From: a virus | Taxonomy: Duplodnaviria; Caudoviricetes | Reading direction: 5' to 3' (one strand) | DNA length: 64,000 nucleotides | Virus record (IMG/VR): IMGVR_UViG_3300010262_000138 | Coordinates: 32,001 to 96,000 of that record | Part shown: piece after piece, positions 1-64,000 of the stretch | Numbering within the stretch: position 1 is the stretch's first letter | Layout of the letters: every line of letters starts with the position of its first letter | Position numbers and translations under genes: made by a program | Notes under the pieces: model-generated | Database searches by the model: none | Seen by the model: the letters and a program-made list of their open reading frames with translations, nothing else | Told to the model about the DNA's origin: nothing

Positions 1-1739
1 GATACCTTTAGGATGGCAGTACCAGCGTCAATTAAAAAACCAACAAAATTACTGTTTATGATAACATCAGCAAAATGTTCAAACGCGGCTGCGTTTTCTT
101 TGAGTTTAAATTCCAAACCTTCTTGGTACGCACTAAACTTTTGCATCGCAGTACCAGCCGAATTTGCCGATACAGCGGAATACTCCATAGCCTTATCAAG
201 ATTTTCAAACAGAACAAAGACGTTTTCGCGCTGTCTTACTCCGCCCAGTGTGGTCGCAATGGCGCTCTTCTCCGTTTCCTTAAGAGATTCCCACCTTCGA
301 CCTGTTTCTTGAATAACTTCATTGAAATCTCTGAATTGACCCTCTTGATTTCTTAAGGATATTCCAACGGCATTCAGAGCTTTTTCAAAATCATTGAGCG
401 GGTCTCCGTCATCATCAATCAACCTACCAAGTTTTACATTACCATATCTTGCAAATATCGTTTTAAACGCTTCACCAACGGTGCTCATATCTCGCTGAGT
501 AACTTCGCCAACCGCTGCAAGATAGCCAAGCAGATTATCCATATCTACGCCTGCTTGACGTGCGGAGTTAGCAGTACGCGCCATTGCCTCTGCAAGACCT
601 CCGGCGCTGACGGCGGCTTTAATGTCAATTCCGGTTAGCTTATCTACGATACCCATAGCGTTTGATGCCTCAACCTTATAGCCCTTCATGGCTGACGTAA
701 GGTATTTTGATGCTTCTGCCGCGTCTACCATGCCAACGATGCTTAATACCATCGAGTCTTTGATTAAAGTGTTAGTATCGTCAAGATTATAGCCCTGTCG
801 TTGCCACTCTACTGCCGATTCAGCCACAGCGGTTGTGGTGCTCCCCAGCTCGATAGCCATCCTATTGTAAACATCAATGAGCTCTTCTGCGGATTCCTTT
901 GTGCCTCCTGTTACAATACGCAAATCGACAAGAGCTTTGTCTAACTCAAACGCTGTATCAATTGCCTTATATACCGACGTAACAAAACCAGTTGTTATCG
1001 CGCTTGAAGCTAAATAGACAGAAAATGTCTTAATCTTTTCTCCAAGGTATGTAAAAGTATTTCCGCCCTCGTACCCCGCAGACTTCATTTCTGCCTTAAA
1101 TGATTTAATCAGAACCTGAGCTTCTTTTAGATTACCTAAATCCAGTTCTGAAAAAACTTCATTGATTTTTACCGAATTTAAATCAACCGCAGACGCTTTT
1201 ATCGTTTTTAGGTATTTTTCAAAGTCTGCTTTTGTCTGCTTAATAGAAGCGGAATCGGAACTGCTCTTAAAAGCGTCACGAGCAGCCTGGGTTTCTAACG
1301 CAACTCGCTCTTTTGCAAGTTTTTGTCTTTCTTTTTCAGCAGCTATTGCTTTACTTTGCTGCTCCTGCTCAATTCTCGCATTTTCAAGCATCTGACGCTT
1401 TAATTGATCAGAAAATCTCTTCTGCGCAGCTTCTCGCTTTTGAATATCCCAATCAATTTGGTTTACAACATTTTTGGATGCATTAGTAGAAGCGCCTGAT
1501 CTGACTGATTGATTAGCCGATGATGCTGAAGATGTTAAGCTAATAGAAAGAGTTTTTGATAAATCCTTTATTTGTGCCTTAATTGAACTTGTATCAATGC
1601 TTAATTTTATTTTGGGCGGGTCTCGCCCTATCTCCTGAGCAATTTTTTCAAGTTCTTTGCGTATTAGTTGCCCAGAGGCGCCGGAAGCCGTACTGCCTCC
1701 CTCTACGCCAACTAATACTCTAATATCTGGTTCTGCCAC
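1..1739 (-). CDS. Tail tape measure protein (5' part; runs off left edge)
   Basis: GTG at 1739 after AAGGAG SD; open frame to window edge (not in ORF track); TP901-type TMP core ...ELDKALVDLRIVTG...AVEWQRQGY...GEAFKTIFARY...; downstream of tail genes. Confidence 0.92.
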   Translation of the reverse strand, partial: MAEPDIRVLVGVEGGSTASGASGQLIRKELEKIAQEIGRDPPKIKLSIDTSSIKAQIKDLSKTLSISLTSSASSANQSVRSGASTNASKNVVNQIDWDIQKREAAQKRFSDQLKRQMLENARIEQEQQSKAIAAEKERQKLAKERVALETQAARDAFKSSSDSASIKQTKADFEKYLKTIKASAVDLNSVKINEVFSELDLGNLKEAQVLIKSFKAEMKSAGYEGGNTFTYLGEKIKTFSVYLASSAITTGFVTSVYKAIDTAFELDKALVDLRIVTGGTKESAEELIDVYNRMAIELGSTTTAVAESAVEWQRQGYNLDDTNTLIKDSMVLSIVGMVDAAEASKYLTSAMKGYKVEASNAMGIVDKLTGIDIKAAVSAGGLAEAMARTANSARQAGVDMDNLLGYLAAVGEVTQRDMSTVGEAFKTIFARYGNVKLGRLIDDDGDPLNDFEKALNAVGISLRNQEGQFRDFNEVIQETGRRWESLKETEKSAIATTLGGVRQRENVFVLFENLDKAMEYSAVSANSAGTAMQKFSAYQEGLEFKLKENAAAFEHFADVIINSNFVGFLIDAGTAILKV

Positions 1740-1807
1740 TTCACCACTCCTTTATCAAATCAAAAAGAGGGGAAGTGATCCCCTCAGTTAAAACAATTTG
1801 CATATAC

Positions 1808-1838
1808 AAAAAGAGGCGGATTTAATCCGCCTCTTTCT
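1808..1838. terminator. Bidirectional intrinsic terminator
   Basis: AAAAAGAGGCGGA-TTTAA-TCCGCCTCTTTC hairpin flanked by A/T tracts, 3' of the 1857-2447 gene. Confidence 0.75.
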
Positions 1839-1856
1839 TACCATTAAGTTAACGGA

Positions 1857-2447
1857 CTAATCTCCGCTAACCATCTCTATTCTCTCGAAATTCTTTAAGT
1901 TTAGCATTACCATCCTAGAGTCATCATCTGTATTATCAAATATAATTTCTTGATTTGGTCCCAACATTTGATAGTAGCACAAAACAATGATTGGCTCCCG
2001 CTCATAATCTTCTGAATATTTGATCTGGCCATAGTAGCTATATCCATCATTTATCCAAACGCGGACGTACAAGCCGGGTGATATCACATCGTCCCATATG
2101 TTTTCCTTTGGGTTACGCATGATTCCCATTTTCATTCTGCAGTTATTGATGAAGGGATTATTGACGAGTAATGCTAATATATACCCTGTCATCAAGCTGA
2201 AAATCAAAAGCGAAATAAGATACCATGAGCTGGATTCAGATACAAACGGGAGTAGCTGATACACAGATTTCAAAACAAAACTAATGATAATACTTAAAAA
2301 CAGTAGGTAAGATACCTGATTGGAAGAATCTCTATCTTTATATAAAATGTAACGGTAAACACTGAGAAATAAGTACCCCGGAACTACATACAACAATAGG
2401 TCTGAGATACTGTGAGCTAAGTCAATAACCCAACTTATAGCAAACAC
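1857..2447 (-). CDS. Membrane protein, DUF6338-like (moron)
   Basis: Three hydrophobic N-terminal segments (LLLYVVPGYLF...), ENIWDD motif, soluble C-terminal domain; AT-rich with own promoter and terminator. Confidence 0.65.
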   Translation of the reverse strand: MFAISWVIDLAHSISDLLLYVVPGYLFLSVYRYILYKDRDSSNQVSYLLFLSIIISFVLKSVYQLLPFVSESSSWYLISLLIFSLMTGYILALLVNNPFINNCRMKMGIMRNPKENIWDDVISPGLYVRVWINDGYSYYGQIKYSEDYEREPIIVLCYYQMLGPNQEIIFDNTDDDSRMVMLNLKNFERIEMVSGD

Positions 2448-2450
2448 TCC

Positions 2451-2561
2451 TTACTTTTTTGCCCCTTGTGGCGGGGGAGTAGGATTTTTGACAACGACAT
2501 TTTGCTTATTATAGTTTTGCGATCCAGAGTTATTAGGAGTATTAGGTGTACCGCCGGACAT
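2451..2561 (-). CDS. 36-aa N/P-rich peptide MSGGTPNTPNNSGSQNYNKQNVVVKNPTPPPQGAKK
   Basis: ATG 8 nt after GAGGT SD; stop abuts SD of the membrane-protein gene; TATAAT upstream. Confidence 0.6.
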   Translation of the reverse strand: MSGGTPNTPNNSGSQNYNKQNVVVKNPTPPPQGAKK

Positions 2562-2619
2562 ATTATTACCTCGCATTTTATAGTTATGATATTATACCAC
2601 AAAATGCAAATATGTCCAA

Positions 2620-3174
2620 CTACCGATATGCCTCATCCAACACAGCACGCGCCTTATTGCCAAACTCCTGATTAAACTTCTCTACGGCACGCTTCATAAA
2701 GTCATCAGGATCTCTATGAGGATTGCTTTCCGTAAAGGTTCCATGACTGTCGTAACCTACAACCGTCTTTCCTCCGGTGTCGTATCCATGAGTATAGAGC
2801 GCCGCAAGGTTATCAACTCCCTCTGGATATGACGCCGGATCTAGGGACTCGCGTTCCATCTCAGAACGAATAAACCCAACATTAAAGCAATACTTTCCGT
2901 CCGCAGTTAATCCCTCATCGCTGATTTCAATATAATCCAGAAACGCTTCGCCGTACCGGTTCTTGATTTCAGATACCTCTGCGCTCAATATAGCCTTCAT
3001 TCTCTGGGCATATTTCTCATCAACGACAATGCGCCCAAAAGGGCGGCCTGCTTTTACAGCTTCCTTTCTTGCCTTTTCCACCTTCTTTTTGCCGGCAGGG
3101 GAGGCCAGAAAAGCGTTAACCTTCTTTTGAATACTGTCAATGCTCATCTTTTTCGGCCCTTTTAGCCAGGTCAA
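2620..3174 (-). CDS. Hypothetical tail-region protein
   Basis: ORF in late operon; likely start at internal MSIDS. Confidence 0.6.
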   Translation of the reverse strand: MTWLKGPKKMSIDSIQKKVNAFLASPAGKKKVEKARKEAVKAGRPFGRIVVDEKYAQRMKAILSAEVSEIKNRYGEAFLDYIEISDEGLTADGKYCFNVGFIRSEMERESLDPASYPEGVDNLAALYTHGYDTGGKTVVGYDSHGTFTESNPHRDPDDFMKRAVEKFNQEFGNKARAVLDEAYR

Positions 3175-3784
3175 TCACATTGTCAGGCTGTTGCTCCAGA
3201 ACGGCATGGGCAAGTTCCTTTTCGTCTAGGGTAGAAAGTCTCATCATGGCCTCCACCATCTTCTGCGGGTCAGCAGGGATCGCCTCGCTTAAACTCTTAA
3301 ATGCGGTAACGGCGCGATCAAGCTGCGCCGAAAGCTCTTCAAGCTTCTTGCGCTGTTCGCTGTAGATCAAAGCATTCTTATCTGCGATTCTCTTTTCAAC
3401 AGACTTATAAATGAGATCAAGCTGTTCCTTAGAAATATACTCGCAGATCTGCTGATAAAGCTCCGTCCCAAACAAAAGAGAGGCAAGCCGGTCCGCGCCC
3501 ATCTCCATTTTAAGATTGGTATACCATGAAATAATCGCCAACCTCATAATCACTTCGCCCACCTCGGGCTGATAAACTTCTTCACCATTATCATTGATCC
3601 CATAATGATTTTCCACAACAGAATCAACCAAACTATACATTGAAGCGAGTGGAATATAAGCTTTTACAGTAATGTCCATCTGACCATCGCCTGTAATGCA
3701 TCCGAATGTATTTGTCTTTTGGCACGAATCCAAAAAGGAATCCAACTTTTTAAAAGAAATTTTTGCTTCATTATTCTTCGCCAT
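3137..3784 (-). CDS. Hypothetical protein, possible tail assembly chaperone
   Basis: Helical, between major tail and tape measure genes. Confidence 0.5.
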   Translation of the reverse strand: MAKNNEAKISFKKLDSFLDSCQKTNTFGCITGDGQMDITVKAYIPLASMYSLVDSVVENHYGINDNGEEVYQPEVGEVIMRLAIISWYTNLKMEMGADRLASLLFGTELYQQICEYISKEQLDLIYKSVEKRIADKNALIYSEQRKKLEELSAQLDRAVTAFKSLSEAIPADPQKMVEAMMRLSTLDEKELAHAVLEQQPDNVIDLAKRAEKDEH

Positions 3785-4322
3785 CTACGTTCTCCCTTTT
3801 TACCCTTTTTCGATTTTGACGGTTTTTGGTTACTATGTCGTAGTCGCACCAACCGCCGTCAACCTTTGACCAACATACCCATTTGTAATCAATATTAGGA
3901 TATACATACCAAAACAGCTTACGTTTAAGTTTTGCAACAGAATCCGGCATCCCTTTGATATCAATTACTTCTATATGACCGTCAGAAAACTCCAAACAGA
4001 AGTCAGCGACATACTTAATTGCGATAATTGTCTTACCGTTTCTTGTGAATTTAGGTTGCAGAATATAAGGCTTTTGCAGTTCACATTTAACGATATTTCC
4101 GCTTCCCACTAGGGGCAAAACCACATCCCGGTAGTATTTCATCTCAACCTTGCTGTCAAAAACAATTCCTTCATATGTTCTGGACTCCGGAGAATCCGAC
4201 ACATTATATTTAGATCTTCCTATTATATTCACCTCACTAAGAGGGGAGGGAGCCGCTGGCGCGGCTCCCTCCTTTCTTATTATTCCTTGTTTATCCAGTC
4301 CACAATCTGCGCAAAGCTCCAA
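3771..4322 (-). CDS. DUF1064-family PD-(D/E)XK endonuclease-like protein
   Basis: SKYN...GIVFDSKVE...LQPKF...KYVADF...IDIKG motifs; true start probably near 4223-4226. Confidence 0.75.
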   Translation of the reverse strand: MELCADCGLDKQGIIRKEGAAPAAPSPLSEVNIIGRSKYNVSDSPESRTYEGIVFDSKVEMKYYRDVVLPLVGSGNIVKCELQKPYILQPKFTRNGKTIIAIKYVADFCLEFSDGHIEVIDIKGMPDSVAKLKRKLFWYVYPNIDYKWVCWSKVDGGWCDYDIVTKNRQNRKRVKRENVDGEE

Positions 4323-4645
4323 TCAGGATGCTGTGTTATCTCTTCACTCAATTCCTGCCGCGTTTGAGCGGTAGCGTCACTCAATGACGTTGTGCTCAAA
4401 TAAGACTTAACCTCATCTTCGCTCATATCAGTGCGTTCAGAAATCTGCCTGATAATTTTACCCTCTGACCGGGCTTTTTCTACCTGTTCCATATATTCCT
4501 GATAACATTCAGGACAGCAAGCCATCGAGCGCCAGCTCTCACTTCGGAGACAAAAGCGGCAGGAATAATAATGCTTCCTGCCGCCATCCGATCCGCGATG
4601 ACAGTTCAGATTTTTACAGATTGTGTTTGGCTCTTTCTGCGGCAA
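4280..4645 (-). CDS. Hypothetical Cys-rich (Zn-binding) protein
   Basis: CKNLNC...CRFC...CCPEC; GAGGT SD. Confidence 0.6.
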   Translation of the reverse strand: MPQKEPNTICKNLNCHRGSDGGRKHYYSCRFCLRSESWRSMACCPECYQEYMEQVEKARSEGKIIRQISERTDMSEDEVKSYLSTTSLSDATAQTRQELSEEITQHPDWSFAQIVDWINKE

Positions 4646-4657
4646 TTAAATTACCTC

Positions 4658-5461
4658 TCAGGTGTCGTCAATCTCTTCCTCGTCGTAGTTATAAAGCTTC
4701 CAGAGGTTCTTAGAGGCGCCGATACAGGCAGAAGTAACAGCCTCAACAGCAACGTTCTGAACGGCAGCCTGATCACCAAACGAAAGATCAATCTCTCCGG
4801 AGATCTTTCCGCTCTCCATAACAACCATCAGCGGCACGTCAGTCTGAGAGCAAAGATCGGTAAACCAAGCGTCGATAATAACCTTACCGGTCATCGAGAA
4901 CTTGTCGCCGTCATTGTTGGTCTTCTTGTATTTGCTGAATTTCGGATAGTAGTCAACAATAACGGTGTCTCCGGCCTTGAACTTATTGGTAGGCAGGGTG
5001 ATCTCTTTCGTATCTGCGGCATACGCAAAGGCGGTAGCAGACGCGGAAGCGGCCTGCGTATAAGAAGCACCGGGGAGGCCGTTGACATCGGCGGCGTAAA
5101 TATACCCAATTTCATTACCAACGTCGCCAACTGCTTTGTGGGGCAGAGAAACCTTGGTGCCATCAGAAGTGACGAGCTCGGCGCGAATCATGATTTCGCT
5201 GCCGCCAGTTACCTCAATTTCATCAGAACCAACCTGCATGGCGATATATCCGCTGTCGATCGTCCCGTTGGTGCCGTTAAAGGCAGCGGTCTTACCGATA
5301 TCGAATGCAGCCAGATGCACGCCGTCAGAGCCGTTCGCATAAACGGTTTCCTGACTTCCGGTAAACTGAGCAGTCTGAAAGTCATTCAGAGTAACACGAT
5401 GCTCGCCAGAAGCAATGTCGTAGACACGCATTCTGCGCATCTTCTTCAGTGCGTATTTCAT
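4658..5461 (-). CDS. Major tail (tube) protein
   Basis: Strong AGGAGGAG SD, beta-rich G/T/A composition, position after tail completion genes. Confidence 0.7.
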   Translation of the reverse strand: MKYALKKMRRMRVYDIASGEHRVTLNDFQTAQFTGSQETVYANGSDGVHLAAFDIGKTAAFNGTNGTIDSGYIAMQVGSDEIEVTGGSEIMIRAELVTSDGTKVSLPHKAVGDVGNEIGYIYAADVNGLPGASYTQAASASATAFAYAADTKEITLPTNKFKAGDTVIVDYYPKFSKYKKTNNDGDKFSMTGKVIIDAWFTDLCSQTDVPLMVVMESGKISGEIDLSFGDQAAVQNVAVEAVTSACIGASKNLWKLYNYDEEEIDDT

Positions 5462-5503
5462 TAAACAAACTCCTCCTGTAAAAATTAAATAGCGGAGGAG
5501 TTT

Positions 5504-6298
5504 CTAACTCCACCGCAAATCTTTTTCGTCTAACTTATCGCTCTTGATCATGCCTGTGTGTATCCCGTTCATTACAGACTGAACCCTTACCTTGCCATGT
5601 GCGGTTCTTGCACCGGACAATAGCTGATAAATTCTCATCTGCTCAATATTAAACGGTGTTACCGCTCCAGAGCCTCCATAAATTACATCTGCCATACTGT
5701 CACCGATATGTGAGAGAAGGGAATTACTCTCATCATCCCTCTTTTTTCGTGATCGCCTCTTCGCCTCATCCCGCATATCGTCAATCAATATACGTTTGGC
5801 AGAGGCGGTGGCAGGCTTAATTCTTCCAGCATCTGAAAAGCAGTTAATCTGTTTGATAAAGGCATGAATCCAGCCAAAAACCTCCTGGCCAATTCCCCAT
5901 GAGGGGTTGTCTAGGTCGAATATGACAAAGTTTCCGTCTTCCGTTTTACCCAAATCGTAATTTCGTTTACCGAGAAAAAATCCCAACGCATCTTGGCAGA
6001 TTGAAAGCTGTATTTTTTGATCAGAGCGTTTGTGAGCGTCCAGCCATTTCAGAGCAAATACGTCAAATGGCGTGACAGACTCGTAATCTATCCCCATATC
6101 ATCAAGCCAAACCATAGCTTCATACGGTTCAGCCATCAGATTTGTAACATAACTCCAATAATAGTAATCGCAGTCAGCCCCTCCGCCAAGATCAAGTATC
6201 TCACCTATAGTTGGATGATGTACGATAATCTCCGGCGCCAACACTAAATCGCGCCCGCTTTGCAAAAACGCCTTACTGATTTCAGGATCCATAATCAA
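5504..6298 (-). CDS. Hypothetical virion morphogenesis protein
   Basis: Coupled ORF in late operon (HHPTIGEI motif). Confidence 0.55.
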   Translation of the reverse strand: MIMDPEISKAFLQSGRDLVLAPEIIVHHPTIGEILDLGGGADCDYYYWSYVTNLMAEPYEAMVWLDDMGIDYESVTPFDVFALKWLDAHKRSDQKIQLSICQDALGFFLGKRNYDLGKTEDGNFVIFDLDNPSWGIGQEVFGWIHAFIKQINCFSDAGRIKPATASAKRILIDDMRDEAKRRSRKKRDDESNSLLSHIGDSMADVIYGGSGAVTPFNIEQMRIYQLLSGARTAHGKVRVQSVMNGIHTGMIKSDKLDEKDLRWS

Positions 6299-6771
6299 TA
6301 CCCCGGATTGACACGATCTAAAGCGTCGGTTTCAAATCTCATCTCCCGATAGAAATGCTTCGCGTCCAAGATGTGTTCAGTGTTTTTCACCAACTTAAAA
6401 GGGCCAATCCCGACCCCAATCGTTGCGCGGTTCAGCGTTTTATCGATTTCACAGGCGATCAAATCAATCCTGTCTGCGCTTGTACCGCTTACCTGCATCA
6501 AAGATTCACAGGCAATAACCCTTATCGTGACAGTGACATCCCGAACAATATCGTTTTTGGTAAGAGATGGAACGTCTACCTTCATGGCGATATATGTCTT
6601 TGCTTCCTGCTCTGTTTCAGGGATCCTGAAATATGGGAAAATCCGGTCGTACAGTAAGTCGTCCGGGTATTCACATCCGGCAGGGAAGGAAACCAACTCG
6701 GTGAAGACATCATTGCCTAACAACTTCTTGATGATCTCTAATTTGAAATCAGGAATTTCCTTGCTGTTCAT
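6295..6771 (-). CDS. Putative tail terminator / tail completion protein
   Basis: Size, synteny, RIFPY...RIDLIACEID motif. Confidence 0.55.
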   Translation of the reverse strand: MNSKEIPDFKLEIIKKLLGNDVFTELVSFPAGCEYPDDLLYDRIFPYFRIPETEQEAKTYIAMKVDVPSLTKNDIVRDVTVTIRVIACESLMQVSGTSADRIDLIACEIDKTLNRATIGVGIGPFKLVKNTEHILDAKHFYREMRFETDALDRVNPGY

Positions 6772-7781
6772 AGAACGGCAGTCACCTCCAAACTCATCGT
6801 TACGGGGTAATAACTGCCTTCCGAATCAATCAGGGTGAGCATAATGATCTTTCCAATCAGAGATTCGTCATCTGGTACGGAAATCTGAATCGAGTTGCCG
6901 TCCGTTTGAAAGAAAACAATCCCAATCAGGCTCTCATCAAAGTCCACCGTCCACTTGGCGCGGATACCCTCTGCCACTGTCTCTCCATCGGCAGCATAGA
7001 ATATTGCCTGATAGTTACGCGGCTTCATCCCGACTTTTATCTCAGGTTTGCCTGAAATCGCGCATTTCAGCTTTTCGGGCGGCGGGGGAGACGGACTGAC
7101 TCCCGGATCTATATAATCGCAAAGAAGCAAATCCACTCTGTCGTTGACATGCCCCGACGGGTCCTGAGTCAAGTTGATTACAATAAATCCGCCGTCAATA
7201 TCCTGATATTTGTTGGTGTTCTGGTCGGTTGAGGTGCATTCATATGTACGGGGGTTCCCGTCAATCACCTCAAGCATAAACCTTTTACCAAGATCGATCA
7301 GTCTGGTTTCTTCATCAAACGGAAGCTGCACCTTAAACTCACGCTCAGATGATGAAATGGTAATCCCATTGCTGACATTTGAGGTATAAGGCTTTGTTAC
7401 CAAACACCATCTCTCAATAACCTCCAGTGTATGAGGATTCTGCCATCTGATCTGGCGGTTGCACTGAACGATTCTGCCCCTCCGGGTAATCTCATCGTCA
7501 AAATCAATTTTAGTGACCAGCCAGTGCATATCGCTCCAAACAACAATATCTCCGATATTTACCTTATCTCCCGGCAAAAGCTGGAACGCCTTTTCGCTTT
7601 GAAAGTCAGTAGCGAGAATTAGCATTGAGTGCTGTACGTCTCCCACCATTACTTCATGAAAAGAAGGGGAGTTTCGCATCTGCCGTTCCAGAGCGTCAAT
7701 TTGATCCGAAATGACACGATCCCTGGTTGTAACCCCTCCGGTTAGCAGGCGGGTTTTATAAGTGCCCCAATCAACATCCAT
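6768..7781 (-). CDS. Putative head closure (head-tail joining) protein with C-terminal Ig-like domain
   Basis: GDIVVW..HWLV..CNRQIRW motifs, Pro linker, beta-rich C-terminus; synteny. Confidence 0.55.
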   Translation of the reverse strand: MDVDWGTYKTRLLTGGVTTRDRVISDQIDALERQMRNSPSFHEVMVGDVQHSMLILATDFQSEKAFQLLPGDKVNIGDIVVWSDMHWLVTKIDFDDEITRRGRIVQCNRQIRWQNPHTLEVIERWCLVTKPYTSNVSNGITISSSEREFKVQLPFDEETRLIDLGKRFMLEVIDGNPRTYECTSTDQNTNKYQDIDGGFIVINLTQDPSGHVNDRVDLLLCDYIDPGVSPSPPPPEKLKCAISGKPEIKVGMKPRNYQAIFYAADGETVAEGIRAKWTVDFDESLIGIVFFQTDGNSIQISVPDDESLIGKIIMLTLIDSEGSYYPVTMSLEVTAVL

Positions 7782-8079
7782 TCTCTCCGCCCCCTGACAT
7801 AAGGATTTCTTCCAAAAGTTTTTTCATACGAAATACTTCTCTGCGCAATACGACGGCTTCCACAGAATGCTTTTCAATCCATGTCAACTTACTGAGAACA
7901 GTGATATATTTGGCCGACTGCTGAAGTTCAGGGAAAAGCTCCAACGCGCCGTTAGCCTCAATCAAAATTCCCTCCAAGTATACTGACAGGAAACATTGTT
8001 CTCCCGCTCGTTCTCTTTCGCTGAGGGGGAGTATCTTTGATACCTTATCAATCAATCCTTTGATATAGACGTTAAGCAT
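7771..8079 (-). CDS. Hypothetical protein
   Basis: Coupled ORF with SD in neck module. Confidence 0.55.
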   Translation of the reverse strand: MLNVYIKGLIDKVSKILPLSERERAGEQCFLSVYLEGILIEANGALELFPELQQSAKYITVLSKLTWIEKHSVEAVVLRREVFRMKKLLEEILMSGGGENGC

Positions 8080-8086
8080 GTTACAC

Positions 8087-8521
8087 CTACACCTTCAACT
8101 GTGAGATTTTACCCTCTCGGTAGGTATAATCAATCATGCGATGCCTGAATTCATCCTTCAAAGAAGTACGCAGAATTTGAAGCTGCTCCAGCAGTTTGGC
8201 GGGACTGAAGAATGAATAATCCTTAGTTGACATCAAGTTTCTCATATTCTCCGTATTTGTCACCTTGGGCAAAACCCAGTAATATGCTTCTCCTGATGCC
8301 AAAATCTCCATAACCTCATCCGTAAGATCCTCTTCAAATTCCCGGTCATCTTCGTTCCTCAAAGAAAGATCAATCTTGCAAACCCGTTGAAATTCAGATA
8401 CCGCGCTCATAAGATGGCGATCCAAAATACGTTCCCGGTCATCAGGATAAAACTTCAGAATATCATAATCTGAAAATCGGGCTAATGCCCGGTTGTGGAT
8501 TTCATTATATGGGGTAGCCAA
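8087..8521 (-). CDS. Putative head-tail adaptor
   Basis: MATPYNEI...KDYSFFSPAKLL motif typical of SPbeta-like neck proteins; synteny. Confidence 0.55.
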   Translation of the reverse strand: MATPYNEIHNRALARFSDYDILKFYPDDRERILDRHLMSAVSEFQRVCKIDLSLRNEDDREFEEDLTDEVMEILASGEAYYWVLPKVTNTENMRNLMSTKDYSFFSPAKLLEQLQILRTSLKDEFRHRMIDYTYREGKISQLKV

Positions 8522-8533
8522 TGCTTTTCCCCC

Positions 8534-9181
8534 TTACTTCAGTTCAAATCCCGTAGCAGACTCAATGGATTTCACTCGCTTCAGGTCGTTAAGTACACCC
8601 TCTTCAATAAGTGCCATTGCTCTGCGGGCAACCGTTTCTTTAGCGGAATCATTCAGGCGGGAAATAATCATTTCCATCTCTTCAATATTGCACTCAAAAA
8701 TATCATCAAAGTTTGCAAACGGGACGATATTCTTATAAAACCGCTCAAGCTGGCAAAACTTCATAATCTGTTCTGCATTCTCTCCTACGATTTTAACCCA
8801 GTGGTTTGCAAAGAAAGACGGGTCGCCGTTTCTCATGTTCAGCACTTCCTCTACAGAAAGGTACTGCACTGTATCAAATTCCGGCCATTCAATTGTGTAC
8901 CCGGTTTTACGGGATACATAAACCAAATTACCATAAAAACAGGAACGCACCTCAACAAGATCGTTCATGTCAGGCTTTTCCATAGGGGGTAGCACCTTTC
9001 TATCAGATGTTTTGGAAGACTTACTGTTAATCTGAGTCTCCTTTACAGGGATGTTATTATCAATCCCGGTCGAAGCTTTAATATCCTTATCAGGGTCCGA
9101 GTTATTGATATTCACCACCGGAGATGATACACTTTTCTCCGTTGCAGTCTTTTTAGAGGCAGGTTTTCTAGTTGCAGCCAT
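8534..9181 (-). CDS. Hypothetical protein downstream of major capsid gene
   Basis: AAGGAG SD; low-complexity N-terminus, conserved-looking C-terminal domain. Confidence 0.6.
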   Translation of the reverse strand: MAATRKPASKKTATEKSVSSPVVNINNSDPDKDIKASTGIDNNIPVKETQINSKSSKTSDRKVLPPMEKPDMNDLVEVRSCFYGNLVYVSRKTGYTIEWPEFDTVQYLSVEEVLNMRNGDPSFFANHWVKIVGENAEQIMKFCQLERFYKNIVPFANFDDIFECNIEEMEMIISRLNDSAKETVARRAMALIEEGVLNDLKRVKSIESATGFELK

Positions 9182-9226
9182 TGCGTTTCTCCTTTATTCC
9201 TTTTCTTCCTTAATACCATTTATGGA

Positions 9227-9253
9227 GAGGGCGGGATTAAAATCCCGCCCCTT
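9227..9253 (-). terminator. Hairpin/terminator after major capsid gene
   Basis: GAGGGCGGGATT-AA-AATCCCGCCCCT inverted repeat. Confidence 0.55.
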
Positions 9254-9260
9254 CACTTAA

Positions 9261-10259
9261 TCAGGAAAGGGTATAAATACCCATCTTGGCAGAAGCGAGA
9301 ACGCCAATGCCGTAATCCTCACGATAGAAATACTCCATGGTCATATCGGCATTGGTCGAGCCATCCTTCTCAAAAACAATCGCGTCGCCGCTGCGGACAG
9401 CCTTGACGGGGCGATCATTAGAAGCAACAACGTAAATCTTGTTGTCAGGGAACACAAAGGTATCGGTGCCGATCTTATGACGGTTTTTCACACCGATCAT
9501 GGGAACGCCGGCAAGCTTGCCGTAGTAACCAATACCGTAGTAATCGTCCTTGGCCTGATCCGCAATGGTAGCAGTGGTGCATTTGCGCAGGGCGGTCTTG
9601 GTGCCAAGAATAGAAGCGTTCATACCAGTGGCCGCTTCGACATGCTCCACGAGGGTCAGCAGAGTAGCCTCAGAATAGGAGCCGGCAGACACATAAGTGT
9701 TGTTAAGGCCGGTAGTGGCGGCAGTAATACCCGAAAACGCGGTATAAATATCGTTCAGGTACTGATCTTTAAACGACTTCGCAACGCGGTTAATCATCTC
9801 ATTCCAGTCAATACGACCAGAGAGGAAGCGGGAAAGATCGTCGTAAATGCGAACCGCATGGGGAGTAGTGGCAATCGAGATGGTCCGCTTTTCACCGATT
9901 CTCTGACGGCGGGGGACAGCAACCCCATCGGCAATTTCTGAAACAACAAACATAGTATTGTCGTCTGCCACAAAGTCGATTGCATCGCCGGCCGCGACAT
10001 TGCGCTCGTCAACAAGATTCATAAAGAACTCGTCGCCCTTAAGACCCTCATCGACCAGAACGGGGAGAATCGCTTCAAGAATTTCAAAAATCTCAACCTT
10101 GTTGCGACGAAGAGCCTTATAATCAAACTTGGAGCTGCCTCCGTTCGCCTCGATCAGCGCCTGACGCAGAACATCGGAGGGGTTCTGATCGGCATACTCC
10201 TTGGCGACGGTGCCGCGATAGGTGTCAAGTGCAAGACGCACAATAGAATTCTTTTCCAT
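9261..10259 (-). CDS. Major capsid protein
   Basis: 332 aa, strong AGGAGG SD, highly biased codons, position after scaffold and decoration genes. Confidence 0.85.
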   Translation of the reverse strand: MEKNSIVRLALDTYRGTVAKEYADQNPSDVLRQALIEANGGSSKFDYKALRRNKVEIFEILEAILPVLVDEGLKGDEFFMNLVDERNVAAGDAIDFVADDNTMFVVSEIADGVAVPRRQRIGEKRTISIATTPHAVRIYDDLSRFLSGRIDWNEMINRVAKSFKDQYLNDIYTAFSGITAATTGLNNTYVSAGSYSEATLLTLVEHVEAATGMNASILGTKTALRKCTTATIADQAKDDYYGIGYYGKLAGVPMIGVKNRHKIGTDTFVFPDNKIYVVASNDRPVKAVRSGDAIVFEKDGSTNADMTMEYFYREDYGIGVLASAKMGIYTLS

Positions 10260-10290
10260 TATGTAATTCCTCCTGATTATTTCAATTTAA

Positions 10291-10785
10291 TTAGTCAACC
10301 CGGATCACAAAGAACTCTTTGGACCCAACGGTTTCCTTAGCGATAATCTTGCCAATCTGAGTGGAACCAGAGGTAAGGGTGGAAACCACCTTCAGCTTGG
10401 TATCAGCCTGTGCCTCAACAATGGAGTTGACTGCGGGAGTACCGGTAAAAGCTTCAGCAGTCACGCTAAACACGTCGCCATGATCAAGAATATAGCCGCG
10501 AATCGCCTTGCCAGCCTCATTAGTAAAATCATCAAGATTGCGTTTGCGTTCATCCGCCATAACCTCGGGGGTAGCGACCAAAATAACGGTCCCGATCTTA
10601 GAGGTCGCTGCGGGCTTGACGGCCTTATAAATTTCACGTTCGCCGTCCATCAGAGAGTCCAGAACAGCGATATTGCCATTCTCAATTGCAGTAGCGGCGT
10701 CCGAAACAAAATACTTAGCAGAAACGAGCTTGGACGGGACAACAGTACCGGCCAGATTGTCAGTGCGCACAACAGCGTATGCCAT
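10291..10785 (-). CDS. Capsid decoration/stabilising protein
   Basis: 164 aa, AGGAGG SD, IENG motif, immediately upstream of MCP. Confidence 0.65.
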   Translation of the reverse strand: MAYAVVRTDNLAGTVVPSKLVSAKYFVSDAATAIENGNIAVLDSLMDGEREIYKAVKPAATSKIGTVILVATPEVMADERKRNLDDFTNEAGKAIRGYILDHGDVFSVTAEAFTGTPAVNSIVEAQADTKLKVVSTLTSGSTQIGKIIAKETVGSKEFFVIRVD

Positions 10786-10821
10786 AATTAAAATTCCTCC
10801 TGATAATTCAATGTTTTTTGT

Positions 10822-12357
10822 TTATTTACGGCCATATTTAGAAAACAGCTCTCCATAACCCGTCTTGTCGGCCACCTCCGGCTCATCCTTCAAGGGGATT
10901 TTTACCGAGGTTTTCTTCGGGGCATAAGAGAACTGTTTTCCAACCGAGGCAACCTTGCCTCTGATTGCATAACACTCCTTGCGGAGATCTTCGATCTTTT
11001 CAAAGCTATAGGCAGATTCTTTCAGGGTTGCGAACTCCTCGTTACCGTTCAGATCCTCAAATTCGGCCAAAACCTCATCTGCCTCAGCTTCGTGATTTGC
11101 TTTGACGACTTCATTCTTGAAAGCTCTTAGTTCTTCTACCTCAGACTCGGGAGTAGAATAATCCTTCTTGTAGTCGGAAAACTCCTTTTCAAGAGCTTCA
11201 AAGGTATCGCGCGACTGATCGAGCTTCGCGCTCTCCTCAAGAGTCAGCCAGCGATTCACCATCTCCTCAAACTCTCCGGTGATATTCGCACTCAAAACCC
11301 CAGCGTCATCAGTTTTGAACGTATAAGTAAAGCGCCCCATCTTGGACTCATAGTTATCAGCGGTCCAAGTAGAGCGTTCCACATATACAAATTCATCATC
11401 AAAGTCATCAACCCAGTAATAGGTTTCAGACACAACGTTACCCATTGCGTCCCTAACCACCTCGCTTGTCAAAGCGTTGCACAGGGCGTCTCTCTTTTTC
11501 CGATACGAAGCTGAAAAGCTCTCGGGGACACTGGGAGTTTTAATCATATCCTCAATAGCAGACCTGAACTGCTCCTCGGTCATATCCTCGGTCAGCTCAA
11601 ATTTGACATCTTCGGACTTAAGATTATATTCACCCAGAATTTTTTCTCTCTGTTCAGCAGTCAAACTTTCTTTCCCTCCTTTAAAACAAAAAACAGCGGG
11701 CTCCTGCGCCGCAAATTCCTTCAGCTCCTTGAGCATCAGAGTAAATTGCTGGCGATAATCAGAAACCGCTGTATCCGACTTCATTTGCACGCTTGCACTT
11801 TCAAAGCAGGGAGTAACACTGCTTCCAAGAATGCAAAGCGCCTCAAAGTCCATACTTTCAATCACACAATATCCATCGCTGTCAATGATATAGCTGTTTA
11901 CGCCAATCTCCATTGACTGGCTCCATTGGTCCTGAGAGGCCAGACATTCGTAACCGTACTGACGTTTCCACAAGATAGCATCGCAGAACAGATATTCGTT
12001 CTCGGTCCCGTCTTTTTCGGTTACAGTCTTCCACTCAAAGCGGCTGCTTTCCGGAACCACACCATACGGTACGGTTGCCGCGACGACCTCATATCCACCG
12101 TCATTGTTTTTCACAACCCTGATATCATGAGATCCAAAGTCATTATTTTCGGCATCGTACCGCCCAACAAGAGGACAATTCATCAAAGAGGGAAGAGCCG
12201 CCTCAAAAACCTCTTTTGAAATAGAACTCATGTTTCTGTTTCTTCCCGCATAGGCAATTGCTACGCGGGCTGCCGCAAAGGAAGGATTAAGATCTTTGAT
12301 CTCTTCAAATTTGAGAGAAAATGAAATGCCGATTGTTTTCTTTTCCATATTGTTCAC
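10822..12357 (-). CDS. Prohead protease/scaffold protein
   Basis: N-terminal protease-like motifs (NRNMS, QSMEI, ALCILG..PCFESA), acidic coiled-coil C-terminus. Confidence 0.75.
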   Translation of the reverse strand: MNNMEKKTIGISFSLKFEEIKDLNPSFAAARVAIAYAGRNRNMSSISKEVFEAALPSLMNCPLVGRYDAENNDFGSHDIRVVKNNDGGYEVVAATVPYGVVPESSRFEWKTVTEKDGTENEYLFCDAILWKRQYGYECLASQDQWSQSMEIGVNSYIIDSDGYCVIESMDFEALCILGSSVTPCFESASVQMKSDTAVSDYRQQFTLMLKELKEFAAQEPAVFCFKGGKESLTAEQREKILGEYNLKSEDVKFELTEDMTEEQFRSAIEDMIKTPSVPESFSASYRKKRDALCNALTSEVVRDAMGNVVSETYYWVDDFDDEFVYVERSTWTADNYESKMGRFTYTFKTDDAGVLSANITGEFEEMVNRWLTLEESAKLDQSRDTFEALEKEFSDYKKDYSTPESEVEELRAFKNEVVKANHEAEADEVLAEFEDLNGNEEFATLKESAYSFEKIEDLRKECYAIRGKVASVGKQFSYAPKKTSVKIPLKDEPEVADKTGYGELFSKYGRK

Positions 12358-12372
12358 CTCCTCCTTTGCAGC

Positions 12373-12654
12373 TTAAAACGTCATGCGAAAACGGTCTGAT
12401 ACTTTGCATAGCCCCTTTTTCGCGGCGTTATCTATATCAAAACAAAGACGCCCGGATTTTTCATAAGGAAAAAACCAGACGTTGCCTTGTTCGATATTAA
12501 ATTGAGTTTGAATCTCTTTCAGACCGGATGCTCTCAGTTTATCTGCAAGCTCCCGGTCAAAAACCTGTAGTGTCTGCACACTAAAACTCCTATCTGTTGG
12601 CGTTGCTGTCATCGCCCCTTGTCTGTTCTCCTGACTCGCTGAGGTCCTCTTCAT
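12373..12654 (-). CDS. Small hypothetical protein
   Basis: ORF between portal and protease; real start probably GTG after AGGAG near 12579. Confidence 0.45.
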   Translation of the reverse strand: MKRTSASQENRQGAMTATPTDRSFSVQTLQVFDRELADKLRASGLKEIQTQFNIEQGNVWFFPYEKSGRLCFDIDNAAKKGLCKVSDRFRMTF

Positions 12655-14068
12655 TTGACTGCGGACGCCCCGAGCTTGACTGAGTATAAGAGCTTGACAG
12701 CGGAGTAAGATTACCCATATTGAGCATGTTCATCTCAACAAAATCCATACCAATAATGTCGATTGGTGTAAGACCAAGCACAGCGGCCCAAGAAGATTTA
12801 ACGGGAATCCCCATTGAACTGGCCTCTTTATAGTAAGAGATCCAGTCTGCTTTATTAAATGTAGTAACCGGAAGAATACTCAGCTTAAACTTTTGCGTCC
12901 CGGATAAAGACTTCAAAATTCTATTGACCAGTCGTTCGCACTGAATTCCCAGCCCCAGAATGATATTTTCATCAGCGGTGACGGACAGTTTAAGAGCGCC
13001 TGCGGTATTGTTGCTCGAAGATCCAAAAAGAAGCGGAGAGGTCCCGCCCTCTTTCCAAAACTGTTCCTCAGACATCGAAACGGTGTCTACTCCGTTTAGG
13101 TTCCCGCTCTTTTCAAAGTTAAACAATTCCGCCTTCATGGGAGCCATAAAAGCTCCAATGTACGGAGGCAGTGCAGCTACCATCATCTGATAATACTCGG
13201 TAGCCAAATTCCAATCGAATTTTGGGGTCCCATCATCGTTTAGTGGGATCTGAAGCCCAATTGCTTTGTAATTGGAGATAGTCTCCTTTGTCTCTTGAAG
13301 CGCCTTAAAGGTCTCAATATCATAAAGCATCGGAAGGGTAGAGGCCCAAGGGGGAATACTGTACTGCGAGGTAGTTTCATCCGCCTTTAAACAAAATGAA
13401 ATGCTTTCAGGTATTTCCTGCCATTTAATTCCCGTACTTAGATATGTGTTTCTCAGCGTTGTAAACTCGGGCGGATATAAAAATAGATCTGATTCTTTTA
13501 TCTGTGAAAAGTCAACCGCATAGTTCCATGTCCCATCAATAACGGAAGATAGCTTACAGATATCAGGGTTAATTCTTTGTACGAAGAATGAATTCGTTCC
13601 GCTCCAGATTACGCCATAAATAACTCCTTCACGCAATGCAATAATAGAGGCTTTCTGCATTTCGTGTTTCAGGTTCATCGTCTCAACCTGATGCGCCGCC
13701 TTTAAGTATGCCTTACGAAAAGCGTCTTCTTTCATTTTGGTGGGATCAAACCCCAACGGAGAAATCGTATGGGCCCACAAATGCATCTGGGCATAATACA
13801 AAATCAACCTGCGATATTGGCTTGATGCATCATACATATAAATTGACGCATTACGGATGTTCTTCTCGTTGCTTTTCGGAGACTGCATGTAGGTTAAAAT
13901 TTGCTCTTTCGTATATCTCGTATACGTTACTGACGAAGATGCGTTCTTCGACAGATCAACAAGGTTTTGCCTTTGCATCTGAGCAAACTTTATTGCAAAC
14001 TCATAAGCTCTTTTACGGTTTTCCAGCTCAATATCGGTTTTGTTCTTTATTTCTTCTATCTTTCTCAC
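12590..14068 (-). CDS. Portal protein
   Basis: ~490 aa right after terminase; C-terminal PLSSSYTQS..GRP tail typical of SPbeta-like portals. Confidence 0.8.
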   Translation of the reverse strand: MRKIEEIKNKTDIELENRKRAYEFAIKFAQMQRQNLVDLSKNASSSVTYTRYTKEQILTYMQSPKSNEKNIRNASIYMYDASSQYRRLILYYAQMHLWAHTISPLGFDPTKMKEDAFRKAYLKAAHQVETMNLKHEMQKASIIALREGVIYGVIWSGTNSFFVQRINPDICKLSSVIDGTWNYAVDFSQIKESDLFLYPPEFTTLRNTYLSTGIKWQEIPESISFCLKADETTSQYSIPPWASTLPMLYDIETFKALQETKETISNYKAIGLQIPLNDDGTPKFDWNLATEYYQMMVAALPPYIGAFMAPMKAELFNFEKSGNLNGVDTVSMSEEQFWKEGGTSPLLFGSSSNNTAGALKLSVTADENIILGLGIQCERLVNRILKSLSGTQKFKLSILPVTTFNKADWISYYKEASSMGIPVKSSWAAVLGLTPIDIIGMDFVEMNMLNMGNLTPLSSSYTQSSSGRPQSNEEDLSESGEQTRGDDSNANR

Positions 14069-15906
14069 CTGCCAATCATCCTAGGGGGTCTAAAGGAAAA
14101 CATGTTTGCGGTCAATGGTTGTGCGTTATTCTTAAAAATCTGCCCGCGTCTAAGCTGCGCCAAATACCAACACAACAAACCATATACAAAAACTCTATCA
14201 TCGTGCATGGTATTGCGCTTATCAGGCGGGTAGTTATATGTGACGTTGCCACCGTTTGTGTACTTGCACATAGTAACAATTTCGTTTTTCATCAACTCAA
14301 TTTGGGACAATGCAACCTGTTCATCATAACTGAGGTCATAACGCTCTTCTGTACCGTCATCCAGTATTTTGATGAGGTAATCCTTGCCTTCATAATCAGC
14401 GGGGAGCGTTACAACGCCAAGTTTTGTCATGCGCTCCGCAGCATCAAAGATTTCATTTCTATGACCGCGAGGATCAATGAGTTTGATAATATCCACAGCG
14501 TTTGGGAACTTTTTAAGGGCGGTTTCGTTTGCTTTATGGGCTCTGTCAATCAAGCCTTTATGGACATTGCCATCCTTCCCGACCCAATCATCCAACAGAT
14601 AGTCTGTAACGCCGCCGATCATCTGTCCTCCGGCGCCGGCATCACAAACAATCGCTTTAATGTTCTCGTAATCGAGCTTCATCTTATCGGAACCGTTATA
14701 CAACAAAAGCAGGTCTTGAAAGCTCTTGACCTGCTCGGGCAGACGCATCGGCGTCTTCTTTTTAGATGTAATATCAACCAAGCTGACGACGTTGCAGATA
14801 TCCATACACCATCCGCGTATTGGATCCAGGTTAAGCTCTGCAATACCGATTACGGAGTTATCGTTGATTCTGGCCGAGTCCCATGCCATTACAAACAGGT
14901 GAGATCCAGTGTCATTACAGAGCAGGGGAGGGCGGATAACAGAACACTGCATCAAATCGCGCCTTGTCAGTATCTGTCCCTCGTGGCTGTCTGCGGAGAA
15001 CTTATTATACAGTTCTCTTAAAGCCTTATCCCGGTTATCAGCCATTGCCTTCTCAACCTTATCCTTACTGATCAAAGGAGGGTATGGCTCACCTTTAAAT
15101 TTTGCAGACATCACCATGTCAATATCGATGTTGCAGGCAAAATATTTTGAGTCACCCATCAGCATACGCTCAGAAAAGAAACGAAATTTCTTATAGAACT
15201 CCGAGCTGGTATCAGAAGCGGATGAAGCATAAAGAAGCTGCCTTGAAAAACCCTTTGGCTCCAAGGCGACATTGATATTTCCGCCCAGCTTAAAATTTTC
15301 GTCCTGGTTGACAAACTGCTCTGCCTGAATAAACAGTTCGTCATTAAACCATCCCGCTTCGTCAAAGCAGACGAGGTTTGCACGCTTACCTTTAATATTA
15401 GTAATGTCGCTGTTGAGGGTATTTACGGTTGATCCATTAAAAAGCTTAAAAGAAAATGAGGTCGGGTCATGGTTAAACCCGTCCCCGTTTGGACCTCCGC
15501 GCACAATTTCCTCAAAGAAAACATCCGTACTCCCTACAAAAGATTCAATTTCCTTTTTTGAAATTTTCTCAATTTTAGCAAATACTTCCTTAGCCTGAGC
15601 ACCCGTATTTCCCAAGAAATAGGTAGCATGGAAAGGGACCAGCAAACTGCGCAGCATCGTATAGATAGCCAGCTTGGTTGTTTTTCCCGCGTTTCGTGAC
15701 TCAAGCCATAACGCAAAATCAACAGGCCAAGTGTTCTGAATAACATATGACTGCAAATCCAGCATGTCAATTCCCATAAACCGGGATGCAAAGGCAACCG
15801 GATTTCGTCGCCCCCACTGGATTACATTACAATACTTCTCATATGTCTCAAGCTTTCTTTGGGAGATTTCCTTTTTACCGGAGCGTTTTTGAATGGTAAT
15901 ACTCAA
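14065..15906 (-). CDS. Terminase large subunit
   Basis: Walker A SRNAGKT, GKRAN..FDEAG Walker B, ASSA, nuclease WDSAR..D and HDDR motifs. Confidence 0.92.
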   Translation of the reverse strand: MSITIQKRSGKKEISQRKLETYEKYCNVIQWGRRNPVAFASRFMGIDMLDLQSYVIQNTWPVDFALWLESRNAGKTTKLAIYTMLRSLLVPFHATYFLGNTGAQAKEVFAKIEKISKKEIESFVGSTDVFFEEIVRGGPNGDGFNHDPTSFSFKLFNGSTVNTLNSDITNIKGKRANLVCFDEAGWFNDELFIQAEQFVNQDENFKLGGNINVALEPKGFSRQLLYASSASDTSSEFYKKFRFFSERMLMGDSKYFACNIDIDMVMSAKFKGEPYPPLISKDKVEKAMADNRDKALRELYNKFSADSHEGQILTRRDLMQCSVIRPPLLCNDTGSHLFVMAWDSARINDNSVIGIAELNLDPIRGWCMDICNVVSLVDITSKKKTPMRLPEQVKSFQDLLLLYNGSDKMKLDYENIKAIVCDAGAGGQMIGGVTDYLLDDWVGKDGNVHKGLIDRAHKANETALKKFPNAVDIIKLIDPRGHRNEIFDAAERMTKLGVVTLPADYEGKDYLIKILDDGTEERYDLSYDEQVALSQIELMKNEIVTMCKYTNGGNVTYNYPPDKRNTMHDDRVFVYGLLCWYLAQLRRGQIFKNNAQPLTANMFSFRPPRMIGR

Positions 15907-17042
15907 GGCTTACCACGCCCCTTAGCCTGAGCCTCTTGCAGCTCAATTTTTGTCATACGGAGCTCTTCCTGCAGTTTCTCACAATCTTCCTGCTGTTTAC
16001 GGATTATTTCAGACTGTTCCCCCACCATACGGGCGTATTCGTCAGAAGTAAATCCCAGCTCTGCAATTAAGGCGCGGGCATTTTGCTCCGCCACCTCTTT
16101 ATAAGAGGCAGAAAGTTTGGCGTCAACAGAATTGACCTTTATATCCTCAAAGCCGTTGTCGGCCATCTCGCGCATGATGTAGGTAAGGGCTGTGGTGTTA
16201 CGAACACCGGCTCCGCCGCTTTTTACGGTCAAACCATTATCGTTTGCCATTTTACTGATATTTGTAATCAGCCTGTCCTTAATTTTACTATACTTCTCTA
16301 CCTCGGTATAATCGGTTTGGGTTTTTCTCATTTCCCGGTTAACCGCTCTGTCAATCTGTTCCTGTTGAAGCATCGTCTTCACCATCATAATGGCGCTTTG
16401 CAGTTTATGAGGATCTTCAATTACTTCATCAGTCAGATAGTCAGCAAGAGTATTGTATAGAAACTTACGGTTTTCAGTCGTATAGCTCTCATCATCAAAG
16501 CAGTCATATCCAACCGTCTGAATGACGTATCCCTTATTTTTGCGGTCTGCCGCAGCCCACCTGGTTTCTTTCTCATCACGCAGGATGTTTTCGTCGGTTA
16601 AAACGCTGTTCCCCTTCAAAAGTTCCACGAGAAAAGGGTAGAAGGTCTTGCTTTTTTCCTGCGTGAGATTCAATTGCCTGATATAAGCGCCGAGAGACAC
16701 ATCCCCTTTATCCCGGCAATTTATATAAATCTTTTCAGAAAAGTAGAGGTCAAGTGCGCAGCACGTCAAGATCAGAGCCGTCTTTTCATCCTTAAATCGG
16801 AATTTCTGCTCCTCAAAGAATTTGTTCGCGCAGTCGCTGCACATGTGTGTGTAACCCTCGTTGCCAATATACATATCTGAACGCTTTGACGAATAGAATA
16901 CTCCCGTTGGATTATCCACTATCCTTCCGCACTTCGTACATTTATACAGCGGCGGCAGAGTAGTCGCGTCAAACTTAGGCTCTTTCATCTTTGGCCTGTT
17001 TTTTGAACCCGGTGGTCTTCCTCTTGATGCCATACTTAACAC
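15903..17042 (-). CDS. Putative terminase small subunit (AT-hook + Zn finger)
   Basis: RGRPPGSKN, CxxC...CxxC, coiled-coil end; directly upstream of TerL. Confidence 0.55.
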   Translation of the reverse strand: MLSMASRGRPPGSKNRPKMKEPKFDATTLPPLYKCTKCGRIVDNPTGVFYSSKRSDMYIGNEGYTHMCSDCANKFFEEQKFRFKDEKTALILTCCALDLYFSEKIYINCRDKGDVSLGAYIRQLNLTQEKSKTFYPFLVELLKGNSVLTDENILRDEKETRWAAADRKNKGYVIQTVGYDCFDDESYTTENRKFLYNTLADYLTDEVIEDPHKLQSAIMMVKTMLQQEQIDRAVNREMRKTQTDYTEVEKYSKIKDRLITNISKMANDNGLTVKSGGAGVRNTTALTYIMREMADNGFEDIKVNSVDAKLSASYKEVAEQNARALIAELGFTSDEYARMVGEQSEIIRKQQEDCEKLQEELRMTKIELQEAQAKGRGKP

Positions 17043-17107
17043 CTCCTTGCATTTTTTTCACACAAAAAAAATAAAAGCCCTCCTGTTGAGGAGGGCAAAA
17101 TTGACAG

Positions 17108-17692
17108 CTATTTATGACCGAATTGTATAAGATTTACTATCTCTTCATTTGTCCAAATTTGATTATCAAATATTTCATAGGATTCGTTGCGCTTCTTAAA
17201 TATCCTGACCGGAGTATCTGTTGTATTGTCATAGATATTTAATCTGTCGCACACCTTCATTAAACGAGGTATCATAGAGATGGCTTTATAATAGCGAGAA
17301 ACAATTTTATCATTAGGAACGTCATGACCACCGTTTGCAACACGATCTTTTACGCGCAAAATATTGATGGATGGATCATAGGTCAAAATGAATGCGCAAC
17401 GAATAAAGTACCCGGATTTTTTCGCACGTTCTAACAATAGCAGGTTTCTATCTGTAGAAAGCACTGTCTCAAACGTAAAAGATATTTTCTGATCAACCGC
17501 TAAATCTCTCATCGCCGTTGCAATCTGTGCTGCCTCAATATTTGAAATATTACGAGATTTTTGTATATCGTCCGCATTGATATAAGGGAGTATAATATCT
17601 TCGTCAGATGCAATTGTACTTTTTCCAGACCCATTTGGTCCGGCATAAACACGAATCTCAGGATTTTTACTTAACATACTCCACACGTCCAT
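17108..17692 (-). CDS. Zeta-toxin-like P-loop kinase/ATPase
   Basis: AGPNGSGKST, INADDI, FETVLS, RV..GGHDVP, YDN motifs. Confidence 0.8.
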   Translation of the reverse strand: MDVWSMLSKNPEIRVYAGPNGSGKSTIASDEDIILPYINADDIQKSRNISNIEAAQIATAMRDLAVDQKISFTFETVLSTDRNLLLLERAKKSGYFIRCAFILTYDPSINILRVKDRVANGGHDVPNDKIVSRYYKAISMIPRLMKVCDRLNIYDNTTDTPVRIFKKRNESYEIFDNQIWTNEEIVNLIQFGHK

Positions 17693-18002
17693 CCGGATAT
17701 TCCCAATAAGGCTGTTTGCGAACTAAGTCATATCTGGCAACAGGGAGACCTTTTTCAAATTTGTCTGCAATTGCATCGCTGACAGCTTTCTTTATAGCAA
17801 CATCATCCCGCATATCGCGTATGGACGGCCTTCTTTTATGTGAAATGTTAATGATAGATCCATCTTCCATGGTAATTGATGTGCGATACTTTCTAATTTC
17901 TCTTTTTTTGATAATTGCCACAAACACACCCCCTGCTATTACGAGCAATGATATTAAAGACTTACTCAATTTCATTTTATCACCCATTACAGTATAATTC
18001 AA
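17667..18002 (-). CDS. Small partner (putative antitoxin) of zeta-like gene
   Basis: Overlaps kinase gene; C-terminal GLPVARYD...YWEYPDGR motif; N-terminal hydrophobic segment. Confidence 0.55.
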   Translation of the reverse strand: MNYTVMGDKMKLSKSLISLLVIAGGVFVAIIKKREIRKYRTSITMEDGSIINISHKRRPSIRDMRDDVAIKKAVSDAIADKFEKGLPVARYDLVRKQPYWEYPDGRVEYVK

Positions 18003-18062
18003 GTTTAGCAGGAGATATACACGAATTTAGACGACAGGCAAATTTAATACGTTACGTAGATG

Positions 18063-19229
18063 TTATTCTAATATAACATTATACGCGCAATCTACTCCGT
18101 TTTCATTCACCACAAGCACAGTCTGTTCCGGCTTATTGCGCAATCTATGATCCATGCAGTAGTCGTCAGGTCCGGATACGCACCCTGATTCATATACTCT
18201 TGTATCATAAACCGTCCGCATCCCATTGGTATGGCGGTGCCCTGCAAGAACGATATCAGGCTTCATATGCATAAACATAGTCAGCTTCTGGACAACGGTT
18301 TCCATATTATCCTTGTCCCCATGCACCCCGAAAACTTTCTGTCCCCGAACGCTGAACATTGCCACGCTTTCTTCGACGCCATGTTCGTGAACAAACACAT
18401 TGCTATAATTCGCAAGCCTTGCCGTAAGAAAGAAGGGAACTAGAACGTCAAGATTTTCACCCTTTAGATTATCATCCTTTTTGGGGATAACCCGTCCGTG
18501 ATTACCCGGAACCGAATAAACATGAACGACGTTAAACATGCCGCTGATACACTCAACAAATTTGCTGACCGCCATTGAAACAGTCTTTACCTGTTGGGCA
18601 ACATTCATGTTGTTTTCCAGCCGCGTCGCAGTGTGTATCAATCCGGAAACTAAGTCCCCGCCCAAAAGCAGATAACATCCCTCAGAACAGTGGCGCTGGC
18701 GGATTTCGTCAATTCTCTCAAGGTACTGATTCAGCCGGCGATACATTACTTCCTCGTTATACTCATTAAAAAAGTTTTTAGTGTCAAGACCGGCATGTAA
18801 ATCAGTCAAATGCACAATCAGGTCGTTGTCAGAAATCTCAGTATCTCTGGGCGTATATCCCACTGCAGGCTCTACATTCCACGCAATCACTTCTTTGATT
18901 GTATCAAGCAGAGTGTCCCTACGGGCAAGCTCACGCTGAATACGGGCAAGCTCGCTACGTTCATCGCGCATTCTGATTACGGCTTTCTGTGCCTCCAACT
19001 TCTGCACGTGATAGGTATCCGCAGCGTCTTCTGCTTCCGGGCGTCGTACAAACCCGGCCTCGTCGAATTCATAGAGAAGGGGAGACGCCCTTCGTATTGT
19101 GTTTTTATCGCATGGTTCACCGGTTGCCTTCTCTACATAATCCGCAACGTCGCTCCATTCGATTTCGTCATCTGTTTTGCGCCGCCGCAGAAGGTCAAGC
19201 AGACCAGAATAATAACTCGTATCTCTCAT
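18063..19229 (-). CDS. Calcineurin-like metallophosphoesterase
   Basis: DLHAG, GGDLV, PGNHGR, HGD, GHRH motifs. Confidence 0.85.
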   Translation of the reverse strand: MRDTSYYSGLLDLLRRRKTDDEIEWSDVADYVEKATGEPCDKNTIRRASPLLYEFDEAGFVRRPEAEDAADTYHVQKLEAQKAVIRMRDERSELARIQRELARRDTLLDTIKEVIAWNVEPAVGYTPRDTEISDNDLIVHLTDLHAGLDTKNFFNEYNEEVMYRRLNQYLERIDEIRQRHCSEGCYLLLGGDLVSGLIHTATRLENNMNVAQQVKTVSMAVSKFVECISGMFNVVHVYSVPGNHGRVIPKKDDNLKGENLDVLVPFFLTARLANYSNVFVHEHGVEESVAMFSVRGQKVFGVHGDKDNMETVVQKLTMFMHMKPDIVLAGHRHTNGMRTVYDTRVYESGCVSGPDDYCMDHRLRNKPEQTVLVVNENGVDCAYNVILE

Positions 19230-19287
19230 ATTATCTCCGTAACAAAAAAAAGGACCGGATTTATCCGGTCCTTTATCCTATCCTACA

Positions 19288-19584
19288 TTACTTTTCCAAA
19301 AGATCCTTATTAGGCTTAAAAATGACCTGAACGTGAGCCGGCTTTACGGTCCTTTTACCATTCAGACCTGACACATAGGTACGCTCTTTGATTTTAGCAA
19401 GGGTGAACCGGCCAAAGCCGTACAGATTCACATCGTTACCGGTCTGAAGCTGTTCTTTCAGCAACTCGCAGAATGCTGCGATGGTTTCTTTGCTCTTCTT
19501 CTTAGTAATTCCAGTCTTCTCAGCAAAAAGCTCTGTCAGTTCTTCTTTGAAGATGGTAGGGTTATTGTAACTGATAATAATCAC
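19288..19584 (-). CDS. hup: HU family DNA-binding protein
   Basis: KEEL..AEKTG..KK, VNLYGFGRF, VIFKP signature. Confidence 0.85.
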   Translation of the reverse strand: MIIISYNNPTIFKEELTELFAEKTGITKKKSKETIAAFCELLKEQLQTGNDVNLYGFGRFTLAKIKERTYVSGLNGKRTVKPAHVQVIFKPNKDLLEK

Positions 19585-19586
19585 TC

Positions 19587-20294
19587 CTAAAATTCTAGTT
19601 CATCCGCGTGACTGGAAATCCAGCCGCGATGGTTTGTTGTTAAAGCACATATTGCGACTCTGTTATCGCCCTCAAAGTGGCGGACGTATCTTACAAAGCC
19701 GCTTGCCTCTTTGTTTTCAAGATCGCATTGCCCGTCATGACCAATGCAGATCAGCTTACAGGAATCTGAAATTCTGGTAATTGCCTTCTTAAGATTGGGA
19801 CCTGTGAAGTTCTGACACTCATCAATGATTACAACCTTATTATGAAAGTTGGTGCCTCGTATAAAACTCTCGGTCAGCAGCTTAACGATGCCTTCTCCCG
19901 TTTTCTGGTTGACCATAGAAGCGTCGCATACATCTCTCTGCGGATTCATTTTACACTCAATCATTGCCTGATAGAATGGCTCAAAGTATACTTCGCTTTT
20001 AGCGGTAATATCTCCGGGAAGAAACCCCTGTCTTCCTTCGTTGCAGGCGCTGACCAGTCCGATAATTCCATCATACAAGCCATGCCTGACCAGCAGGTTC
20101 GCCGCGCCCATTGCAACGGTCGTTTTACCGGTGCCCGCACAAGAGTTCGCAAAAATAACCAGCTTCTGAGGATCAAGAATTGCTTCTGCAAAAACCTTTT
20201 GTTCAGGATCAAGCGTCATGCCATAAAAGGGATGACCGTCAAGAGAGGTGGGGCATGGCTCAGAGTAATCCTCGGCAATACGCCTCTTTGCCAT
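19587..20294 (-). CDS. phoH: PhoH family ATPase
   Basis: AGTGKT, GFLPG, FIRGTNF, IIDECQN, GHDGQCD. Confidence 0.9.
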   Translation of the reverse strand: MAKRRIAEDYSEPCPTSLDGHPFYGMTLDPEQKVFAEAILDPQKLVIFANSCAGTGKTTVAMGAANLLVRHGLYDGIIGLVSACNEGRQGFLPGDITAKSEVYFEPFYQAMIECKMNPQRDVCDASMVNQKTGEGIVKLLTESFIRGTNFHNKVVIIDECQNFTGPNLKKAITRISDSCKLICIGHDGQCDLENKEASGFVRYVRHFEGDNRVAICALTTNHRGWISSHADELEF

Positions 20295-20923
20295 CAGCGC
20301 CCACCTCCAAAAATATCCGCGATGCTGGTTATAATTCCGTCAATGAATCCATACTCAAGAGCTTCCTGAGCAGTAATGTACCAGTCCTTGTCCTTCTGGC
20401 GCCGGTAAGTCTTTACATCAACCTTCGTCTTTGCCATAAGGTAGTCATGTGAAAACCTTTCCAGAGCCTTAAAGTGACTGGCGGCACACTCTACCTGGCT
20501 CATCGTCCCCTCAATACCTCCAGAACCTGAATGCCACATAAAGGTACTGTGTTCAAGAGCGTATCTCTTATGTCCGGCAAGCATAATCGCACATCCTGCG
20601 CTGGCCGCAAGCCCCATATTATATGTATAGATCGGAGTTTCACTGGCTTGAATGATATCGATCAAGTGCCACATAGCGTATTCATCCCCGCCGGGACTAA
20701 AAATCATAAGGCGAATGGGCTCTCGCTTTTCTTTCTCAATTCCACGATCCGCGTCCTCATAGTTCCACAAAAGAATTCGTTTCCCAATTTCAGTCAGGCT
20801 TGAACTCACCTCAAAATCAAGCCATATGGTTCTACGGTCTGCCTGCTCATAATAGTTAAGAACTTCTGGCTCAGGCAGTTTCAGATTTCCAACACTCTCT
20901 GGGATATTAACGTCTAAAACCAT
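20294..20923 (-). CDS. clpP: ClpP-like protease subunit
   Basis: SPGG, GLAASAG (catalytic Ser), MWH (His), DWYITAQEALEYGFID. Confidence 0.88.
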   Translation of the reverse strand: MVLDVNIPESVGNLKLPEPEVLNYYEQADRRTIWLDFEVSSSLTEIGKRILLWNYEDADRGIEKEKREPIRLMIFSPGGDEYAMWHLIDIIQASETPIYTYNMGLAASAGCAIMLAGHKRYALEHSTFMWHSGSGGIEGTMSQVECAASHFKALERFSHDYLMAKTKVDVKTYRRQKDKDWYITAQEALEYGFIDGIITSIADIFGGGR

Positions 20924-21042
20924 ATTTTGTCCTCACAAAACTACTGTATTTAGAGGGGAAGTCCCTCATCATACGAAATATTTTGTGCAATTTATACAAA
21001 ACATGTAGACATGCCCTGAAGATACAGAGATATTACCGACTA

Positions 21043-21816
21043 TCAACTTTTTTCTTTTGCAGTTGACCTTTTGCGTTCCTCGCGCTTCTTCATCTTAAAA
21101 TATCTGCTCCTGCCATCCCCTAAACATTCAGAGCAATAAATGCGGTTACGGTTCTTTGTCTGCGGCATCCAGCGTCCGCACTCACAGCAGCGTGAGAAAT
21201 TTTCTCCCTTAAAAGCCCTGTAAGCATATCCAAGATCCTGAAAATCTTCGTTGTTCAAGTGAATCGCCACATTTCCATCTGGGGAGAATATCAAAGGGCG
21301 GGCGCTTAAATTCATGCATCCATCTCCATACTCTACCATACCCGCCTCGTAGAGCCTTCGCACCATGTCAGTACGTTTCTTTTTGCTTAGAGATAAATTG
21401 GCCCGTTCCGCTACCTCTTTCCAGCGGCTCCCGGCAATAAAACCTTTTGACTTTTCGCTTTTTACCATTTCAAATCTTGCAAGTGCCACACAGGTAAACA
21501 GAAAACATTCCAAGTCCCTGTCTTTCAGGTTGCCTATTATCTCAATTTCTGATGAATAGATTGGTATAGACAAAATCCTATTCAGTGGAAATTTATCTCC
21601 GTTTGATACATATGTAGGGACTTTTTGGAACAACGTAGATCCTTCTGGGAGAGATTTTTCATAAGGCTCTATCAGCTTTCTGACTCGCGCCTCCGCATCG
21701 CTTTTATCCATCCCGCTCTGTACCAGATACCTTGCAGCATACATCGATGCCTCGAATGGGTCTGCTAAAACAGCAGACCCCTCGGTAATATCCTTTGCAT
21801 ACTGATATTCATTCAA
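21043..21816 (-). CDS. Hypothetical protein with HTH-like region and C-terminal Zn ribbon
   Basis: CCECG...YCSEC; coupled to RNA polymerase gene. Confidence 0.6.
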   Translation of the reverse strand: MNEYQYAKDITEGSAVLADPFEASMYAARYLVQSGMDKSDAEARVRKLIEPYEKSLPEGSTLFQKVPTYVSNGDKFPLNRILSIPIYSSEIEIIGNLKDRDLECFLFTCVALARFEMVKSEKSKGFIAGSRWKEVAERANLSLSKKKRTDMVRRLYEAGMVEYGDGCMNLSARPLIFSPDGNVAIHLNNEDFQDLGYAYRAFKGENFSRCCECGRWMPQTKNRNRIYCSECLGDGRSRYFKMKKREERKRSTAKEKS

Positions 21817-22918
21817 AATTACCTTGTAAATTTACCTGACCTCCTACATCAATAGCGCATGGAGAGAATCTTTCACCGGCATACTCAACGGCGCCGTTTT
21901 GATCAATCTCCAAATAACACAGCTTATTTCCGGATTCTTTCAAAAGATTGCGGCAAATTTGTTCAGAGCATACCAACCACGCAAACCGCTTTGACCTTTC
22001 TGATTTATAACACAGGTCAACGAGAATGTTACATAATTCCTCTGCGTTACTGACTGCCTGCCCGCACTCTGCCGTAAAATCTTCAATTATTACTGTCTTT
22101 GCCTTCTTGCTTTCTTCTTCAGATATGCGGTAAAGGCGAGCATTCTTTTCGAACTGGTCCATCTGGGAACAAAAGTCGTGATAGATTTTTTGAATCTTGG
22201 CAAAGGCCCTGCTGCTATACTCTTTATCGCTTTTTAGTAGGGAAGAGTCAAACGGATCTGCCTTATGCTCCCGCGTTTTACGAGCCTCAAAATACGCTTC
22301 CACAATATGACATAAACGGTTCATCGTACCGCCGCAGTCAATCACAGGGTTAAGACTCGCTACCTGGTCTAAGAACTCCCGCATACGCGGGGTAGGGGAC
22401 TCTTTATTTCTCAACTCTTCTATGCTTACACCGAACTCCATTCTGCAACGAGTCTGCGTCCGGTCTATGTAGTTGCGATAACGGCTTAGTTCTTCAGGAT
22501 ACCGATATATCATAAAATATGGTTTACGGTCCGCCACAATGCGTATGTTGATTGGATCGTCTGTCTCTGCGGCGGATTTACGTTTGTACCAATGTTTTGG
22601 CATCCCGTTGGAAATAATTCCTTTAAGTTTGTCGATACAATTCTGTTGTATAAATTGCCCGGAAATAACACGATATTCCAACTCTTCGTATTCTCTTTCT
22701 CCTTTAGAGAATCCCGCCTGAATATCTGTCTGGGTTGTGATTCTATTTGTCACCGAGCCAATATCATCTCCGAACCCCGCGATATTAGCCGCAATGAAAT
22801 CGCTCTCGCTCGGAATCTTTTTAGGTGCCTTCTTCTGTTCGCATTGAATAGGAAGAGTTTCCTTGTGACAACCCACCAGAACGGGATTGTCGGTCAGGAA
22901 GATTAAATCTCCATCTTT
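21809..22918 (-). CDS. YonO-like RNA polymerase, exon 2
   Basis: Frame begins KDGDLIFLTDN right after the intron terminal G; continues DIGSVTNRIT...QQNCIDKLKG. Confidence 0.88.
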   Translation of the reverse strand, partial: KDGDLIFLTDNPVLVGCHKETLPIQCEQKKAPKKIPSESDFIAANIAGFGDDIGSVTNRITTQTDIQAGFSKGEREYEELEYRVISGQFIQQNCIDKLKGIISNGMPKHWYKRKSAAETDDPINIRIVADRKPYFMIYRYPEELSRYRNYIDRTQTRCRMEFGVSIEELRNKESPTPRMREFLDQVASLNPVIDCGGTMNRLCHIVEAYFEARKTREHKADPFDSSLLKSDKEYSSRAFAKIQKIYHDFCSQMDQFEKNARLYRISEEESKKAKTVIIEDFTAECGQAVSNAEELCNILVDLCYKSERSKRFAWLVCSEQICRNLLKESGNKLCYLEIDQNGAVEYAGERFSPCAIDVGGQVNLQGNFE

Positions 22919-23169
22919 CCTTTATACTCCATGTCACCATAGAGAGTAGACTATCTCTTCACCCCATAGGGTGCCCGGCGCTTCCACGCAGGAATTTCAC
23001 CTGACATGTACTTCCTTTCGGAATAGTCGTTACACGTTCTCAAAAGAGCTTCGCACGGTATTGTCTCGGGAAGAGTTCTACCGTTAGCACAGCAAAGCTG
23101 CACACCCCGCAATTACGGGTTCACCGGGTTTTCACCGCGCCGTTTCCGACGCGGGGGACTGCTTTATCA
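22919..23169 (-). ncRNA. Group I intron (251 nt, no ORF) in RNA polymerase gene
   Basis: P1 GGAU/GUCC with U.G at splice site, core GUGUAACGACUA and AAGAGAUAGUCU, terminal G; splicing restores GADKDGD. Confidence 0.92.
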
Positions 23170-24816
23170 ATCCGCTCCATTCAATGCATGGCAGGTCATA
23201 TCATGGCAGTTTAAAAGCGTAACTGTATTCATATACCGATACCAATAGTTTGCCTCATCAGACCTGTGTATCTTCATCTTCCTGATATTATTGTGATTGC
23301 TCATTGGGGCTCGGAAACATACAACATCATCTGTCCCTTTATCGTGCCAATATCTGTTATATAGCTCCCCGGCTTTCAGCAGCCCTGTCACCGGTAATCC
23401 CCAAATGCTCTGGCACAACGCAATTGGATCGCCGCATATTACAGAGAAGTTACCCTCTACCTTAACCTTCCCGAACTTCGACTCATTTACCCTCTTCTTA
23501 ATCAGCGTCTTAATCTGATTGCGTACAAAGGGGTCTCCAAGCATCCTTCGGTCTGCCTGCAGAGCCGTAACCCAATCAAAATCTCCGCTGAATGCATTCT
23601 TCTCTGTAATACCAGTACCCCGTAAAAAGAGAAGGGTACGGTAATAATCGTCACCCATTGCATCGCTGAGTTCGTGCAGGGTAGGGGAGACCAACTCATT
23701 TATCTCATCATCGCTAAGATCATAGCTCTGAATGAACTGATAATTAAGGCGCCGCTCTTTATCAAGCTCTCTCGAAGTCACTTTTGTAGCTGAAAAGGTA
23801 TATCCATTTACACTGCAATTTTGCAGATAATCATCGATATTTGCGTAAGAATCCCATAATTTCAGCATAGAAGCAGTCAAAATCAGCTCAATTTCGTTGA
23901 TTTTGTGCTTATTTCCCCAGATGTCTACCGCCGCATCCTTTTGTGCTATTGATGACGCAAATTCATGAAAATCAAATGTAAATGCCATACCTTTACAAAA
24001 ACTATTGCGCAGACAAAGCCCAGACGGAAGATAGTCAAGCTGAAGCTCTTCCTGCCATCGCATAGCTAGGGCGGGGGACATCACTCCGTATCCATCGCTA
24101 TCAATCAACTCTACGTCTCCGTTTTTGATAACTTCCATACTTGGTTCTCCGGTAGGTGAGTCCTTCAGAAGAATGTAATCCGAGTTGAAGTGAACAACGC
24201 AGTCGTCTACGACAAGAACCCCTTTTGGTATACTGAGAGGGGTTGATGCGGAACAAATCAAGGCGCGATATGCCTCTAGCTTCGCCGGCACAAACTCTTT
24301 ATCCATGCGTCGCCCATTGTCCGCTCGTCGCCGCAGTTCTTCTAAAAGTTCCGCTCCATTCCTTGTATACTCTGAAATAAATACAACGGTTGAGTTTTTT
24401 ACGCCCCCGGTAGTCCCGACAAATCGTTGGTAGGTCATTCCATTGACCTTAAACCCTTTACACGCCCGGAGAAAATCCTTATTGGAATTACACACCAAGC
24501 AGATGTATTCCGGTACGAATTGGATCTCATTCAATGCAGAATACAGCAATTTTATGCGGTTTTCCACCTCTTTTGAACGTTTTTCTCTCCGCAATTCACG
24601 TAATTCTGTGCGAATTTTCTCGAATTTATCCAGATTTTTATGAAGATCAATACCGGCTATCTGCTCGATCATACGGATACAGGTGCTTTCCGCGAGTGAA
24701 ATCACAGCCCCGGACCTCTTGGCGTCGCGCAGCGAGATATTGTAATCCCAGTTGGACTTCCTCAATTCTTCGGTGGATAACTTCAAAACCTGCCTGAGAT
24801 AAGAATACTGCTTTAT
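23170..24816 (-). CDS. YonO-like single-subunit (RdRP-fold) RNA polymerase, exon 1
   Basis: DSDGYG, LRNSFCKG, LNYQFIQ, FRAP, LNGAD motifs; AAGGAGG SD 8 nt before ATA at 24816; spliced product ~918 aa. Confidence 0.88.
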
Positions 24817-24913
24817 GAAATCAGCCTCCTTTTTTGTGCATACAGTAATAGAAAATGAGAATAGACAACCCAAAACGATAATCTATTCGAAGTGGATTAA
24901 GAGTTCCCCAAAA

Positions 24914-25228
24914 TCAATTACTGTGAATGGATTTATGCATCTGTTTCATGCGTTCTGCCGCCGCCGCTCTCAACGCATCAGGCGCTTTGCGTTTTGGGGC
25001 GGTCGTTGACCGAATCGTTATCATATTCTCCGGCGCCTCAAAGAGAGCGTAAACAGCCTCACCGCTTTCATCAAACTCCTCCCTTGTTATCTCCCATCCC
25101 ATTTTCCTGAACTTACGGATATAGCGGGGGATAGAAGCCTCTACCTTCCACTTACGGTCGGTATCGTCCAGCCACATATGTACTTCGCGTTCTTCTGTCG
25201 TCAAAGCCTTCATCGTCTCACCCCACAA
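24914..25228 (-). CDS. Hypothetical protein
   Basis: EEREVH...IRKF motif, coupled ORF. Confidence 0.6.
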   Translation of the reverse strand: MWGETMKALTTEEREVHMWLDDTDRKWKVEASIPRYIRKFRKMGWEITREEFDESGEAVYALFEAPENMITIRSTTAPKRKAPDALRAAAAERMKQMHKSIHSN

Positions 25229-25715
25229 TCTTATTGATGTAATAGATCCCGTCGCTGCACCAGACCTCTACATCCGGCTCATAGCGAAGAAAATCTTTCA
25301 GATGGTCCCGGCAATACAGATAAGCCGTTCTTCCGGCGCGGACTTCACGCAGGGCCTCGTTCATCATCTGGCGGTAATAACAGTAAAGCGGCGTAGTATT
25401 ATCGTCAGACGACCAACCCTCGTTCTTTCCCCTCGGGAGGAGCTTGCGGCCGGCAGGCGTAATCCCATTCTTCAGATTCGCCACCAGCTCACCGCAGTCA
25501 ACTCCGCTTTCTTTATTTCCGAAATAATCACACACCACTTCTTCTTCCTCTCCTTTTACTCCGCATTCCTTTACGTGCAGACAGCATTTGCACAGATTAT
25601 TTAGCTTCACTCTATAAACTGGCTCCTTCCCATCAAGGGTTATTTGTATTTTGTACCAGCTCGGAAAGCCGGTCTGACAGCTCCGCAGAGATGCCGACCA
25701 TAGCGCAGCACTCAT
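25218..25715 (-). CDS. Hypothetical protein (start uncertain)
   Basis: ORF in antirepressor operon; start probably near 25620. Confidence 0.5.
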   Translation of the reverse strand: MSAALWSASLRSCQTGFPSWYKIQITLDGKEPVYRVKLNNLCKCCLHVKECGVKGEEEEVVCDYFGNKESGVDCGELVANLKNGITPAGRKLLPRGKNEGWSSDDNTTPLYCYYRQMMNEALREVRAGRTAYLYCRDHLKDFLRYEPDVEVWCSDGIYYINKIVG

Positions 25716-25821
25716 TCCATTCGCACCACCATGCGCAGCTCTCTTTACTGCACGATCTGTTTCCAGCTACTTTGAGAGGACACATCTTATTTTCCAATCC
25801 TAATTTCCTCCTCCGGTTCAC
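25633..25821 (-). CDS. Small Cys-rich hypothetical protein
   Basis: CPL...C..ESCAWW....CCA motif; GGAGG SD. Confidence 0.55.
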   Translation of the reverse strand: MNRRRKLGLENKMCPLKVAGNRSCSKESCAWWCEWNECCAMVGISAELSDRLSELVQNTNNP

Positions 25822-25975
25822 GAGGCCACTGAAATTCAGACTTAATGGCTTCCAACTTAGCGGCCATTATAGCCAGCCTCGCTTTCGCTTTCTTTTCTCT
25901 CAACTCGTAATCTAAATTTTTGACTTTAACTTTCATGAGCCCTCCATTTGCGGGGCGGGTATCAACCCGCCGCAT
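25787..25975 (-). CDS. Small hypothetical protein
   Basis: GGAGG SD before internal MKVKVK. Confidence 0.45.
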   Translation of the reverse strand: MRRVDTRPANGGLMKVKVKNLDYELREKKAKARLAIMAAKLEAIKSEFQWPREPEEEIRIGK

Positions 25976-26744
25976 ACTCTTTTCTCAGCTTCTCGACGAT
26001 ATACATCTGGCCTTTACCAGTTACCAGAGTAACAGGGAAGATCTTATGCCCATATGTAGTTTCCTTCGCAACCTCCTTTACATCGAATAATCCGGAGGAG
26101 ACATACTGCTGGTAAGGCTCGTTGTTTTCCCGCAGGATCTTTTTGTCCCTAAGCCACCGGAGCAGCTTGTTGCGCCCGAGAGGAATATTCTCATCGTGGA
26201 CCAGTTTTGCCATCTGGGACATCGTAATCAGGTCTTTCGAGTTGCCAACCTTCTCAGCAAACTCCACCATAGGCTTCTGAGACTCAATGACCTTCTCCTG
26301 CGCCGCAGTCTTTTCTTCCAGAAGCAACCGCTGTTCACGCTCCGCTTTGAGATCCGTAGCCAGACGAATGATGGTGTCGGGGTTAAGGAGAACTTTTTCA
26401 ATTGTTTCAGGGGTCATATAGGCGCCATGCTTGCGGATAGAGGGAATAACTTCGTCAGCAATCTTTGCCTGAAATGCTTCTGCGGCCTCGTTTTTAGCTT
26501 TCATAGCAAGGCGGTAGAAGATGTTTTCGGGGATGAAATCGGGGCAACCATTGCCATCCCCACTTGTGGGGACGCCGAGTTCTGTGAGATATTTTCGTAC
26601 CCGCTCCCACCGTACAGCTTCGTTGCCGCTGGCTGCAATTTGGGTAAACCCCAAGCCTCGGGCCACCGTTTCGAGCTTCAGATAGGCCGTTCCATCCTTC
26701 TCATAACACTCGATTCCTTTGATAGTAATGATGTTGTTTTCCAT
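25962..26744 (-). CDS. Phage antirepressor (BRO-N + KilA-C/ANT domains)
   Basis: ADEVIPSIRKHGAYMTP, GRNKLLRWLR, PYQQY, TLVTGKGQ; ATG 26744 after AAAGGA. Confidence 0.88.
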   Translation of the reverse strand: MENNIITIKGIECYEKDGTAYLKLETVARGLGFTQIAASGNEAVRWERVRKYLTELGVPTSGDGNGCPDFIPENIFYRLAMKAKNEAAEAFQAKIADEVIPSIRKHGAYMTPETIEKVLLNPDTIIRLATDLKAEREQRLLLEEKTAAQEKVIESQKPMVEFAEKVGNSKDLITMSQMAKLVHDENIPLGRNKLLRWLRDKKILRENNEPYQQYVSSGLFDVKEVAKETTYGHKIFPVTLVTGKGQMYIVEKLRKEYAAG

Positions 26745-26963
26745 TTGCAGCTTCCTTTCATAACTTGATATAAGATTGTTTTCTATAAGCTGCGCCCACA
26801 AGTGGGCACGATTTTCGACCACTTGTGGTCGAAGCTCCTACCGGATAGGAGTCGGCGGATCACCGATTCCTTAATCCCGATCCCTCATGGGGGTGGTGTT
26901 TCACCACCCCGCGCGACAATTTTTCCCACACTCCTCTCACAATTTGCGTTTAAATATAGTAAT

Positions 26964-27095
26964 GCCCGGTACAGTGATGTGGATGGATTTTCCCACCAGT
27001 GGCGCAGCCACGTCGATGGATTTTATATCTCATCCGCTACCGGGGCCAACCGGTATCGGAATCCTTGAGCGCGAACGGCAGGGCCAACCACCGTC
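26964..27095 (-). promoter_or_regulatory. Putative sRNA target in antirepressor leader
   Basis: Two TTGGCC-loop hairpins, then CCATCCACATCACTGT-A-CCGGGC, complementary (22 of 23 nt) to the 50033-50115 sRNA loop. Confidence 0.65.
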
Positions 27096-27177
27096 CGGGC
27101 ATACTATTCAAATTTAGCTGGGATTACGCGAAACACCCCATCAGTGTTTTTATGTACGTTTGAACCTTCAACTGCCA

Positions 27178-28143
27178 TTAAAACCCTGCCGCCTCCTCCA
27201 CTCGTTTATGATTTCCTCCGCCGTAATAGACAAGCGGATTGACGAATATAAACTTCTTATTAACGCCCCACCCGTCACCATCAACCTGTGCGGCAATGTG
27301 CTGCTGCCGGCCATTAAGAGGGAAGGTTAACCGAAACAGATCTTCAGACAGACGCCTGGCGTTTTTCCGAGAATACCCTACAATATCGCAGAAATCGCCT
27401 ATAGAAAGCGGTTCAATTCTCCTCAGTCGGTTTTCCAACGGATTTTTACAGAGGATGTTATATTCCAGATTAGCGTAGGGCATAGCCCTCAGCAGGTATC
27501 CAAGCCTGACAATATCCTGCGGCCGTGAATTAAGATAAAAACTTTTCAATGCAGCGGAATATATCCTCGTAATACGTTTCCCTTCATCAAAAATCTGATT
27601 ACGGAAAGAGTCCCTTATTGACCCCCGTCGAAAATACTTCTGATCCAATTTACAGCGTCCACTATCTTTGAAGAATATCTCGCATCGCTTTACCTCATCC
27701 GTAAAATCATAAAACTGACTGGCGCTCAAATTCAACAAGCCGACAATATCACAGGATTTTAATACCGCGCCGTTGCTGTCGGTAATAACCCCATCATAGT
27801 CCATCCAATTAGCGAGATACATCAGTCTCGTCAAATGGGCTGGGCTGATATTAGGAAAGAGACAATGGGATGTCTCATGGATGCTCCAAACAAAATTACC
27901 ATATTTGGCAAAGGCGCTGTTGATCCGATTCCTTACCGGCACGCCCGGCGTTTCATCAGGAGGATGGAGATCTTCCAAAGAGCTCACAACTCCCTCAGAG
28001 GCTTTCTTACGGCGGACCACCTTAAGCCTCTCAAATCTTACATCGTCCACACCGGATACTCTGGCCCCCGGACTCAGCACATCAATAACTTCACCCGTAG
28101 TTTCGGAAACCAATAACATCCGCTCATTGATTCTGGTTGACAA
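27178..28143 (-). CDS. RepL-like winged-helix protein (possible replication/regulatory protein)
   Basis: Two repeated modules ending in FVNPLVYYGG-type motif, HTH-like segments. Confidence 0.5.
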   Translation of the reverse strand: MSTRINERMLLVSETTGEVIDVLSPGARVSGVDDVRFERLKVVRRKKASEGVVSSLEDLHPPDETPGVPVRNRINSAFAKYGNFVWSIHETSHCLFPNISPAHLTRLMYLANWMDYDGVITDSNGAVLKSCDIVGLLNLSASQFYDFTDEVKRCEIFFKDSGRCKLDQKYFRRGSIRDSFRNQIFDEGKRITRIYSAALKSFYLNSRPQDIVRLGYLLRAMPYANLEYNILCKNPLENRLRRIEPLSIGDFCDIVGYSRKNARRLSEDLFRLTFPLNGRQQHIAAQVDGDGWGVNKKFIFVNPLVYYGGGNHKRVEEAAGF

Positions 28144-28679
28144 ATTATATCTCCAATCTTCGTGTTTTATGGCAATTCGTTAAAAAATCTCCTCAAATAC
28201 CAATAGGAAATGGGGTAAAATGTCCTCAAATACCGGAGTAACAAAAATGCCACTTAATCCCTGAAAAATCAGGGCTTTACTCGCTAAAATCTTCGGGCCG
28301 CCCTTCTATATCTACGCACAAGTCCGAGGGGGAGCCGCAGGACGTAGCTGCGACAAGCGAACGAGTATTTTGTTTGGAGAAACTATATGTAAATACCCAA
28401 CGCTGAATGGAAGCGGAAAACAAAATGCGAAGTGAGCGCCCGTTCTCTTTACCAATAAAACCAAAGTCTAAAGAAAGCCTGTAGTGTAAAAGTAACTCAA
28501 GTGTTGTTCCTCCTTTAGTCGGCACATAAATCCAAATTATTCCAATCAATTTATTAGTTACATTAAATACTAAATATTAGCTTTGTGCCTATTGTAACAT
28601 AATATCCAAAAAAGTCAAGTAGTCATTTAAGATTTTGTTTATTACTTTACTGATGCCTATAATATAATACCTAAAGCTA

Positions 28680-28950
28680 AGTAGTACCTCTGGCTTAAGG
28701 CAGTGCTGACAGCTACGTTCCGTATCTTTTAAAAAATAAAATAACGTATCTCTTACCTGAAATACAGCAGTGCCTCTATAGATACGCAGTGCTGAACGAT
28801 AAGTAATAAGATACGTATTGATAGGCAGTTCCTCTGCCCGAAGTCAGTGCCTATGGGTTCATCGTTTCCATCGTTCTCTTAAAAAAATAAAAAATATCGC
28901 GTCTTAACACCTACAACCTTGCACTTCCTTCAGTTAGAGGAACTGCCTAT
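28680..28950. repeat. Cluster of short direct/inverted repeats in non-coding region
   Basis: About 7 GCAGT(G/T)C variants; perfect 15-bp inverted pair 28821-28835 / 28936-28950; two TAAAAAATAAAA-type tracts. Confidence 0.55.
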
Positions 28951-30258
28951 GTATCCACACCTTTTTTCTTCTACTGGCATGGTGAGGCGACGGCCTCTCA
29001 TCGCTTGGAAGCGACTGGACAAATAGGGGACGCTGACGCTCCCCCTACCCCCATTTGTAGCCAGTCCCATCCAAACGAACGCACTCTCAACCCAACACGA
29101 ACGTACCGTTCGCGCCGGGACCCTGAGTGCTTTCGAGGTTGGCGACGTCTCCGCAACCCCACCATGCCTTATCAGTGCGTAAATAAAGAATAGCACTCTA
29201 TTACCGGGCTGCCGCCCAGACCTGCTCCTCGCCGGAAGGCAGGGAAAAAAGCTTTGCTTTATTCCTGTGCAAGAGGATAATCCGAGAACCTTTTGTCAAT
29301 AGGACTTTCGCGGCATATGCTCGCCCTGCCGGGCTCCTCTATTCCACGTTCCATTGACAACCGGTTCCGCTCCATTGGAAAACTTTAGAGTAATCCTAAG
29401 TATTAAGCCAATGATTTGTTACAGGCAAAAAATAAAGCGAGACGATTTTGATCGCCTCGTTATTTCTTTTATAGGCAGCTTGCGGTAAATACCCGTACTG
29501 CCTTTATTCAAATGTGGCTAATAGTTTTCTTCCCCTCTACAGGAGAATGAATGCCTCTACTTATCGGCGCGTATTGGCTGAATGATTTATTATTTGTTTT
29601 AATTTTATGTGCTCAATTCGCATCTTTTTCCCTTTAATCAAATGGGTAAGCATAATTTTACGCAGTGGTTTTGTTAGCGCTGGGCGGAACAGTTTGCACT
29701 GCACTGTCTTTCTTTATTGCTATTTTGTAATTGCTTTTATTACAAGTTATGTAACTGAAGATGGTTAATAAATATTAGATGTTTTAATTATTATCGAGTA
29801 AACAGGTTGGAGATATCGAAGTAAAGTGCCAGAAGTATCAGAGAGAGGTAAAAGAATAGCAGAATGGTAAGATTAAATGAGAATTTGATAATAGATGATG
29901 GAAAAATAATGGAGATGGATTGATATAAGAGGGGAGGATCGAAGAGAAATTGAGGATAAAAGGGGTGGGAATTGAGAAATTTTAGGATGAGTGAGAAATA
30001 CGAACTTATCCAATTCCCCTGAAAAAAAGTCGCTCAAAAAATGTAAAATATCCCCTTGCCGGGTCAGGCTGATTTTCCCGTTTGGCACTAAGTGAAAATC
30101 TACCGGATTAGTGCACTTTAACGGCCTACGTCCGTCCTGCATCTGCCTTGCATCCGGTTGCGGCTCTTGCGTTGACGTGGGCGCCTGGATAATCGCGGCA
30201 TATGTGTATATATACATACATATGATGAATAATATACATTTTTATTAAAAACTGTTGC

Positions 30259-30462
30259 TTATTCCTCATCTATCCCATCATCAGACAACACAACCTTCAA
30301 CAGCGTACTTGTTACAAAACCGTTGAAACTCAAATTTTTCGCATCACAATACGCTTTTATCAACTCTAACTCATTTATTTTGAATTTTACGCCTATTGTC
30401 TTGTATGTTTTTTTGTCATATTGCTTTATATATTCTAATTGTTTTTTACTTGTTTTAGGCAT
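30259..30462 (-). CDS. Small ribbon-helix-helix (Arc-like) DNA-binding protein
   Basis: KQYDKKTY..IGVKF...IKAYC...SFNGFV pattern; AAAGGA SD. Confidence 0.6.
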   Translation of the reverse strand: MPKTSKKQLEYIKQYDKKTYKTIGVKFKINELELIKAYCDAKNLSFNGFVTSTLLKVVLSDDGIDEE

Positions 30463-30978
30463 ATTGCCATATCCTTTCTTTTCGCTTTTGAAAATGAATG
30501 AAAATTAAAGAAAAACGCAGAAAACAAGAGATATTGCAATAAAAATGCGGAACAATTACGGGTAATCTCCCTTAATCGTCTAAAATAAGGTTTTACAACA
30601 TAATAGCGACTATGCTAAGATATGACCATCAAATCAAACAACGATTTGTCCGGCGGCGCGGTTACGCCGATGTTGTAACGATTGACGCGGAAACGAGTGA
30701 CCCGCCCAAAAGCGGGAAGGAACGAACCTTGACAAGACAGGCGCAAGCCGTCAAAGAATGCCGATGCCGATACCATCATTGACGCATCACGCCGGGCCGG
30801 AACCGTCCACCATAGCGGCAAAGGACCATCCCGGCAAGCATCTTTGACGCACTTAAACCTTGACCATAGCATAACACATGCAAAGCGATTTTGCAACGTG
30901 TGAACGGTTAGCGGCGCGGGGAACCGCGCATTACATAGGGTAACTATACCCATTTACAAATTGAGAGGAGAAAAAACC

Positions 30979-31716
30979 ATGACCAACACTAATAATGCTA
31001 TCGTTACCAATGCAAGCATCATCGCCGGGTTGACTGCCGAAAACGTCAAGATTGACGTTAAGGCCAACAACAAAGTTTCCGTCGCGTGTGAAGTGTCCTT
31101 GCTGGACGGCGCAACGGAGATCGAGACAAAAGCCTATAAAGGCGCGGTAAAAACCCTTGCAAAGAAGGCGCTGCGGGAATACCATGAAAAGCTTTATCAT
31201 GGGCACCCAATGCAGGCAATCGCAAATCACACCTATGATCTTTTCTTTGAAAGCGATGTTTTCTCCGCGACTATTCCCGCTATTGGCACATTGGACGCGG
31301 AAAACAAGGCACTCTACAAAGAAAAAGTGCTTTACCTGCAAAAGTTTGGTAAAGAGTGGATCAATTCAGAGGACAAAGAAAGCAGGCTGCGCACAAAGCT
31401 TTTCACCGACATCAAAAAGGCAATGCAGGACATTTTCAGAGCGTTTGACCCGGAAACGAACATCAACCCGAATGACAAAGATGTCCGTATGTTCCTGTCT
31501 ATCCTAGGCAAGATTAAAGGCGACAAATTCACCACTTCAGGAGATAGGGCCGTTATGGTTGCGGTAGAATTTGCCATCTATCATAAAATTCTGGGCAAAG
31601 AATACTTTATGGACCTTTACACCTCTAATAAGGACTGGGACGGCATAAAGGGAAAACCCGCAAAGGAAGATCCCGCGCAAGAGGAACCCGCGAAAGAGGA
31701 AAAAGAGGCTGCATAG
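30979..31716 (+). CDS. Hypothetical protein, first gene of rightward block
   Basis: GAGGAG SD, ATG 30979, biased codons. Confidence 0.7.
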   Translation: MTNTNNAIVTNASIIAGLTAENVKIDVKANNKVSVACEVSLLDGATEIETKAYKGAVKTLAKKALREYHEKLYHGHPMQAIANHTYDLFFESDVFSATIPAIGTLDAENKALYKEKVLYLQKFGKEWINSEDKESRLRTKLFTDIKKAMQDIFRAFDPETNINPNDKDVRMFLSILGKIKGDKFTTSGDRAVMVAVEFAIYHKILGKEYFMDLYTSNKDWDGIKGKPAKEDPAQEEPAKEEKEAA

Positions 31717-31894
31717 CCTCTTTTTTCTTTGCTCTTTTTTTGAGAAGCCGTCCGGGCTTTCTTTTTTTCTTTACGGGCCAGGCCGCCAGGCCGCAAAACC
31801 CAGGAACCCAGGCCGCCAGGCCGCAGCTCCCACAAGTTGAATCAGAAATCCGAAATACGCCATAAGTGCGCCCAAACGCAGGACAGGAGGAACT

Positions 31895-32398
31895 ATGAAC
31901 GGAATTTGTTTTTGTGTAAACCTTTTCAAGTTTGACGGTTTCACCGTCCAGCAAGGCATGATCTATGGAACCTACAGAGGCCGGAAGTTTGTCACAAATG
32001 GGTTAAAGTGTGGTCAGCCGCAGGGAAAAGGCCGTTATTATCCGGTTTACTTCCAGCACATGAACGAAGCTCTTGAAACTTCATGGGAGAGGTGCGCCCT
32101 TTCTTTCTACGATGATCCGATTCTGTTTGACAAAATTGAACGCATGGCGGAAAAGCGGGAGGCAAAAGGCATAGAGCTTCACTATCTGACCCCGGCGGAA
32201 CTTGAACATAAGAGATGGGAAAAAGACCCGTACCATCATCATTTTCAGGATCATGATCCGTTTGCAACGCCGAAGGTAAGGGGATGCGCGAGGCCGCAGC
32301 AGGCCGCAAAGTACAACGCATCCAAAGAGCGGAAGTGCATGGCGCAGAGGGTAAATACGGTCATCTATATCAACGGGAACAACGTGACCGTCATCTGA
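31895..32398 (+). CDS. Hypothetical protein
   Basis: AGGAGG SD. Confidence 0.65.
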   Translation: MNGICFCVNLFKFDGFTVQQGMIYGTYRGRKFVTNGLKCGQPQGKGRYYPVYFQHMNEALETSWERCALSFYDDPILFDKIERMAEKREAKGIELHYLTPAELEHKRWEKDPYHHHFQDHDPFATPKVRGCARPQQAAKYNASKERKCMAQRVNTVIYINGNNVTVI

Positions 32399-32728
32399 GG
32401 GAGGCCGGGCATTATTGTCTGATTTGGAGGCCCGAAATCACCAACCACTTATTCATTTTCAGAGATGATATGCTCTACCGGGGTAACTATCCCTTTGAGC
32501 ATGTCATCTTTGTTTTTTGTAATAAGAATCAGCAGCAGAGGCCATAAGTGCGCAATGATGCAGGCGGTGCGAACCCAAAACCTGAACCGGAAACCGGAAT
32601 TTCAAATTGGATATGGTTTCGGATTTTGAAATTTGATTCAGGATTGGAATTTCAAATCTCGATCTCATTTTCCGGCTTGAAAACCTTTTGATCATATGCT
32701 ATTATTTCACCAGAGGGAGGCGAGGCCC

Positions 32729-32977
32729 ATGACAGATAAAGAGTTATTACAGGCAATGGCCGATCTGATGGACTTAAAATTGAAGCCGATCAATGAACGG
32801 CTGGATAAGGTTGAGCAAGGCCAGACGGCTTTGCGTTCTGAAATGAATGAACGATTTGACGTTATAGACAAGCGACTTGATGAAATTCAGTCCGATCTTG
32901 ACGATGCATGGGAAGATGTAGCAACGGCTGAAAAGCGCATTAAGAAGCACGAAAAAGAATTTCATAATGTAGGATAA
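32729..32977 (+). CDS. Coiled-coil protein (stand-alone moron)
   Basis: Own TTGAAA/TGnTATTAT promoter, GGAGG SD, heptad repeats, terminator 33001-33028. Confidence 0.65.
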   Translation: MTDKELLQAMADLMDLKLKPINERLDKVEQGQTALRSEMNERFDVIDKRLDEIQSDLDDAWEDVATAEKRIKKHEKEFHNVG

Positions 32978-33095
32978 ACCATAGCTAAAACCGCTGATAG
33001 GCCGCTCGGGATTCCGGGCGGCTTTTGTTATGCCTGAAATGGGTTTGGATTAGGATCAGAAATCCTATATAGGCAAGGGCAGAAAGGAAAACAGC

Positions 33096-33308
33096 ATGAA
33101 TGAAATGTATAATATGGACACATTTGAAGCAATGATTGACGATTGGCTGGCCGACCATGCAGAAGAGATGTGTGACCTAGAGATTGACGGTATCGATCAG
33201 GAGGAGGGTTGCTACTCAGCCACCGCGCACGACGACGGGGCAGCATATTTGCTAACCGACGGCGGGGATGGGAACATAGTTATTAATTATATATGTAGTA
33301 GACGATGA
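33096..33308 (+). CDS. Small acidic hypothetical protein
   Basis: AAAGGA SD. Confidence 0.55.
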   Translation: MNEMYNMDTFEAMIDDWLADHAEEMCDLEIDGIDQEEGCYSATAHDDGAAYLLTDGGDGNIVINYICSRR

Positions 33309-33516
33309 TTGCAGAAAGGACATAAACATGACTTATAAGACAAGATACGCAGCCAAAAAGGCGAGAGACACCCAGCCCGAATACAGCAGCGCGGATGTAA
33401 TCGTCAAAGTAGAGGGCGGTTATACTATTATGACCGCGTGGGACTATAAGGTTTGGAGAAGACAAAAGTAAGAAAAGGAGGCGATACATATCGATTCTAA
33501 GGCTCCAAAACGCGCA

Positions 33517-33568
33517 TTCTTAATTGGAATTGGCCTTTCAATTAGGAAACGGAAAACCATCCACATCA
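33517..33568 (+). promoter_or_regulatory. Putative sRNA target (TTGGCC hairpin + CCATCCACATCA)
   Basis: 13-bp stem with TTGGCC loop then exact 12-mer; 5' of ParB-like gene. Confidence 0.65.
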
Positions 33569-33620
33569 ATGATTTGAGATATAAAAAACAATAACCAAAC
33601 ATTGAAAAGGAGAACTGAAA

Positions 33621-34460
33621 ATGAATAACGCTATTACTTTGTCCACTATTGACCGCGACCGCATCATCAAGGAGACCATCTATAAGAACGCATACGATTC
33701 CGGAGCCGGAGTCAAGTATACCCGAATTCCTCTCTACCTGCTTGAAGTCCCCAGTTTCCAGAGGCCGGAGCAGAGAAACGTCAAGCGGATTGCTGAGAAC
33801 TGGGATGAAAGCAAGTGCGGAGCCATTACTGTTTCATACATAGAGGGCCGTTTTTACGTAACGGACGGACAGAACCGCCTTGCAGCGGCAAGACTGGTTG
33901 GCAAAGAAGATATCTACTGCATGATCGTTCAGGAAAGCTACGAGGAAAGCGCGAGACGGTTTGCGGCACAGGATGAGAATAAGGTTAAGGTTTCCCGATA
34001 CAGTAAGTTCCTCGCCTTGAAGGAAGCGAACGACAAAGTTGCAATGGGAATTTATGATGTATGCCAGAGGATGCAGATCAGGCTTGATCCCGACGTTCAG
34101 TCCGCGCAGGACAGGCTGAGATGTATGTCAGAGGTGGAGAAAATCTACCTCATTGGAGGCCCTGAAGGTCTTATGTGGGTATTTGAGACCATTGATAAGC
34201 TGAAATGGAGATATTCCATTGGAGCCTACAAGTCCCCAATCATTAGCGGGCTCGGCAGCGTTTATGAAAAGTTTTCACCATGCGCGGGAGCGGCGCAGAA
34301 CATCATTGTCAGCGATATGAAGCAGTATAATCCGGAGGGATTCATGCGCAAATTTAATGCGTTTAATGACAACGCTTTCAAACGTCAGGTTAAAAACTAC
34401 CTGTATGATTTGGTTATGAAGAATCTGTGTGACTATAACGGAGCTGAGGAGGTTGGCTGA
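33621..34460 (+). CDS. ParB/Srx-like domain protein (DUF6551-like)
   Basis: FQR...RIAENWD...VTDGQNRLAA motif. Confidence 0.7.
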   Translation: MNNAITLSTIDRDRIIKETIYKNAYDSGAGVKYTRIPLYLLEVPSFQRPEQRNVKRIAENWDESKCGAITVSYIEGRFYVTDGQNRLAAARLVGKEDIYCMIVQESYEESARRFAAQDENKVKVSRYSKFLALKEANDKVAMGIYDVCQRMQIRLDPDVQSAQDRLRCMSEVEKIYLIGGPEGLMWVFETIDKLKWRYSIGAYKSPIISGLGSVYEKFSPCAGAAQNIIVSDMKQYNPEGFMRKFNAFNDNAFKRQVKNYLYDLVMKNLCDYNGAEEVG

Positions 34461-34461
34461 A

Positions 34462-34716
34462 ATGCAGAAAACGGTCATCAATGGAGCCCTGCTGATTCTG
34501 GCGGGGCTCTTCTTTTCTCTCCTGACTGCATTGATGGGAGAGAGCGATATCACCGGAGGAATCTTTGTGATTCTGCTGGGGACCTGCGCCATAATTAGTG
34601 GATTTTGCAGAAAATCAAAAATGTGCTTGACAAAGCGGGGGAAAACCGCTAAGATTTGTCACAACACATATTTTTATTCTAACAAAAAGAAGAATAGAGA
34701 AAGGAAGCCGGCATGA
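34462..34716 (+). CDS. Small membrane protein
   Basis: Two hydrophobic segments, GGAGG SD. Confidence 0.55.
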   Translation: MQKTVINGALLILAGLFFSLLTALMGESDITGGIFVILLGTCAIISGFCRKSKMCLTKRGKTAKICHNTYFYSNKKKNRERKPA

Positions 34717-34870
34717 ACAACTTTATTCAAAAGCTGAAACTGCTTTCACAGTTCATGATCTTCCCAAGCACGAGCGAGCTTGTTCGCATGTATGAATGCA
34801 AAAACGAAATTGCGCTTGACAATTGTGTGCGGTCCATCATCGTCCATCATCTCGACGGGACATATTAAGC

Positions 34871-34945
34871 GGCGCCGGGTTGGCCCCGGTGTTGACTTTT
34901 AGAAAACCATCCACATCACAGCCGGGCATTTTTGCGCCATTTTTC
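34871..34945 (+). promoter_or_regulatory. Putative sRNA target
   Basis: GTTGGCC hairpin, CCATCCACATCAC, CCGGGC, TGCGCCATTTTT just before an AGGAGG SD. Confidence 0.65.
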
Positions 34946-35043
34946 AGGAGGTAAGAATTTGGAAGGCTTCTATACCGGGTACGGATACAGTTTAGACGGC
35001 GTAGAGTACGCCACTATTGACGAAGCGTGGGAGGCGCAAAGCG

Positions 35044-35313
35044 ATGCAGGAAATTAAAAACAAAACACTAATGCAGCGGCTTCTGGAGGCCGGATACCCG
35101 AGAGATCAGATGTTCAATCACGAATCAGACCTTTATATTTTTGTTACGCCTCTCACAAAAAGAGTGGTTGAGGAATGGTGTAAGGAAAATAAGTTTGACC
35201 GCCATTGGATGTGCCCAATTTTTACAGACCAAATCACCGGACGGCCCATGTATGATTGTGCTTTTCAATACGACGATTGGTGGGATGAAAGAGCCCAGAA
35301 GAGGTGTCAGTAA
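35044..35313 (+). CDS. Hypothetical protein
   Basis: GGAGG SD; HESDLY motif. Confidence 0.6.
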   Translation: MQEIKNKTLMQRLLEAGYPRDQMFNHESDLYIFVTPLTKRVVEEWCKENKFDRHWMCPIFTDQITGRPMYDCAFQYDDWWDERAQKRCQ

Positions 35314-35642
35314 TGTCAAAACCGAACGATTTACTTTTTGAGAAGGCCGAAGATCTTGGATGGCGTGTCCACTTTTATGATGACAATTCCATTGAATTTG
35401 AAACCTATAGTCCGGCCGGAGAGGATTTTATCTTTTCAATTGAAGGCAGGGATATCGTCAGAGAGGTTGCAGAATACGCCTATGATTTTGATGCGGATGA
35501 ACATGCCTCCATGTGGATAAATGCCAGAGAAAGAGTGCCCGGAGTCCCCAAAAGTGTCCGTACTCTGATTGACGATGCGGATGAAATTCAAAAGATGCTG
35601 GACGAATTAGCATATGCGCTGCGAGAAATGGGGGAGAATTGA
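35304..35642 (+). CDS. Hypothetical protein
   Basis: Coupled ORF; YSPAGEDF motif. Confidence 0.6.
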   Translation: MSVMSKPNDLLFEKAEDLGWRVHFYDDNSIEFETYSPAGEDFIFSIEGRDIVREVAEYAYDFDADEHASMWINARERVPGVPKSVRTLIDDADEIQKMLDELAYALREMGEN

Positions 35643-36133
35643 ATATGCCTACACCGAAACAGAGGGAGCGCGAGGCTCTTGAGAGTATCAGAAACATCGT
35701 TAAGTCCCTTGGTGATGATAGCTATATTGCCATTGCTCTTGAAGGATGCCTGGAGGACGCGGAGCGGAACATCGATGATGATGCCGCATACAGTATGAAG
35801 AACCGCCTTGAGAGCGCCGAAGACAAAATCCGTCAGGGTGAAGCGGAGTGGCAATTAATACGAAACAGTCTTGAGAGGGAACATCATATGGCTGAGGCTT
35901 TAAGATATGAATTGGCCGATGCTCAGGACGTGTGCAAACGGAAAGATGCGGAGATTTCCAAACTTAAATCCAGAATCAGCGAGCTGTTGGAAGATTCGAG
36001 ACTAGGTTCGGATTACATTTTGGATCAGAGTAATCGTATCTGTGAGCTTCAAAGCAGAGCAGAGTACGCAGAAGCCGAAGTAATCCGGCTCAAGGCAAAG
36101 CTGTATGATGCGCTGATTAAGGATAAGGAGTGA
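35639..36133 (+). CDS. Coiled-coil hypothetical protein
   Basis: Coupled ORF; ends LKAKLYD. Confidence 0.6.
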   Translation: MNMPTPKQREREALESIRNIVKSLGDDSYIAIALEGCLEDAERNIDDDAAYSMKNRLESAEDKIRQGEAEWQLIRNSLEREHHMAEALRYELADAQDVCKRKDAEISKLKSRISELLEDSRLGSDYILDQSNRICELQSRAEYAEAEVIRLKAKLYDALIKDKE

Positions 36134-36138
36134 TTATA

Positions 36139-36555
36139 ATGAGTGGCGCGGAAAGCCTTCTTTGTGAAATCCTGTCCTGCGGGGTAGACGATTTGGAAAT
36201 GCTTGACGGTTTCAGTCTTGACTGGGGCGAGGTATTGGACCAGATTGATTAGCCGCAGTACGGTCTTGGTTTTAACGATATTATGCGCGGCGTTTTCGCC
36301 TGTGGAATTATCAGAATCGAAAACGAAATTGACTGCCGCATTTGCGATTTAGAAAGGAGTTGTTCCGGCGAAGAGGAAGAGGAGGAGCTGGCCGCCTTAA
36401 AGCTTTTGAATCCGAATGAGGATATTACAGCATACTTCAACTGTTTGGACACCTATGTATACTTCCGGCAAAACGGGGAGATTTATCGCAGATATTTGGA
36501 GTATGAGCTTAATAATTTCTATGACAACACCGGCTTTGAGATAGAAGGAGAATGA
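36139..36555 (+). pseudogene. Hypothetical gene interrupted by in-frame TAG
   Basis: ATG 36139 after AAGGAG; single TAG at 36250-36252, frame continues into ORF 36283-36555. Confidence 0.55.
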
Positions 36556-37166
36556 ATATGGAAAACGAATTTGATGTTCACGAAACGATCTTATACCCGC
36601 TTACATATGACGATCTGGTGTTGATGGCGCAGAATACCAATCCGGCTCGCGGTTGTGTCGCAGAGGTTCTGCGGCGAGACCTGAAGGAGCTCCTGAAAAG
36701 CAAAGTAGAGGAATGCCTTGAGCTTTATGATGACCACATCGATGATATCTTTGCCGCTGCGTTTCCGGATGAAGGACTCAAAAACCATCCTGATTTCCCG
36801 GAAGAAAGGGCAGAGCAGCTTGCGCAGGAGATTTACAATTTCCTTCTGGCTCATGAGATGTGGATTGATACAAACATTTATTACAACGGAAAGTGTATGG
36901 CTACCAGCAATGCTGATATGACCAAGTTCCGGTATAACGGCGAGCCATTCATTTTAGAGGATAAAGATCCTCGTAAGTGCTTTGAGTATGTGGCGAAGGA
37001 ACACATTTTGAGCATGAGCTTTGAGGGGCCGTTCTACGAAGTTCTGAACGGATATGCCGGAGATTACGGTTGGGTTGTAGAGGATGAATTTTCAGATCTG
37101 CTAAAGAAATATGGAGTTTATTACGAATTGGGCAACGCATGGAATCTATCCTTATATCCGATTTAA
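36552..37166 (+). CDS. Hypothetical protein
   Basis: AAGGAG SD; LSMSFEGP..YELGNAW. Confidence 0.6.
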   Translation: MNMENEFDVHETILYPLTYDDLVLMAQNTNPARGCVAEVLRRDLKELLKSKVEECLELYDDHIDDIFAAAFPDEGLKNHPDFPEERAEQLAQEIYNFLLAHEMWIDTNIYYNGKCMATSNADMTKFRYNGEPFILEDKDPRKCFEYVAKEHILSMSFEGPFYEVLNGYAGDYGWVVEDEFSDLLKKYGVYYELGNAWNLSLYPI

Positions 37167-37181
37167 GAGGGGAGAAGTAAG

Positions 37182-38093
37182 ATGTACGATAAAGAATCGC
37201 TGGCAAAAATCAATGCGGAATATCTAGGCTCTCATTACAGAATTTCCGATCAGGATGTAAAAATTGCAAATGATTGGGTTGCCCTAATTGAAGCAAGCCG
37301 GGACCCTCACCGCCCTGTGGTGGGGGATATAATCCGTTTTACGAATAAGTACAGCGAATATTATCCTCATGCTCATATTGAAAAAGTCACAGAAGACGGC
37401 GCGGAGGTCTGTGAAAGTCCTTATGTTCCATTTGTAGGGCGTTTGTCCAACAATGATCTCTATTGTTCCACCAGCGGGGGAGCATGGACAACACTGGAAA
37501 TTGAGAAAATCCGGTATGCCGGCAAAGAGCTGAAAACCTTCTGCGATTGGGGAAGCTGCGGCGCCTGTGCTCATGGTGCGATTGACTTTGAAGCCGAGGT
37601 CAACGTGTGGGAATATACCGCAGAGCACCTTCGCTTTGGAGAATTTACGACAAGGAATTGGAGACGGGATTTTATTTCCTATTGCGAAAAAGACAGAGAC
37701 GGCATCCCATATCACTATTTTGGTAATTATCATGCGTATAAGACGGAGAAAGAGTATATGGCATGGCTCCTGACCTATAAAGGAGTGGAATTTGAAGGAA
37801 ACTGGCCGAATCAAACGGTGGTTTTCTTTTACCGGAAGGCAGAGTACTTAATTTCTCGGGAAGAATGGGACAAACTCAGTTATCCCACAGATACTCGCAT
37901 GATGAACGGTTCCATTATGCTGATCAAATATTGGTATGACGACGAGCAGCACGTCATTCATGAATACCGGTATGACAATAAGGGAGATTTGGATTGGCGC
38001 ACTTGCTATCCCTACCGCGCTGCGATGGAAAGAATCGAAAGAGGAGAATTCAAGAGGAAAATCAGTCCGCAGACAAGATTTGGGGAGGAGTAA
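37182..38093 (+). CDS. DUF4121-like protein
   Basis: STSGGAW...FCDWG..GACAHGAI.F.A.V.VWEY motif. Confidence 0.55.
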   Translation: MYDKESLAKINAEYLGSHYRISDQDVKIANDWVALIEASRDPHRPVVGDIIRFTNKYSEYYPHAHIEKVTEDGAEVCESPYVPFVGRLSNNDLYCSTSGGAWTTLEIEKIRYAGKELKTFCDWGSCGACAHGAIDFEAEVNVWEYTAEHLRFGEFTTRNWRRDFISYCEKDRDGIPYHYFGNYHAYKTEKEYMAWLLTYKGVEFEGNWPNQTVVFFYRKAEYLISREEWDKLSYPTDTRMMNGSIMLIKYWYDDEQHVIHEYRYDNKGDLDWRTCYPYRAAMERIERGEFKRKISPQTRFGEE

Positions 38094-38095
38094 AA

Positions 38096-38479
38096 ATGCA
38101 ATACGATGTGAGCTATTTAGCTGAGGTTGTCAATGACGCACTCAATGAAGAAGAGTGGTTTCATATGTGCACAAAAAACTTGCCGCGTGGATATATTCCC
38201 GATATGGATCCGAGCTCGGCTCATCGATGGGGCGAGCTAACAGAGCGAAGGTCTGGTGCGTGGAATGCTGTGTCGGTAGCCTGTAAACTGCTTGAAGTAG
38301 ATCAGGCTCGTCTGATTGCGGTGGTAAAGAGCATAAACCGCAATGAAAGACGAAACAAGTATCGGTTTGCAGTACATATCAAATACGAAGATGCCTTTAG
38401 AGAGTATGTTTCTTCTGCATGGGATCGGATTTGGTCAGAGGAATATTATCAAAGTACGGGCAGGAAGATAAAAAGATAG
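38096..38479 (+). CDS. Hypothetical protein
   Basis: GGAGGAG SD before ATG 38096. Confidence 0.55.
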
Positions 38480-38490
38480 GAGTGATTCAG

Positions 38491-38925
38491 GTGGCGAAAA
38501 CAGAATTAAACAAGACTTTAGAACTCCATAAAATGTGGATAGATGGTAAGGAAGGCGGGATAAAAGCAGACCTGAGAGGGGCAGACCTGAGAGGGGCAGA
38601 CCTGAGAGGGGCAGACCTGAGAGGGGCAGACCTGAGAGGGGCAGACCTGAGAGGGGCAAACCTGAGATATGCAGACCTGAGAGGTGCAGACCTGAGAGAT
38701 GCAAGCCTGAGAGGGGCAGACCTTGACTTTTCCTGCTTTCCGATATGGTGCGGTGGTTTACATATTAAGACTGACCGCAGAATTATGGCACAACTCGCTT
38801 ATCATTTCTGTGCTCAGGACTGTGACGATCCTGATTACTTGAAGGCACGTAATGCCATTCTGGATTTTGCAAATACATTCCACCGCGTTGAAGAATGCGG
38901 AAAATTGGAGGTGATTGGAGAATGA
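38491..38925 (+). CDS. Pentapeptide repeat protein
   Basis: (ADLRG)n; LELHKMW N-terminus. Confidence 0.85.
38566..38715 (+). repeat. 15-bp tandem repeat GCAGACCTGAGAGGG x10 (first 6 perfect)
   Basis: Directly visible. Confidence 0.95.
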
Positions 38926-38955
38926 GCGATCTAATTAGCCAAGGAGGGACAAACA

Positions 38956-39294
38956 ATGGCTGACTGTTGTAACTGCGTACATAAGAAATTATGTTATGAA
39001 ATTTGTGAATTGGAATATGACTACGATGATTCAACGTGTAGTTGGTGTATGTCTCCAACCTGTCCAGAGAAAACAGAGTGCAAATACTTTACCCCCGTCA
39101 TCGATGCCGCGACTATGGGGCATGGGCGGTGGATGTCGGTTGATATATTCGGTGAAGACCCGTATTCCTGTTCAGAGTGCGGAAACGGTGTGAATGTTTA
39201 CGGGTATGATTTTTGCCCCAGCTGCGGTATGCCGATGACCGATAGAGCTATTGAGATTCTGAAGAAGAGAATGGACGGGGCTGATAATGAGTAA
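38956..39294 (+). CDS. Zn-ribbon hypothetical protein (HGRW...CSECG...FCP.CG family)
   Basis: Motifs; paralogous C-terminus to 50227-50496. Confidence 0.6.
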   Translation: MADCCNCVHKKLCYEICELEYDYDDSTCSWCMSPTCPEKTECKYFTPVIDAATMGHGRWMSVDIFGEDPYSCSECGNGVNVYGYDFCPSCGMPMTDRAIEILKKRMDGADNE

Positions 39295-39321
39295 ATGGAT
39301 TTCGGTTGAAAGGAGCGCAGG

Positions 39322-39507
39322 ATGAACGATAGGTTCCCGAAAGATTGCTGGGATAAGAAGTGCCAGTATTTCCATGCATGGGACATGAGCGTTGATGACT
39401 TGTGTTGTGCTTGTGATTTGCTGAAAACACAATGCGACGCTTGCGACGAAGATTATTCGCTTTTGAGGTGCCCACTGAAAACGGATATGCCGGGGGAGAA
39501 AGTATGA
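39322..39507 (+). CDS. Small Cys-rich protein
   Basis: AAGGAG SD. Confidence 0.5.
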   Translation: MNDRFPKDCWDKKCQYFHAWDMSVDDLCCACDLLKTQCDACDEDYSLLRCPLKTDMPGEKV

Positions 39508-39806
39508 TTTGTGGAAGATGTGGTAAAGAGTTTAGACAATACCCACTCGCTCGTGCATCTTGGTATTGCGACGATTGTAGGAACGTATTGTTTAAGCCGA
39601 AGAAAAAGGTCATGACCAACGCCGACCGCATCCGGGCCATGACCGACGAGGAATTAGCAGAACTATTCTACGCGATAGCTGATAAAAGAGAGTCGTGTTT
39701 AAAAATCTGCAACAATCTTGACTGGTGCAGAAGAAATAATGCTCCGGAACCTATATGCCAGAATCACTATTTAGACTGGCTCCGCCAGCCAGCGAAGGAG
39801 GTTTGA
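39504..39806 (+). CDS. Hypothetical protein (CxxC + TNADRIRAM module), paralog of 51823-52116
   Basis: Near-identical 5' DNA to the second copy. Confidence 0.65.
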   Translation: MICGRCGKEFRQYPLARASWYCDDCRNVLFKPKKKVMTNADRIRAMTDEELAELFYAIADKRESCLKICNNLDWCRRNNAPEPICQNHYLDWLRQPAKEV

Positions 39807-40040
39807 CCATGAGCGACATACTCAAAATTGTGTTGGTAGCTCTTGCCTGCCCGCTTTATTTACCGTTGATATTGGAGGAGGATTGACCATCCATTTCGTT
39901 GAAAAGAATATTCATGGAGCATGGGTCATTTATGGAGATTTGAGAATCCAACATTATTATTACTTCACAAAACGAGAGGCGATGAGGCAATACCGAGAAG
40001 AATGGTATCGGAGGCAGGGGCAGTTTATTAACAGAAGGGT

Positions 40041-40850
40041 TTGATAATTATGATATCCATGAAAAATCGCGGTCCCGATGAAGATCTCGCACTTTCAAAA
40101 ATGCCGTTTTACTTCCGATATCGAAACGCAGCATGGAATACATATGTGAGACTTGGAGAGGTTATCAGGTCTACAAACCCGTATTTTGGGACTGAGGAAA
40201 AGCAATGCTCCGGGCATATCTGCCGGGTTTTGTGCCCCAATAAAACCTATGACGAGGCTCTTGTTATCCGGGACGACGGCACTGTATGGAAGATTTGGCT
40301 TTCCAATTTTCAAAATTGGAATCTAATTGCGGTACAAATTGATATATGAAGGGGTAAATGAAATGGGTAATTATCCTGTAAAGGAGTACGTGGTTTACCG
40401 AAATCCACATGGGCAGATTCTTATTGATTGGAATGAAACCCTGTGGGAATTCGGATATCCCTCATCTCCAAAGAGCGCCTGTGTAGAATTGGAGCGAGGG
40501 ATGTGTGAGGGCGGTCCTAATTTAATCATGGTAGCTGGTATGATGAGAAAAAAGTACGGGGAGGGACAGGGATGAATATTACGCACGAAGATGGTCTCTG
40601 GGTTATTGAATCAACGTCGGGAAGAACATTTCTCACCGAGCGTGAGGCTTATGAACTTACCGGAGAAGTATTACGGAAAGTGCTCTGGGGAGAGGTAGAA
40701 ATGCGATGGGATGAAGATTCACATTGGTCTGACATTCTCGCTGCAAAAGGCGAGATTGTTGAAGCTTTAACGGATTATATTGATAACTGTGTAGATGGAG
40801 ATACAGTGTTTGAAGCCGTGGAGCGGTTCGTAAATTTTGATAATGAATAG
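40041..40850 (+). other. Three small hypothetical CDSs (40041-40349, 40327-40575, 40572-40850)
   Basis: Co-oriented, translationally coupled ORFs. Confidence 0.5.
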
Positions 40851-40861
40851 TAAATCAAATG

Positions 40862-40954
40862 GTTCCGGCCTTGTGCCGGGTAGGGACTGGTCATCCTTAT
40901 CCGCTCCTTTCGGCGGGTACAGCAGCAATGCTGTGCCCGGCAGAGGGCCGGAGC
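40862..40954 (+). ncRNA. Putative four-way-junction structured RNA
   Basis: Long closing stem plus three internal hairpins in an intergenic gap. Confidence 0.45.
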
Positions 40955-40979
40955 GTAGAATGGCATATGGAGGACGAAA

Positions 40980-41360
40980 ATGCTAAAAGGTTATACGCCA
41001 TCTGAATATCGGGTTGAGACAACCTACGAACTGACTTTCGATGACGGTTGCGGAAATGGATTTGGATTTCCCTGCGATAAAGACGGTAACATTTTGGAAG
41101 GGGAGGAACAGAATCCAGCAGCCTATGAGAATTATTACTATTGTATGGAGCACCCAGAGCGGTTTGTTAGGATCAATAAGGTAGTCCCACAAAAGTTTAG
41201 GGTGCGTAACAATGCTCATGGGATATGTTCATGCGGAGCAGAAGTTGAGCTTTATAATCAATACCTTGGTGCATGTGAATGCCCGAAATGTGGACAGTGG
41301 TATAACCTGTTCGGCCAAGAAATTACGAATCCGGAATATTGGGAGGACGAGCCGTTATAA
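40980..41360 (+). CDS. Hypothetical Zn-ribbon protein
   Basis: GFGFPCD...C.CG...CPKCGQWYNLFGQ; GGAGG SD. Confidence 0.6.
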   Translation: MLKGYTPSEYRVETTYELTFDDGCGNGFGFPCDKDGNILEGEEQNPAAYENYYYCMEHPERFVRINKVVPQKFRVRNNAHGICSCGAEVELYNQYLGACECPKCGQWYNLFGQEITNPEYWEDEPL

Positions 41361-41375
41361 GGGAGGTTTTGACAG

Positions 41376-42005
41376 ATGGAATTATATGAACTAACTCTGG
41401 ATCAGCTTGAAGAGCTGCGCGATACCCTTTACTGGCAATGGCTTGATGAAAGCAAAATCTATGCGGACTATGAGGTAACAGATCAAGAAGTATATGATGA
41501 GTTCAGCGGCGTTTCATTTGTAAATGATGATTTCTTCTGCACTGCGGGGAAGGAGGAAGATTGTTGATTTCATATATGAAAAGCTATGATGCGTGGGAAA
41601 GCGATCCATACGGGGTTTGTTATATCCCTGAAAACAACGAGGGAGATCCGGATGACTGCTATACCAAAAATGACTTTATCAATCTGTGTGACGGCGATGA
41701 AATCAAGGCCAAAATCGTTTTTGATCTGTGTTCGTGGGAGCATCCGGAATGTATTTTAGATCAGTGGGACGAAGAAGATGAAGAGGCTTTACTTAAATTG
41801 AAGGGGAAGCATGATGATTGTTAGAGATTTGCGTGTCCTTAAAGCTATTGGACGCAGATATGGAATGGAGTTTGATCCCACCTTTAAGTACTGCGTAAAG
41901 CATGACTACAATTCGTTTTTACATATTTCATATCGTGGGGAGGAGTACCGGTTATTATACTTTCCGGGTTGTTTTTGCCCATTTTTGGTTCAGTGTGGCC
42001 AGTAA
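41376..42005 (+). other. Three small hypothetical CDSs (41376-41567, 41561-41824, 41811-42005)
   Basis: SD-preceded coupled ORFs. Confidence 0.5.
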
Positions 42006-43024
42006 ACACAAATGAAAAAGGAGTGAATTTTATGGACACCAATAAAAGTAAAATGCAAATTGCCGTAGAAGATTTTCTGGAACAAAGGATGTATTCGTTC
42101 CAGAAGCAGCCGGACGGTACATATATTGAGGAAATCTGTGCGGACTACCGAGATGAGATGTCAGTGAAGAGCGCCGGAGAAATCCTGAGAGACGCAGATA
42201 CTGAAGCCGCCTTTTATGATTACATTGACGAATGCTATCTTTATACGATTTCTGACATGGAAGGAGAGCTGGAATCTGATGCGAGAAAGGCACTGACCGA
42301 TGACGACGGACCGTTCCCGGAAGGGTTCACAGATGAAGAAGATGAGGAGTTTATTGATCTTCTGCGTGAGTATGTAGTGTTTCAGCCTCCGTATGATCAT
42401 TATCTGAAGCAGGAATTCTGCGTTAATATCATGATTGATACGGGAGACGGAAACTATGATTTTACCCTGAACGCTCACTATCCCTGCTATTATGGCGGAG
42501 ATGCGGGAGATCAGATTGATGAAAAGGCCGGGATTGTATGGCTCGCAAAGACGCAGGGATATACGGAGGAGCAACTCCGTAAAGCTCTTGATGAAGGCGA
42601 TATGGCAAATCCAAAAGGCTTTTTGCAGAGTATGCGGGTAGAGATGGCAAATATGGCGTCTCATATGCAGGTGGTGACTTTCCTTGTCAAAATGGATTTT
42701 GAAACGCTGATGCGCCTGAACCGGCTGATTAAGCTTCAGGACCGCAACGGTCGCAATTATGACGCCAGTAAGAATCCAGAATGTGGAGATATTATTCTGG
42801 GAAAAGAAACGATGTGCGGTTTATACGATTATTGTAACGGCGGCGGCAGCGTTCTTGAAGTGGAACTTGAAAAGGACGTGAGGGTTCCGATCAAGTATAT
42901 TTATTCCGCGTTGCCGGACGGCGCCGGCCCCGGATACAGCATTGAGAATGTTTACGGCATGTGCGAAAGTGCATGGAGGGATACGGTAAAGGAAATTTGT
43001 GAACTGAAAGAGGAGGCGGCATAG
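41969..43024 (+). CDS. Acidic hypothetical protein (start probably MDTNK near 42032)
   Basis: AAGGAG SD; GGGSVLEVELEKD motif. Confidence 0.6.
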   Translation: MFLPIFGSVWPVNTNEKGVNFMDTNKSKMQIAVEDFLEQRMYSFQKQPDGTYIEEICADYRDEMSVKSAGEILRDADTEAAFYDYIDECYLYTISDMEGELESDARKALTDDDGPFPEGFTDEEDEEFIDLLREYVVFQPPYDHYLKQEFCVNIMIDTGDGNYDFTLNAHYPCYYGGDAGDQIDEKAGIVWLAKTQGYTEEQLRKALDEGDMANPKGFLQSMRVEMANMASHMQVVTFLVKMDFETLMRLNRLIKLQDRNGRNYDASKNPECGDIILGKETMCGLYDYCNGGGSVLEVELEKDVRVPIKYIYSALPDGAGPGYSIENVYGMCESAWRDTVKEICELKEEAA

Positions 43025-44407
43025 ATGCCGTATCAAACGGTAACGAGCCCTTGTTATTCCTGCAGGGAAGAGAGCTGCAAAGACTGCATCCACAGGGTTT
43101 ATGCTTCAGGCAGGACTTTCAGCGATGCGGAGGTCGAAAATTTGTGGCGTGAAAATTTCGATATTGCATGGGATGAAGACGAAGATGGAGATCTGGTCTT
43201 GGGTCAGCTCTGGCGGGGTTTTCCCGTTGGGGGATTTACAAATGACGACTGGTTTTATTGGATTGATGACCGGCATTCCAAAGGGGTTGGCTGGGTATAT
43301 GAAAATATCAGTCCTTATGATTTTGAAATTGGAGGATAACAATGGTTAAAACAAATGACAGAGCCGAATTTATCGGACAGATTATTGATATTTTTGAGGA
43401 TTTTCTGGCGGAAAAGGGGATTGAAATCCCCAACGACGACAGGGAAGACGAGAACGATGCCATTATTTACGGATTGGATTACGGAGAACTGCAGACAAAT
43501 CTGGAATCCATGATGACTGCGTGGGGCGTATTGGAGGAGATGTGAGATGGAAAGCTCTAAGGATTATAGATTCTTCAAACGTAAGGCATATTTGATCCGG
43601 GAAGAGGATTTTACCGAAGTAATGCAGGAGCTTCTGGATGATTCCACTCTTGAAATTGAGCGCGGTTATCCCGTTTTGTCGATGTATAGCAGCGGTTCAG
43701 ATACCGGTTATGATGAGGAAGAAATCATAGACCGGATCGGTTGGTATCTCAAGGAAAAGATTATAAACTGCTGCTATTTGAAGGATTTAGGACAGATTTA
43801 CTTTGTCTGTGAAGGAGCGTAACGACATGAGCAAGCAGAAAGTCTTTACAGTTCGGGCAGAGATCGCAGCAAATCTGACCATTGAAAATATCGATGATAT
43901 CATGGCTTCTGCTCTCGAAGGGGGAATTAACTATTGGTGCTCTGAAGCAGAGGTAGTCGAAGAAAAGCGATGCGCCGATTGGGGTCATGAGCAAATCGCC
44001 AGAGGAGGCGCCCTTATTCTCCATGATGCGGAAAGCGATGATAAATGGGAACTGAATCTGGAGAAATTCCTGAACGGTTTCAAGCTCTGGCTGGAAAACG
44101 GAGGCGATCAGTACAGTGCGGTGGAGAATGGAGAGGTGGACTGCTGCAAAATCGACGGCGGATGTGCAGATGAGATCGTCCAGTACGCAATTTTTGGAGA
44201 GGTGGTGTACGGATAATGGGCTCAGAAACTATCACAGGTATTCTTCTGGATGAAGCCTGCCGCCAGTGGTGCGACGGGATTGAAGATGCGCCAGAACGGC
44301 TTTCAGGGAAAGGATTTTCTGATTTCTTCCGGCAGATTGTTGCGGATAAGCGGGAGGAATACGATAAAGAAATTGCATCCCAGCTTAAAAATCAGAGTAA
44401 GTCATGA
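43025..44407 (+). other. Five small acidic hypothetical CDSs (43025-43339, 43342-43545, 43547-43822, 43803-44216, 44216-44407)
   Basis: Each with GGAG-type SD, tightly packed. Confidence 0.55.
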
Positions 44408-44480
44408 TTTGGTGTTGGCCCGCTGAATCAGATGAAATCCATCCACATCAAAATGTGCGGGTATTTTTGCGCCATTTTTC
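44405..44480 (+). promoter_or_regulatory. Putative sRNA target
   Basis: 10-bp stem with TTGGCC loop, CCATCCACATCA (44439-44450), TGCGCCATTTTT, before gene 44504. Confidence 0.65.
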
Positions 44481-44503
44481 AAAAAGAAACGGGGAGGAGT
44501 TAA

Positions 44504-45578
44504 ATGCTTAATACACACGGGTACAAAATGCTGGGACTCAAAAGAGCTGCGGAAGAAACGAAATCGCTTCAGGGATATTATTTTGGCCAGTATATTCAGA
44601 TTAGCTATAATTACAGTACTGGGGAGGTGTTTACAGATTACCACGTCAGCTTAGGACTTAATTCATGGACACAGTATTTTGATCCTGCCGTCATTATGGT
44701 TTGCTTTACCAGCAAGCCGATGACGATGCAGGAAATTGCGGATAATATTGCAGATAAGGTTGGCATGTATTGTACTGATCGTCAAGATCAAACATCAAAA
44801 GAAGAAACTTATATAGACCTGTTAGATAGGTTAAGGGAATCGTTGGAGACTGACCGGATCCCCTCTGCAGACAGAGAAAAGATTGATTCTTTGCTTGATA
44901 ATTTATGTATTATTTTGGAAAAATACAGCGGATGAATGTCGAAAAAAGGAGATAATAGATGACAAACCAGGAAATTATTGATGTTCTTTATCGTGATGGA
45001 TATCATGCCGCCGCCCGACTTTTAGAGCAGTATGTCTCAGATAAGGTTTACGTGATTCTTCACCGCTGGGAAGATGAAGACGCCGGTGGATATGAGCTGT
45101 CCTACGCTTACCAGAACAAAGAAGACGCCATTAGAAAAATGCACGAACTGGCGGAAACGGAAAGGCGACAGGTAAAAGCGGAATACGATATGGAATTTAA
45201 TCCCGACTTTTGCGATGAATGCGACGAACTGGTTACATTTGGCTGGTACGGGCCTCCGTTTTGCTGTGACTGTACATGGTCGTGGAGCGTTGAAGAGTTG
45301 GAGGTAAATGGATGATGGAATCGATTGTTGCAACTCCGATGGGAGATCTTGTTATCAAATCATCGCTTGACACAGAACACCCCGGCGTCTATATCGATCT
45401 GCGCCGGAGAGATTTAGACGATGATGCGCCTCTTGCGCTGATCGAATACTGCGGTGACGAAGGGGACTGTCCGGGTCCGCAGATTATCACAAGGGTGTGG
45501 GGAAATGTCAGTTTTGAGGATTACACAGACCGGATTGTGCATTGTGGCTTTGATGAGTTCTTTCAAAATGAGGTTTGA
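44504..45578 (+). other. Three hypothetical CDSs (44504-44935, 44959-45315, 45312-45578)
   Basis: SD-preceded ORFs. Confidence 0.55.
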
Positions 45579-45817
45579 TTTTATGTCAAAACTGTATTTG
45601 AGCATGATAAAGTCCAATTGTTAGGTAAAACGGAGGCTGATGTAGTATGAAATTGGAAGAGAAACAGGAGATTGCGGCAACTGCGCGAAAATTAATTTAT
45701 CTGTTGATGTCTTGTGACGACGACGACTTTGTTGATCTTGTCATGTGCTGTGTTCAGGATGCCGATACGACGTTAATAAAGCCGGAACATCTATAGAGCT
45801 TTTAGGAGGGGATATTC

Positions 45818-46666
45818 ATGCAAAGCACCGCTTTGGCTTTGCCGATAACGGAAAGTCCGCCGGAAATCCGGAGAAAAAAGCTCGTATATCCTTGGGAAGA
45901 CGCCTTTGAAGCCGCTGAAGCGATGAAGGAAATCCAAAAAGGAGTAATGGCCTTCCGAAGCCTTTCGGATATTGATAAGGTGGTCTCCTATCTGCTGTCC
46001 ACAGGCAATATGCGCAACGTCTGCCTCTTTGTAATGGGCTGCAACTTCGGATTCCGTATCTCAGATCTGATGGAATTTACATGGCAGCGCGTATTGAACC
46101 ACGATGGAAGCGTAAAGAAATCCACCTATAAAATTGAGAGAAAGAATCAGCACTCCCGTACCGTACATATCAATGATGCGGCAGGAACGGCGATTGGTCT
46201 TTACTATCAGAGCTTTTCAGAGCCTCCTGATCCGGAATGCGCCATGTTTTCCAGTCAGGGGAAGCGGAAGCGAAATTGCGTCCGCTCCGCAGAGGATGAC
46301 GATGGAGTAATTCATATGTGGACTGAGACGCAGCTAACGAAACAGATGGCTGCCAAGATCATCCGGGAGGCCGCAGACGCGGCGGGAGTTGTGCAGGAAG
46401 GGGACCGCTATTCTACTCACAGCCTGCGTAAAACCTGCTTTACAGCGGCGGCGGGTTTGTATGAGGGGATCGAATTTCCCCATGATCCAACGAGCAACGC
46501 CCTGCGCTTTGCATTTGTCCAGAGCCTTGCGGGGCACAAAAATATGTCCACAACCATGAGATATTTGAACTTTGATGCGATTTTTACCGAAGAAACCTAT
46601 ATGGCGCTCAATCTGGGATTAACGCCGCTCCGAAAGTACGAGAAGCGCAATTCAAATATGGCATAA
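45818..46666 (+). CDS. Tyrosine recombinase/integrase family protein
   Basis: GFRISDL (R), K, HSLRKT (HxxR), AGH, TMRYL (Y): catalytic set intact. Confidence 0.88.
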   Translation: MQSTALALPITESPPEIRRKKLVYPWEDAFEAAEAMKEIQKGVMAFRSLSDIDKVVSYLLSTGNMRNVCLFVMGCNFGFRISDLMEFTWQRVLNHDGSVKKSTYKIERKNQHSRTVHINDAAGTAIGLYYQSFSEPPDPECAMFSSQGKRKRNCVRSAEDDDGVIHMWTETQLTKQMAAKIIREAADAAGVVQEGDRYSTHSLRKTCFTAAAGLYEGIEFPHDPTSNALRFAFVQSLAGHKNMSTTMRYLNFDAIFTEETYMALNLGLTPLRKYEKRNSNMA

Positions 46667-46742
46667 CAGGAAGGAGGGCCGGAACTTTCAGAATCCTCTG
46701 ATAAAGCCGGCTGTATCAACTAATACCGGCTGAGGAGGTTCA

Positions 46743-47084
46743 GTGAAAAAAGGAGATATTTACTACGCGGATCTCAGCCCCGTTGTCGGATCGGAGCAGG
46801 GCGGAAACCGCCCGGTTCTGATCGTTCAAAACGACGTGGGCAACCGCTACAGCCCTACGGTGATCGTAGCGGCCATTACAAGTCAAATGGGAAAGGCGAG
46901 TCTGCCTACCCATATCGGAATTTCCATGCAGGAATCCGGTTTGCCTAAAAGCTCTGTCGCTCTTCTTGAACAGATCCGCACCATCGATAAGAGCAGATTG
47001 AAGCAGTATGTGGGCAGGATCAGCAAGAGTGAAATGGCAATGGTGGACAAAGCGATTCAGGTCAGCTTTGGAATTCGAATTTAG
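46743..47084 (+). CDS. mazF: MazF/PemK family endoribonuclease toxin
   Basis: GDIYYADLSPVVGSEQGG.RPVLIVQND.GN..SPTVIVAAIT...LLEQIRTIDKSRL. Confidence 0.93.
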   Translation: MKKGDIYYADLSPVVGSEQGGNRPVLIVQNDVGNRYSPTVIVAAITSQMGKASLPTHIGISMQESGLPKSSVALLEQIRTIDKSRLKQYVGRISKSEMAMVDKAIQVSFGIRI

Positions 47085-47098
47085 AAGGGAGTTTATCT

Positions 47099-47305
47099 AT
47101 GGCATTATTGGTAGCACTGGGAGTGATCGGGATCTTTGCGATGGCGCTCTACATCGGAGCGGCGGGGCTATTTGGCCAGATTGGAGGGCTTCTCATCGTA
47201 ATACTGGTCATCGTGGAAGCCTGTAAAGAAACGCCGGAGCAGAAGATGGTCCGGGAAGCAATTGAGCGGAGCAACGAGAAGCTTTATGGGAGGAAGCACC
47301 TGTAA
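47099..47305 (+). CDS. Small membrane protein
   Basis: Two hydrophobic helices. Confidence 0.55.
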   Translation: MALLVALGVIGIFAMALYIGAAGLFGQIGGLLIVILVIVEACKETPEQKMVREAIERSNEKLYGRKHL

Positions 47306-47614
47306 ATGACAAGCAAAGACGTGCTGGGTTTTATTTCGAGATTTACAAGGTGCGGAGAGTATCCGCAGGTAATTGAAGCTTTTACCTGCGGGTGCTGCTA
47401 CTGGTTTGCAAAGATTCTGCATCTGCGGTTCCCGGTATCCGAGATTGTATATGAGCCGGTGGCGAACCACTTTGCGGCAAAAATTAACGGCCGCGTTTAC
47501 GATATCACCGGAGACGTCACAGATCAGGGGCAGTGGGAGCTGTGGAGCGAGTACGAATTGGGATCCAGCTTTCGTGAAGGGATTGTAAAAGAGTGTATTA
47601 TGTTTTGCAGATAG
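47306..47614 (+). CDS. Hypothetical protein (F..G.CYWFA..L...HF...YDITG)
   Basis: Cys-His-Asp arrangement reminiscent of papain-like fold. Confidence 0.55.
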   Translation: MTSKDVLGFISRFTRCGEYPQVIEAFTCGCCYWFAKILHLRFPVSEIVYEPVANHFAAKINGRVYDITGDVTDQGQWELWSEYELGSSFREGIVKECIMFCR

Positions 47615-47994
47615 GGGGGATTAGAATAGATCAGGTCAATCTGTATAATGCAAACCGGCGTCCGGGAATGGCAAAGCAGTTTATTATCTCTGAGGTAAAC
47701 CGTCCGTACTACGAGATGTTCCTGAAAAGGTTTCCGGAGGCGAGCAGGCGTACCTATAAGGTGAATGTGGGACAGTTTCTGGAGGCGTTGGGCCCTTCGG
47801 ACTTTGCTAAAATCCCGCCGTCTAAAATCAAAATGTACGTTCGGGGAAAGATCCCCGGCCAGAGGCGCTGTGCGGAATCGCATCTTAGGTCAATGATGAT
47901 GTTCATCGTGCAGAACGACATCGGCGGCGCCGCAAATAAAGTGAAGAAAGAAACGCTGATCTGGCTGCTGGAAAAGCGGACGGGCGGGGAATAG
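47593..47994 (+). CDS. Hypothetical protein, integrase SAM-like N-terminal domain
   Basis: SRRTYK..V.QFLE pattern; likely start ATA 47626. Confidence 0.45.
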   Translation: MYYVLQIGGIRIDQVNLYNANRRPGMAKQFIISEVNRPYYEMFLKRFPEASRRTYKVNVGQFLEALGPSDFAKIPPSKIKMYVRGKIPGQRRCAESHLRSMMMFIVQNDIGGAANKVKKETLIWLLEKRTGGE

Positions 47995-48007
47995 GAGAGA
48001 AAAGAGT

Positions 48008-48268
48008 ATGACAAATGCCAGGAGAAAGATGCTATCAGACTGCATTGGCCGGTTGGAGGATACGAAAGAACGAATTGAATCCATCCTTGAGGCGGAGACC
48101 GATGTGCTGGAAAATACTCCTGAGAATCTTCGGGGGACAGATCGCTATGAAATTGGTGAGAATTCCTGCGCCAGTATGGAAGAGGCAATCGGCTCAATCG
48201 ATGAGGCAATAGAGTCCCTGCAAAATATTGACGGGTTGGATAATATTTCTTATGCACTCAAAGAGTAA
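48008..48268 (+). CDS. Hypothetical helical protein
   Basis: RRK.L...E.....NTPENL..T.RYE motif; AGGAG SD. Confidence 0.6.
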   Translation: MTNARRKMLSDCIGRLEDTKERIESILEAETDVLENTPENLRGTDRYEIGENSCASMEEAIGSIDEAIESLQNIDGLDNISYALKE

Positions 48269-48378
48269 CATGTTACTTAAAACACAACAAATGCTAAAAA
48301 CGGGGAGAGATTTTTGGCACATTATAATATTGTTTTTTGAGAGCAAATAGCGTATAATCCAAAAAGAACAAATGTTCT

Positions 48379-48672
48379 ATGGAGGGTGCGATGAGAACAG
48401 AATATGGAAATTTTCAGCTAACCAACCAAAATGTTATCTTTGATGGGGGAGATGATGAAGGATGTAGTGTCTATCTGTTGAAGTGCCGAGAGCTGGAGAA
48501 GGCAGCCAGGGACAGGGCACTCTCTGATTATGTATCCGTCTATTTAACCTGTATCGCAGAAGAATTTGAGATTGACTATTGTATGGAAGGAGATGAAATT
48601 TTACATACGATGGGGTATCCTGAGTTGGGGCGCCAGGAAATTCTTTTTCTACAACAGTGCAAAGATTTTTAG
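48379..48672 (+). CDS. Hypothetical protein
   Basis: GGAGG SD; upstream TATAAT. Confidence 0.5.
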   Translation: MEGAMRTEYGNFQLTNQNVIFDGGDDEGCSVYLLKCRELEKAARDRALSDYVSVYLTCIAEEFEIDYCMEGDEILHTMGYPELGRQEILFLQQCKDF

Positions 48673-48746
48673 AAAATATAAAAATCAAAAAATATGTATT
48701 GACTTTTTTATGAGGGCATGCTATAATTAGCCCAAATAATGATAGG

Positions 48747-49961
48747 GTGATTAGAATGGATAGGGAATCAGTCAAACAGATTTTGCGGACTTGCATGATT
48801 ACCGCCCCTAATTTCTATTGTAATAGCATTGACCTTTACACAAAAGTAAGGTACAATTTTCAGACGCCGTCGGTGAGCGCTTTTCAGTTTGCTGATTGGA
48901 TTGAAAATTTGAGCGACCGGGATCTTGCAGCGCTTTTGTTCTTTTTCTCCGGGAATCAGATTACCCGTCCGGTTTGCCATGCGCGGCTGAGGTTGATGGA
49001 AGATGAGCCGGTAATCAAAGAATGCTATCAGTGTTTCTTTGAGAAAAGCGGCGCTCTGCTTGAGTATTTTCTCAAAGGAATCAGCAGAATCAAATATAAC
49101 GTATATAACAAGAATTTTCGGGCTCTGTATGGGGATTGCGAAAAGCGATTCTCGCGGACACTGCTCGATATCAATGAGGATGAACTGCGGGAACTGCTGC
49201 ACAACTACTGGTATTATGATACCATCTCCGATCTTATTTTCATTTCGAAAGAGATGGTGGATGTCTACAGTCAATGGGGAATCGTGAACCCTCTGACTGA
49301 CATCTCCAAGGTAAAGTACAATCAGATTTCGATCCGGGATACGGTTGCCAGAAAGATCATTCGCGGCCCGGAGGCCCTGTACCAGCTCCTCCAGCTCGAT
49401 CAGAAAGATGAGCGGGTACAGATCATAGTAGGGAAACAGCGCCTTGCCCTTGCATGGATTGGATATTCTGTTAAAGAAATGCTTGAAGTTGAAGACGATG
49501 AGGTTGATCTGAAAAAACGGACGGTACGCGGTATCAAAATCCCAAATGCGGTCAATCAGATCCTGCTTGACTGCAAACAGATTCCCTATGTGGTCCGTCC
49601 CGGCGGCGTATGCGATTTCATCTACCATCAGGAAGCGGCGGGGACAAAGTTTGTCCGCCTGATGACAAAAGATCCGGCGGGTCCGAAAACAAAGCTTTCA
49701 GCGATGTATGTCAATACGGCCGGCAAGTATCTCAGAAAGGCAATCGCGGAGATTAAGGAAATCGATGAGGATATCCTGATCCCGGAGAACGTAAAGCGGT
49801 CCGGAATCCTGTATCGGATGAGCGAACGGGAAAAGGAACGAGGCGGTTTATCCAGTGACGATATCTATGAACTGGCTGGGGTCAGCCGCTCGATTAGTGC
49901 TGGAAACCAAAAGCTTGACCATTGGCGTATGCTCTATCAGGATTACAAGGCGATACAGTGA
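48747..49961 (+). CDS. Degenerate tyrosine-recombinase-fold protein, MrpR/YopR-like repressor candidate
   Basis: LAWIG, VKRSGILYRM, terminal YQDYK; lacks the R/HxxR catalytic set; own TTGACT/TATAAT promoter and downstream terminator. Confidence 0.55.
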   Translation: MIRMDRESVKQILRTCMITAPNFYCNSIDLYTKVRYNFQTPSVSAFQFADWIENLSDRDLAALLFFFSGNQITRPVCHARLRLMEDEPVIKECYQCFFEKSGALLEYFLKGISRIKYNVYNKNFRALYGDCEKRFSRTLLDINEDELRELLHNYWYYDTISDLIFISKEMVDVYSQWGIVNPLTDISKVKYNQISIRDTVARKIIRGPEALYQLLQLDQKDERVQIIVGKQRLALAWIGYSVKEMLEVEDDEVDLKKRTVRGIKIPNAVNQILLDCKQIPYVVRPGGVCDFIYHQEAAGTKFVRLMTKDPAGPKTKLSAMYVNTAGKYLRKAIAEIKEIDEDILIPENVKRSGILYRMSEREKERGGLSSDDIYELAGVSRSISAGNQKLDHWRMLYQDYKAIQ

Positions 49962-50032
49962 GCGGTTTTAATAGAAGCAGGAAAGCCTGCTTTTATTAAC
50001 CGCTCAGTACACATATTTAGATAAAAGAAAAT

Positions 50033-50115
50033 AAAAAGAAACCGCATGGATGTTGGCCCATCCATGCGGCAAAACAGTAAGAACACCATCCACATCACTG
50101 TCCGGGCCTTACTGC
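50033..50115 (-). ncRNA. Putative trans-acting sRNA (skipping-rope-like architecture)
   Basis: TTGCTT(50148-50143)-17-TGnTAAAAT(50125-50120) promoter; stem GCAGUAAG/CUUACUGU with ~26-nt loop; terminator hairpin with GGCCAA loop and U tract. Confidence 0.72.
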
Positions 50116-50226
50116 GTCCATTTTACCATAGTGAGATTTTGAAAGCAAGATGTTGAGTGAATAAAATGATTTGCGCATACAGCGGAAATTTAATTGACGA
50201 TTTAGACTTTGAGGAGAATGCTTACA

Positions 50227-50496
50227 ATGAGCGATTTAATCAGCCGGAAGGCAGTGATTGACTGGTTTAGATGTTATGGACACATGGACGAGCCAATCCC
50301 GTTTGAAACTCTTGTATCTGATTTAAGGGACGCGATTCCTTCCGTCGATGCCGCGCCTGTGGTGCATGGGCGGTGGATAAATAATAGTGCGTTAAATAAG
50401 TGCAGCAAATGCAGAACGTATTGGGATACCAAGACTAATTTTTGCCCCAACTGCGGCGCTCGAATGGACGGGAAGGACGGTGCTGACAATGAGTGA
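50227..50496 (+). CDS. Hypothetical protein (SDLISR...DAAPVVHGRW...FCPNCGARMD)
   Basis: Common Firmicute phage module; GAGGAG SD. Confidence 0.65.
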   Translation: MSDLISRKAVIDWFRCYGHMDEPIPFETLVSDLRDAIPSVDAAPVVHGRWINNSALNKCSKCRTYWDTKTNFCPNCGARMDGKDGADNE

Positions 50497-50628
50497 ATGG
50501 ATTGAATCCGTTATGAATATATCATTTACTGCATTTGCAGTGTATGGAACTTTCGTACTTTACAAATGGCGTCAAGTTGCTAAAAAAGTGGAAGATGCGG
50601 TTGAAGAGTTGCGAAATGAGGATGCGGA

Positions 50629-51681
50629 ATGAAAGCCTATTGCGTTTACGATAGCGCAAGCGATGACAATTGCTCCACTATCGTGTTTGCAGAGAACCCC
50701 ACACAAGCAAAGTTAATTGCTCAAAGAACAGACACCTGCGAGGATGCCAGATACATAGACATCCGGGCGAAGAGAATGCCGGAAGCGGATGGATTGTATA
50801 AAGGCAATTCGGAGGTTGACTGGTACGATGATGAAACGAGAATTACTCTTGTGCGTGATTTCAAGTGGGCTTGCTGGGAACCTAGTTTTGAGTGTGACAA
50901 CTGCCCTGCAAAGCAATATTGCCATTGGCATGAGGGGGATGCGGAATGACTGACAGAAATCTTCTTGCTATAAGCATAAAGCATACAGAATATAAGTGGG
51001 CGTTTGGAAAACCTTGTGTTTTGTGGGGACACAGGACAAAGGACGAAGAAAAGCGTTCTTTTGGAGGGTACACAAATTTCCCCCAAAAAGCTGAATTGTA
51101 TTCGTTGGAAGAATGGCAAAGCAAATATAATTCGTGCGAGTGGATGAAAACTGACGAGCCTGTAACGATGGAATTAAAATTCTGCAAAAAGTGGAAGAAC
51201 TACGACACCGTACTTGTTCGGTATGAGGACTATATCAGATACTGCAAGGCGGCAAGCCTATCTCTTGACGGGGGTGGATACGATGACTGACAGAGAAGCT
51301 GTTGCAATACTCGAAAGGCTTTTTAACAAAAGTTGTGGGGACTATCGGTATCAAAACAAACAAAAACTTGATACAGAAGATGCTATGTATCACGCAATTA
51401 CCATGCTCCAAGAGCGCATTGACCGGGAGAAGGGGTGCCGTTGCTGTTTTGACGCAAGTGTAGACCCAGAACTGGAAGGATGCGATCTGTCGTATCACGA
51501 TGTTGGCGATGCTCAACGTTATAAGAGAATTATGGTTCGTTCGGGCGGTGGAAAGCCGATGATCCTTATGTTTGAAGAGTGGAGCGGACAGCAGTGGAAT
51601 ACCGTAGGCATCTACGAACCAAAGTTCTGCCCAGAGTGCGGACGACCGCTGAAAGGAGCACAGGATGAAGCGAAGATTTGA
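50629..51681 (+). other. Three hypothetical CDSs (50629-50949, 50946-51290, ~51283-51681)
   Basis: Coupled ORFs. Confidence 0.55.
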
Positions 51682-51822
51682 TGAACGCTCCATAATTGAC
51701 AGTTGGAACGAAAAAGAGCAGAAACGTGAAAAAGCAAAAGAAGATAGGTATATTAAACAGCTTGAAAAATATAAAGCCGAAATAGAAAGACCGCTGAAAA
51801 CGGCTATTCCGGGGGAGGAAGT

Positions 51823-52116
51823 ATGATTTGTGGAAGATGTGGTAAAGAGTTTAGACAAGACCCACTCGCTCGTGCATCTTGGTATTGCGACGATTGTATG
51901 AGCGAATTGTTTAAGCCAAAGAAAAAGATTATCACCAACGCCGACCGTATCCGGGCCATGAGCGACGAAGATCTAGCACGATTTCTCATTTGGAATGTTC
52001 CGAGTTGCGTTAATTTTTGCGACGATGCCCGTTGCGGATGCAAGTGGAATTGCAAGCATTGTGACGGCCTAACTGTTATTGCCGACTGGCTCCGTCAGAC
52101 AGCGAAGGAGGTTTGA
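51823..52116 (+). CDS. Hypothetical protein, paralog of 39504-39806
   Basis: Near-identical N-terminus MICGRCGKEFRQ.PLARASWYCDDC. Confidence 0.65.
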   Translation: MICGRCGKEFRQDPLARASWYCDDCMSELFKPKKKIITNADRIRAMSDEDLARFLIWNVPSCVNFCDDARCGCKWNCKHCDGLTVIADWLRQTAKEV

Positions 52117-52352
52117 CCATGATACCTTATAAGTGCCCTATCTGTGGAGGAAAAGGAATTGTCCCCGGAGGATTTTATATATCAGTTGGTTATACATGGT
52201 CAAGCAACTGTACTACAGAGAAATGCAGACAATGCAACGGACAAGGCATTATTTGGTCGAATACTGCCGATATGGATAAGATCTCAGGATTAAATGTTGG
52301 ATCAAATACATTGATCGCAGGAACCTATAATAATTCACATGAGGAGGTTTGA
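52113..52352 (+). CDS. DnaJ-type Zn-finger small protein
   Basis: CPICGGKG...CRQCNGQG. Confidence 0.6.
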   Translation: MTMIPYKCPICGGKGIVPGGFYISVGYTWSSNCTTEKCRQCNGQGIIWSNTADMDKISGLNVGSNTLIAGTYNNSHEEV

Positions 52353-52948
52353 CCATGTACGAAGGTCTGATAGACAGCCTGCGCACTCATGTAGAGTGGG
52401 CACGTGCGAACGAATGGGAATCTCCGATTACGCTCGGGGATGATCTGGAAGAGGCAATCAATGCTATTGAAGCACTTACAAAAGACTTTGAATTTGTAGA
52501 CGATATCAATCTGGGCAATGGTGTAACAATAGAAGAGCTTCAGGCAGAGGTTGATGCTCTACGCAAAATGCAGCCCGTCAATCTGGAGGAAGATGAAGCC
52601 AGATCGTTTGTGTTAGCCGCAGAACTATCAGAGGCAAGAACTAGGTTGGCAAAATCGGAGACCGAAAGAGATAGATTTGAGCAAATGTATCTGCAGTCTG
52701 AGGCCGATGCAATCAATCTAACCGGAGAGTTGACCGAGGTTAGCGCCGAAAACGCCCGGCTCCGGCGGGAGAGAGATGCGGCGGTGCGCGATTTGAAAGA
52801 ATGCGATATGAGAGAGCCGGGCGGCAGGTTTTGCAAGGATAAAGAAGAGTGTTATCAATATGTTCGTGAGCATGGTGGATTTTACCCTGAATGCGACGGA
52901 TGCCCATTGTGGCAATGGCGCGGACCGGCGGGAGATAGCAAATACTGA
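52349..52948 (+). CDS. Coiled-coil hypothetical protein
   Basis: ERDAAV.DL...WQWRG motif. Confidence 0.6.
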   Translation: MTMYEGLIDSLRTHVEWARANEWESPITLGDDLEEAINAIEALTKDFEFVDDINLGNGVTIEELQAEVDALRKMQPVNLEEDEARSFVLAAELSEARTRLAKSETERDRFEQMYLQSEADAINLTGELTEVSAENARLRRERDAAVRDLKECDMREPGGRFCKDKEECYQYVREHGGFYPECDGCPLWQWRGPAGDSKY

Positions 52949-52954
52949 GCACGT

Positions 52955-53302
52955 CTAATATTTAACCATATCAGACTGAATCTTTCTGCTATGAGTAATA
53001 ACTTCTACTTCTTTATCGCTTTTACGAAACCATACGTGATATCCTTCTTGATGCTCTGCGTAATATTGAGATCCGCAGTAAAGATAGTTCTTTTGTCTTA
53101 GAAATTCTTTTAGAAGTAACCACTGATTATAATCTTCAACCGTTCGGGTTTTTGAGAAAACCAATACATCACCTTCACAAATTGGTGCCGGCTTTTCATG
53201 TCCGGTTAAATGTCCAGTAAGGTCAAAGCGCTCAGAGTTTGCTGCGCTGCAGTGTAATGAGAAACGCCGAAAGAGGAAACAGCCAATCAACGGATAAAGC
53301 AT
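52955..53302 (-). CDS. Hypothetical protein (start uncertain)
   Basis: ORF convergent with early block. Confidence 0.4.
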   Translation of the reverse strand: MLYPLIGCFLFRRFSLHCSAANSERFDLTGHLTGHEKPAPICEGDVLVFSKTRTVEDYNQWLLLKEFLRQKNYLYCGSQYYAEHQEGYHVWFRKSDKEVEVITHSRKIQSDMVKY

Positions 53303-53350
53303 GGCGTATTGAAAATTAGGAGCGATGCCTTCACACCGCCCCTATTGCGA

Positions 53351-53443
53351 CTAGCTCCCCAAAGAGAGCCAGATGGCCTTAATGACCTCGCAAATTATCC
53401 CGGCGATTACGCCGCAAATAATCTCCTTGGCTTCAGGACGCAT
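53351..53443 (-). CDS. Type I toxin-like 30-aa hydrophobic peptide MRPEAKEIICGVIAGIICEVIKAIWLSLGS
   Basis: TTGCAA-17-TGnTATTCT promoter, AGGAGGT SD, anti-SD CTCCTAA in both 5' and 3' UTR. Confidence 0.7.
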   Translation of the reverse strand: MRPEAKEIICGVIAGIICEVIKAIWLSLGS

Positions 53444-53617
53444 CCGATACCTCCTAACGAGACCAAAAGTTTAGCCTCGAGCGGCCTTTCGCTCTCGTTT
53501 CTTCGATTAGGAGATAACAATCGCAGTTACAGAATAGCATATCCAGAAAAGGTTTGCAATCTGTAGACGGGAAATAGTTCAATACGCCACGCTTTGTCTT
53601 AAATATTAGGAGGTATT

Positions 53618-53917
53618 TTGATGGATGTAAAAATGCGTTTAGTATTAAATTATCTTGAAAGTCTTCAATATGATATTTGCGAGTCTATGATTGGACCGCA
53701 AAATTACAATAGAATTAACGGCGTGTCTCCTAAAGAGTTTGTGCAAAATCTTCTCTTCTTAAAGGAAGATGGATATATAGGGATAAATTTTTTGGGAAAC
53801 CCGTCAGAAAATACACATTGCATAATCACAATGACCAAAAAGATGGCAGACGACAAATACTGTAGAGAACGTAATATTTTATACCTATTAAATAAATGGT
53901 TTAAGAAAGCCAAGTAA
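53618..53917 (+). CDS. Winged-helix-like hypothetical protein (paralog of 53888-54205)
   Basis: AGGAGGT SD; VLNYL.SL.YD...INGVSP.EF...GYI...FLG.PS. Confidence 0.6.
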   Translation: MMDVKMRLVLNYLESLQYDICESMIGPQNYNRINGVSPKEFVQNLLFLKEDGYIGINFLGNPSENTHCIITMTKKMADDKYCRERNILYLLNKWFKKAK

Positions 53918-54205
53918 CGATTTTGCCTTACTCCACAAGTCGTCTTGAAAATATGATTTAGCCCTAGGCTTTATTCTTACATAGCACGCATGTTCCGGAG
54001 ATGGAACTCCTAAGAATTGTACGGAAATATACCCCTCACTTTGAATATCAAGTAACTGCCTAATAAACTCGTCAGGAGAAATCCCGTCTATCGCGGAATA
54101 GCTTTTAGTGTTAAGCAACGTGTCATTCTGACTATCGTAATTAAGAGATAATAAGTATTTAAGCACACGTTTAAACTCTTTCTTATTCATTTTAACCACC
54201 ATCAT
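53888..54205 (-). CDS. Winged-helix-like hypothetical protein (paralog of 53618-53917)
   Basis: VLKYL.SL.YD...IDGISP.EF...GYI...FLG.PS. Confidence 0.6.
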   Translation of the reverse strand: MMVVKMNKKEFKRVLKYLLSLNYDSQNDTLLNTKSYSAIDGISPDEFIRQLLDIQSEGYISVQFLGVPSPEHACYVRIKPRAKSYFQDDLWSKAKSLLGFLKPFI

Positions 54206-54234
54206 CTATCATGTCATAAAGGAGAGAAAATTCA

Positions 54235-54732
54235 ATGACTTACACATCAGCAAGTGCCCACAAACAAATCAAGCTATGGACAGAAGAGCGCGACGCTTTA
54301 ATTCAAAAGGAGCGGGAAATCTGCTCGTATACCTATCAGGCGGGAGAGGAACCGGTAATTGAAAAATACGATTTTGTTAATACGCAATGCCGAATCGCGG
54401 AATATAACAACAAGATTGCCGATCTAAGACACGCTGTTAATCTTTTCAATACAACAACGGTATTGCCCGGACTTGGCTTCACAATTGACGAAGCGCTTGT
54501 AAGAATGTCAATGCTTAACGATCAGAAAAACCGTCTCTCTCGTATGAAAGATATCAGAGAGAAAACGAGACAAACCAACTATAAAGGAATATCAGAATTT
54601 ACAGAACGCAATTTTAATATAGACGATTGTGAAGCTCTGTATCAGAAGGTTTGTAATGAGCTAATTCAAATTCAGCTTTCCATTGATAAGACAAATCTTA
54701 CAGAACAGTTTGATGTTCCTGACGAAGATTAA
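54235..54732 (+). CDS. DIP1984-like long helical-hairpin protein
   Basis: I..LRHAVN.FN.T...TIDEAL...N.....L..IQ..ID..N pattern; AAGGAG SD. Confidence 0.55.
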   Translation: MTYTSASAHKQIKLWTEERDALIQKEREICSYTYQAGEEPVIEKYDFVNTQCRIAEYNNKIADLRHAVNLFNTTTVLPGLGFTIDEALVRMSMLNDQKNRLSRMKDIREKTRQTNYKGISEFTERNFNIDDCEALYQKVCNELIQIQLSIDKTNLTEQFDVPDED

Positions 54733-55227
54733 CCATTGCCATTTGTGAAAATTGAAAAGGGTACGTCGCCGCACCCTTTCAGTCATCAATACCGCAGATG
54801 ACGGAGCGTTTCCCTTACGAACATATAGATCGTAAGTACATCAGCAAGTGCGCCGATCATGCGGAGCACATATAGCATCAGTTCGCCCACTGCATCACTG
54901 CCTTTCATATATATGCTGAAAGTACGGGACCCTCACTCTGAGCAAGTGAGTGTAGTCATATGAGCGGGTTGATGACGCCAAAATTATAATACAGTTTACA
55001 CAAAACGGCAAGCCCTAATATCCGTCCATCCAGTCCACAACTAAACAAAAGAAAATTCTATCAAGTATCTGTAGACGTATCGTTGATGTTATAAGATTAT
55101 TTTGTTATTTATTGTCTGTATGTGCATAAGATGAAGAAGTCTATAGAAGAAATTCTATTTTTAATATCATAATTGGATTGGTAAAAACTTAGGAAAGAGG
55201 TCTTTCCCCGGCAAAAGTAGATGGTTA
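54731..55227 (+). ncRNA. Putative ~500-nt structured RNA
   Basis: ORF-free; 5' TAACCAT-TGCC pairs with 3' GGCA..ATGGTTA; run of 7-8 adjacent hairpins. Confidence 0.5.
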
Positions 55228-55291
55228 TATGCCGGATATCCTGTGCCGCAGCCGAATGATAGGCAGTCAGTTAGTTTGTAAAAGCAGAGTT

Positions 55292-55318
55292 AAAAAGAGG
55301 GCGTGATATTCACGCCCT
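55292..55318 (-). terminator. Intrinsic terminator of the cassette inside the split tRNA
   Basis: AGGGCGTGA/TCACGCCCT stem followed by CTTTTT on minus strand only. Confidence 0.7.
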
Positions 55319-55344
55319 GACGGTTAACGACCCCTCATAAGCAC

Positions 55345-55407
55345 TCAGTTTAACAAGGCGCTATAGGTAGCGATCGTTATATTAACGCAGATATCCATGA
55401 GATCCAT
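55345..55407 (-). CDS. 20-aa hydrophobic peptide MDLMDICVNITIATYSALLN
   Basis: AGGAGGT SD; TTGTAT-16-TGnTATAAT promoter at 55525-55498; terminator downstream. Confidence 0.55.
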   Translation of the reverse strand: MDLMDICVNITIATYSALLN

Positions 55408-55665
55408 GCCAACACCTCCTGTATGTAAACTAAAATGAGAGGTTCTTCCCTTAATAACCTTAACACCTCAATTTAGTAACAAAAGGACCGCTACTTTATT
55501 ATAGCAAATTATTCAATTTATACAATAACAAAACTCTTACAAATTCAACTGATGTATGCTGGTTCGAGTCCAGCCGGCACAACCAACGGAGAATAGGTTG
55601 TCAGTTAGTCATCTCCGGACAAAAACGATTAAGACTGTCTGGCAGGCCGGAAAGACGGCCGATAT

Positions 55666-55740
55666 ACGCCCTTAGCTCAACGGAAGAGCACACTCCTTAT
55701 AAGGGTGAGGTTGTGGGGTCAGAACCCACAAGGCGTACCA
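55666..55740 (+). tRNA. tRNA-Ile(UAU)
   Basis: Cloverleaf; anticodon arm CACTC-CTTATAA-GGGTG; encoded CCA; atypical T loop GTCAGAA and one acceptor mismatch. Confidence 0.8.
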
Positions 55741-55794
55741 GATCATTTTCGTAAATCTACGAAAACTGATAATTAAAAAGAAAGAAGGTAAGTT

Positions 55795-56061
55795 ATGACA
55801 GAACCCCAGAAGTATCAATGTCCCTATTGTAAAACCTGGTATGAAACACCCAGAGAGATGGCCCTTTGTACGATTCGCTGCGATGAAGCGAGAGAGGAGA
55901 TGGAAAAGAGAAAACGAGAATTAGAATTCAAAGAGAAAAAGGCTCAGAGATCTAGTGAACTTAAGCAAAAATATGTAGAATTACAGAATTTGTGTAAGTC
56001 ATATGCACATGATTACGGGACAGATCTTCCTATCACGTTCCCGTTGAAAATTTTTTTCTAA
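55795..56061 (+). CDS. Small Zn-finger/coiled-coil protein
   Basis: YQCPYC...C...C. Confidence 0.6.
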   Translation: MTEPQKYQCPYCKTWYETPREMALCTIRCDEAREEMEKRKRELEFKEKKAQRSSELKQKYVELQNLCKSYAHDYGTDLPITFPLKIFF

Positions 56062-56079
56062 TTAAGATGAGGTAACTAA

Positions 56080-56387
56080 ATGAATATTATTTTTGTTAAT
56101 CATTACACAGAAAAAGACTATTGTTTCGAGGTCCCTGAACTGCTTTTGCCGTACTTAAAAAAGGCATGACAGTCCTTGTTGAAACCAAAAGAGGAGTCAC
56201 TACAGGTATTACGACAACGGATATTATCAGCGGAGATGGCGCCAGAGACATTGCCGTAAAAGCAGGAGCATATTTCCCTCTTGCTAAAGTAATTTCATTT
56301 CTTGATGGCATTCTTATGCAGGTTGCAAAAAATCAGATTGTCAATGTAATAAATAAGGAATTTGAAATCCCCTATATTCCATTTTAA
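56080..56387 (+). CDS. Hypothetical protein, apparently split by a -1 frameshift
   Basis: GAGGT SD and ATG 56080; A-AAA-AAG at 56157-56163 joins to ORF 56166-56387. Confidence 0.5.
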
Positions 56388-56398
56388 AAAGGAGATTT

Positions 56399-57220
56399 AT
56401 GGACAAAATCAAAGTATTTGAAACAGAACTAAAGTGGATTCAGAACCCTGAAATCCGCAATTTTGCTGAGAAAGCTGTTTCACTTTTGCCAGACTATTTC
56501 TTTGAGGTTGCCGCGTCGAGCACAGGAAAATATCATCCTACATACGCTATTGGCCCAGGCGGATTGGTGCGGCATACAAAAGCTGCAGCTTCAATTGCTC
56601 ACGAACTGCTTTCACTTGAAATGTATGATAAATATACTTCAGATGAAAGAGATCTGATGCTAATCGCCCTGATTTTGCACGATGGGTGGAAGCATGGTAA
56701 ATCTGAAAAGGCAGGCGCCTATACGGTGGCAGAACATCCTACCGTATGTTCAGAATGGATTCAGGAAACAGAAGATCTGTCTTCTTTATTGCCCGAGGAG
56801 CAGATTGAATTTCTCTGCGGGTGTATTGCGTCTCATATGGGGCAGTGGAATACCGATTACCGTACAAAGAAGGAAATCCTCCCTAAACCTAAGACCGCCG
56901 CGCAGAAGTTTGTGCATCAGGCCGATTATCTTGCAAGCCGTAAATATCTTATCTACGACTTTGGAGACAGTTATTATCGCCCCGGAAATAGTCCGGATGA
57001 ATCTAAAAAGGAAGACCAGCTTAATACAGTTAAATCAAAAATCGTCGCTCTTTGCAAAGAAAAGATCTCATCCGGGGTCAATAGTTCTGAGCTCTATGCG
57101 CTTATTGCAGAAAAAACCGGAGGTTCTAAAAACCCTAATTCCATTACCGATGTAGGCATTGCAAACGAAGTGCTGTCTGCAATTTCAAATCTAAATAAGG
57201 GGGATTCAAGTGGAAAATAA
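56399..57220 (+). CDS. HD-domain phosphohydrolase
   Basis: ASSTGKYHP..GGLVRHT...LHDG...HP...SHMG.W...ADYLASR. Confidence 0.85.
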   Translation: MDKIKVFETELKWIQNPEIRNFAEKAVSLLPDYFFEVAASSTGKYHPTYAIGPGGLVRHTKAAASIAHELLSLEMYDKYTSDERDLMLIALILHDGWKHGKSEKAGAYTVAEHPTVCSEWIQETEDLSSLLPEEQIEFLCGCIASHMGQWNTDYRTKKEILPKPKTAAQKFVHQADYLASRKYLIYDFGDSYYRPGNSPDESKKEDQLNTVKSKIVALCKEKISSGVNSSELYALIAEKTGGSKNPNSITDVGIANEVLSAISNLNKGDSSGK

Positions 57221-57914
57221 CATCAGCGTGTTCGAACGACTGAACGCAGTAGACGTTCAGGACCAACTTGACGAGAAGAAATCTGGCAACACAGACCTGC
57301 TATATCTTAAGTGGGCTTATGCGTGGTCGGAGACAAAGAAGGTATTCCCGGAGGCTACATACAGAATACTTCGCTTTGGGGAAAACAACCTGCCTTATGT
57401 TTACGATCCCAACACCGGATACATGGTATTTACCGAGGTAACGATTGAGGGTTTGACTCACTCCATGTGGCTGTGTGTATTGGACGGGGCGAATAAAGCC
57501 ATGAAGGCGGAGCCCTACGAATATACGGTAGGCAGTGGTGACAAAAAGAGAACTAAGATAGCAGAGGCCGCGACAATGTATGACATCAATCGTACTTTGA
57601 TGCGGTGCCTCGTGAAGAATCTGGCGATGCATGGTCTTGGACTTTCAATTTATTACGGCGAGGTTATTTCTCCGGAGGCTAAACAAAAGGCCGAAGAGGA
57701 AGAGGCTGCTCGCAAGAAGCAGCAGGAGATTTTGACTGCGGAACGCAATAAAATTATTAGTCTTGCTACCGAAAAAACAGAATCCGGGATTGATAAGGAT
57801 ACGATTTATTCCGTCATCCAGAAGTATACCGGAGGAAAGAAAAATCCGAATGCAATTCAGACTATTGAAGATGCCAAGGCGTGTTTCAAAGAAATCGAGG
57901 CTATGAAGCCTTAA
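57210..57914 (+). CDS. Sak3/DUF1071-like single-strand annealing protein
   Basis: YLKWAYAW, GYMV.TEVTI, DINRTLMRCLVKNLAMHGLGL.IY.GE. Confidence 0.8.
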   Translation: MENNISVFERLNAVDVQDQLDEKKSGNTDLLYLKWAYAWSETKKVFPEATYRILRFGENNLPYVYDPNTGYMVFTEVTIEGLTHSMWLCVLDGANKAMKAEPYEYTVGSGDKKRTKIAEAATMYDINRTLMRCLVKNLAMHGLGLSIYYGEVISPEAKQKAEEEEAARKKQQEILTAERNKIISLATEKTESGIDKDTIYSVIQKYTGGKKNPNAIQTIEDAKACFKEIEAMKP

Positions 57915-57960
57915 AGTACACATATTTCAACTCAATTAATAGAAAGAAATGAGGTAACAA

Positions 57961-58386
57961 ATGCTGAATCAAGTTTCCATCGCAGGGCGTATTGTAAGAA
58001 ATATTGAGGTAAGAAAGACACAAGCCGGGATATCGTCTGCTTCATTCGCAATTGCAACTGACAGAGACTATAAGGATAAAGACGGCAATAAAGTAACAGA
58101 CTTTATCAATATCGTTGCATGGAGATCAACTGCGGACTATGTATCAAAATACGCGGGAAAGGGATCTCTGATTATTGTGGACGGCAAGCTTCAGGTCAGA
58201 AGCTGGAAGGATGACAAGGGAGCAAATCATAACGCTACAGAAGTAATTGCGGATAATATTTACATTTGCGATTCAAAGCGCAGCAATGACGGGGCGGCTA
58301 ACAAAACAACGTCCGCAAAGAGAAGTAAGCCGGCGGATGTAGAACCTAACTCTGCTATCGACAGCGATGAGGATCTTCCGTTTTGA
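57961..58386 (+). CDS. ssb: Single-stranded DNA-binding protein
   Basis: MLNQV..GR, TDFI.IVAW, KG....V.G.LQ.R, acidic DLPF tail. Confidence 0.93.
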   Translation: MLNQVSIAGRIVRNIEVRKTQAGISSASFAIATDRDYKDKDGNKVTDFINIVAWRSTADYVSKYAGKGSLIIVDGKLQVRSWKDDKGANHNATEVIADNIYICDSKRSNDGAANKTTSAKRSKPADVEPNSAIDSDEDLPF

Positions 58387-59150
58387 GCGGAGGAAAATAT
58401 GATCTGATTCTTGACGGTATCCGGTGGAGCTATTCTAGTGTGAATAGCTACCACCAGTGCCCCAAGGCGTTTAAGCTCGGATATATCGATGCAGCGCCGC
58501 GCGTAGACAATGCTTTCAGCCAATGGGGATCTCTGATCCACTCGCTGCTCGAACGCTATTTCAAGGGTAAAATCGAATTTTTCGAACTTAGCCAGCTTTA
58601 CCGCCAGGAATATGATGACAAAGTAAAATGCAGCTTTCCGTTCGCGAAAATGGACGCTTCCTACCGCTCCCGAGGAGAAGAGTTCTGCGATAATTTTGAG
58701 GGTGACTTTGAGGGTTATGAAGTAGTTGCGGTAGAAAAAAAAGTAAAACTAGATATTGATGGGCGCCCTTTTGTTGGGGTAATCGATCTTGTCATAAAAA
58801 GTGAAGACGGATATATCATTGTAGACCATAAATCAAAAGCTTCCTTTAAGAGTAAGTCAGAAAAGGAAGATTATCTGAAACAGTTATACCTCTATTCCAT
58901 CTACATACAGCAGGAATACGGCGAGCCTCCAAAGAGACTTTGTTTCAATATGTTCCGCGCTGGTTCAAAAGAATGGGAGGACTTCGATCCTGAAAAGCAA
59001 TTAAGGGCGAGAGAGTGGTTTGTAAATACCATTGACCAAATCTATAGCGACAATTCCTTTGAAGCACATGTTGATTCCTTTTTCTGTAATAACCTTTGCG
59101 GGGTACGCCATCAGTGTAATTGTTCTGAGTCGTATGCGAGAGAGGAGTGA
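58383..59150 (+). CDS. PD-(D/E)XK (RecB/Cas4-like) exonuclease
   Basis: WSYS...CP, GS..H, E...GVIDL...IVDHKS, QL.LY, C-terminal Cys cluster. Confidence 0.85.
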   Translation: MSGGKYDLILDGIRWSYSSVNSYHQCPKAFKLGYIDAAPRVDNAFSQWGSLIHSLLERYFKGKIEFFELSQLYRQEYDDKVKCSFPFAKMDASYRSRGEEFCDNFEGDFEGYEVVAVEKKVKLDIDGRPFVGVIDLVIKSEDGYIIVDHKSKASFKSKSEKEDYLKQLYLYSIYIQQEYGEPPKRLCFNMFRAGSKEWEDFDPEKQLRAREWFVNTIDQIYSDNSFEAHVDSFFCNNLCGVRHQCNCSESYAREE

Positions 59151-61105
59151 GATTTATCCTCGTAGACGCTAAAAGAATTGAAGAAGCAAAAGAGAAATTA
59201 GGCGATGAAAACTTTACCTATATGATGCAGTTCCTCGGGATAGAAGATTACGACGCAACAAGAATGAAATGCTGTTGCCCGTTTCATAAAGAAGATACGG
59301 CATCTTTTATCTACAATCCAAAAACGTATAAGGCTCATTGCTTTGGATGCAGCGTCAACGTTGATATCTTGGACGCATATATGAAAGGTAAGAATGGCAC
59401 GTTCGGTGAGGCGGTCCAAAAGCTGTTTGAATTGGCGGATATCCCTTACAGTTTTGGAGAATACGGTGTAAAAACGAAACGGCAATATCGATATCCCAAA
59501 GTCGTGGAATGCTCTGACAAAACACAGATTTACGATTACCTATTGAAACGTAAAATCAGCCCGTCTACCGCAGATTATCTTGATATTCGGCAGGACGAAT
59601 ACGGGAATTTAGCATTTCATTATTACGATCTCAACGATGTCTTGACGATGGTAAAGTACCGCCCGTCCCGAAAAATAGAAAAGGGAGAGAACAAAAACTG
59701 GTGTCAACAGGGTTCTGATACCACGCCGCTGCTTTTTAATATGAACAGAATTAACCCTTCTCAACCTTTGATTATTACCTGCGGGGAGCTGGATTGCGCA
59801 TCTGTAATCGAGTCAGGTCTGACAAATTGCGTAAGCATTCCGCTCGGAGACGGGAATACGAAGTGGATAGAGGAATGCTGGGACTTTCTTGAACAGTTCA
59901 AAGAGATTATTGTCTGCCATGACAATGACAGTTCTGGGGTTAAATTTGTAAAAGAAGTAATCCCAAGACTCGGTTCTTGGCGTTGTAAGGTGGCGAATTG
60001 CCCTGACTTTGTTCTTACAAAATCAGGCGAGAAGAGAGCGATTAAGGACATAAATGAGGTTTTATACTTTTATGGAAAAGAAAAAGTAGTCGATATCATT
60101 TTAAATTCCACCGACAGCCCGGTGCCATCTGTGCAGGATTTTTCAAATATCCCTGATAAGGAATTTTCCGATATGGAAGGGATTCGGACGGGGATAGAAT
60201 CTTTGGATAAAGAAATCATGTGCCTGCCATTCGGGAGCTTGACGATTGTTTCCGGAGCTCCGGGAGCCGGTAAAACCTCTCTCCTTTATGGATTGGTATG
60301 CCAAGCGCTGGAACAGGGTTCTAATGCATGGGTATTCTCTCGTGAGCTTCCCGACTACACTACAAAGGGCTGGATTAACTACATGCTGGCTGGGCCGCGC
60401 AATGTAAGCGAATACCACAATTCTCAGGGCGCCAAATATTATAAGGTAAATCCCGAAGCAAAGAAAGCGATTTCTGCTTATTACAAAGGCCGTCTCTATG
60501 TGTACCGGGATGATTTCGGATGTAAAGCTCAAGAGATTTTTTCTTCCATGACTGATTCGGTGCGCAAATACGGCACGAGGTTTTTGTTGATCGACTCGCT
60601 GATGATGGTAGATCTGGAATCAAACGAGAATAACAAGTTTGAAAAGCAGACCGAGTTTATCAACCAGTTAATCCAGTTCGCGCTGAGATATAATGTGGCA
60701 ATCGTATTGGTTTGCCATCCCAGAAAGCTGCAGTTTGGGCAAAGTGAAGTTGGAATGTACGATATTGCCGGCAGCTCTAACCTCAGCAACCTGAGCCATC
60801 GGGCAATCGGCTTGCGAAGGGTTGGCAAAAAGGAGCGAATGGGGGAGAGAAACGCCAGGGATACGGGCTGGATTATTCCGCCCTGCCAATACCATTGTAT
60901 GCTGAATATTATCAAAGATCGTTTCCGGGGAAGAGCTGGTGCGGAATTCGGCTTATATTACGATGAGGCCAGCCGAAGGTTCTTTTCCAATCCTTCAGAG
61001 TATGACTTCAAATATTCTTGGGATCAAAACATTTATCAGGACGAGCTTACATACCCGATTGTAGATATGGAAGAAGAGGTTTTAGGGACAATCAGGGAGG
61101 GATGA
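59147..61105 (+). CDS. Primase-helicase (Zn finger + TOPRIM + SF4 helicase)
   Basis: CPFH..HCFGC, GELD, DND..G, KDINE, GAPGAGKT, IDSLM, VCHPRK. Confidence 0.9.
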   Translation: MRFILVDAKRIEEAKEKLGDENFTYMMQFLGIEDYDATRMKCCCPFHKEDTASFIYNPKTYKAHCFGCSVNVDILDAYMKGKNGTFGEAVQKLFELADIPYSFGEYGVKTKRQYRYPKVVECSDKTQIYDYLLKRKISPSTADYLDIRQDEYGNLAFHYYDLNDVLTMVKYRPSRKIEKGENKNWCQQGSDTTPLLFNMNRINPSQPLIITCGELDCASVIESGLTNCVSIPLGDGNTKWIEECWDFLEQFKEIIVCHDNDSSGVKFVKEVIPRLGSWRCKVANCPDFVLTKSGEKRAIKDINEVLYFYGKEKVVDIILNSTDSPVPSVQDFSNIPDKEFSDMEGIRTGIESLDKEIMCLPFGSLTIVSGAPGAGKTSLLYGLVCQALEQGSNAWVFSRELPDYTTKGWINYMLAGPRNVSEYHNSQGAKYYKVNPEAKKAISAYYKGRLYVYRDDFGCKAQEIFSSMTDSVRKYGTRFLLIDSLMMVDLESNENNKFEKQTEFINQLIQFALRYNVAIVLVCHPRKLQFGQSEVGMYDIAGSSNLSNLSHRAIGLRRVGKKERMGERNARDTGWIIPPCQYHCMLNIIKDRFRGRAGAEFGLYYDEASRRFFSNPSEYDFKYSWDQNIYQDELTYPIVDMEEEVLGTIREG

Positions 61106-63283
61106 ACATTCCAAATTATGTCGCATATCACGTCCATACAGATCATTCTCTGCTCGACAGCGCGACCAAATATCAGCAGTACATTGAAGAAGCCGTAAAG
61201 AACGAGCAGAGCGCAATTGCTTTTACGGAACATGGCAATCTCTACAATTGGATTGCAAAAAAGAAGGCTTGCGAAGCATCCGGGTTAAAATATATCCATG
61301 GAGTCGAGTGTTACCTGACTGAAAAACTCTTCCCAAAGGAGAGGGATAACTACCATACAATTCTTCTGGCAAAGGACGCCAACGGGGTTGAAGAAATTAA
61401 CTCACTCGTCAGCCGCTCCGAGACGGAAGATCACAAATACTATAAGCCGCGCATTTCGTTTGATGAGTTTCTTGGGATTAGCGACCATGTTATTAAAATC
61501 AGCGCCTGCCTTGCGTCTCCGTTGAATCGGCTTGACATCAGCAATCCGTATTATGAAAAACTGGCGCAGCACTACGATTATTTTGAAATACAGCCACATA
61601 ATCACCCCGATCAAATCAGGTTCAACATTCACCTCGCAGAGCTGTCCCGTAAACATCACAAACCTTTGATTGCGGGAACCGATACGCACAGCTTGAATCA
61701 GTATAAAGCAGAATGCCGAAGTATCCTTCAGTCCGCAAAGCATATTGAGTTCAGCGACGAAGACGCATTTGACTTAACCTATAAATCCTACGATGAGTTA
61801 TGTGAGATGTTCCGTATTCAAAATGCGATTCCGGAAAATATCTGGAAAGAAGCGATTGAGAATACAAACCGTATGGCCGACAGCGTAGAGAAGTTTGAGC
61901 TTGATGAAACCTTTAAATATCCGCATCTATATGGAGAACGGGACTCTGAAATTTACGACAGTAACCTGTGGAACAGTTTTCAGAAAAAGATTGACGAAAA
62001 TATCATTCCGCAGGGAGAAGCAGAGCGGTACAGAGAGCAGCTTGAAGAAGAAACCAGAGTATTCGACAAGCTCGGAATGAAGGGCTTCATGCTGTCCATG
62101 TCCGAGTTTGTGAGGTGGTGTAAGGGAAATAATATCCCGGTTGGTCCGGGAAGAGGCTCTGTTGCTGGAAGCCGGGTTGCATACGTCACCGATATTACCG
62201 ACGTTGATCCCGCCCGATGGGGAACGGTATTTTCCCGGTTCTGCAACGAAGACAGGCGAGAAATTGGCGATATTGATATTGACCTTGCGCCGGATGATCG
62301 GGAGCTTCTTTATAACTATATCATCGGCCGATTTGGAGAACAGTACACAGCCTACATTTTGGCGCTAGGCACAATCAGCTCTAAGGGGACTATAGATGAA
62401 ATTGGACGGGCTTTAGACCTGAGATGGAAAAAACAGCATAAGGACGATGAAAGGTCGCCCTACACTCTTGATGCTGTAGCGGGAATAAAGAAAGTATTTG
62501 AGGCGGGTCCTGATAAAGCCAGAACTTTATTCCCAGATTTATTTTACTACTATGACGGTCTGATTGACACAATCATTTCACAATCGATGCATCCGGCGGG
62601 CATTGTGGTAAGTCCCGTAACCCTTCCTGACCATTATGGAACGTTTGTCAGAGAAGGAAAGACGATACTGCAAATTGATATGGACTGCGTACATGAGGTC
62701 AGCCTTGTCAAGTATGACATTCTGGGGTTGAAAAACATCCAGATACTCAAAGATGCCTATGAGCTGGCTGGAATTCCATATCCAAGGATGCACGAGATTG
62801 ACTGGAATGACGAGGCGGTTTGGGAAGATATCAAAAGGTCGCCGGTAGGCATATTCCAATTTGAGTCAGATTATTCGCATTCCATGCTCAGACAGTATAA
62901 TCCCAAATCCATTTATGATATGTCGTTGGTGACGGCGGCAATCCGCCCCTCCGGGTCTTCATACCGCGATGAGCTGATGAAGCACATACCGCATAAGAAC
63001 CCGTCCCCAATTATTGATAATCTACTCGCCGATAATAACGGATATTTGATTTATCAAGAGGATACAATTAAGTTTCTTCAGCAGATATGCGGATTGTCAG
63101 GAAGCGCCGCCGATAATGTCAGAAGGGCCATCGGCCGGAAACAAGAAGACAGAATTAACGCCGCGTTGCCGCTAATCTTAGAAGGTTATTGCAGTAAATC
63201 CCCTAAGCCGCGAGAAGAGGCAGAAGCGGAAGCAAAAGAATTTCTTCAGATTATAGAAGATTCAAGCAACTACCAATTTGGGT
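61102..63283 (+). CDS. dnaE: DNA polymerase III alpha subunit, exon 1
   Basis: HVHT..SLLD PHP, GPGRGSVAGS, DIDID, HPAG, KYDILGL, IFQFES, YQED. Confidence 0.93.
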
Positions 63284-63555
63284 GAATGGTTTGCCCATCC
63301 TTGTGAATACGGTCAACTAAACCGAGAGGTTAAGGTGGTAAGAGAGCCTAAGTCCTTATATTGGATATGGTAATACCGTGCCAAGCCCTAAACAGGGAAG
63401 GTGTAACGACTATCGAAAGCACACGAGCCTCAGAAATGATACACGTGGAAGCAAGTAGAGTAGGCCGCAAGGCCGAAGCGCAAGGGGAGAATTGTGCGGT
63501 CACAGCGCTGTTCTCCAAGATATAGTCTGTACCATTCGAAAGAATGGATTTAGCG
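63284..63555 (+). ncRNA. Group I intron (272 nt, no homing endonuclease) in dnaE
   Basis: P1 UGGGU/GCCCA with U.G; GUGUAACGACUA and AAGAUAUAGUCU core; terminal G; splicing gives YQFGYNHSIAY. Confidence 0.92.
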
Positions 63556-64000
63556 ATAATCATTCCATTGCCTACTGCATGATCGGATATCAATGCGCCT
63601 TCTTACGCTATTATCATCCCTATGAATTCGTCACAGCATATCTCAACAACGCCGCAAACTACGACGATATCAGAAACGGCAGTGATTTGGCGCAGGAATA
63701 TGGGATTCGAATCAGCGCTCCCAAGTTTGGTCTTTCAAAAGATACCTACATATTTGACCGGGAGCAAAACGTAATTGCAAAAGGCGTCGCGTCTATCAAG
63801 TACCTGAACACCACAGTCGCAAATGAGCTGTATGAGTTAAGCAAAGAAGTTGACTATACCTATTTTACCGACCTGTTGCTTGACCTGATGCAGAAAACCA
63901 GCATTGACTCACGGCAGCTTGATCTTTTGATTAAAATAGACTTCTTTGACCGGTTCGGAAATGTACCAACGCTGAGTAAAATCAGGGGCGTTTTTGATTT
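63556..64000 (+). CDS. dnaE: DNA polymerase III alpha subunit, exon 2 (runs off right edge)
   Basis: NHSIAYCMIGYQCAFLRYYHPYEF...KGVASIKYL open frame. Confidence 0.9.

Follow-up and report, generated by a model that had tools for sequence, protein, structure and literature searches.

The YonO-like RNA polymerase gene in the window (the whole 64,000-nucleotide stretch of phage DNA analysed here) is interrupted within its catalytic DxDGD motif by a 251-nt insert at 22919..23169. This insert is most probably an IA-type group I intron, compact and ORF-less, self-splicing and able to rebuild the polymerase upon its removal (probability about 0.88). The initial annotation had proposed that a group I intron breaks the DxDGD motif of a YonO-like polymerase, and the fold of the insert, covariation among its relatives, uninterrupted homologs and endonuclease-bearing relatives all agree with that proposal.

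An interrupted catalytic motif

The polymerase gene lies on the minus strand, where both exons and the insert are read:

23170..24873 (-), exon 1 of the YonO-like RNA polymerase (ORF list, PF05183, phrog_25339, phrog_8308 positions 56-550, BLASTP against YonO)
22919..23169 (-), insert, ORF-less group I intron of 251 nt (RF00028, fold, covariation)
21809..22918 (-), exon 2 (translation, phrog_35857, phrog_8308 positions 552-824, uninterrupted homologs)

Exon 1 ends in ...CHALNGAD (GCG GAT), its final residue being the first aspartate of the catalytic triad, and TGA TAA stands directly next to it (23169-23164). The insert accordingly opens with UGA UAA, and it closes with ...AAAGG, its last base, G22919, being the omega G. 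Translation from 22918 on the minus strand (KDGDLIFLTDNPVL... / KDGDLIFLTDNPVLVG...) starts KDGDLIF and runs for 369 aa to a stop at 21809, KDGD supplying the second and third aspartates of the triad. Neither a start codon nor a ribosome-binding site is present at KDGD, and the earliest listed start is GTG 22876, 14 codons inside the exon. An in-frame join that leaves both an exon-final U and an intron-final G is offered by a single pair of cut points, U23170 and G22919; the join is in phase 0, reads GCGGAU-AAAGAU and encodes NGADKDGD, and the DxDGD triad is complete only across it (D/KDGD, the slash marking the intron position here and below). The initial annotation had exon 1 ending LNGAD, an intron running from TGA to a final G and exon 2 starting KDGDLIF, and its coordinates and description are correct for the minus strand. 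The start codon of exon 1 is uncertain, with TTG 24873 giving 568 aa and TTG 24786 giving 539 aa, the latter in agreement with homologs of 540 aa. Depending on this choice the joined protein measures 908-937 aa, a range that includes the enzyme of about 918 aa expected earlier.

The encoded polymerase

Exon 1 matches the Pfam family PF05183 (RdRP) with E 2.2e-10 and 40.3 bits, against a cut-off of 23.8, and it aligns with residues 132-494 of SPbeta YonO (BLASTP 1e-21, 26% identity over the alignable part); tblastn additionally gave matches to yonO in SPbeta-like phages. The corresponding YonO motif, FDNDGD, sits about 40 residues beyond the region aligned with exon 1. Exon 2 alone has no significant pairwise similarity to YonO and is linked to it through profiles and uninterrupted homologs. 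The pattern D-x-D-x-D is invariant in 20 full-length homologs. Replacement of the G of DxDGD was seen in Bacillus phage BUCT082 (L003), which reads DFDYD, and in L198, L206, P0037, P0038, P0078 and P0085, whose triads are among DKDSD, DFDSD and DKDAD; the three aspartates are always retained.

The fold was tested on an uninterrupted homolog, P0010, which is 63% identical to exon 1 and stands in for the window protein (AlphaFold pLDDT 84.7). Foldseek matched this model to QDE-1 and plant RDR2 (E about 1e-15, TM about 0.5) and next to phage P74 gp62 (8f5m), P32 gp64 (8f72) and the crAss-like virion polymerase, while a family-profile sequence search of the PDB returned no match. With its fold read from the homolog model, the encoded protein is a predicted YonO-type two-barrel RNA polymerase. 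In this it resembles SPbeta YonO, a single-chain two-barrel RNA polymerase with a DxDGD triad (Forrest et al., 2017, PMC5467207). The Asp triad of YonO is essential, the 3D to 3N mutation killing the enzyme, and YonO transcribes the SPbeta late operon (PMC5467207). By analogy with this 26% identical relative, the window polymerase may transcribe the late genes of its own phage.

Unlike the window gene, yonO is uninterrupted, encodes 839 aa and has a zinc ribbon fused at the C-terminus. Directly after the window polymerase lies a gene at 21043..21816 (-), which shares 8 nt with the 3' end of exon 2. The C-terminal CxxC...CxxC of its product resembles the C-terminal zinc ribbon of YonO (residues 786-819, BLASTP E 8e-4), and this gene probably encodes a separate polymerase module, as the YonO C-terminal module seems to be a gene of its own in this clade. 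A separate gene likewise lies downstream of the polymerase in phage c-st (CST177, 'YonO-homolog (C-ter only)'), PMBT24 and BUCT082.

Fold of the insert

The Rfam model RF00028 (Intron_gpI) aligns to the insert end to end (37.4 bits, E 1e-7 in a region search) and places the conserved elements ACGACUA and AGAUAGUCU. The score of 37.4 bits compares with a gathering score of 50, a curation cut-off that represents no structural feature, and with 32-47 bits for the members of the intron's own lineage. The minimum free energy (MFE) fold of the insert is more stable than those of 200 out of 200 shuffles (z -3.45) and contains P1, P2, P3, P4-P6, P7.1, P7.2, P8 and P9. From the 5' end, the helices are as follows:

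23156..23173 (-), P1, 6 bp: exon GGAU (23173-23170) and intron UG paired with the internal guide CAGUCC (23161-23156)
23135..23154 (-), P2 hairpin, 8 bp, GAAA loop (fold; 6 of 8 pairs with two-sided changes among relatives)
22974..23128 (-), P3: 5' strand CCCGGUG 23128-23122, 3' strand CGCCGGG 22980-22974
23119-23106 and 23101-23089 (-), P3.1 and P3.2, extra hairpins inside P3 and before P4 (fold and relatives)
23084-23079 with 23060-23055 (-), P4 (fold)
23075-23065 (-), P5 (fold)
23048-23039 (-), P6, short, 3 bp (fold)
22949..23028 (-), P7, the guanosine-binding helix: GACUA 23028-23024 with UAGUC 22953-22949
23023-23012 (-), P7.1, UUCC-GAAA-GGAA (fold)
23003-22989 (-), P7.2, CAGG...CCUG (fold; covaries)
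22973-22960 (-), P8, between the strands of P7 (fold)
22927..22944 (-), P9 hairpin, 7 bp, GUGA loop, followed by UAUAAAG and the omega G (fold and relatives)

By sequence and fold, U23170.G is the wobble pair of P1 at the 5' splice site. P3 and P7 form a pseudoknot, the 5' strand of P7 being enclosed by P3. The core from P3 to P9, with this pseudoknot and P7, is found both in the full-length alignment to the model and in the covariation described below, and every core helix, P7 included, is intact and canonical in the window intron. The window intron has both P7.1 and P7.2, which lie between P7 and the second strand of P3. A pair of additional helices in this position is said to be how Michel and Westhof defined subgroup IA in 1990, and P7.1 and P7.2 mark the IA type of the window intron, a classification judged on these two helices.

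No P10 with the 3' exon AAAGAU was seen on inspection by eye, whereas the related intron of L080 has AUCUUU/AAAGAU; P10 is not universal among group I introns. At 251 nt, against 294-308 nt elsewhere, the window intron is the shortest of its lineage; it lacks the P7.1 extension, and its P6 is truncated to 3 bp. It contains no homing endonuclease gene, the sole internal ORF (22951..23112, 53 aa) having no Pfam match, and because of this the window copy is an ORF-less derivative or relative that is not itself homing-competent. Among public sequencing runs, no RNA run was found to contain the sequence. In four runs compared with it, two 151-nt contigs of one untyped run show the unspliced form at the junctions, which has no bearing on expression or splicing, and the matches besides these amount to a 42-nt fragment from another organism.

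Covariation among related introns

Six ORF-less introns (those of the window, L080, L211, L004, L084 and L232) were aligned together with 8-nt exon flanks, and their RNAalifold consensus spans P2-P9, with two-sided changes in 36 of 66 pairs. In this consensus the exon GGAU was paired to the downstream half of P7, an artefact of RNAalifold in place of which the P7 pseudoknot was put in. With that helix added, 96.0% of cells in the six introns are paired, as against 80.9% in shuffles (0 of 500 shuffles as high), and controls with slid partners give 34-46%.

A wider alignment of 23 introns took in endonuclease-bearing copies and introns from a second site in the gene. Here P3, P3.1, P3.2, P4 and P7.2 have canonical pairs of several types, almost every one of them kept in 19-23 of the 23 introns, and P8 is likewise canonical. 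The GACUA/UAGUC of P7 is invariant in the closest relatives, and three of the 23 introns (L165, L199 and L200, all at the second site) have GAGCA/UGCUC instead, which represents two compensatory swaps in the catalytic core. The MAFFT alignment is unreliable for the c-st intron and for the P1, P5, P6 and P7.1 regions; the 23-sequence counts for P5 and P6 were ignored, and P1 was compared by eye, sequence by sequence, because of this unreliability. The two extra hairpins between P3 and P4 (window 23089..23119 (-)) occur in 23 of 23 introns of the lineage, and both are supported by covariation. The literature searched yielded no name for such hairpins, and they may be a hallmark of this clade of gut-phage introns.

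Interrupted and uninterrupted homologs

A single-protein scan of IMG/VR found one locus only, and a query made from an alignment of homologs was used instead. It gave 240 loci from IMG/VR, metagenomes and GTDB genomes, which together with annotated phage records made 244 classified loci; homologs number more than 3,400 overall. At both intron sites the gene is continuous in 215 of these 244, while an insert in the Asp motif is present in 12 (about 5%). Among the best 120 protein clusters, 79 are full length with NG(A/M/C)D(K/F)DGD unbroken, 26 end at NG(x)D or immediately beyond it, and the other 15 about 95 residues further on. The polymerase of Enterocloster phage PMBT24, for example, reads NGCDFDGD without interruption, and the profile phrog_8308 covers the two exons consecutively, at 56-550 and 552-824. 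Alignment to intronless homologs had been put forward as a check on the intron and bears it out, both in the 79 of 120 best clusters and in the 215 of 244 loci that are unbroken; the GADKDGD that intron removal was expected to rebuild is found as NGADKDGD across the join in dozens of uninterrupted homologs.

The interrupted form is not confined to the window. The closest interrupted homologs, known from protein sequence, are P0004 (97% identity), P0007, P0020, P0005 and P0011, and the P0004 cluster, with 40 member sequences, likewise terminates at NGAD. Relatives at this level of 97% come from gut metagenomes. Homologs naturally split at this point had been named as the observation that would count against an intron. 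None is split by a bare break: each split homolog bears a group I-like insert of 261-1065 nt, and the intron reading is favoured because every homolog split here holds such an insert. The PHROG collection has separate families of 'unknown function' for the two halves, phrog_25339 for exon 1 and phrog_35857 for exon 2. The separate families are artefacts of annotation, produced by introns that went unrecognised in several phage genomes on deposit.

Two hot spots and three registers

The Asp-motif introns occupy three registers (-5, 0 and +6 nt) within 11 nt:

Site A, D/xDGD, as in the window: L004, L080, L211, L026, L125
Site B, DxD/GD, 6 nt downstream: phage c-st, L084, L232, L244, L198, L206
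Site C, NG-U/GU-GAC, 5 nt upstream: L161

All 13 Asp-motif introns (that of the window and the 12 others) have an exon-final U and an intron-final G, and each allows a P1 that includes a U.G pair. Eleven of the 13 follow the exon sequence GGAU, facing the guide GUCC, and L026 has the exon sequence CGAU with the guide GUCG, a compensatory change. The intron of L161 belongs to another lineage (94.4 bits with RF00028). At Site A, L026 and L125 contain a version of about 1 kb carrying a NUMOD4+HNH endonuclease gene, and the introns of L244 and L198 also encode NUMOD4+HNH.

A second hot spot, QQNxI/D, lies about 95 codons after the Asp motif, where group I-like inserts of 289-1169 nt were found at 16 loci (L045, L061, L080, L084, L132, L136, L142, L160, L161, L165, L167, L177, L199, L200, L222 and L232). 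Its occupants belong to the lineage of the window intron or to an L161-like lineage, and several carry GIY-YIG endonuclease genes. The window gene is uninterrupted at the equivalent position, about 22630-22640 (FIQQNCIDKLKG). The window intron belongs to a mobile family whose members have settled repeatedly in this polymerase gene family, both in the Asp motif and at the second site.

In an IQ-TREE phylogeny computed without the P1 columns, the Site B intron of L084 nests among Site A introns with support of 98/99, and a single Site A clade is rejected by an AU test (p = 0.005) whose groups were named after a FastTree tree had already been inspected. The tree supports apparent switching of introns between sites. 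A 6-nt slide of both splice sites was considered as the origin of the Site B intron of L084 and rejected because the upstream 3' position that it would need lacks a G. Introns of the lineage in question mostly land after ...GAU, which pairs with the 4-5 nt guide GUC(C/G). It is conceivable, if on the doubtful side, that one lineage hopped between the D1 and D2 positions, 6 nt apart, and the site about 95 codons away by RNA-guided reverse splicing and not by endonuclease homing.

Proposed splicing and its alternatives

From the anatomy, the conserved fold and the restored reading frame, we infer that the intron splices and that it does so independently of helpers. The polymerase gene would be transcribed into one pre-mRNA, in which the intron would fold and the guide CAGUCC would form P1 with the exon GGAU and intron bases 1 and 2. 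A free guanosine docked at P7 would then attack 3' of U23170, the released exon end would attack 3' of the terminal G22919, and the exons would be ligated as GCGGAU-AAAGAU. The spliced mRNA would encode a single chain of about 910-940 aa with the Asp triad intact in GADKDGD. On unspliced RNA, ribosomes would halt at the UGA of intron bases 1-3, and the product, a fragment with one of the three aspartates, would be expected to be inactive. Since the Asp triad is divided between the two exons, an active enzyme should require splicing. At some point the window copy would have lost its homing endonuclease gene, unless it never possessed one.

The initial annotation had gone a step further and seen in this dependence a control point, with regulated splicing timing or gating late transcription. 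The idea draws on the enzyme's requirement for splicing and on the UGA at intron position 1 that halts ribosomes, and nothing direct supports it. Against it, 215 of 244 loci are free of introns at both sites, and others have them in different registers or at the second site only; this patchy distribution and the endonuclease genes in relatives fit a selfish element and not a conserved regulator. Regulation through splicing is therefore improbable and this part of the earlier proposal is not upheld. The intron is best seen as a tolerated genetic parasite rendered harmless by splicing, rather than as a regulator, a reading that fits its patchy, multi-site and endonuclease-associated distribution.

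It is quite improbable that the insert is an intron by descent only, with splicing dead or dependent on helpers and the polymerase gene dead or conditionally expressed. The window copy is the most reduced of its lineage (251 nt versus 294-308 nt, with P6 cut and no P7.1 extension), P10 is not evident, the Rfam score lies below the gathering threshold, and the virus record is rated 67% complete, all of which would suit such decay. However, the core helices are intact and canonical and both splice-site rules hold, the long open frames of the two exons retain family-invariant residues, and the interrupted allele recurs in the 40-member cluster at 97% identity.

That the gene is naturally split, with two polypeptides assembling and the 251 nt serving as a mere spacer, is hardly credible: automatic annotation does separate the halves (CST179/CST178 in c-st; phrog_25339 and phrog_35857), and jumbo phages offer known cases of split RNA polymerase subunits (PMC7598289), but the break parts the first aspartate from the second within a five-residue metal-binding loop, exon 2 lacks both a start codon and a ribosome-binding site at KDGD, and the supposed spacer is a conserved ribozyme fold with covariation. 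An intein was ruled out by the stop codon with which the insert opens, a group II intron and an IS element by the lack of any such match and of an ORF, and programmed frameshifting or readthrough by two stops followed by 251 nt of ribozyme fold.

Relation to known phage introns

The conserved motifs of essential genes are classic sites of group I introns in phages (PMC3984707, PMC11878797), and introns in phage multisubunit RNA polymerase genes are known; the YonO-like host gene is an addition to this list. In phage PhiPA3, the gene for an RNA polymerase beta-like subunit contains a group I intron with the HNH endonuclease gp210 (Birkholz et al., 2024, PMC11620839), and phage 201phi2-1 has a 'mobile intron' between gp273 and gp274 (PMC2919709). 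As in those phages, a group I intron here breaks into a conserved portion of an RNA polymerase gene belonging to the phage itself, and HNH endonuclease genes occur in relatives of the window intron as well. Unlike the multisubunit enzymes of these jumbo Pseudomonas phages, the window polymerase is a single-chain, YonO/RdRP-like protein of a gut Bacillota phage, and the window intron cuts the Asp triad itself and carries no endonuclease gene.

The classic IA-type phage introns include those of T4 td, nrdB and sunY, Twort orf142, and the DNA polymerase genes of SPO1 and Bastille (PMC3984707; Bastillevirinae, PMC11878797). The window intron shares with them its compactness, P7.1/P7.2, the U.G pair in P1 and the terminal G, as well as its position in the catalytic motif of an essential gene with a stop right at the start of the intron. 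It differs from them in its host gene and in the extra hairpins between P3 and P4 found in 23 of 23 lineage members. By BLASTN, the half from P4 to P9 matches unannotated regions of Klebsiella, Bacillus, Vibrio and Enterococcus phages at about 70-76% identity.

The closest named phage homolog is CST179/CST178 of Clostridium botulinum phage c-st (AP008983; L001), with 40.7% identity. As in the window, the c-st polymerase gene is interrupted in the Asp motif, here by a 317-nt insert (4166..4482) with a P1 in which GGAU/AAA faces UUUGUCC. RF00028 matches this insert with 25.4 bits (E 1.6e-4) when the 461-nt region is searched alone, and missed it when the whole loci L001-L003 were searched at E 0.1. 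Unlike that of the window, the c-st intron lies 6 nt further downstream, at NGMDMD/GDAV (DMD/GD). The c-st record annotates two unrelated proteins and no intron; CST179 and CST178 are the two exons of one YonO-like polymerase, with an unannotated group I intron between them. Literature searches that combined YonO with intron or group I intron, and two-barrel polymerase with intron, found no description of such an arrangement.

While the intron reveals no new mechanism and gives no sign of phage regulation through it, its recognition has practical consequences. In gut Bacillota phages, annotation often turns a YonO-type polymerase gene into two hypothetical proteins that are treated as unrelated; once the intron is recognised, a single enzyme of about 900 aa is regained and a polymerase is flagged in phages where the gene looks broken. 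The intron also contributes a new host gene to the essential phage genes that group I introns colonise at their most conserved codons. With three registers, a second hot spot, and members with HNH, GIY-YIG or no endonuclease, the family forms a dense natural series for studying how such introns choose and change their sites.

Other features of the window

A second match to the group I intron model (RF00028, 42.2 bits) lies at 63234..63548 (+), within 61018..64000. The gene interrupted is one for DNA polymerase III alpha (DnaE-like), the first exon ending ...SSNYQFG and the reading frame resuming with ...GFSDNHSIAY..., the region of the conserved motif. A tRNA gene was also found:

55666..55737 (+), tRNA gene (Rfam tRNA, 51.1 bits)

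What the first reader, a model, noticed from the sequence alone, without database searches (positions are those of the whole stretch)
54235..55227. DIP1984-like gene followed by a ~500-nt end-paired multi-hairpin RNA containing a copy of its own coding start
Seen: after the stop codon is an ORF-free region whose ends can pair (54731 TAACCATTGCC with 55210-55227 GGCA..ATGGTTA). It holds back-to-back hairpins with short loops (TGAAAAGGGT/ACCCTTTCA, GTCATC/GATGAC, CTTACGA/TCGTAAG, GTGC.CCG/CGG.GCAC, CACTC/GAGTG, GTCAT/ATGAC), then A/C-rich and U-rich tracts. The 14-mer ACATCAGCAAGTGC from about codons 4-8 of the gene (54244) recurs at 54838, and AGCAAGTG recurs in a loop near 54941. Inference: a protein-ncRNA module, with the protein binding a motif shared by its own mRNA and the RNA (autoregulation, a type III TA-like pair or an RNP scaffold). 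The family assignment is by eye.
Basis: partly seen in the sequence, partly recalled or inferred. Interest (0 to 1): 0.75.

Follow-up and report, generated by a model that had tools for sequence, protein, structure and literature searches.

The report
DIP1984-like gene with partner RNA

Summary
The gene at 54235-54732 encodes a protein with the DIP1984 fold (PDB 3KDQ).

In about 30 homologous loci (30-52% protein identity; Faecalibacterium, Erysipelotrichaceae, Slackia, Cuneatibacter, large phages) the stop codon is followed by:
- a closing helix;
- GUU units spaced 6-7 nt apart;
- an AAAAACUU box;
- a hairpin whose loop pairs with that box (pseudoknot) and carries a T-loop-like GGUUAUA.

Covariation is strong. 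The window holds all of these parts (54732-55235), and a model built without the window finds its 3' domain. No Rfam family matches, and no paper links this gene family to an RNA.

The 14-mer copy is broken in all seven close relatives examined and is within chance.

The protein-RNA module is therefore supported. Autoregulation through a shared motif and a type III toxin-antitoxin reading are not. Protein-RNA binding is inferred, not shown.

This scan has found the same gene-plus-RNA pair before in other genomes.

The parts
54235..54732 (+). Gene for a 165-aa DIP1984-fold protein (4 long helices plus a small sheet)
   Evidence: ORF. AlphaFold model with pLDDT 89.9. Foldseek best match is 3KDQ, probability 1.0, TM 0.62-0.67. 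Pfam DUF6847 E=0.002, below the cut-off. 12/12 homologs hit DUF6847 weakly and 9/12 hit NF038048 weakly.
54732..54748 (+). P0, 5' strand of the closing helix. It starts at the last base of the stop codon and includes the UUGCC counterpart of the family's UUCC box.
   Evidence: RNAduplex gives -17.0 kcal/mol with 55167-55182. An equivalent helix of different sequence is found in all 21 loci tested: native mean -17.4 against non-native -11.7, sd 4.0.
54753..54781 (+). P1 hairpin (UGAAAAGGGU...ACCCUUUCA). No U-tract follows on the + strand, so it is not a + strand terminator. On the - strand AUUUUCAC follows it.
   Evidence: Sequence and MFE fold. A hairpin at the same position was seen by eye in homolog L013.
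54782..54976 (+). Hairpin-rich expansion closed by a 13-bp imperfect inverted repeat (54782-54795 / 54964-54976).
   Evidence: MFE fold, z = -2.4 on + and -3.5 on -. Unique in the 112-kb record. No match in viral contigs, phages or plasmids.
54797..54983 (.). 187-nt presence/absence polymorphism: present in the window and 8 close relatives, absent in L002 (IMGVR_UViG_3300010266_000352).
   Evidence: Alignments A1.
54983..55011 (-). Promoter-like site on the minus strand (TTGCCG-17-TATAAT, 10/12) that would read into the 187-nt block.
   Evidence: Consensus scan. The number of such sites in the region equals the shuffle expectation, so this is only a lead.
54984..55081 (+). A/C-rich spacer. It has no counterpart in the shorter RNAs of homologs and is the most variable part among close relatives.
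   Evidence: pi 0.030 for 54984-55242; z = -1.1.
55082..55114 (+). Array of RUUR units (GUUG, GUUA, AUUA, GUUA, AUUG; spacings 6, 8, 8, 7). It contains the family's most conserved block, UUAUUUUGUUAUUU (55097-55110).
   Evidence: The block is found 81-94 nt after the stop in 18 homolog loci, against 365 nt here. GUU spacing in 21 homologs peaks at 6-7 nt: 49 cases against about 5 expected.
55167..55182 (+). P0, 3' strand of the closing helix
55183..55190 (+). B2 box AAAAACUU. ACUU (55187-55190) pairs with AAGU in the H3 loop (55215-55218), forming a pseudoknot.
   Evidence: Paired in 20 of 20 sequences, with A-U to G-C in 3 and U-A to C-G in 3.
55192..55207 (+). H2, an optional hairpin of variable sequence (GGAAAG/CUUUCC)
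   Evidence: In L007, L009 and L010 seven substitutions plus a 3-nt insertion turn it into a different hairpin with a GAAA loop, while B2 and H3 stay identical. H2 is present or absent among homologs.
55208..55235 (+). H3: stem CCGGC/GCCGG with an 18-nt conserved loop AAAAGUAGAUGGUUAUAU. GGUUAUA (55223-55229) is T-loop-like.
   Evidence: Model R1, built without the window, finds 55179-55238 at 24.4 bits, E=0.02, the only hit in the 64-kb window. All 8 stem pairs covary, and the inner five pairs are paired in 99 of 100 cells.
55243..55585 (+). Context: a split tRNA-like RNA that starts 7 nt after H3. It has a perfect 7-bp acceptor stem, D and T arms, an encoded ACCA end and a 271-nt insert in the anticodon loop.
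   Evidence: ARAGORN with the intron option. MFE fold is a cloverleaf with a long arm, z = -5.5.
55666..55740 (+). Context: tRNA-Ile (UAU)

Best explanation
The gene 54235-54732 encodes a DIP1984-fold protein. The roughly 500 nt that follow it on the same strand (54732-55235) are this phage's copy of an uncatalogued structured RNA that accompanies this gene family.

Anatomy shared by the family:
- a helix (P0) that closes the RNA, made of the bases just after the stop codon and the bases just before an A-rich box;
- a largely single-stranded interior carrying GUU(A) units every 6-7 nt;
- the box AAAAACUU;
- an optional hairpin H2;
- a hairpin H3 whose loop (GGAAGU..CGGUUAUA) pairs with the box to form a pseudoknot and presents a T-loop-like turn.

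In this phage lineage the interior has grown from about 100-130 nt to about 420 nt. The extra material includes a 187-nt hairpin-rich block closed by its own inverted repeat. A close relative lacks the block, so it is dispensable.

Likely working (inferred, not shown): the RNA is transcribed with the gene, since no + strand terminator lies between them. It is cut free at its 3' side by tRNA processing, because a tRNA-like RNA starts 7 nt after H3 (8 nt in homolog L013). The protein, probably as an oligomer, then binds the evenly spaced GUU units while the closing helix and the pseudoknot hold the array in shape, giving a protein-RNA particle. What that particle does is unknown.
For: Shown:
1. 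Co-occurrence. The RNA is found after every intact homolog examined, including viral contigs, Faecalibacterium, Erysipelotrichaceae, Slackia, Cuneatibacter, Clostridia MAGs and GenBank MT838960.1 and MT839421.1. The downstream neighbour varies: tRNAs, an amidohydrolase behind its own terminator and promoter, or other genes.
2. Covariation in the 3' domain. 89.5% of cells are paired against 63.5% in shuffles (0/500 reach it). All 8 H3 pairs change on both sides. The pseudoknot is paired in 20/20 sequences with two covarying pairs. Sliding the partner drops pairing to 38-50%.
3. Closing helix. It is present with a different sequence in all 21 loci: native mean -17.4 against non-native -11.7 kcal/mol.
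4. Repeat units. GUU spacings of 6-7 nt occur 49 times against about 5 expected, with a harmonic at 12-14 nt.
5. Strand. 18 G-U cells in H3, and G-U pairs in H2 of L028 seen by eye, fit only the gene's strand.
6. The window is a member. Model R1, built without it, hits 55179-55238 and nothing else in the window. P0 and the conserved block are also present.
7. Selection in this lineage. H2 is replaced by a different hairpin in three close relatives while B2 and H3 stay identical.
8. Specificity. In two whole genomes the model's only hit at E<=0.01 is the copy next to the gene.
9. Protein fold matches 3KDQ.
Against: - No transcript data exist. No RNA run holding the stretch is on record (listed under Tried and rejected).
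- Protein-RNA binding is pure inference from linkage and from the repeat architecture.
- The window's GUU array is degenerate: 3 canonical GUU and about 5 RUUR units.
- The interior is about 290 nt longer than in any homolog, so this copy could be impaired.
- Among close relatives the non-coding stretch is more variable (pi 0.014-0.030) than the gene (0.002). This may reflect mosaic recombination rather than a lack of constraint.
- Three of the five whole genomes searched gave no hit at E<=0.01 although their copies are known. The short model is therefore insensitive, and 'single copy' rests on two genomes.
Confidence: 0.7

Rival explanations
1. The whole ~500-nt multi-hairpin RNA, hairpin block included, is the functional unit. 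The protein recognises a motif (ACAUCAGCAAGUGC / AGCAAGUG) shared by its own mRNA start and the RNA, giving autoregulation or a type III toxin-antitoxin-like pair.
For: The 14-mer and the 8-mer are really there. The block folds somewhat better than shuffles.
Against: - The block is absent in L002, whose protein is 91% identical.
- The 14-mer match is broken in all 7 close relatives, at two different positions.
- 0.25 such repeats are expected per window.
- Homologs have no such block.
- There is no tandem array.
- The RNA lies downstream of the gene, and the only significant fold match of the protein is 3KDQ.
Confidence: 0.04
2. The hairpin block is a separate minus-strand unit, a small RNA or mini-gene, that has landed inside the interior of the partner RNA. 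It would be transcribed from the promoter-like site at 55011-54983 and would end at the P1 hairpin, which on the minus strand is followed by AUUUUCAC. This does not exclude the best explanation; it concerns only 54745-54983.
For: - A minus-strand promoter-like site with 10/12 matches; its hexamers are unchanged among relatives while neighbouring bases vary.
- The minus strand folds better, z = -3.5 against -2.4.
- The block is bounded by an inverted repeat and behaves as an indel.
- The same phage has a clear minus-strand mini-gene, with promoter, AGGAGG, a 20-codon ORF and a terminator, inside the neighbouring split tRNA, and another at 53293-53598.
Against: - Promoter-like sites in the region are no more frequent than in shuffles.
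- The 40-codon minus-strand ORF has no Shine-Dalgarno sequence, and all 4 SNPs inside it fall on codon position 2.
- There is no sequence similarity to the two other cassettes.
- One SNP (54868 A>G) keeps a pair only on the + strand.
Confidence: 0.2
3. The conserved RNA is a cis-acting element that works without the protein. It could be a 3' UTR that stabilises the mRNA, or a processing or stability platform for whatever follows it (tRNAs in phages). It would be linked to the gene only because it is part of its transcript.
For: The RNA starts at the stop codon with no terminator in between. In phage-like loci tRNAs follow within 7-80 nt. In Erysipelotrichaceae a ribosome-binding site follows H3 within about 10 nt.
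Against: The downstream neighbour is not conserved, while the upstream gene always is. In Faecalibacterium a terminator and a fresh promoter separate the RNA from the next gene. Evenly spaced short units are typical of RNAs bound by multimeric proteins, not of stabilisers (general knowledge of TRAP, HutP and CsrA targets).
Confidence: 0.2
4. A DNA-level element (replication origin, recombination or packaging site) rather than an RNA.
For: T-rich repeated units and hairpins also occur in origins and iteron regions.
Against: The helices tolerate G-U pairs on one strand only (18 cells). A loop-to-upstream-box pseudoknot covaries. A long-range closing helix covaries. The position is fixed relative to a stop codon in chromosomes as well as phages.
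Confidence: 0.03

Closest known systems
DIP1984 family / Pfam DUF6847 (PF20935), NCBIfam NF038048, crystal structure 3KDQ (Corynebacterium diphtheriae); often mis-annotated 'septicolysin'
   Same: The predicted fold superposes on 3KDQ (TM 0.62-0.67, probability 1.0). All 12 homologs give weak DUF6847 hits and 9 give weak NF038048 hits. Size is about 160 aa.
   Different: Sequence scores are below the curated cut-offs (18.6 against 27 bits; no NCBIfam hit for the window's protein). This is therefore a divergent gut-Firmicute and phage branch. No function is known for any member, and no paper in the library links the family to an RNA.
RNAs bound by ring or multimer proteins through evenly spaced short units: trp leader with TRAP, hut terminator with HutP, CsrB/RsmZ with CsrA
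   Same: A row of short units at a regular spacing (GUU every 6-7 nt here), flanked by structure, and genetically tied to one small protein.
   Different: A different protein fold and different units. The RNA lies after the protein's own gene rather than in the leader of target genes. It is closed by a long-range helix and a pseudoknot. Binding has not been shown.
Type III toxin-antitoxin systems (ToxIN, CptIN, TenpIN)
   Same: A small phage-associated protein gene with a dedicated adjacent non-coding RNA.
   Different: Those RNAs are tandem direct repeats upstream of an endoribonuclease toxin. Here there is no tandem array, the RNA is downstream, and the protein has the 3KDQ fold.
Large phage-associated RNAs ROOL and GOLLD, and the orphan RAGATH-27 motif (Rfam RF03100)
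   Same: Structured RNAs of unknown function that sit near tRNA genes in phages (general knowledge).
   Different: No match to any of the 4227 Rfam 15 families, even at E up to 10 on the window and up to 1 on 13 homolog loci.
Ro60 (Rsr) with bacterial Y RNAs (YrlA)
   Same: A protein gene with a neighbouring structured RNA that contains a tRNA-like or T-loop element.
   Different: Unrelated protein. The only YrlA hit was a sub-threshold match elsewhere in locus L039, next to a tRNA (24 against 69 bits).

Membership tests
DIP1984 / DUF6847 protein family | Pfam PF20935 score at or above the gathering cut-off (27 bits) | tested here: not met
   18.6 bits, E=0.002. All 12 homologs hit weakly, best E 1.3e-5.
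DIP1984 / DUF6847 protein family | NCBIfam NF038048 match | tested here: not met
   No hit for the window's protein. 9 of 12 homologs hit weakly, best E 2.5e-4.
DIP1984 / DUF6847 protein family | Fold of the solved member 3KDQ | tested here: met
   Model pLDDT 89.9. Foldseek 3KDQ chains C and A: E 6e-5 and 4e-4, probability 1.0, TM 0.62-0.67. The next hits have E > 0.2.
Uncatalogued RNA that trails DIP1984-like genes (defined here) | Lies directly after the stop codon of the gene, on the same strand | tested here: met
   Window 54732-55235. Same layout in about 30 loci.
Uncatalogued RNA that trails DIP1984-like genes (defined here) | Closing helix between the bases after the stop and the bases before the A-rich box | tested here: met
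   54732-54748 with 55167-55182, -17.0 kcal/mol. Family-wide native against non-native test.
Uncatalogued RNA that trails DIP1984-like genes (defined here) | Array of GUU units at 6-7 nt spacing, with the block UURUUUUGUURUU | tested here: inconclusive
   The block is present at 55097-55110. There are only 3 canonical GUU and about 5 RUUR units, with spacings 6, 8, 8, 7. No period-7 signal appears in the window's autocorrelation.
Uncatalogued RNA that trails DIP1984-like genes (defined here) | AAAAACUU box, H3 hairpin with loop GGAAGU..CGGUUAUA, and box-loop pseudoknot | tested here: met
   Model R1 (window not in the seed): 24.4 bits, E 0.02, the only hit in the window. Pseudoknot 55187-55190 with 55215-55218.
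Type III toxin-antitoxin | Tandem direct-repeat RNA upstream of the toxin gene | tested here: not met
   No tandem repeat in 54600-55498; the single TRF row, at 55499-55526, is unrelated. The RNA is downstream of the gene.
Type III toxin-antitoxin | Toxin with the ToxN/AbiQ endoribonuclease fold | tested here: not met
   The only significant PDB fold match is 3KDQ. No PADLOC scan was run.
ROOL / GOLLD / RAGATH-27 and all other Rfam 15 families | Covariance-model match | tested here: not met
   Nothing but tRNA at gathering score. Nothing relevant at E up to 10 on 54500-55900, nor at E up to 1 on 13 homolog loci.

The most novel reading that the evidence does not exclude
The DIP1984-fold protein and its trailing RNA form a previously undescribed ribonucleoprotein particle that is widespread in gut bacteria and their phages. 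The protein multimer would read the 7-nt-spaced GUU units. The pseudoknot and T-loop end would act as a tRNA-like handle that couples the particle to tRNA processing or to the translation machinery. In this phage the RNA's interior serves as a landing pad that tolerates whole extra domains (the 187-nt block), so the particle could carry variable RNA cargo.
Probability: 0.3. Interest if true: 0.85.

Novelty: categorically new. Interest (0 to 1): 0.7.

Why it matters
DIP1984/DUF6847 proteins are common, have had a crystal structure since 2009 and still have no known function. A dedicated, covarying, pseudoknotted RNA that starts at their stop codon gives the family a testable partner and points to RNA binding as its activity.

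The pair occurs in cultivable gut bacteria (Faecalibacterium langellae CNCM I-4541, Slackia equolifaciens DSM 24851, Cuneatibacter caecimuris DSM 29486) as well as in large phages, so ordinary genetics and biochemistry can address it.

This window adds three points:
- The RNA can absorb about 290 nt of extra sequence in its interior.
- One 187-nt domain is a presence/absence polymorphism between near-identical phages.
- The RNA abuts a tRNA(-like) gene within 7-8 nt in two unrelated phage-like loci, which suggests how its 3' end is made.

It also shows that the eye-catching features (stacked hairpins, a repeated 14-mer) were not the functional ones.

Tried and rejected
- **RNA expression.** The look-up of sequencing runs listed no RNA holder. 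The one run offered is probably DNA and holds a 0.06 share of the words. Laying it gave a single 201-nt contig inside the gene, 54526-54719. This is no evidence either way.
- **Homo-oligomer prediction.** Three copies scored 0.60 but one control scored 0.61, so there is no verdict.
- **PDB sequence search** with the family profile found nothing below E 0.4.
- **PHROGs and NCBIfam** on the window's protein gave no hit.
- **DNA searches.** blastn of the region against phages and plasmids matched only a tRNA piece, or nothing. An exact 23-mer from the hairpin block had no hit in viral contigs. The block is unique in its own genome.
- **Coding reading of the block.** The 40-aa minus-strand ORF has no Shine-Dalgarno sequence and all 4 of its SNPs are at codon position 2. 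Five SNPs share one phase, but no single ORF covers them. Rejected as coding.
Rejected because that stretch belongs to the conserved local hairpin H3.
- **UUCC box pairing with GGAA of the H3 loop.** Both are near-invariant, and the window's variants (UUGCC; loop AAAAGU) do not compensate. Left open.
- **Split tRNA as a group I intron.** No G occurs in the last 45 nt of the insert, and there is no Rfam intron hit. As a tmRNA: no G3-U70, and ARAGORN -m finds nothing.
- **RNAalifold on plain MAFFT alignments** recovers only H3, because the closing helix is not column-aligned. P0 was therefore tested with duplex energies instead.
- **tblastn against GenBank phages** found only two unannotated fecal scaffolds. 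The claim in earlier scan notes that phage T5 carries the pair was not tested.
Full report
**Setting**

The window is bases 32001-96000 of a 112-kb IMG/VR phage record. Structural genes lie on the minus strand in its left half and early genes on the plus strand in its right half. The finding sits in the early region. Just downstream are a NinG-like ORF, an HD-domain protein and a Sak single-strand annealing protein.

The ORF 54235-54732 is followed by 933 nt without a credible ORF, up to tRNA-Ile(UAU) at 55666-55740.

**Checking the observation**

Its weight is smaller than it looks.

- The hairpin half (54740-54985) folds with z = -2.4 on the plus strand and -3.5 on the minus strand.
- The A/U-rich half (54984-55242) is not more stable than shuffles, z = -1.1.
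- A direct repeat of 14 nt or more within 1 kb is expected 0.25 times per simulated window of this composition.

Close relatives settle the matter.

- In the contig IMGVR_UViG_3300010266_000352 (L002, protein 91% identical) the stretch 54797-54983 is simply absent. The following 800 nt are about 99-100% identical.
- Seven near-identical metagenomic contigs were examined for the 14-mer. All have ACAGCAGCAAGTGC in the gene, and three have ACATCAACAAGTGC in the second copy.
- The shared 14-mer is therefore not maintained.

**What the homologs show**

Proteins 30-52% identical occur in two settings:
- in Faecalibacterium, Erysipelotrichaceae, Slackia, Cuneatibacter and other Clostridia, on ordinary chromosomal contigs;
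- in large viral contigs.

Their right-hand neighbours differ: tRNAs, an amidohydrolase behind its own terminator and promoter, or assorted other genes. Yet the DNA after the stop codon is conserved in a recognisable pattern:

- a UUCC box a few bases after the stop;
- a T/G-rich block UURUUUUGUURUU at 81-94 nt;
- a box AAAAACUU at 140-230 nt;
- a hairpin with a conserved loop GGAAGU..CGGUUAUA.

*3' domain.* A covariance model built from 11 of these sequences, without the window, then found the same element in further homologs and in the window itself. The window hit is 55179-55238, 24.4 bits, E 0.02, and is the only hit in 64 kb. A second-round model recovered it in all intact homolog loci and in two GenBank fecal phage scaffolds that were not used for any model (MT838960.1 and MT839421.1). 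The only homolog without it, L025, has a gene truncated by a deletion.

*Evidence that this is a structured RNA on the gene's strand.* On 20 distinct sequences:
- All eight H3 stem pairs change on both sides.
- 89.5% of cells pair against 63.5% in shuffles (0 of 500 shuffles reach it).
- Pairing falls to 38-50% when the partner is slid by 1-3 columns.
- The four pairs between ACUU of the box and AAGU of the loop are kept in 20 of 20 sequences. They switch A-U to G-C in three sequences (L046, L049, L015) and U-A to C-G in three (L037, L039, L015). This is a pseudoknot.
- Eighteen G-U cells would be A-C mismatches on the other strand.

*Closing helix.* The bases after the stop codon pair with the bases just before the A-rich box in all 21 loci tested. 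The helices are 8-12 bp long and differ in sequence, for example CAUCUGACAG/CUGUCAGAUG, GAUACUGUCUU/AAGACAGUAUC and UCGGUGAUUC/GAAUCAUCGA. Native pairs average -17.4 kcal/mol against -11.7 (sd 4.0) for 5' and 3' strands taken from different loci.

*Interior.* GUU occurs about twice as often as in shuffles. Successive GUUs are 6 or 7 nt apart in 49 cases where about 5 are expected, with a harmonic at 12-14 nt.

*Catalogues and specificity.* No Rfam 15 family matches the window or 13 homolog loci. In two whole genomes the model's only hit at E<=0.01 is the copy beside the gene; three other genomes with known, lower-scoring copies gave no hit at that threshold.

**Anatomy in the window**

| Part | Coordinates | Note |
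|---|---|---|
| P0 | 54732-54748 with 55167-55182 | closing helix |
| P1 hairpin | 54753-54781 | no U-tract on the plus strand, so not a terminator for the gene |
| Expansion | 54782-54976 | closed by a 13-bp inverted repeat; its core 54797-54983 is the indel |
| A/C-rich spacer | 54984-55081 | no counterpart in homologs |
| RUUR units | 55082-55114 | includes the conserved block 55097-55110 |
| B2 | 55183-55190 | AAAAACUU |
| H2 | 55192-55207 | optional hairpin |
| H3 | 55208-55235 | pseudoknot 55187-55190 with 55215-55218; T-loop-like GGUUAUA at 55223-55229 |

The distance from the stop codon to the A-rich B2 box is 451 nt here and 264 nt in L002, against 140-230 nt in homologs. This lineage therefore carries an expanded interior.

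Three close relatives (L007, L009, L010) replace H2 with a different hairpin. The change takes seven substitutions and a 3-nt insertion and gives a GAAA loop. B2 and H3 do not change. The 3' domain is thus under selection in this phage too.

**The protein**

The AlphaFold model is confident (pLDDT 89.9). It matches only 3KDQ, the DIP1984 structure (TM 0.62-0.67, probability 1.0). Sequence models stay below their cut-offs. The protein is therefore a divergent relative of DIP1984/DUF6847.

The papers found mention the family only as the annotation 'septicolysin' or 'DIP1984 family'. None gives a function or links it to an RNA.

**How it most likely works**

*Shown:* tight linkage of gene and RNA, the RNA's strand, and its helices, pseudoknot and repeat spacing.

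*Inferred:*
- The RNA is made as a 3' extension of the gene's transcript.
- In phage loci its 3' end is set by tRNA processing. The tRNA(-like) starts 7 nt after H3 here and 8 nt after H3 in L013.
- The protein, as a multimer, binds the spaced GUU units, in the way TRAP, HutP or CsrA bind their spaced triplets. The closing helix and the pseudoknot fix the geometry.

The biological role is unknown. I put 0.85 on 'a genuine conserved RNA tied to this gene' and about 0.5 on direct protein binding.

**The hairpin block**

Two readings remain.
- It may be a dispensable expansion domain of the plus-strand RNA. Its own inverted repeat would let it protrude without disturbing the fold.
- It may be an inserted minus-strand unit. 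A promoter-like site lies at 55011-54983. On the minus strand the P1 hairpin is followed by AUUUUCAC. The minus strand folds better. Two clear minus-strand mini-genes exist nearby.

It does not look protein-coding.

**Relation to earlier scan notes**

After I had worked this out, a look-up showed that earlier follow-ups of this scan reported the same gene-plus-RNA pair, with 7-nt units and pseudoknots, in other genomes.

- Their lead on the 7-nt spacing prompted, which confirm it for this branch of the family.
- Their statements about phage T5 and other phyla were not tested here.
- Their mention of RAGATH-27 as the nearest catalogued motif is consistent with my finding that no Rfam model matches.

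**Verdict**

The module holds; the shared-motif autoregulation and the toxin-antitoxin reading do not.
- The real feature is an uncatalogued RNA family with a partner protein of unknown function, present here in an unusually expanded form.

Noticed in passing
window 55243-55585 (+), with a minus-strand mini-gene inside at about 55290-55545: A split tRNA-like RNA. It has a perfect 7-bp acceptor stem (TGTGCCG/CGGCACA), D arm, T arm GCTGG-TTCGAGT-CCAGC, an encoded ACCA end and a 271-nt insert in the anticodon loop whose ends extend the anticodon stem. The MFE fold is a cloverleaf with a long arm, z = -5.5. Inside the insert, on the minus strand, there is an apparent promoter (TTGTAT, 16-nt spacer, TATAAT), then AGGAGG, a 20-codon ORF (MDLMDICVNITIATYSALLN) and a strong terminator. 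It is not a group I intron (no G in the last 45 nt of the insert, no Rfam hit) and not a tmRNA (no G3-U70).
   Followed up: partly
locus L008 (logan SRR16894878_9604), equivalent to window position ~55526: In one near-identical relative an IS element (rve-family transposase plus an HTH_Tnp_1 ORF) is inserted inside the 271-nt insert of the split tRNA-like gene.
   Followed up: no
window 55254-55275 and 55589-55610: The motif ATAGG..GTCAGTTAGT from the 5' half of the split tRNA recurs just after its 3' end, inside a hairpin CGGAGA...TCTCCG. It is unexplained.
   Followed up: no
It has TTGCAA-17-TATTCT, TTAGGAGG and a 30-codon ORF (MRPEAKEIICGVIAGIICEVIKAIWLSLGS). It has no sequence similarity to the cassette in the split tRNA or to the 187-nt block.
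   Followed up: partly
locus L013 (ENA ERZ28640598 scaffold_493) 281-1918: A 52%-identical homolog of the gene with its RNA sits in the middle of a tRNA cluster, three tRNAs upstream and two downstream. tRNA-Asp starts 8 nt after H3 and is preceded by ATATC, as in the window.
   Followed up: partly
locus L025 (ENA ERZ28751287 contig_1453) 2001-2483: A Faecalibacterium-type locus in which a deletion has removed the C-terminus of the DIP1984-like gene together with its RNA. The reading frame now runs on through a terminator and promoter into the start of the amidohydrolase gene.
   Followed up: partly
window 51735-57220 against relatives L005-L012: Nucleotide diversity among near-identical phages jumps from 0.001-0.005 left of 54796 to 0.014-0.06 right of it. 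A recombination boundary therefore lies at or near the RNA.
   Followed up: no

Follow-up and report, generated by a model that had tools for sequence, protein, structure and literature searches.

A split tRNA-like gene of a gut phage encloses an antisense gene for a small hydrophobic peptide: a possible natural tRNA scaffold for antisense RNA

Known systems close to the locus

Type I toxin genes in Bacillus usually reside in temperate phages (PMC3531473; PMC2887945). They are marked by a hidden ribosome-binding site, a hydrophobic peptide, a charged C-terminus, and a promoter of their own (PMC2887945; PMC8309996), and the type I systems of B. subtilis prophages rely on antisense pairing and on silencing through RNase III (PMC3531473; PMC2887945; PMC8309996). 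In the engineered tRNA scaffolds of Ponchon and Dardel, a foreign RNA is carried on a lengthened anticodon stem where the anticodon loop would be, and RNase P and 3' processing as well as stability come from the tRNA body (PMC3753655). A limited search of the literature returned no natural tRNA-scaffolded antitoxin, no natural counterpart of the tRNA scaffold, and no description of short inserts in phage tRNAs.

Here we analyze a phage locus in which a plus-strand tRNA-like gene is interrupted in its anticodon loop by an insert that holds, on the minus strand, a gene for a small hydrophobic peptide. Coordinates refer to the window, the 64,000-nucleotide stretch of DNA that was analyzed, which corresponds to bases 32001-96000 in a virus record of 112,216 bp (43.7% G+C; ~67% complete). 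We compared the locus with the Firmicute type I modules txpA/RatA of skin, bsrG/SR4 and yonT/SR6 of SPbeta, and Fst/RNAII of par. It shares with them a small peptide that is hydrophobic and ends in a charged C-terminus, a sigma-A promoter and a terminator of its own, an mRNA predicted to fold so as to hide the ribosome-binding site, a probably temperate phage as carrier, and an antisense strand of the same DNA, here a predicted transcript for which RNase III dependence would be expected. No sequence, Pfam, NCBIfam, or Rfam match links the locus to Fst, TxpA, BsrG, RatA, SR4, or another described toxin or antitoxin family. Furthermore, known type I antitoxins are short RNAs that have their own promoter and overlap one end of the toxin mRNA, whereas the candidate antisense RNA of the phage would span the whole gene and be bounded by tRNA-like halves, with no promoter of its own seen.

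The engineered tRNA scaffold has the same topology as the phage unit but is a laboratory construct, whereas the tRNA body of the phage is degenerate (C8, no G18G19) and its function is predicted. As in tmRNA, the ends of the unit form an acceptor/T-arm domain with CCA that encloses ~300 nt on a long helix, and the overall size is similar; unlike tmRNA, the unit lacks a tag reading frame and pseudoknots. The absence of the G3.U70 pair, from which an earlier note on this DNA had argued against tmRNA, was borne out: the pair is U3-A70, ARAGORN -m made no call, and the best Rfam tmRNA fragment scored 8.3 bits.

Group I introns of bacterial tRNAs classically sit in the anticodon loop. The insert matches the group I introns of bacterial and phage tRNAs in position and size range (~200-300 nt) but differs from them in lacking a ribozyme core and a terminal G, in the variation of its junction letters, and in the complete antisense gene inside it. 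The sensitive mode of Rfam gave no Intron_gpI match in the insert at E<=10, and the catalytic core (P3-P9) was not detected, in agreement with the earlier note; the same mode found the real intron of the window at 22927-23209 (37.4 bits, E 5e-8). On the unit as a whole, Rfam returned nothing at gathering scores and nothing relevant in sensitive mode. Homing of the T4 SegB type is also unlike the present case, in which the 271-nt insert has gone to fixation and brings no endonuclease, no transposase, and no replacement tRNA of like kind.

Organization of the two strands

Two plus-strand genes, 1,062 bp apart, flank the tRNA-like stretch. On its 5' side lies a 165-aa DUF6847-like gene, and on its 3' side an 88-aa gene is followed by an HD-phosphohydrolase and a Sak-type annealase, SSB, and PD-(D/E)XK exonuclease module. 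The gene signals of the record are of the Firmicute type. A tyrosine recombinase and a large serine recombinase of 556 aa are encoded in the record, which makes a temperate phage probable. Metagenomes of the bovine and pig gut from 8 studies contain DNA of this phage, and no RNA run was among the sequencing runs in which it was detected.

Both halves of a tRNA-like gene lie on the plus strand where the earlier note had placed them. The 5' half (55242-55272) consists of the acceptor strand (55242-48), C8 and A9, a 3-bp D stem (GCC/GGC, 55251-53/55262-64) whose loop is GAAUGAUA, the anticodon-stem strand (55266-70), and TT. The 3' half (55549-55585) consists of the anticodon-stem strand (55549-53), a GTAT variable loop, the T arm (55558-74), the acceptor strand (55575-81), the discriminator A73, and an encoded CCA (55583-85). 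The acceptor stem TGTGCCG/CGGCACA forms 7/7 Watson-Crick pairs, the anticodon stem is GTCAG/CTGAT, and the T arm is canonical (GCTGG-TTCGAGT-CCAGC, loop TTCGAGT). The acceptor stem, the T arm and its consensus loop, the discriminator, and the CCA are those of a decoding tRNA, whereas the core invariants of the D-loop/T-loop elbow are missing: C8 replaces U8, and the D loop has a single G in place of G18G19. The tRNA body is thus degenerate rather than orthodox.

ARAGORN missed the split gene unless its threshold was lowered, and at the lower setting it made 88 mostly false calls across the 112-kb genome. When the insert was removed to leave a 7-nt loop, a tRNA was called at the default threshold. 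Only 4 of the 82 low-threshold intron candidates of the genome passed this same test, and the other three were visibly poor, with G.U-rich stems and noncanonical T loops. When it was aligned to 84 tRNAs of related loci to trace its isotype of origin, the gene scored similarly with Leu, Gly, Gln, and Glu. We rejected the possibility that the 3' half is an attP core matching a host tRNA, as the 5' tRNA half is also present; the 23-nt 3' half was absent from 185,579 GTDB species genomes, which is a weak negative.

The insert takes the place of the anticodon loop in every allele and measures 271 nt in the window and 271 to 275 nt across alleles. The earlier note had proposed that its ends pair and extend the anticodon stem, and the minimum-free-energy fold of the 347-nt plus strand agrees with this: a cloverleaf is predicted with a long extended anticodon helix (z = -6.1), and the RNAalifold consensus of 8 alleles gave the same fold. 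The 5' strand of the helix (55273-55291, plus strand; AGTTTGTA at 55273-80, AGAGTT at 55286-91) pairs with 55532-55545 in the 3' strand (55532-55548; AACTCT at 55532-37, TACAAATT at 55538-45, then the bulged C55546 and AA). In this predicted fold the anticodon stem is lengthened by ~16 further pairs to a helix of ~21 bp in all, and the junction is continuous apart from the one bulged C. The wobble G55274.U55544 is a pair on the plus strand only; as the junction wobble pairs work only in plus-strand RNA, the helix is specific to that strand. The ends of the insert also resemble imperfect terminal inverted repeats (TTTGTAA...TTACAAA) flanked by TT.

Inside the insert, on the minus strand, we located all the expression signals that the earlier note had listed. 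The promoter (55498-55525) has a -35 box TTGTAT (55525-20), a 16-nt spacer, TG (55506-05), and a -10 box TATAAT (55503-498); TTGTAT-16-TGcTATAAT is an extended -10 promoter and scores 11 with the TG extension. The 5' leader of the peptide mRNA (55408-55491, minus strand; leader ~70 nt) contains a strong ribosome-binding site, AGGAGGT (55420-55414), which is invariant among alleles and lies 6 nt before the ATG, the ideal distance. An intrinsic terminator (55292-55318, minus strand) consists of a hairpin (55318-55298), nearly invariant in alleles, and a T tract (55297-55292) that exists on the minus strand only. A second minus-strand terminator at 55208-55191 was dropped, as it is not kept among alleles.

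The earlier note had also read an anti-Shine-Dalgarno sequence in the leader. Sequestration of the ribosome-binding site is indeed predicted, but mainly by the mRNA 5' end, CCUUUUGU, and not by AACCUC. In the predicted consensus fold, CCUUUUGU pairs with ACAGGAGG and thereby hides the ribosome-binding site, and an inner hairpin is formed by UAAAUUGAGGUG/CCUCUCAUUUUA. The CCUUUUGU/ACAGGAGG helix is invariant in alleles. Because the leader fold holds five G.U pairs, it is specific to the minus-strand RNA.

The small peptide gene occupies 55324-55407 on the minus strand. The 20-aa open reading frame (ORF) of the earlier note is present in the window at 55407-55345 (codons at 55407-55348, stop TGA at 55347-45) but proved to be a truncated allele. 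Most alleles have TGG for TGA and one extra codon, and their frame runs to a TAA at 55326-24 to give 28 aa; this 28-aa ORF was found in 8 of the 11 allele types. The window-type nonsense change, TGG>TGA at codon 21, is itself a common allele. The 28-aa peptide has a 19-residue hydrophobic stretch followed by RRGR or a variant of it. A 3-nt insertion leaves its reading frame intact, and amino acids are exchanged conservatively (I/V, A/V, D/E, and T/A). As ~10 amino-acid changes stand against 3 silent ones across alleles, coding constraint on the peptide appears weak. No match to the peptide was found in Pfam, NCBIfam, or phages (tblastn), and the genome has no paralogue. Promoter, ribosome-binding site, and terminator all belong to the minus-strand unit itself, its hydrophobic peptide is small (<60 aa), and in the predicted fold the ribosome-binding site is hidden. 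These features of the sequence support the view that it bears the hallmarks of a type I toxin gene, which are stronger in the alleles with 28 aa, a hydrophobic stretch, and a basic tail.

Two further elements flank the unit on the plus strand. Directly 5' of the tRNA-like gene is a 35-nt block (55207-55241) without a variable site in any allele; it contains the hairpin CCGGCA (55208-13)/TGCCGG (55230-35), divergence is strong further upstream, and the block would be the leader of a putative plus-strand precursor. On the 3' side, a conserved 80-nt spacer with two hairpins (55586-55665) leads to an ordinary tRNA-Ile(UAU) at 55666-55740 (Rfam, 51.1 bits). Between the window and its most distant allele, L181, this tRNA differs at 7/75 positions, all changes preserve structure, and one pair is compensatory. 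By this pattern it is clearly under structural selection, and it served as the reference for a working tRNA at that distance. The tRNA-Ile is probably cotranscribed with the tRNA-like gene. Since it is under structural selection and no promoter-like site was found between the two, plus-strand transcription through the unit is likely. No plus-strand sigma-A promoter was found in 54600-55800; further upstream, inside the 165-aa gene, there is one weak 9/12 match (54478-54506, plus strand).

Variation among alleles

We aligned contigs from four runs to the region, together with contigs encoding the flanking proteins. About 20 contigs from the bovine and pig gut metagenomes of the 8 studies gave 11 allele types, with a unit of 344 to 348 nt. 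All 11 carry the insert, and the uninterrupted allele whose existence the earlier note had considered was not among them. In the phage population, the split layout has gone to fixation. In one allele (L185), an IS element lies at about 55526, beside the -35 box.

The letters that would form an anticodon differ among alleles: TTC in the window, CTT in X9, TTT in L183, and GTT in L181. A 7-nt loop with a conserved anticodon, as in a canonical decoding tRNA, is thus lacking, and removal of a fixed insert would not produce a decoding tRNA. Within the plus-strand fold, variation is greatest in the junction helix, which is nevertheless still paired. Its variable sites are 55536, 55541-55544, and 55546, and pairing is mostly kept through G.U pairs: the changes that preserve it are G.U>A-U, G.U>G-C, two U-A>U.G, G-C>G.U, and an altered or missing bulged C; a single C×A mismatch and a single deleted A go the other way.

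Variation is lower in the arms than in the insert, with 4/68 versus 50/276 variable sites (Fisher p = 0.014). In the 5' half, the variable sites are 55245 (G>A), 55259, and 55260, the last two in the D loop. The 55245 G>A change is the only arm stem substitution common to several alleles, and it breaks a pair, giving an acceptor-stem A×C mismatch in L181-type alleles. The 3' half is invariant except for 55584 C>T in X9 and 55559 C>T in L197, a later singleton that turns a T-stem C-G pair into U.G. Between L181 and the window, the insert is ~10% different and the arms differ at 2/68 positions, while 26% and 23% of fourfold degenerate sites differ in the two flanking genes. The earlier note had envisaged stems that stay conserved or covary while the insert varies; no compensatory (two-sided) change occurs in the arm pairs, although alleles as closely related as these do not allow covariation to be measured.

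Conservation of the arms does not exceed that of their neighbors: the 80-nt spacer has 6 variable sites (3/80 positions differ between L181 and the window), and the 35-nt block has 0/35. In addition, X9 is 5.5% diverged up to about 55584-55585 and identical after that point, so recombination is evident from the alignment and the region appears mosaic. The low variation of the arms may therefore reflect, in part, a recently exchanged block rather than selection. Arms that stay intact while the would-be anticodon letters vary freely nevertheless fit a scaffold, as judged from these alleles, and not a decoding tRNA.

Readings of the locus

The reading that we prefer, at somewhat less than an even chance, is that a type I toxin-like gene is nested in an anticodon-less tRNA-like gene whose RNA is its antisense partner. 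A fuller version is somewhat less probable: the locus would be a natural tRNA scaffold, in which the anticodon-less tRNA body serves as a processing and stability handle for a full-length antisense RNA against the toxin-like mRNA, the scaffold RNA being cut out by RNase P and matured at the CCA. The minus strand would act as a self-contained gene for the 28-aa peptide (20 aa in the window) with a host-type promoter and terminator. On the plus strand, the whole unit would occupy the anticodon loop of a gene of tRNA origin that lost its anticodon and kept its arms and CCA, and the transcript needed for expression of tRNA-Ile(UAU) would also contain the tRNA-like unit. RNase P would cut at 55242 and 3' maturation would end the RNA at the CCA (55585), yielding a structured RNA of ~344 to 348 nt with a tRNA body on a ~21-bp helix. 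The middle of the released RNA would be perfectly complementary to the whole peptide mRNA, and the duplex formed by the two would prevent translation or be cut by RNase III, in the manner of B. subtilis prophage type I systems. The plus-strand RNA and its processing, the toxicity of the peptide, and the antisense control are steps that we infer.

Several results favor the preferred reading. The cloverleaf passes ARAGORN at the default threshold without the insert and is far cleaner than the false positives of the genome; the predicted plus-strand fold retains the cloverleaf with its extended helix (z = -6.1) and is shared as a consensus over 8 alleles; the insert is in every allele type while the arms vary less than it does; and the would-be anticodon changes while the junction helix mostly stays paired. 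The toxin-like nature of the peptide gene is favored by the frame kept across the 3-nt insertion and by the invariant ribosome-binding site hidden by the leader fold, and the recombinases, which fit a temperate phage, favor a type I context. The preferred reading is weakened by the lack of a compensatory arm change and by the shared pair-breaking change at 55245, by arms that are not more conserved than the spacer or the 35-nt block in a mosaic region, by the degenerate tRNA body, and by the fact that no plus-strand sigma-A promoter was seen in the interval searched. It is further weakened by the weak coding constraint, the lack of a peptide family match, the stop codon in the ORF of the window, and the restriction to a single phage lineage.

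The main rival is a serious one, somewhat less likely than the preferred reading: a dead tRNA gene (Glu- or Gln-like) broken in its anticodon loop by a promoter-peptide-terminator cassette. The cassette would be a moron or a type I toxin module and the halves its wreckage, with antisense control exerted by read-through or not at all. In its favor, the tRNA body lacks U8 and G18G19, one allele group has an acceptor A×C mismatch, the arms show no compensatory change, and the ends of the insert look like imperfect terminal inverted repeats between TT. The nearest phages by HD-domain protein (50 to 64% identity) have ordinary tRNA arrays at the same position, upstream of the HD-domain gene, and the adjacent spacer equals the arms in low variation within a mosaic region. 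On the other hand, none of the 11 allele types is uninterrupted. We rejected a mobile cassette, as no other copy exists in the genome and no match was found in 50,697 phage records; a conserved 33-mer of the cassette was absent from GTDB genomes and occurred in IMG/VR only in L001, a near-identical contig of the same phage. Nor does the insert hold an endonuclease or transposase. The halves are also intact (2/68 changes) against ~25% change at flanking silent sites and ~10% in the insert, and the junction changes mostly preserve a helix of the plus strand. The landing of a cassette in a tRNA may still be how the locus originated.

It is unlikely that the minus-strand unit is something other than a toxin gene, such as a small regulatory RNA or a gene for a harmless membrane peptide (active, for example, in exclusion or lysis timing), the tRNA-like arms then being only DNA or RNA signals for neighboring genes. 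The ~3:1 ratio of amino-acid to silent changes, the stop at codon 21 in the common window-type allele, and the lack of a peptide family match would suit such a unit. Four features that typify type I toxin genes speak against it (PMC2887945; PMC8309996): a strong and invariant ribosome-binding site at the ideal distance from the ATG, a frame that withstands a 3-nt insertion, 19 hydrophobic residues in a row followed by RRGR, and the predicted hiding of the ribosome-binding site by the mRNA 5' end.

An intron-bearing tRNA, in which an insert removed by itself or by protein would leave a working 73-nt tRNA and the antisense gene would be lodged in the intron, is very improbable: the insert does lie at the classical group I site and ARAGORN accepts the halves spliced in silico, but the sensitive Rfam search that detects the real intron of the window finds no group I match, the last ~40 nt before the 3' junction hold no candidate terminal guanosine, there is no bulge-helix-bulge motif as a protein-spliced intron would have, the ~67%-complete phage record has no match to splicing endonuclease, RtcB, or RNA ligase (PF01974, PF01139, PF09414), and any fixed junction would give different anticodons (TTC, CTT, TTT, or GTT) by allele.

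Should the tRNA-like RNA be produced and act on the peptide mRNA, the locus would provide the first example from nature, among bacteria and phages, of a tRNA body that serves as chassis for a different functional RNA; it would parallel the engineered scaffold method and add a new kind of antitoxin RNA. It would also represent a new architecture of type I control, in which a stable, RNase P-processed antitoxin takes the place of a short, unstable RNA with its own promoter, and a case in which a tRNA gene was given a new use after insertion instead of decaying. If the halves are wreckage, the locus would still be a clear and datable record of the entry of a toxin-like cassette into a phage tRNA gene. 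Natural nonsense and full-length alleles of the toxin-like gene exist and would be useful for testing. New here are the allele survey, the full-length 28-aa ORF, the nonconserved anticodon with a continuous junction helix, and the comparison of variation in arms and insert.

Among the relatives searched, the module was found in one phage lineage only. A search of IMG/VR and metagenomes with the HD-domain protein returned one near-identical contig, and the next matches, at <=64% identity, were without the split tRNA. Homologues of the 165-aa upstream protein dropped to 52% and were located in bacterial chromosomes, and the 88-aa downstream protein formed two clusters only.

Some relatives have extra tRNA-like genes that ARAGORN missed, with an anticodon region enlarged by 30 to 65 nt and scores of 39 to 54 bits with the Rfam tRNA model. 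They are not sequence homologues of the arms in the window. One family with an enlarged anticodon lies directly upstream of a tRNA-Ile(UAU), as does the split gene described here. These observations suggest that altered anticodon arms recur in the tRNA arrays of these phages.

Enlarged anticodon arms in tRNA-like genes of related phages

Four related phage loci carry a tRNA-like gene (L005:4774-4876, L091:1772-1874 and L093:1774-1876; also in L089) whose location, flanked by tRNA-Gln and tRNA-Ile(UAU) and with the HD-phosphohydrolase gene downstream, matches that of the split gene of the window. The Rfam tRNA model scored this gene at 43 to 49 bits, and ARAGORN did not call it. Its acceptor, D, and T arms are all normal, and comparison of the alleles showed that pairing is maintained despite changes in the T stem and the acceptor. 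In place of the anticodon arm, we found ∼41 nt consisting of an A run followed by a 7- to 8-bp hairpin with a GACA-type loop; the opposite strand of this segment reads as an intrinsic terminator.

Three further phage tRNA genes, at L098:1933-2048, L073:665-800, and L005:4196-4308 (Rfam tRNA scores of 53.7, 48.6, and 39.2 bits, respectively), have an anticodon arm longer by 45 to 65 nt and were likewise not called by ARAGORN. Such inserts are too short to be group I introns.

Allelic variation and pairing around the split gene

When the X9 allele of this phage, obtained from a sequencing run, is compared with window 54900-56100, 38 differences occur up to position 55584, and the following 515 nt contain just 1. 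This sharp mosaic boundary coincides exactly with the 3' terminus of the tRNA-like gene. One contig group carries an inserted DDE (rve-family) transposase element at L185:about 3020-3498 (window equivalent, about 55526), adjoining the -35 box of the promoter of the minus-strand peptide gene. Upstream, a 187-nt stretch (54796-54982) is present in window-type alleles and missing from L162- and L181-type alleles. It lies directly downstream of a minus-strand promoter-like site (55011-54983), and a 40-aa ORF is located within it on the minus strand (54908-54786).

The 10-mer GTCAGTTAGT occurs twice, at 55266-55275, where it provides the 5'-half strand of the anticodon stem in the tRNA-like gene, and at 55601-55610, where it lies in the loop of a conserved hairpin directly 3' of the 3' half. 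The second copy could give rise to an alternative structure by pairing with the sequence AACTGA(T) in the 3' half; its recurrence may be due to chance.

The tRNA-Ile(UAU) of the window has an acceptor-stem mismatch, C6×A67, at position 55731. In four mapped runs and almost every contig retrieved, this position is occupied by G, which restores a C-G pair, and the A of the window was otherwise found only in L164 and L182.

Other RNA elements and coding features

A group I intron on the minus strand at 22927-23209 scored 37.4 bits (E = 5e-8), and the standard Rfam scan of the window lists no intron because this score is under the gathering score of 50 bits. At L073:550-661, in a related phage, a subthreshold match to drum RNA (33.3 versus 43 bits; E = 0.012) has tRNA genes on both sides.

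The presence of a tyrosine recombinase (window 45998-46570) and a 556-aa large serine recombinase (111074-111439 of C1, the whole 112-kb record) suggests a temperate, SPbeta-like lifestyle. Finally, in L194, L195, and L196, three contigs of this phage that come from a single study, the DUF6847-like 165-aa protein of the upstream gene is encoded only with one TAG codon read as Gln, which could represent a nonsense allele or recoding.
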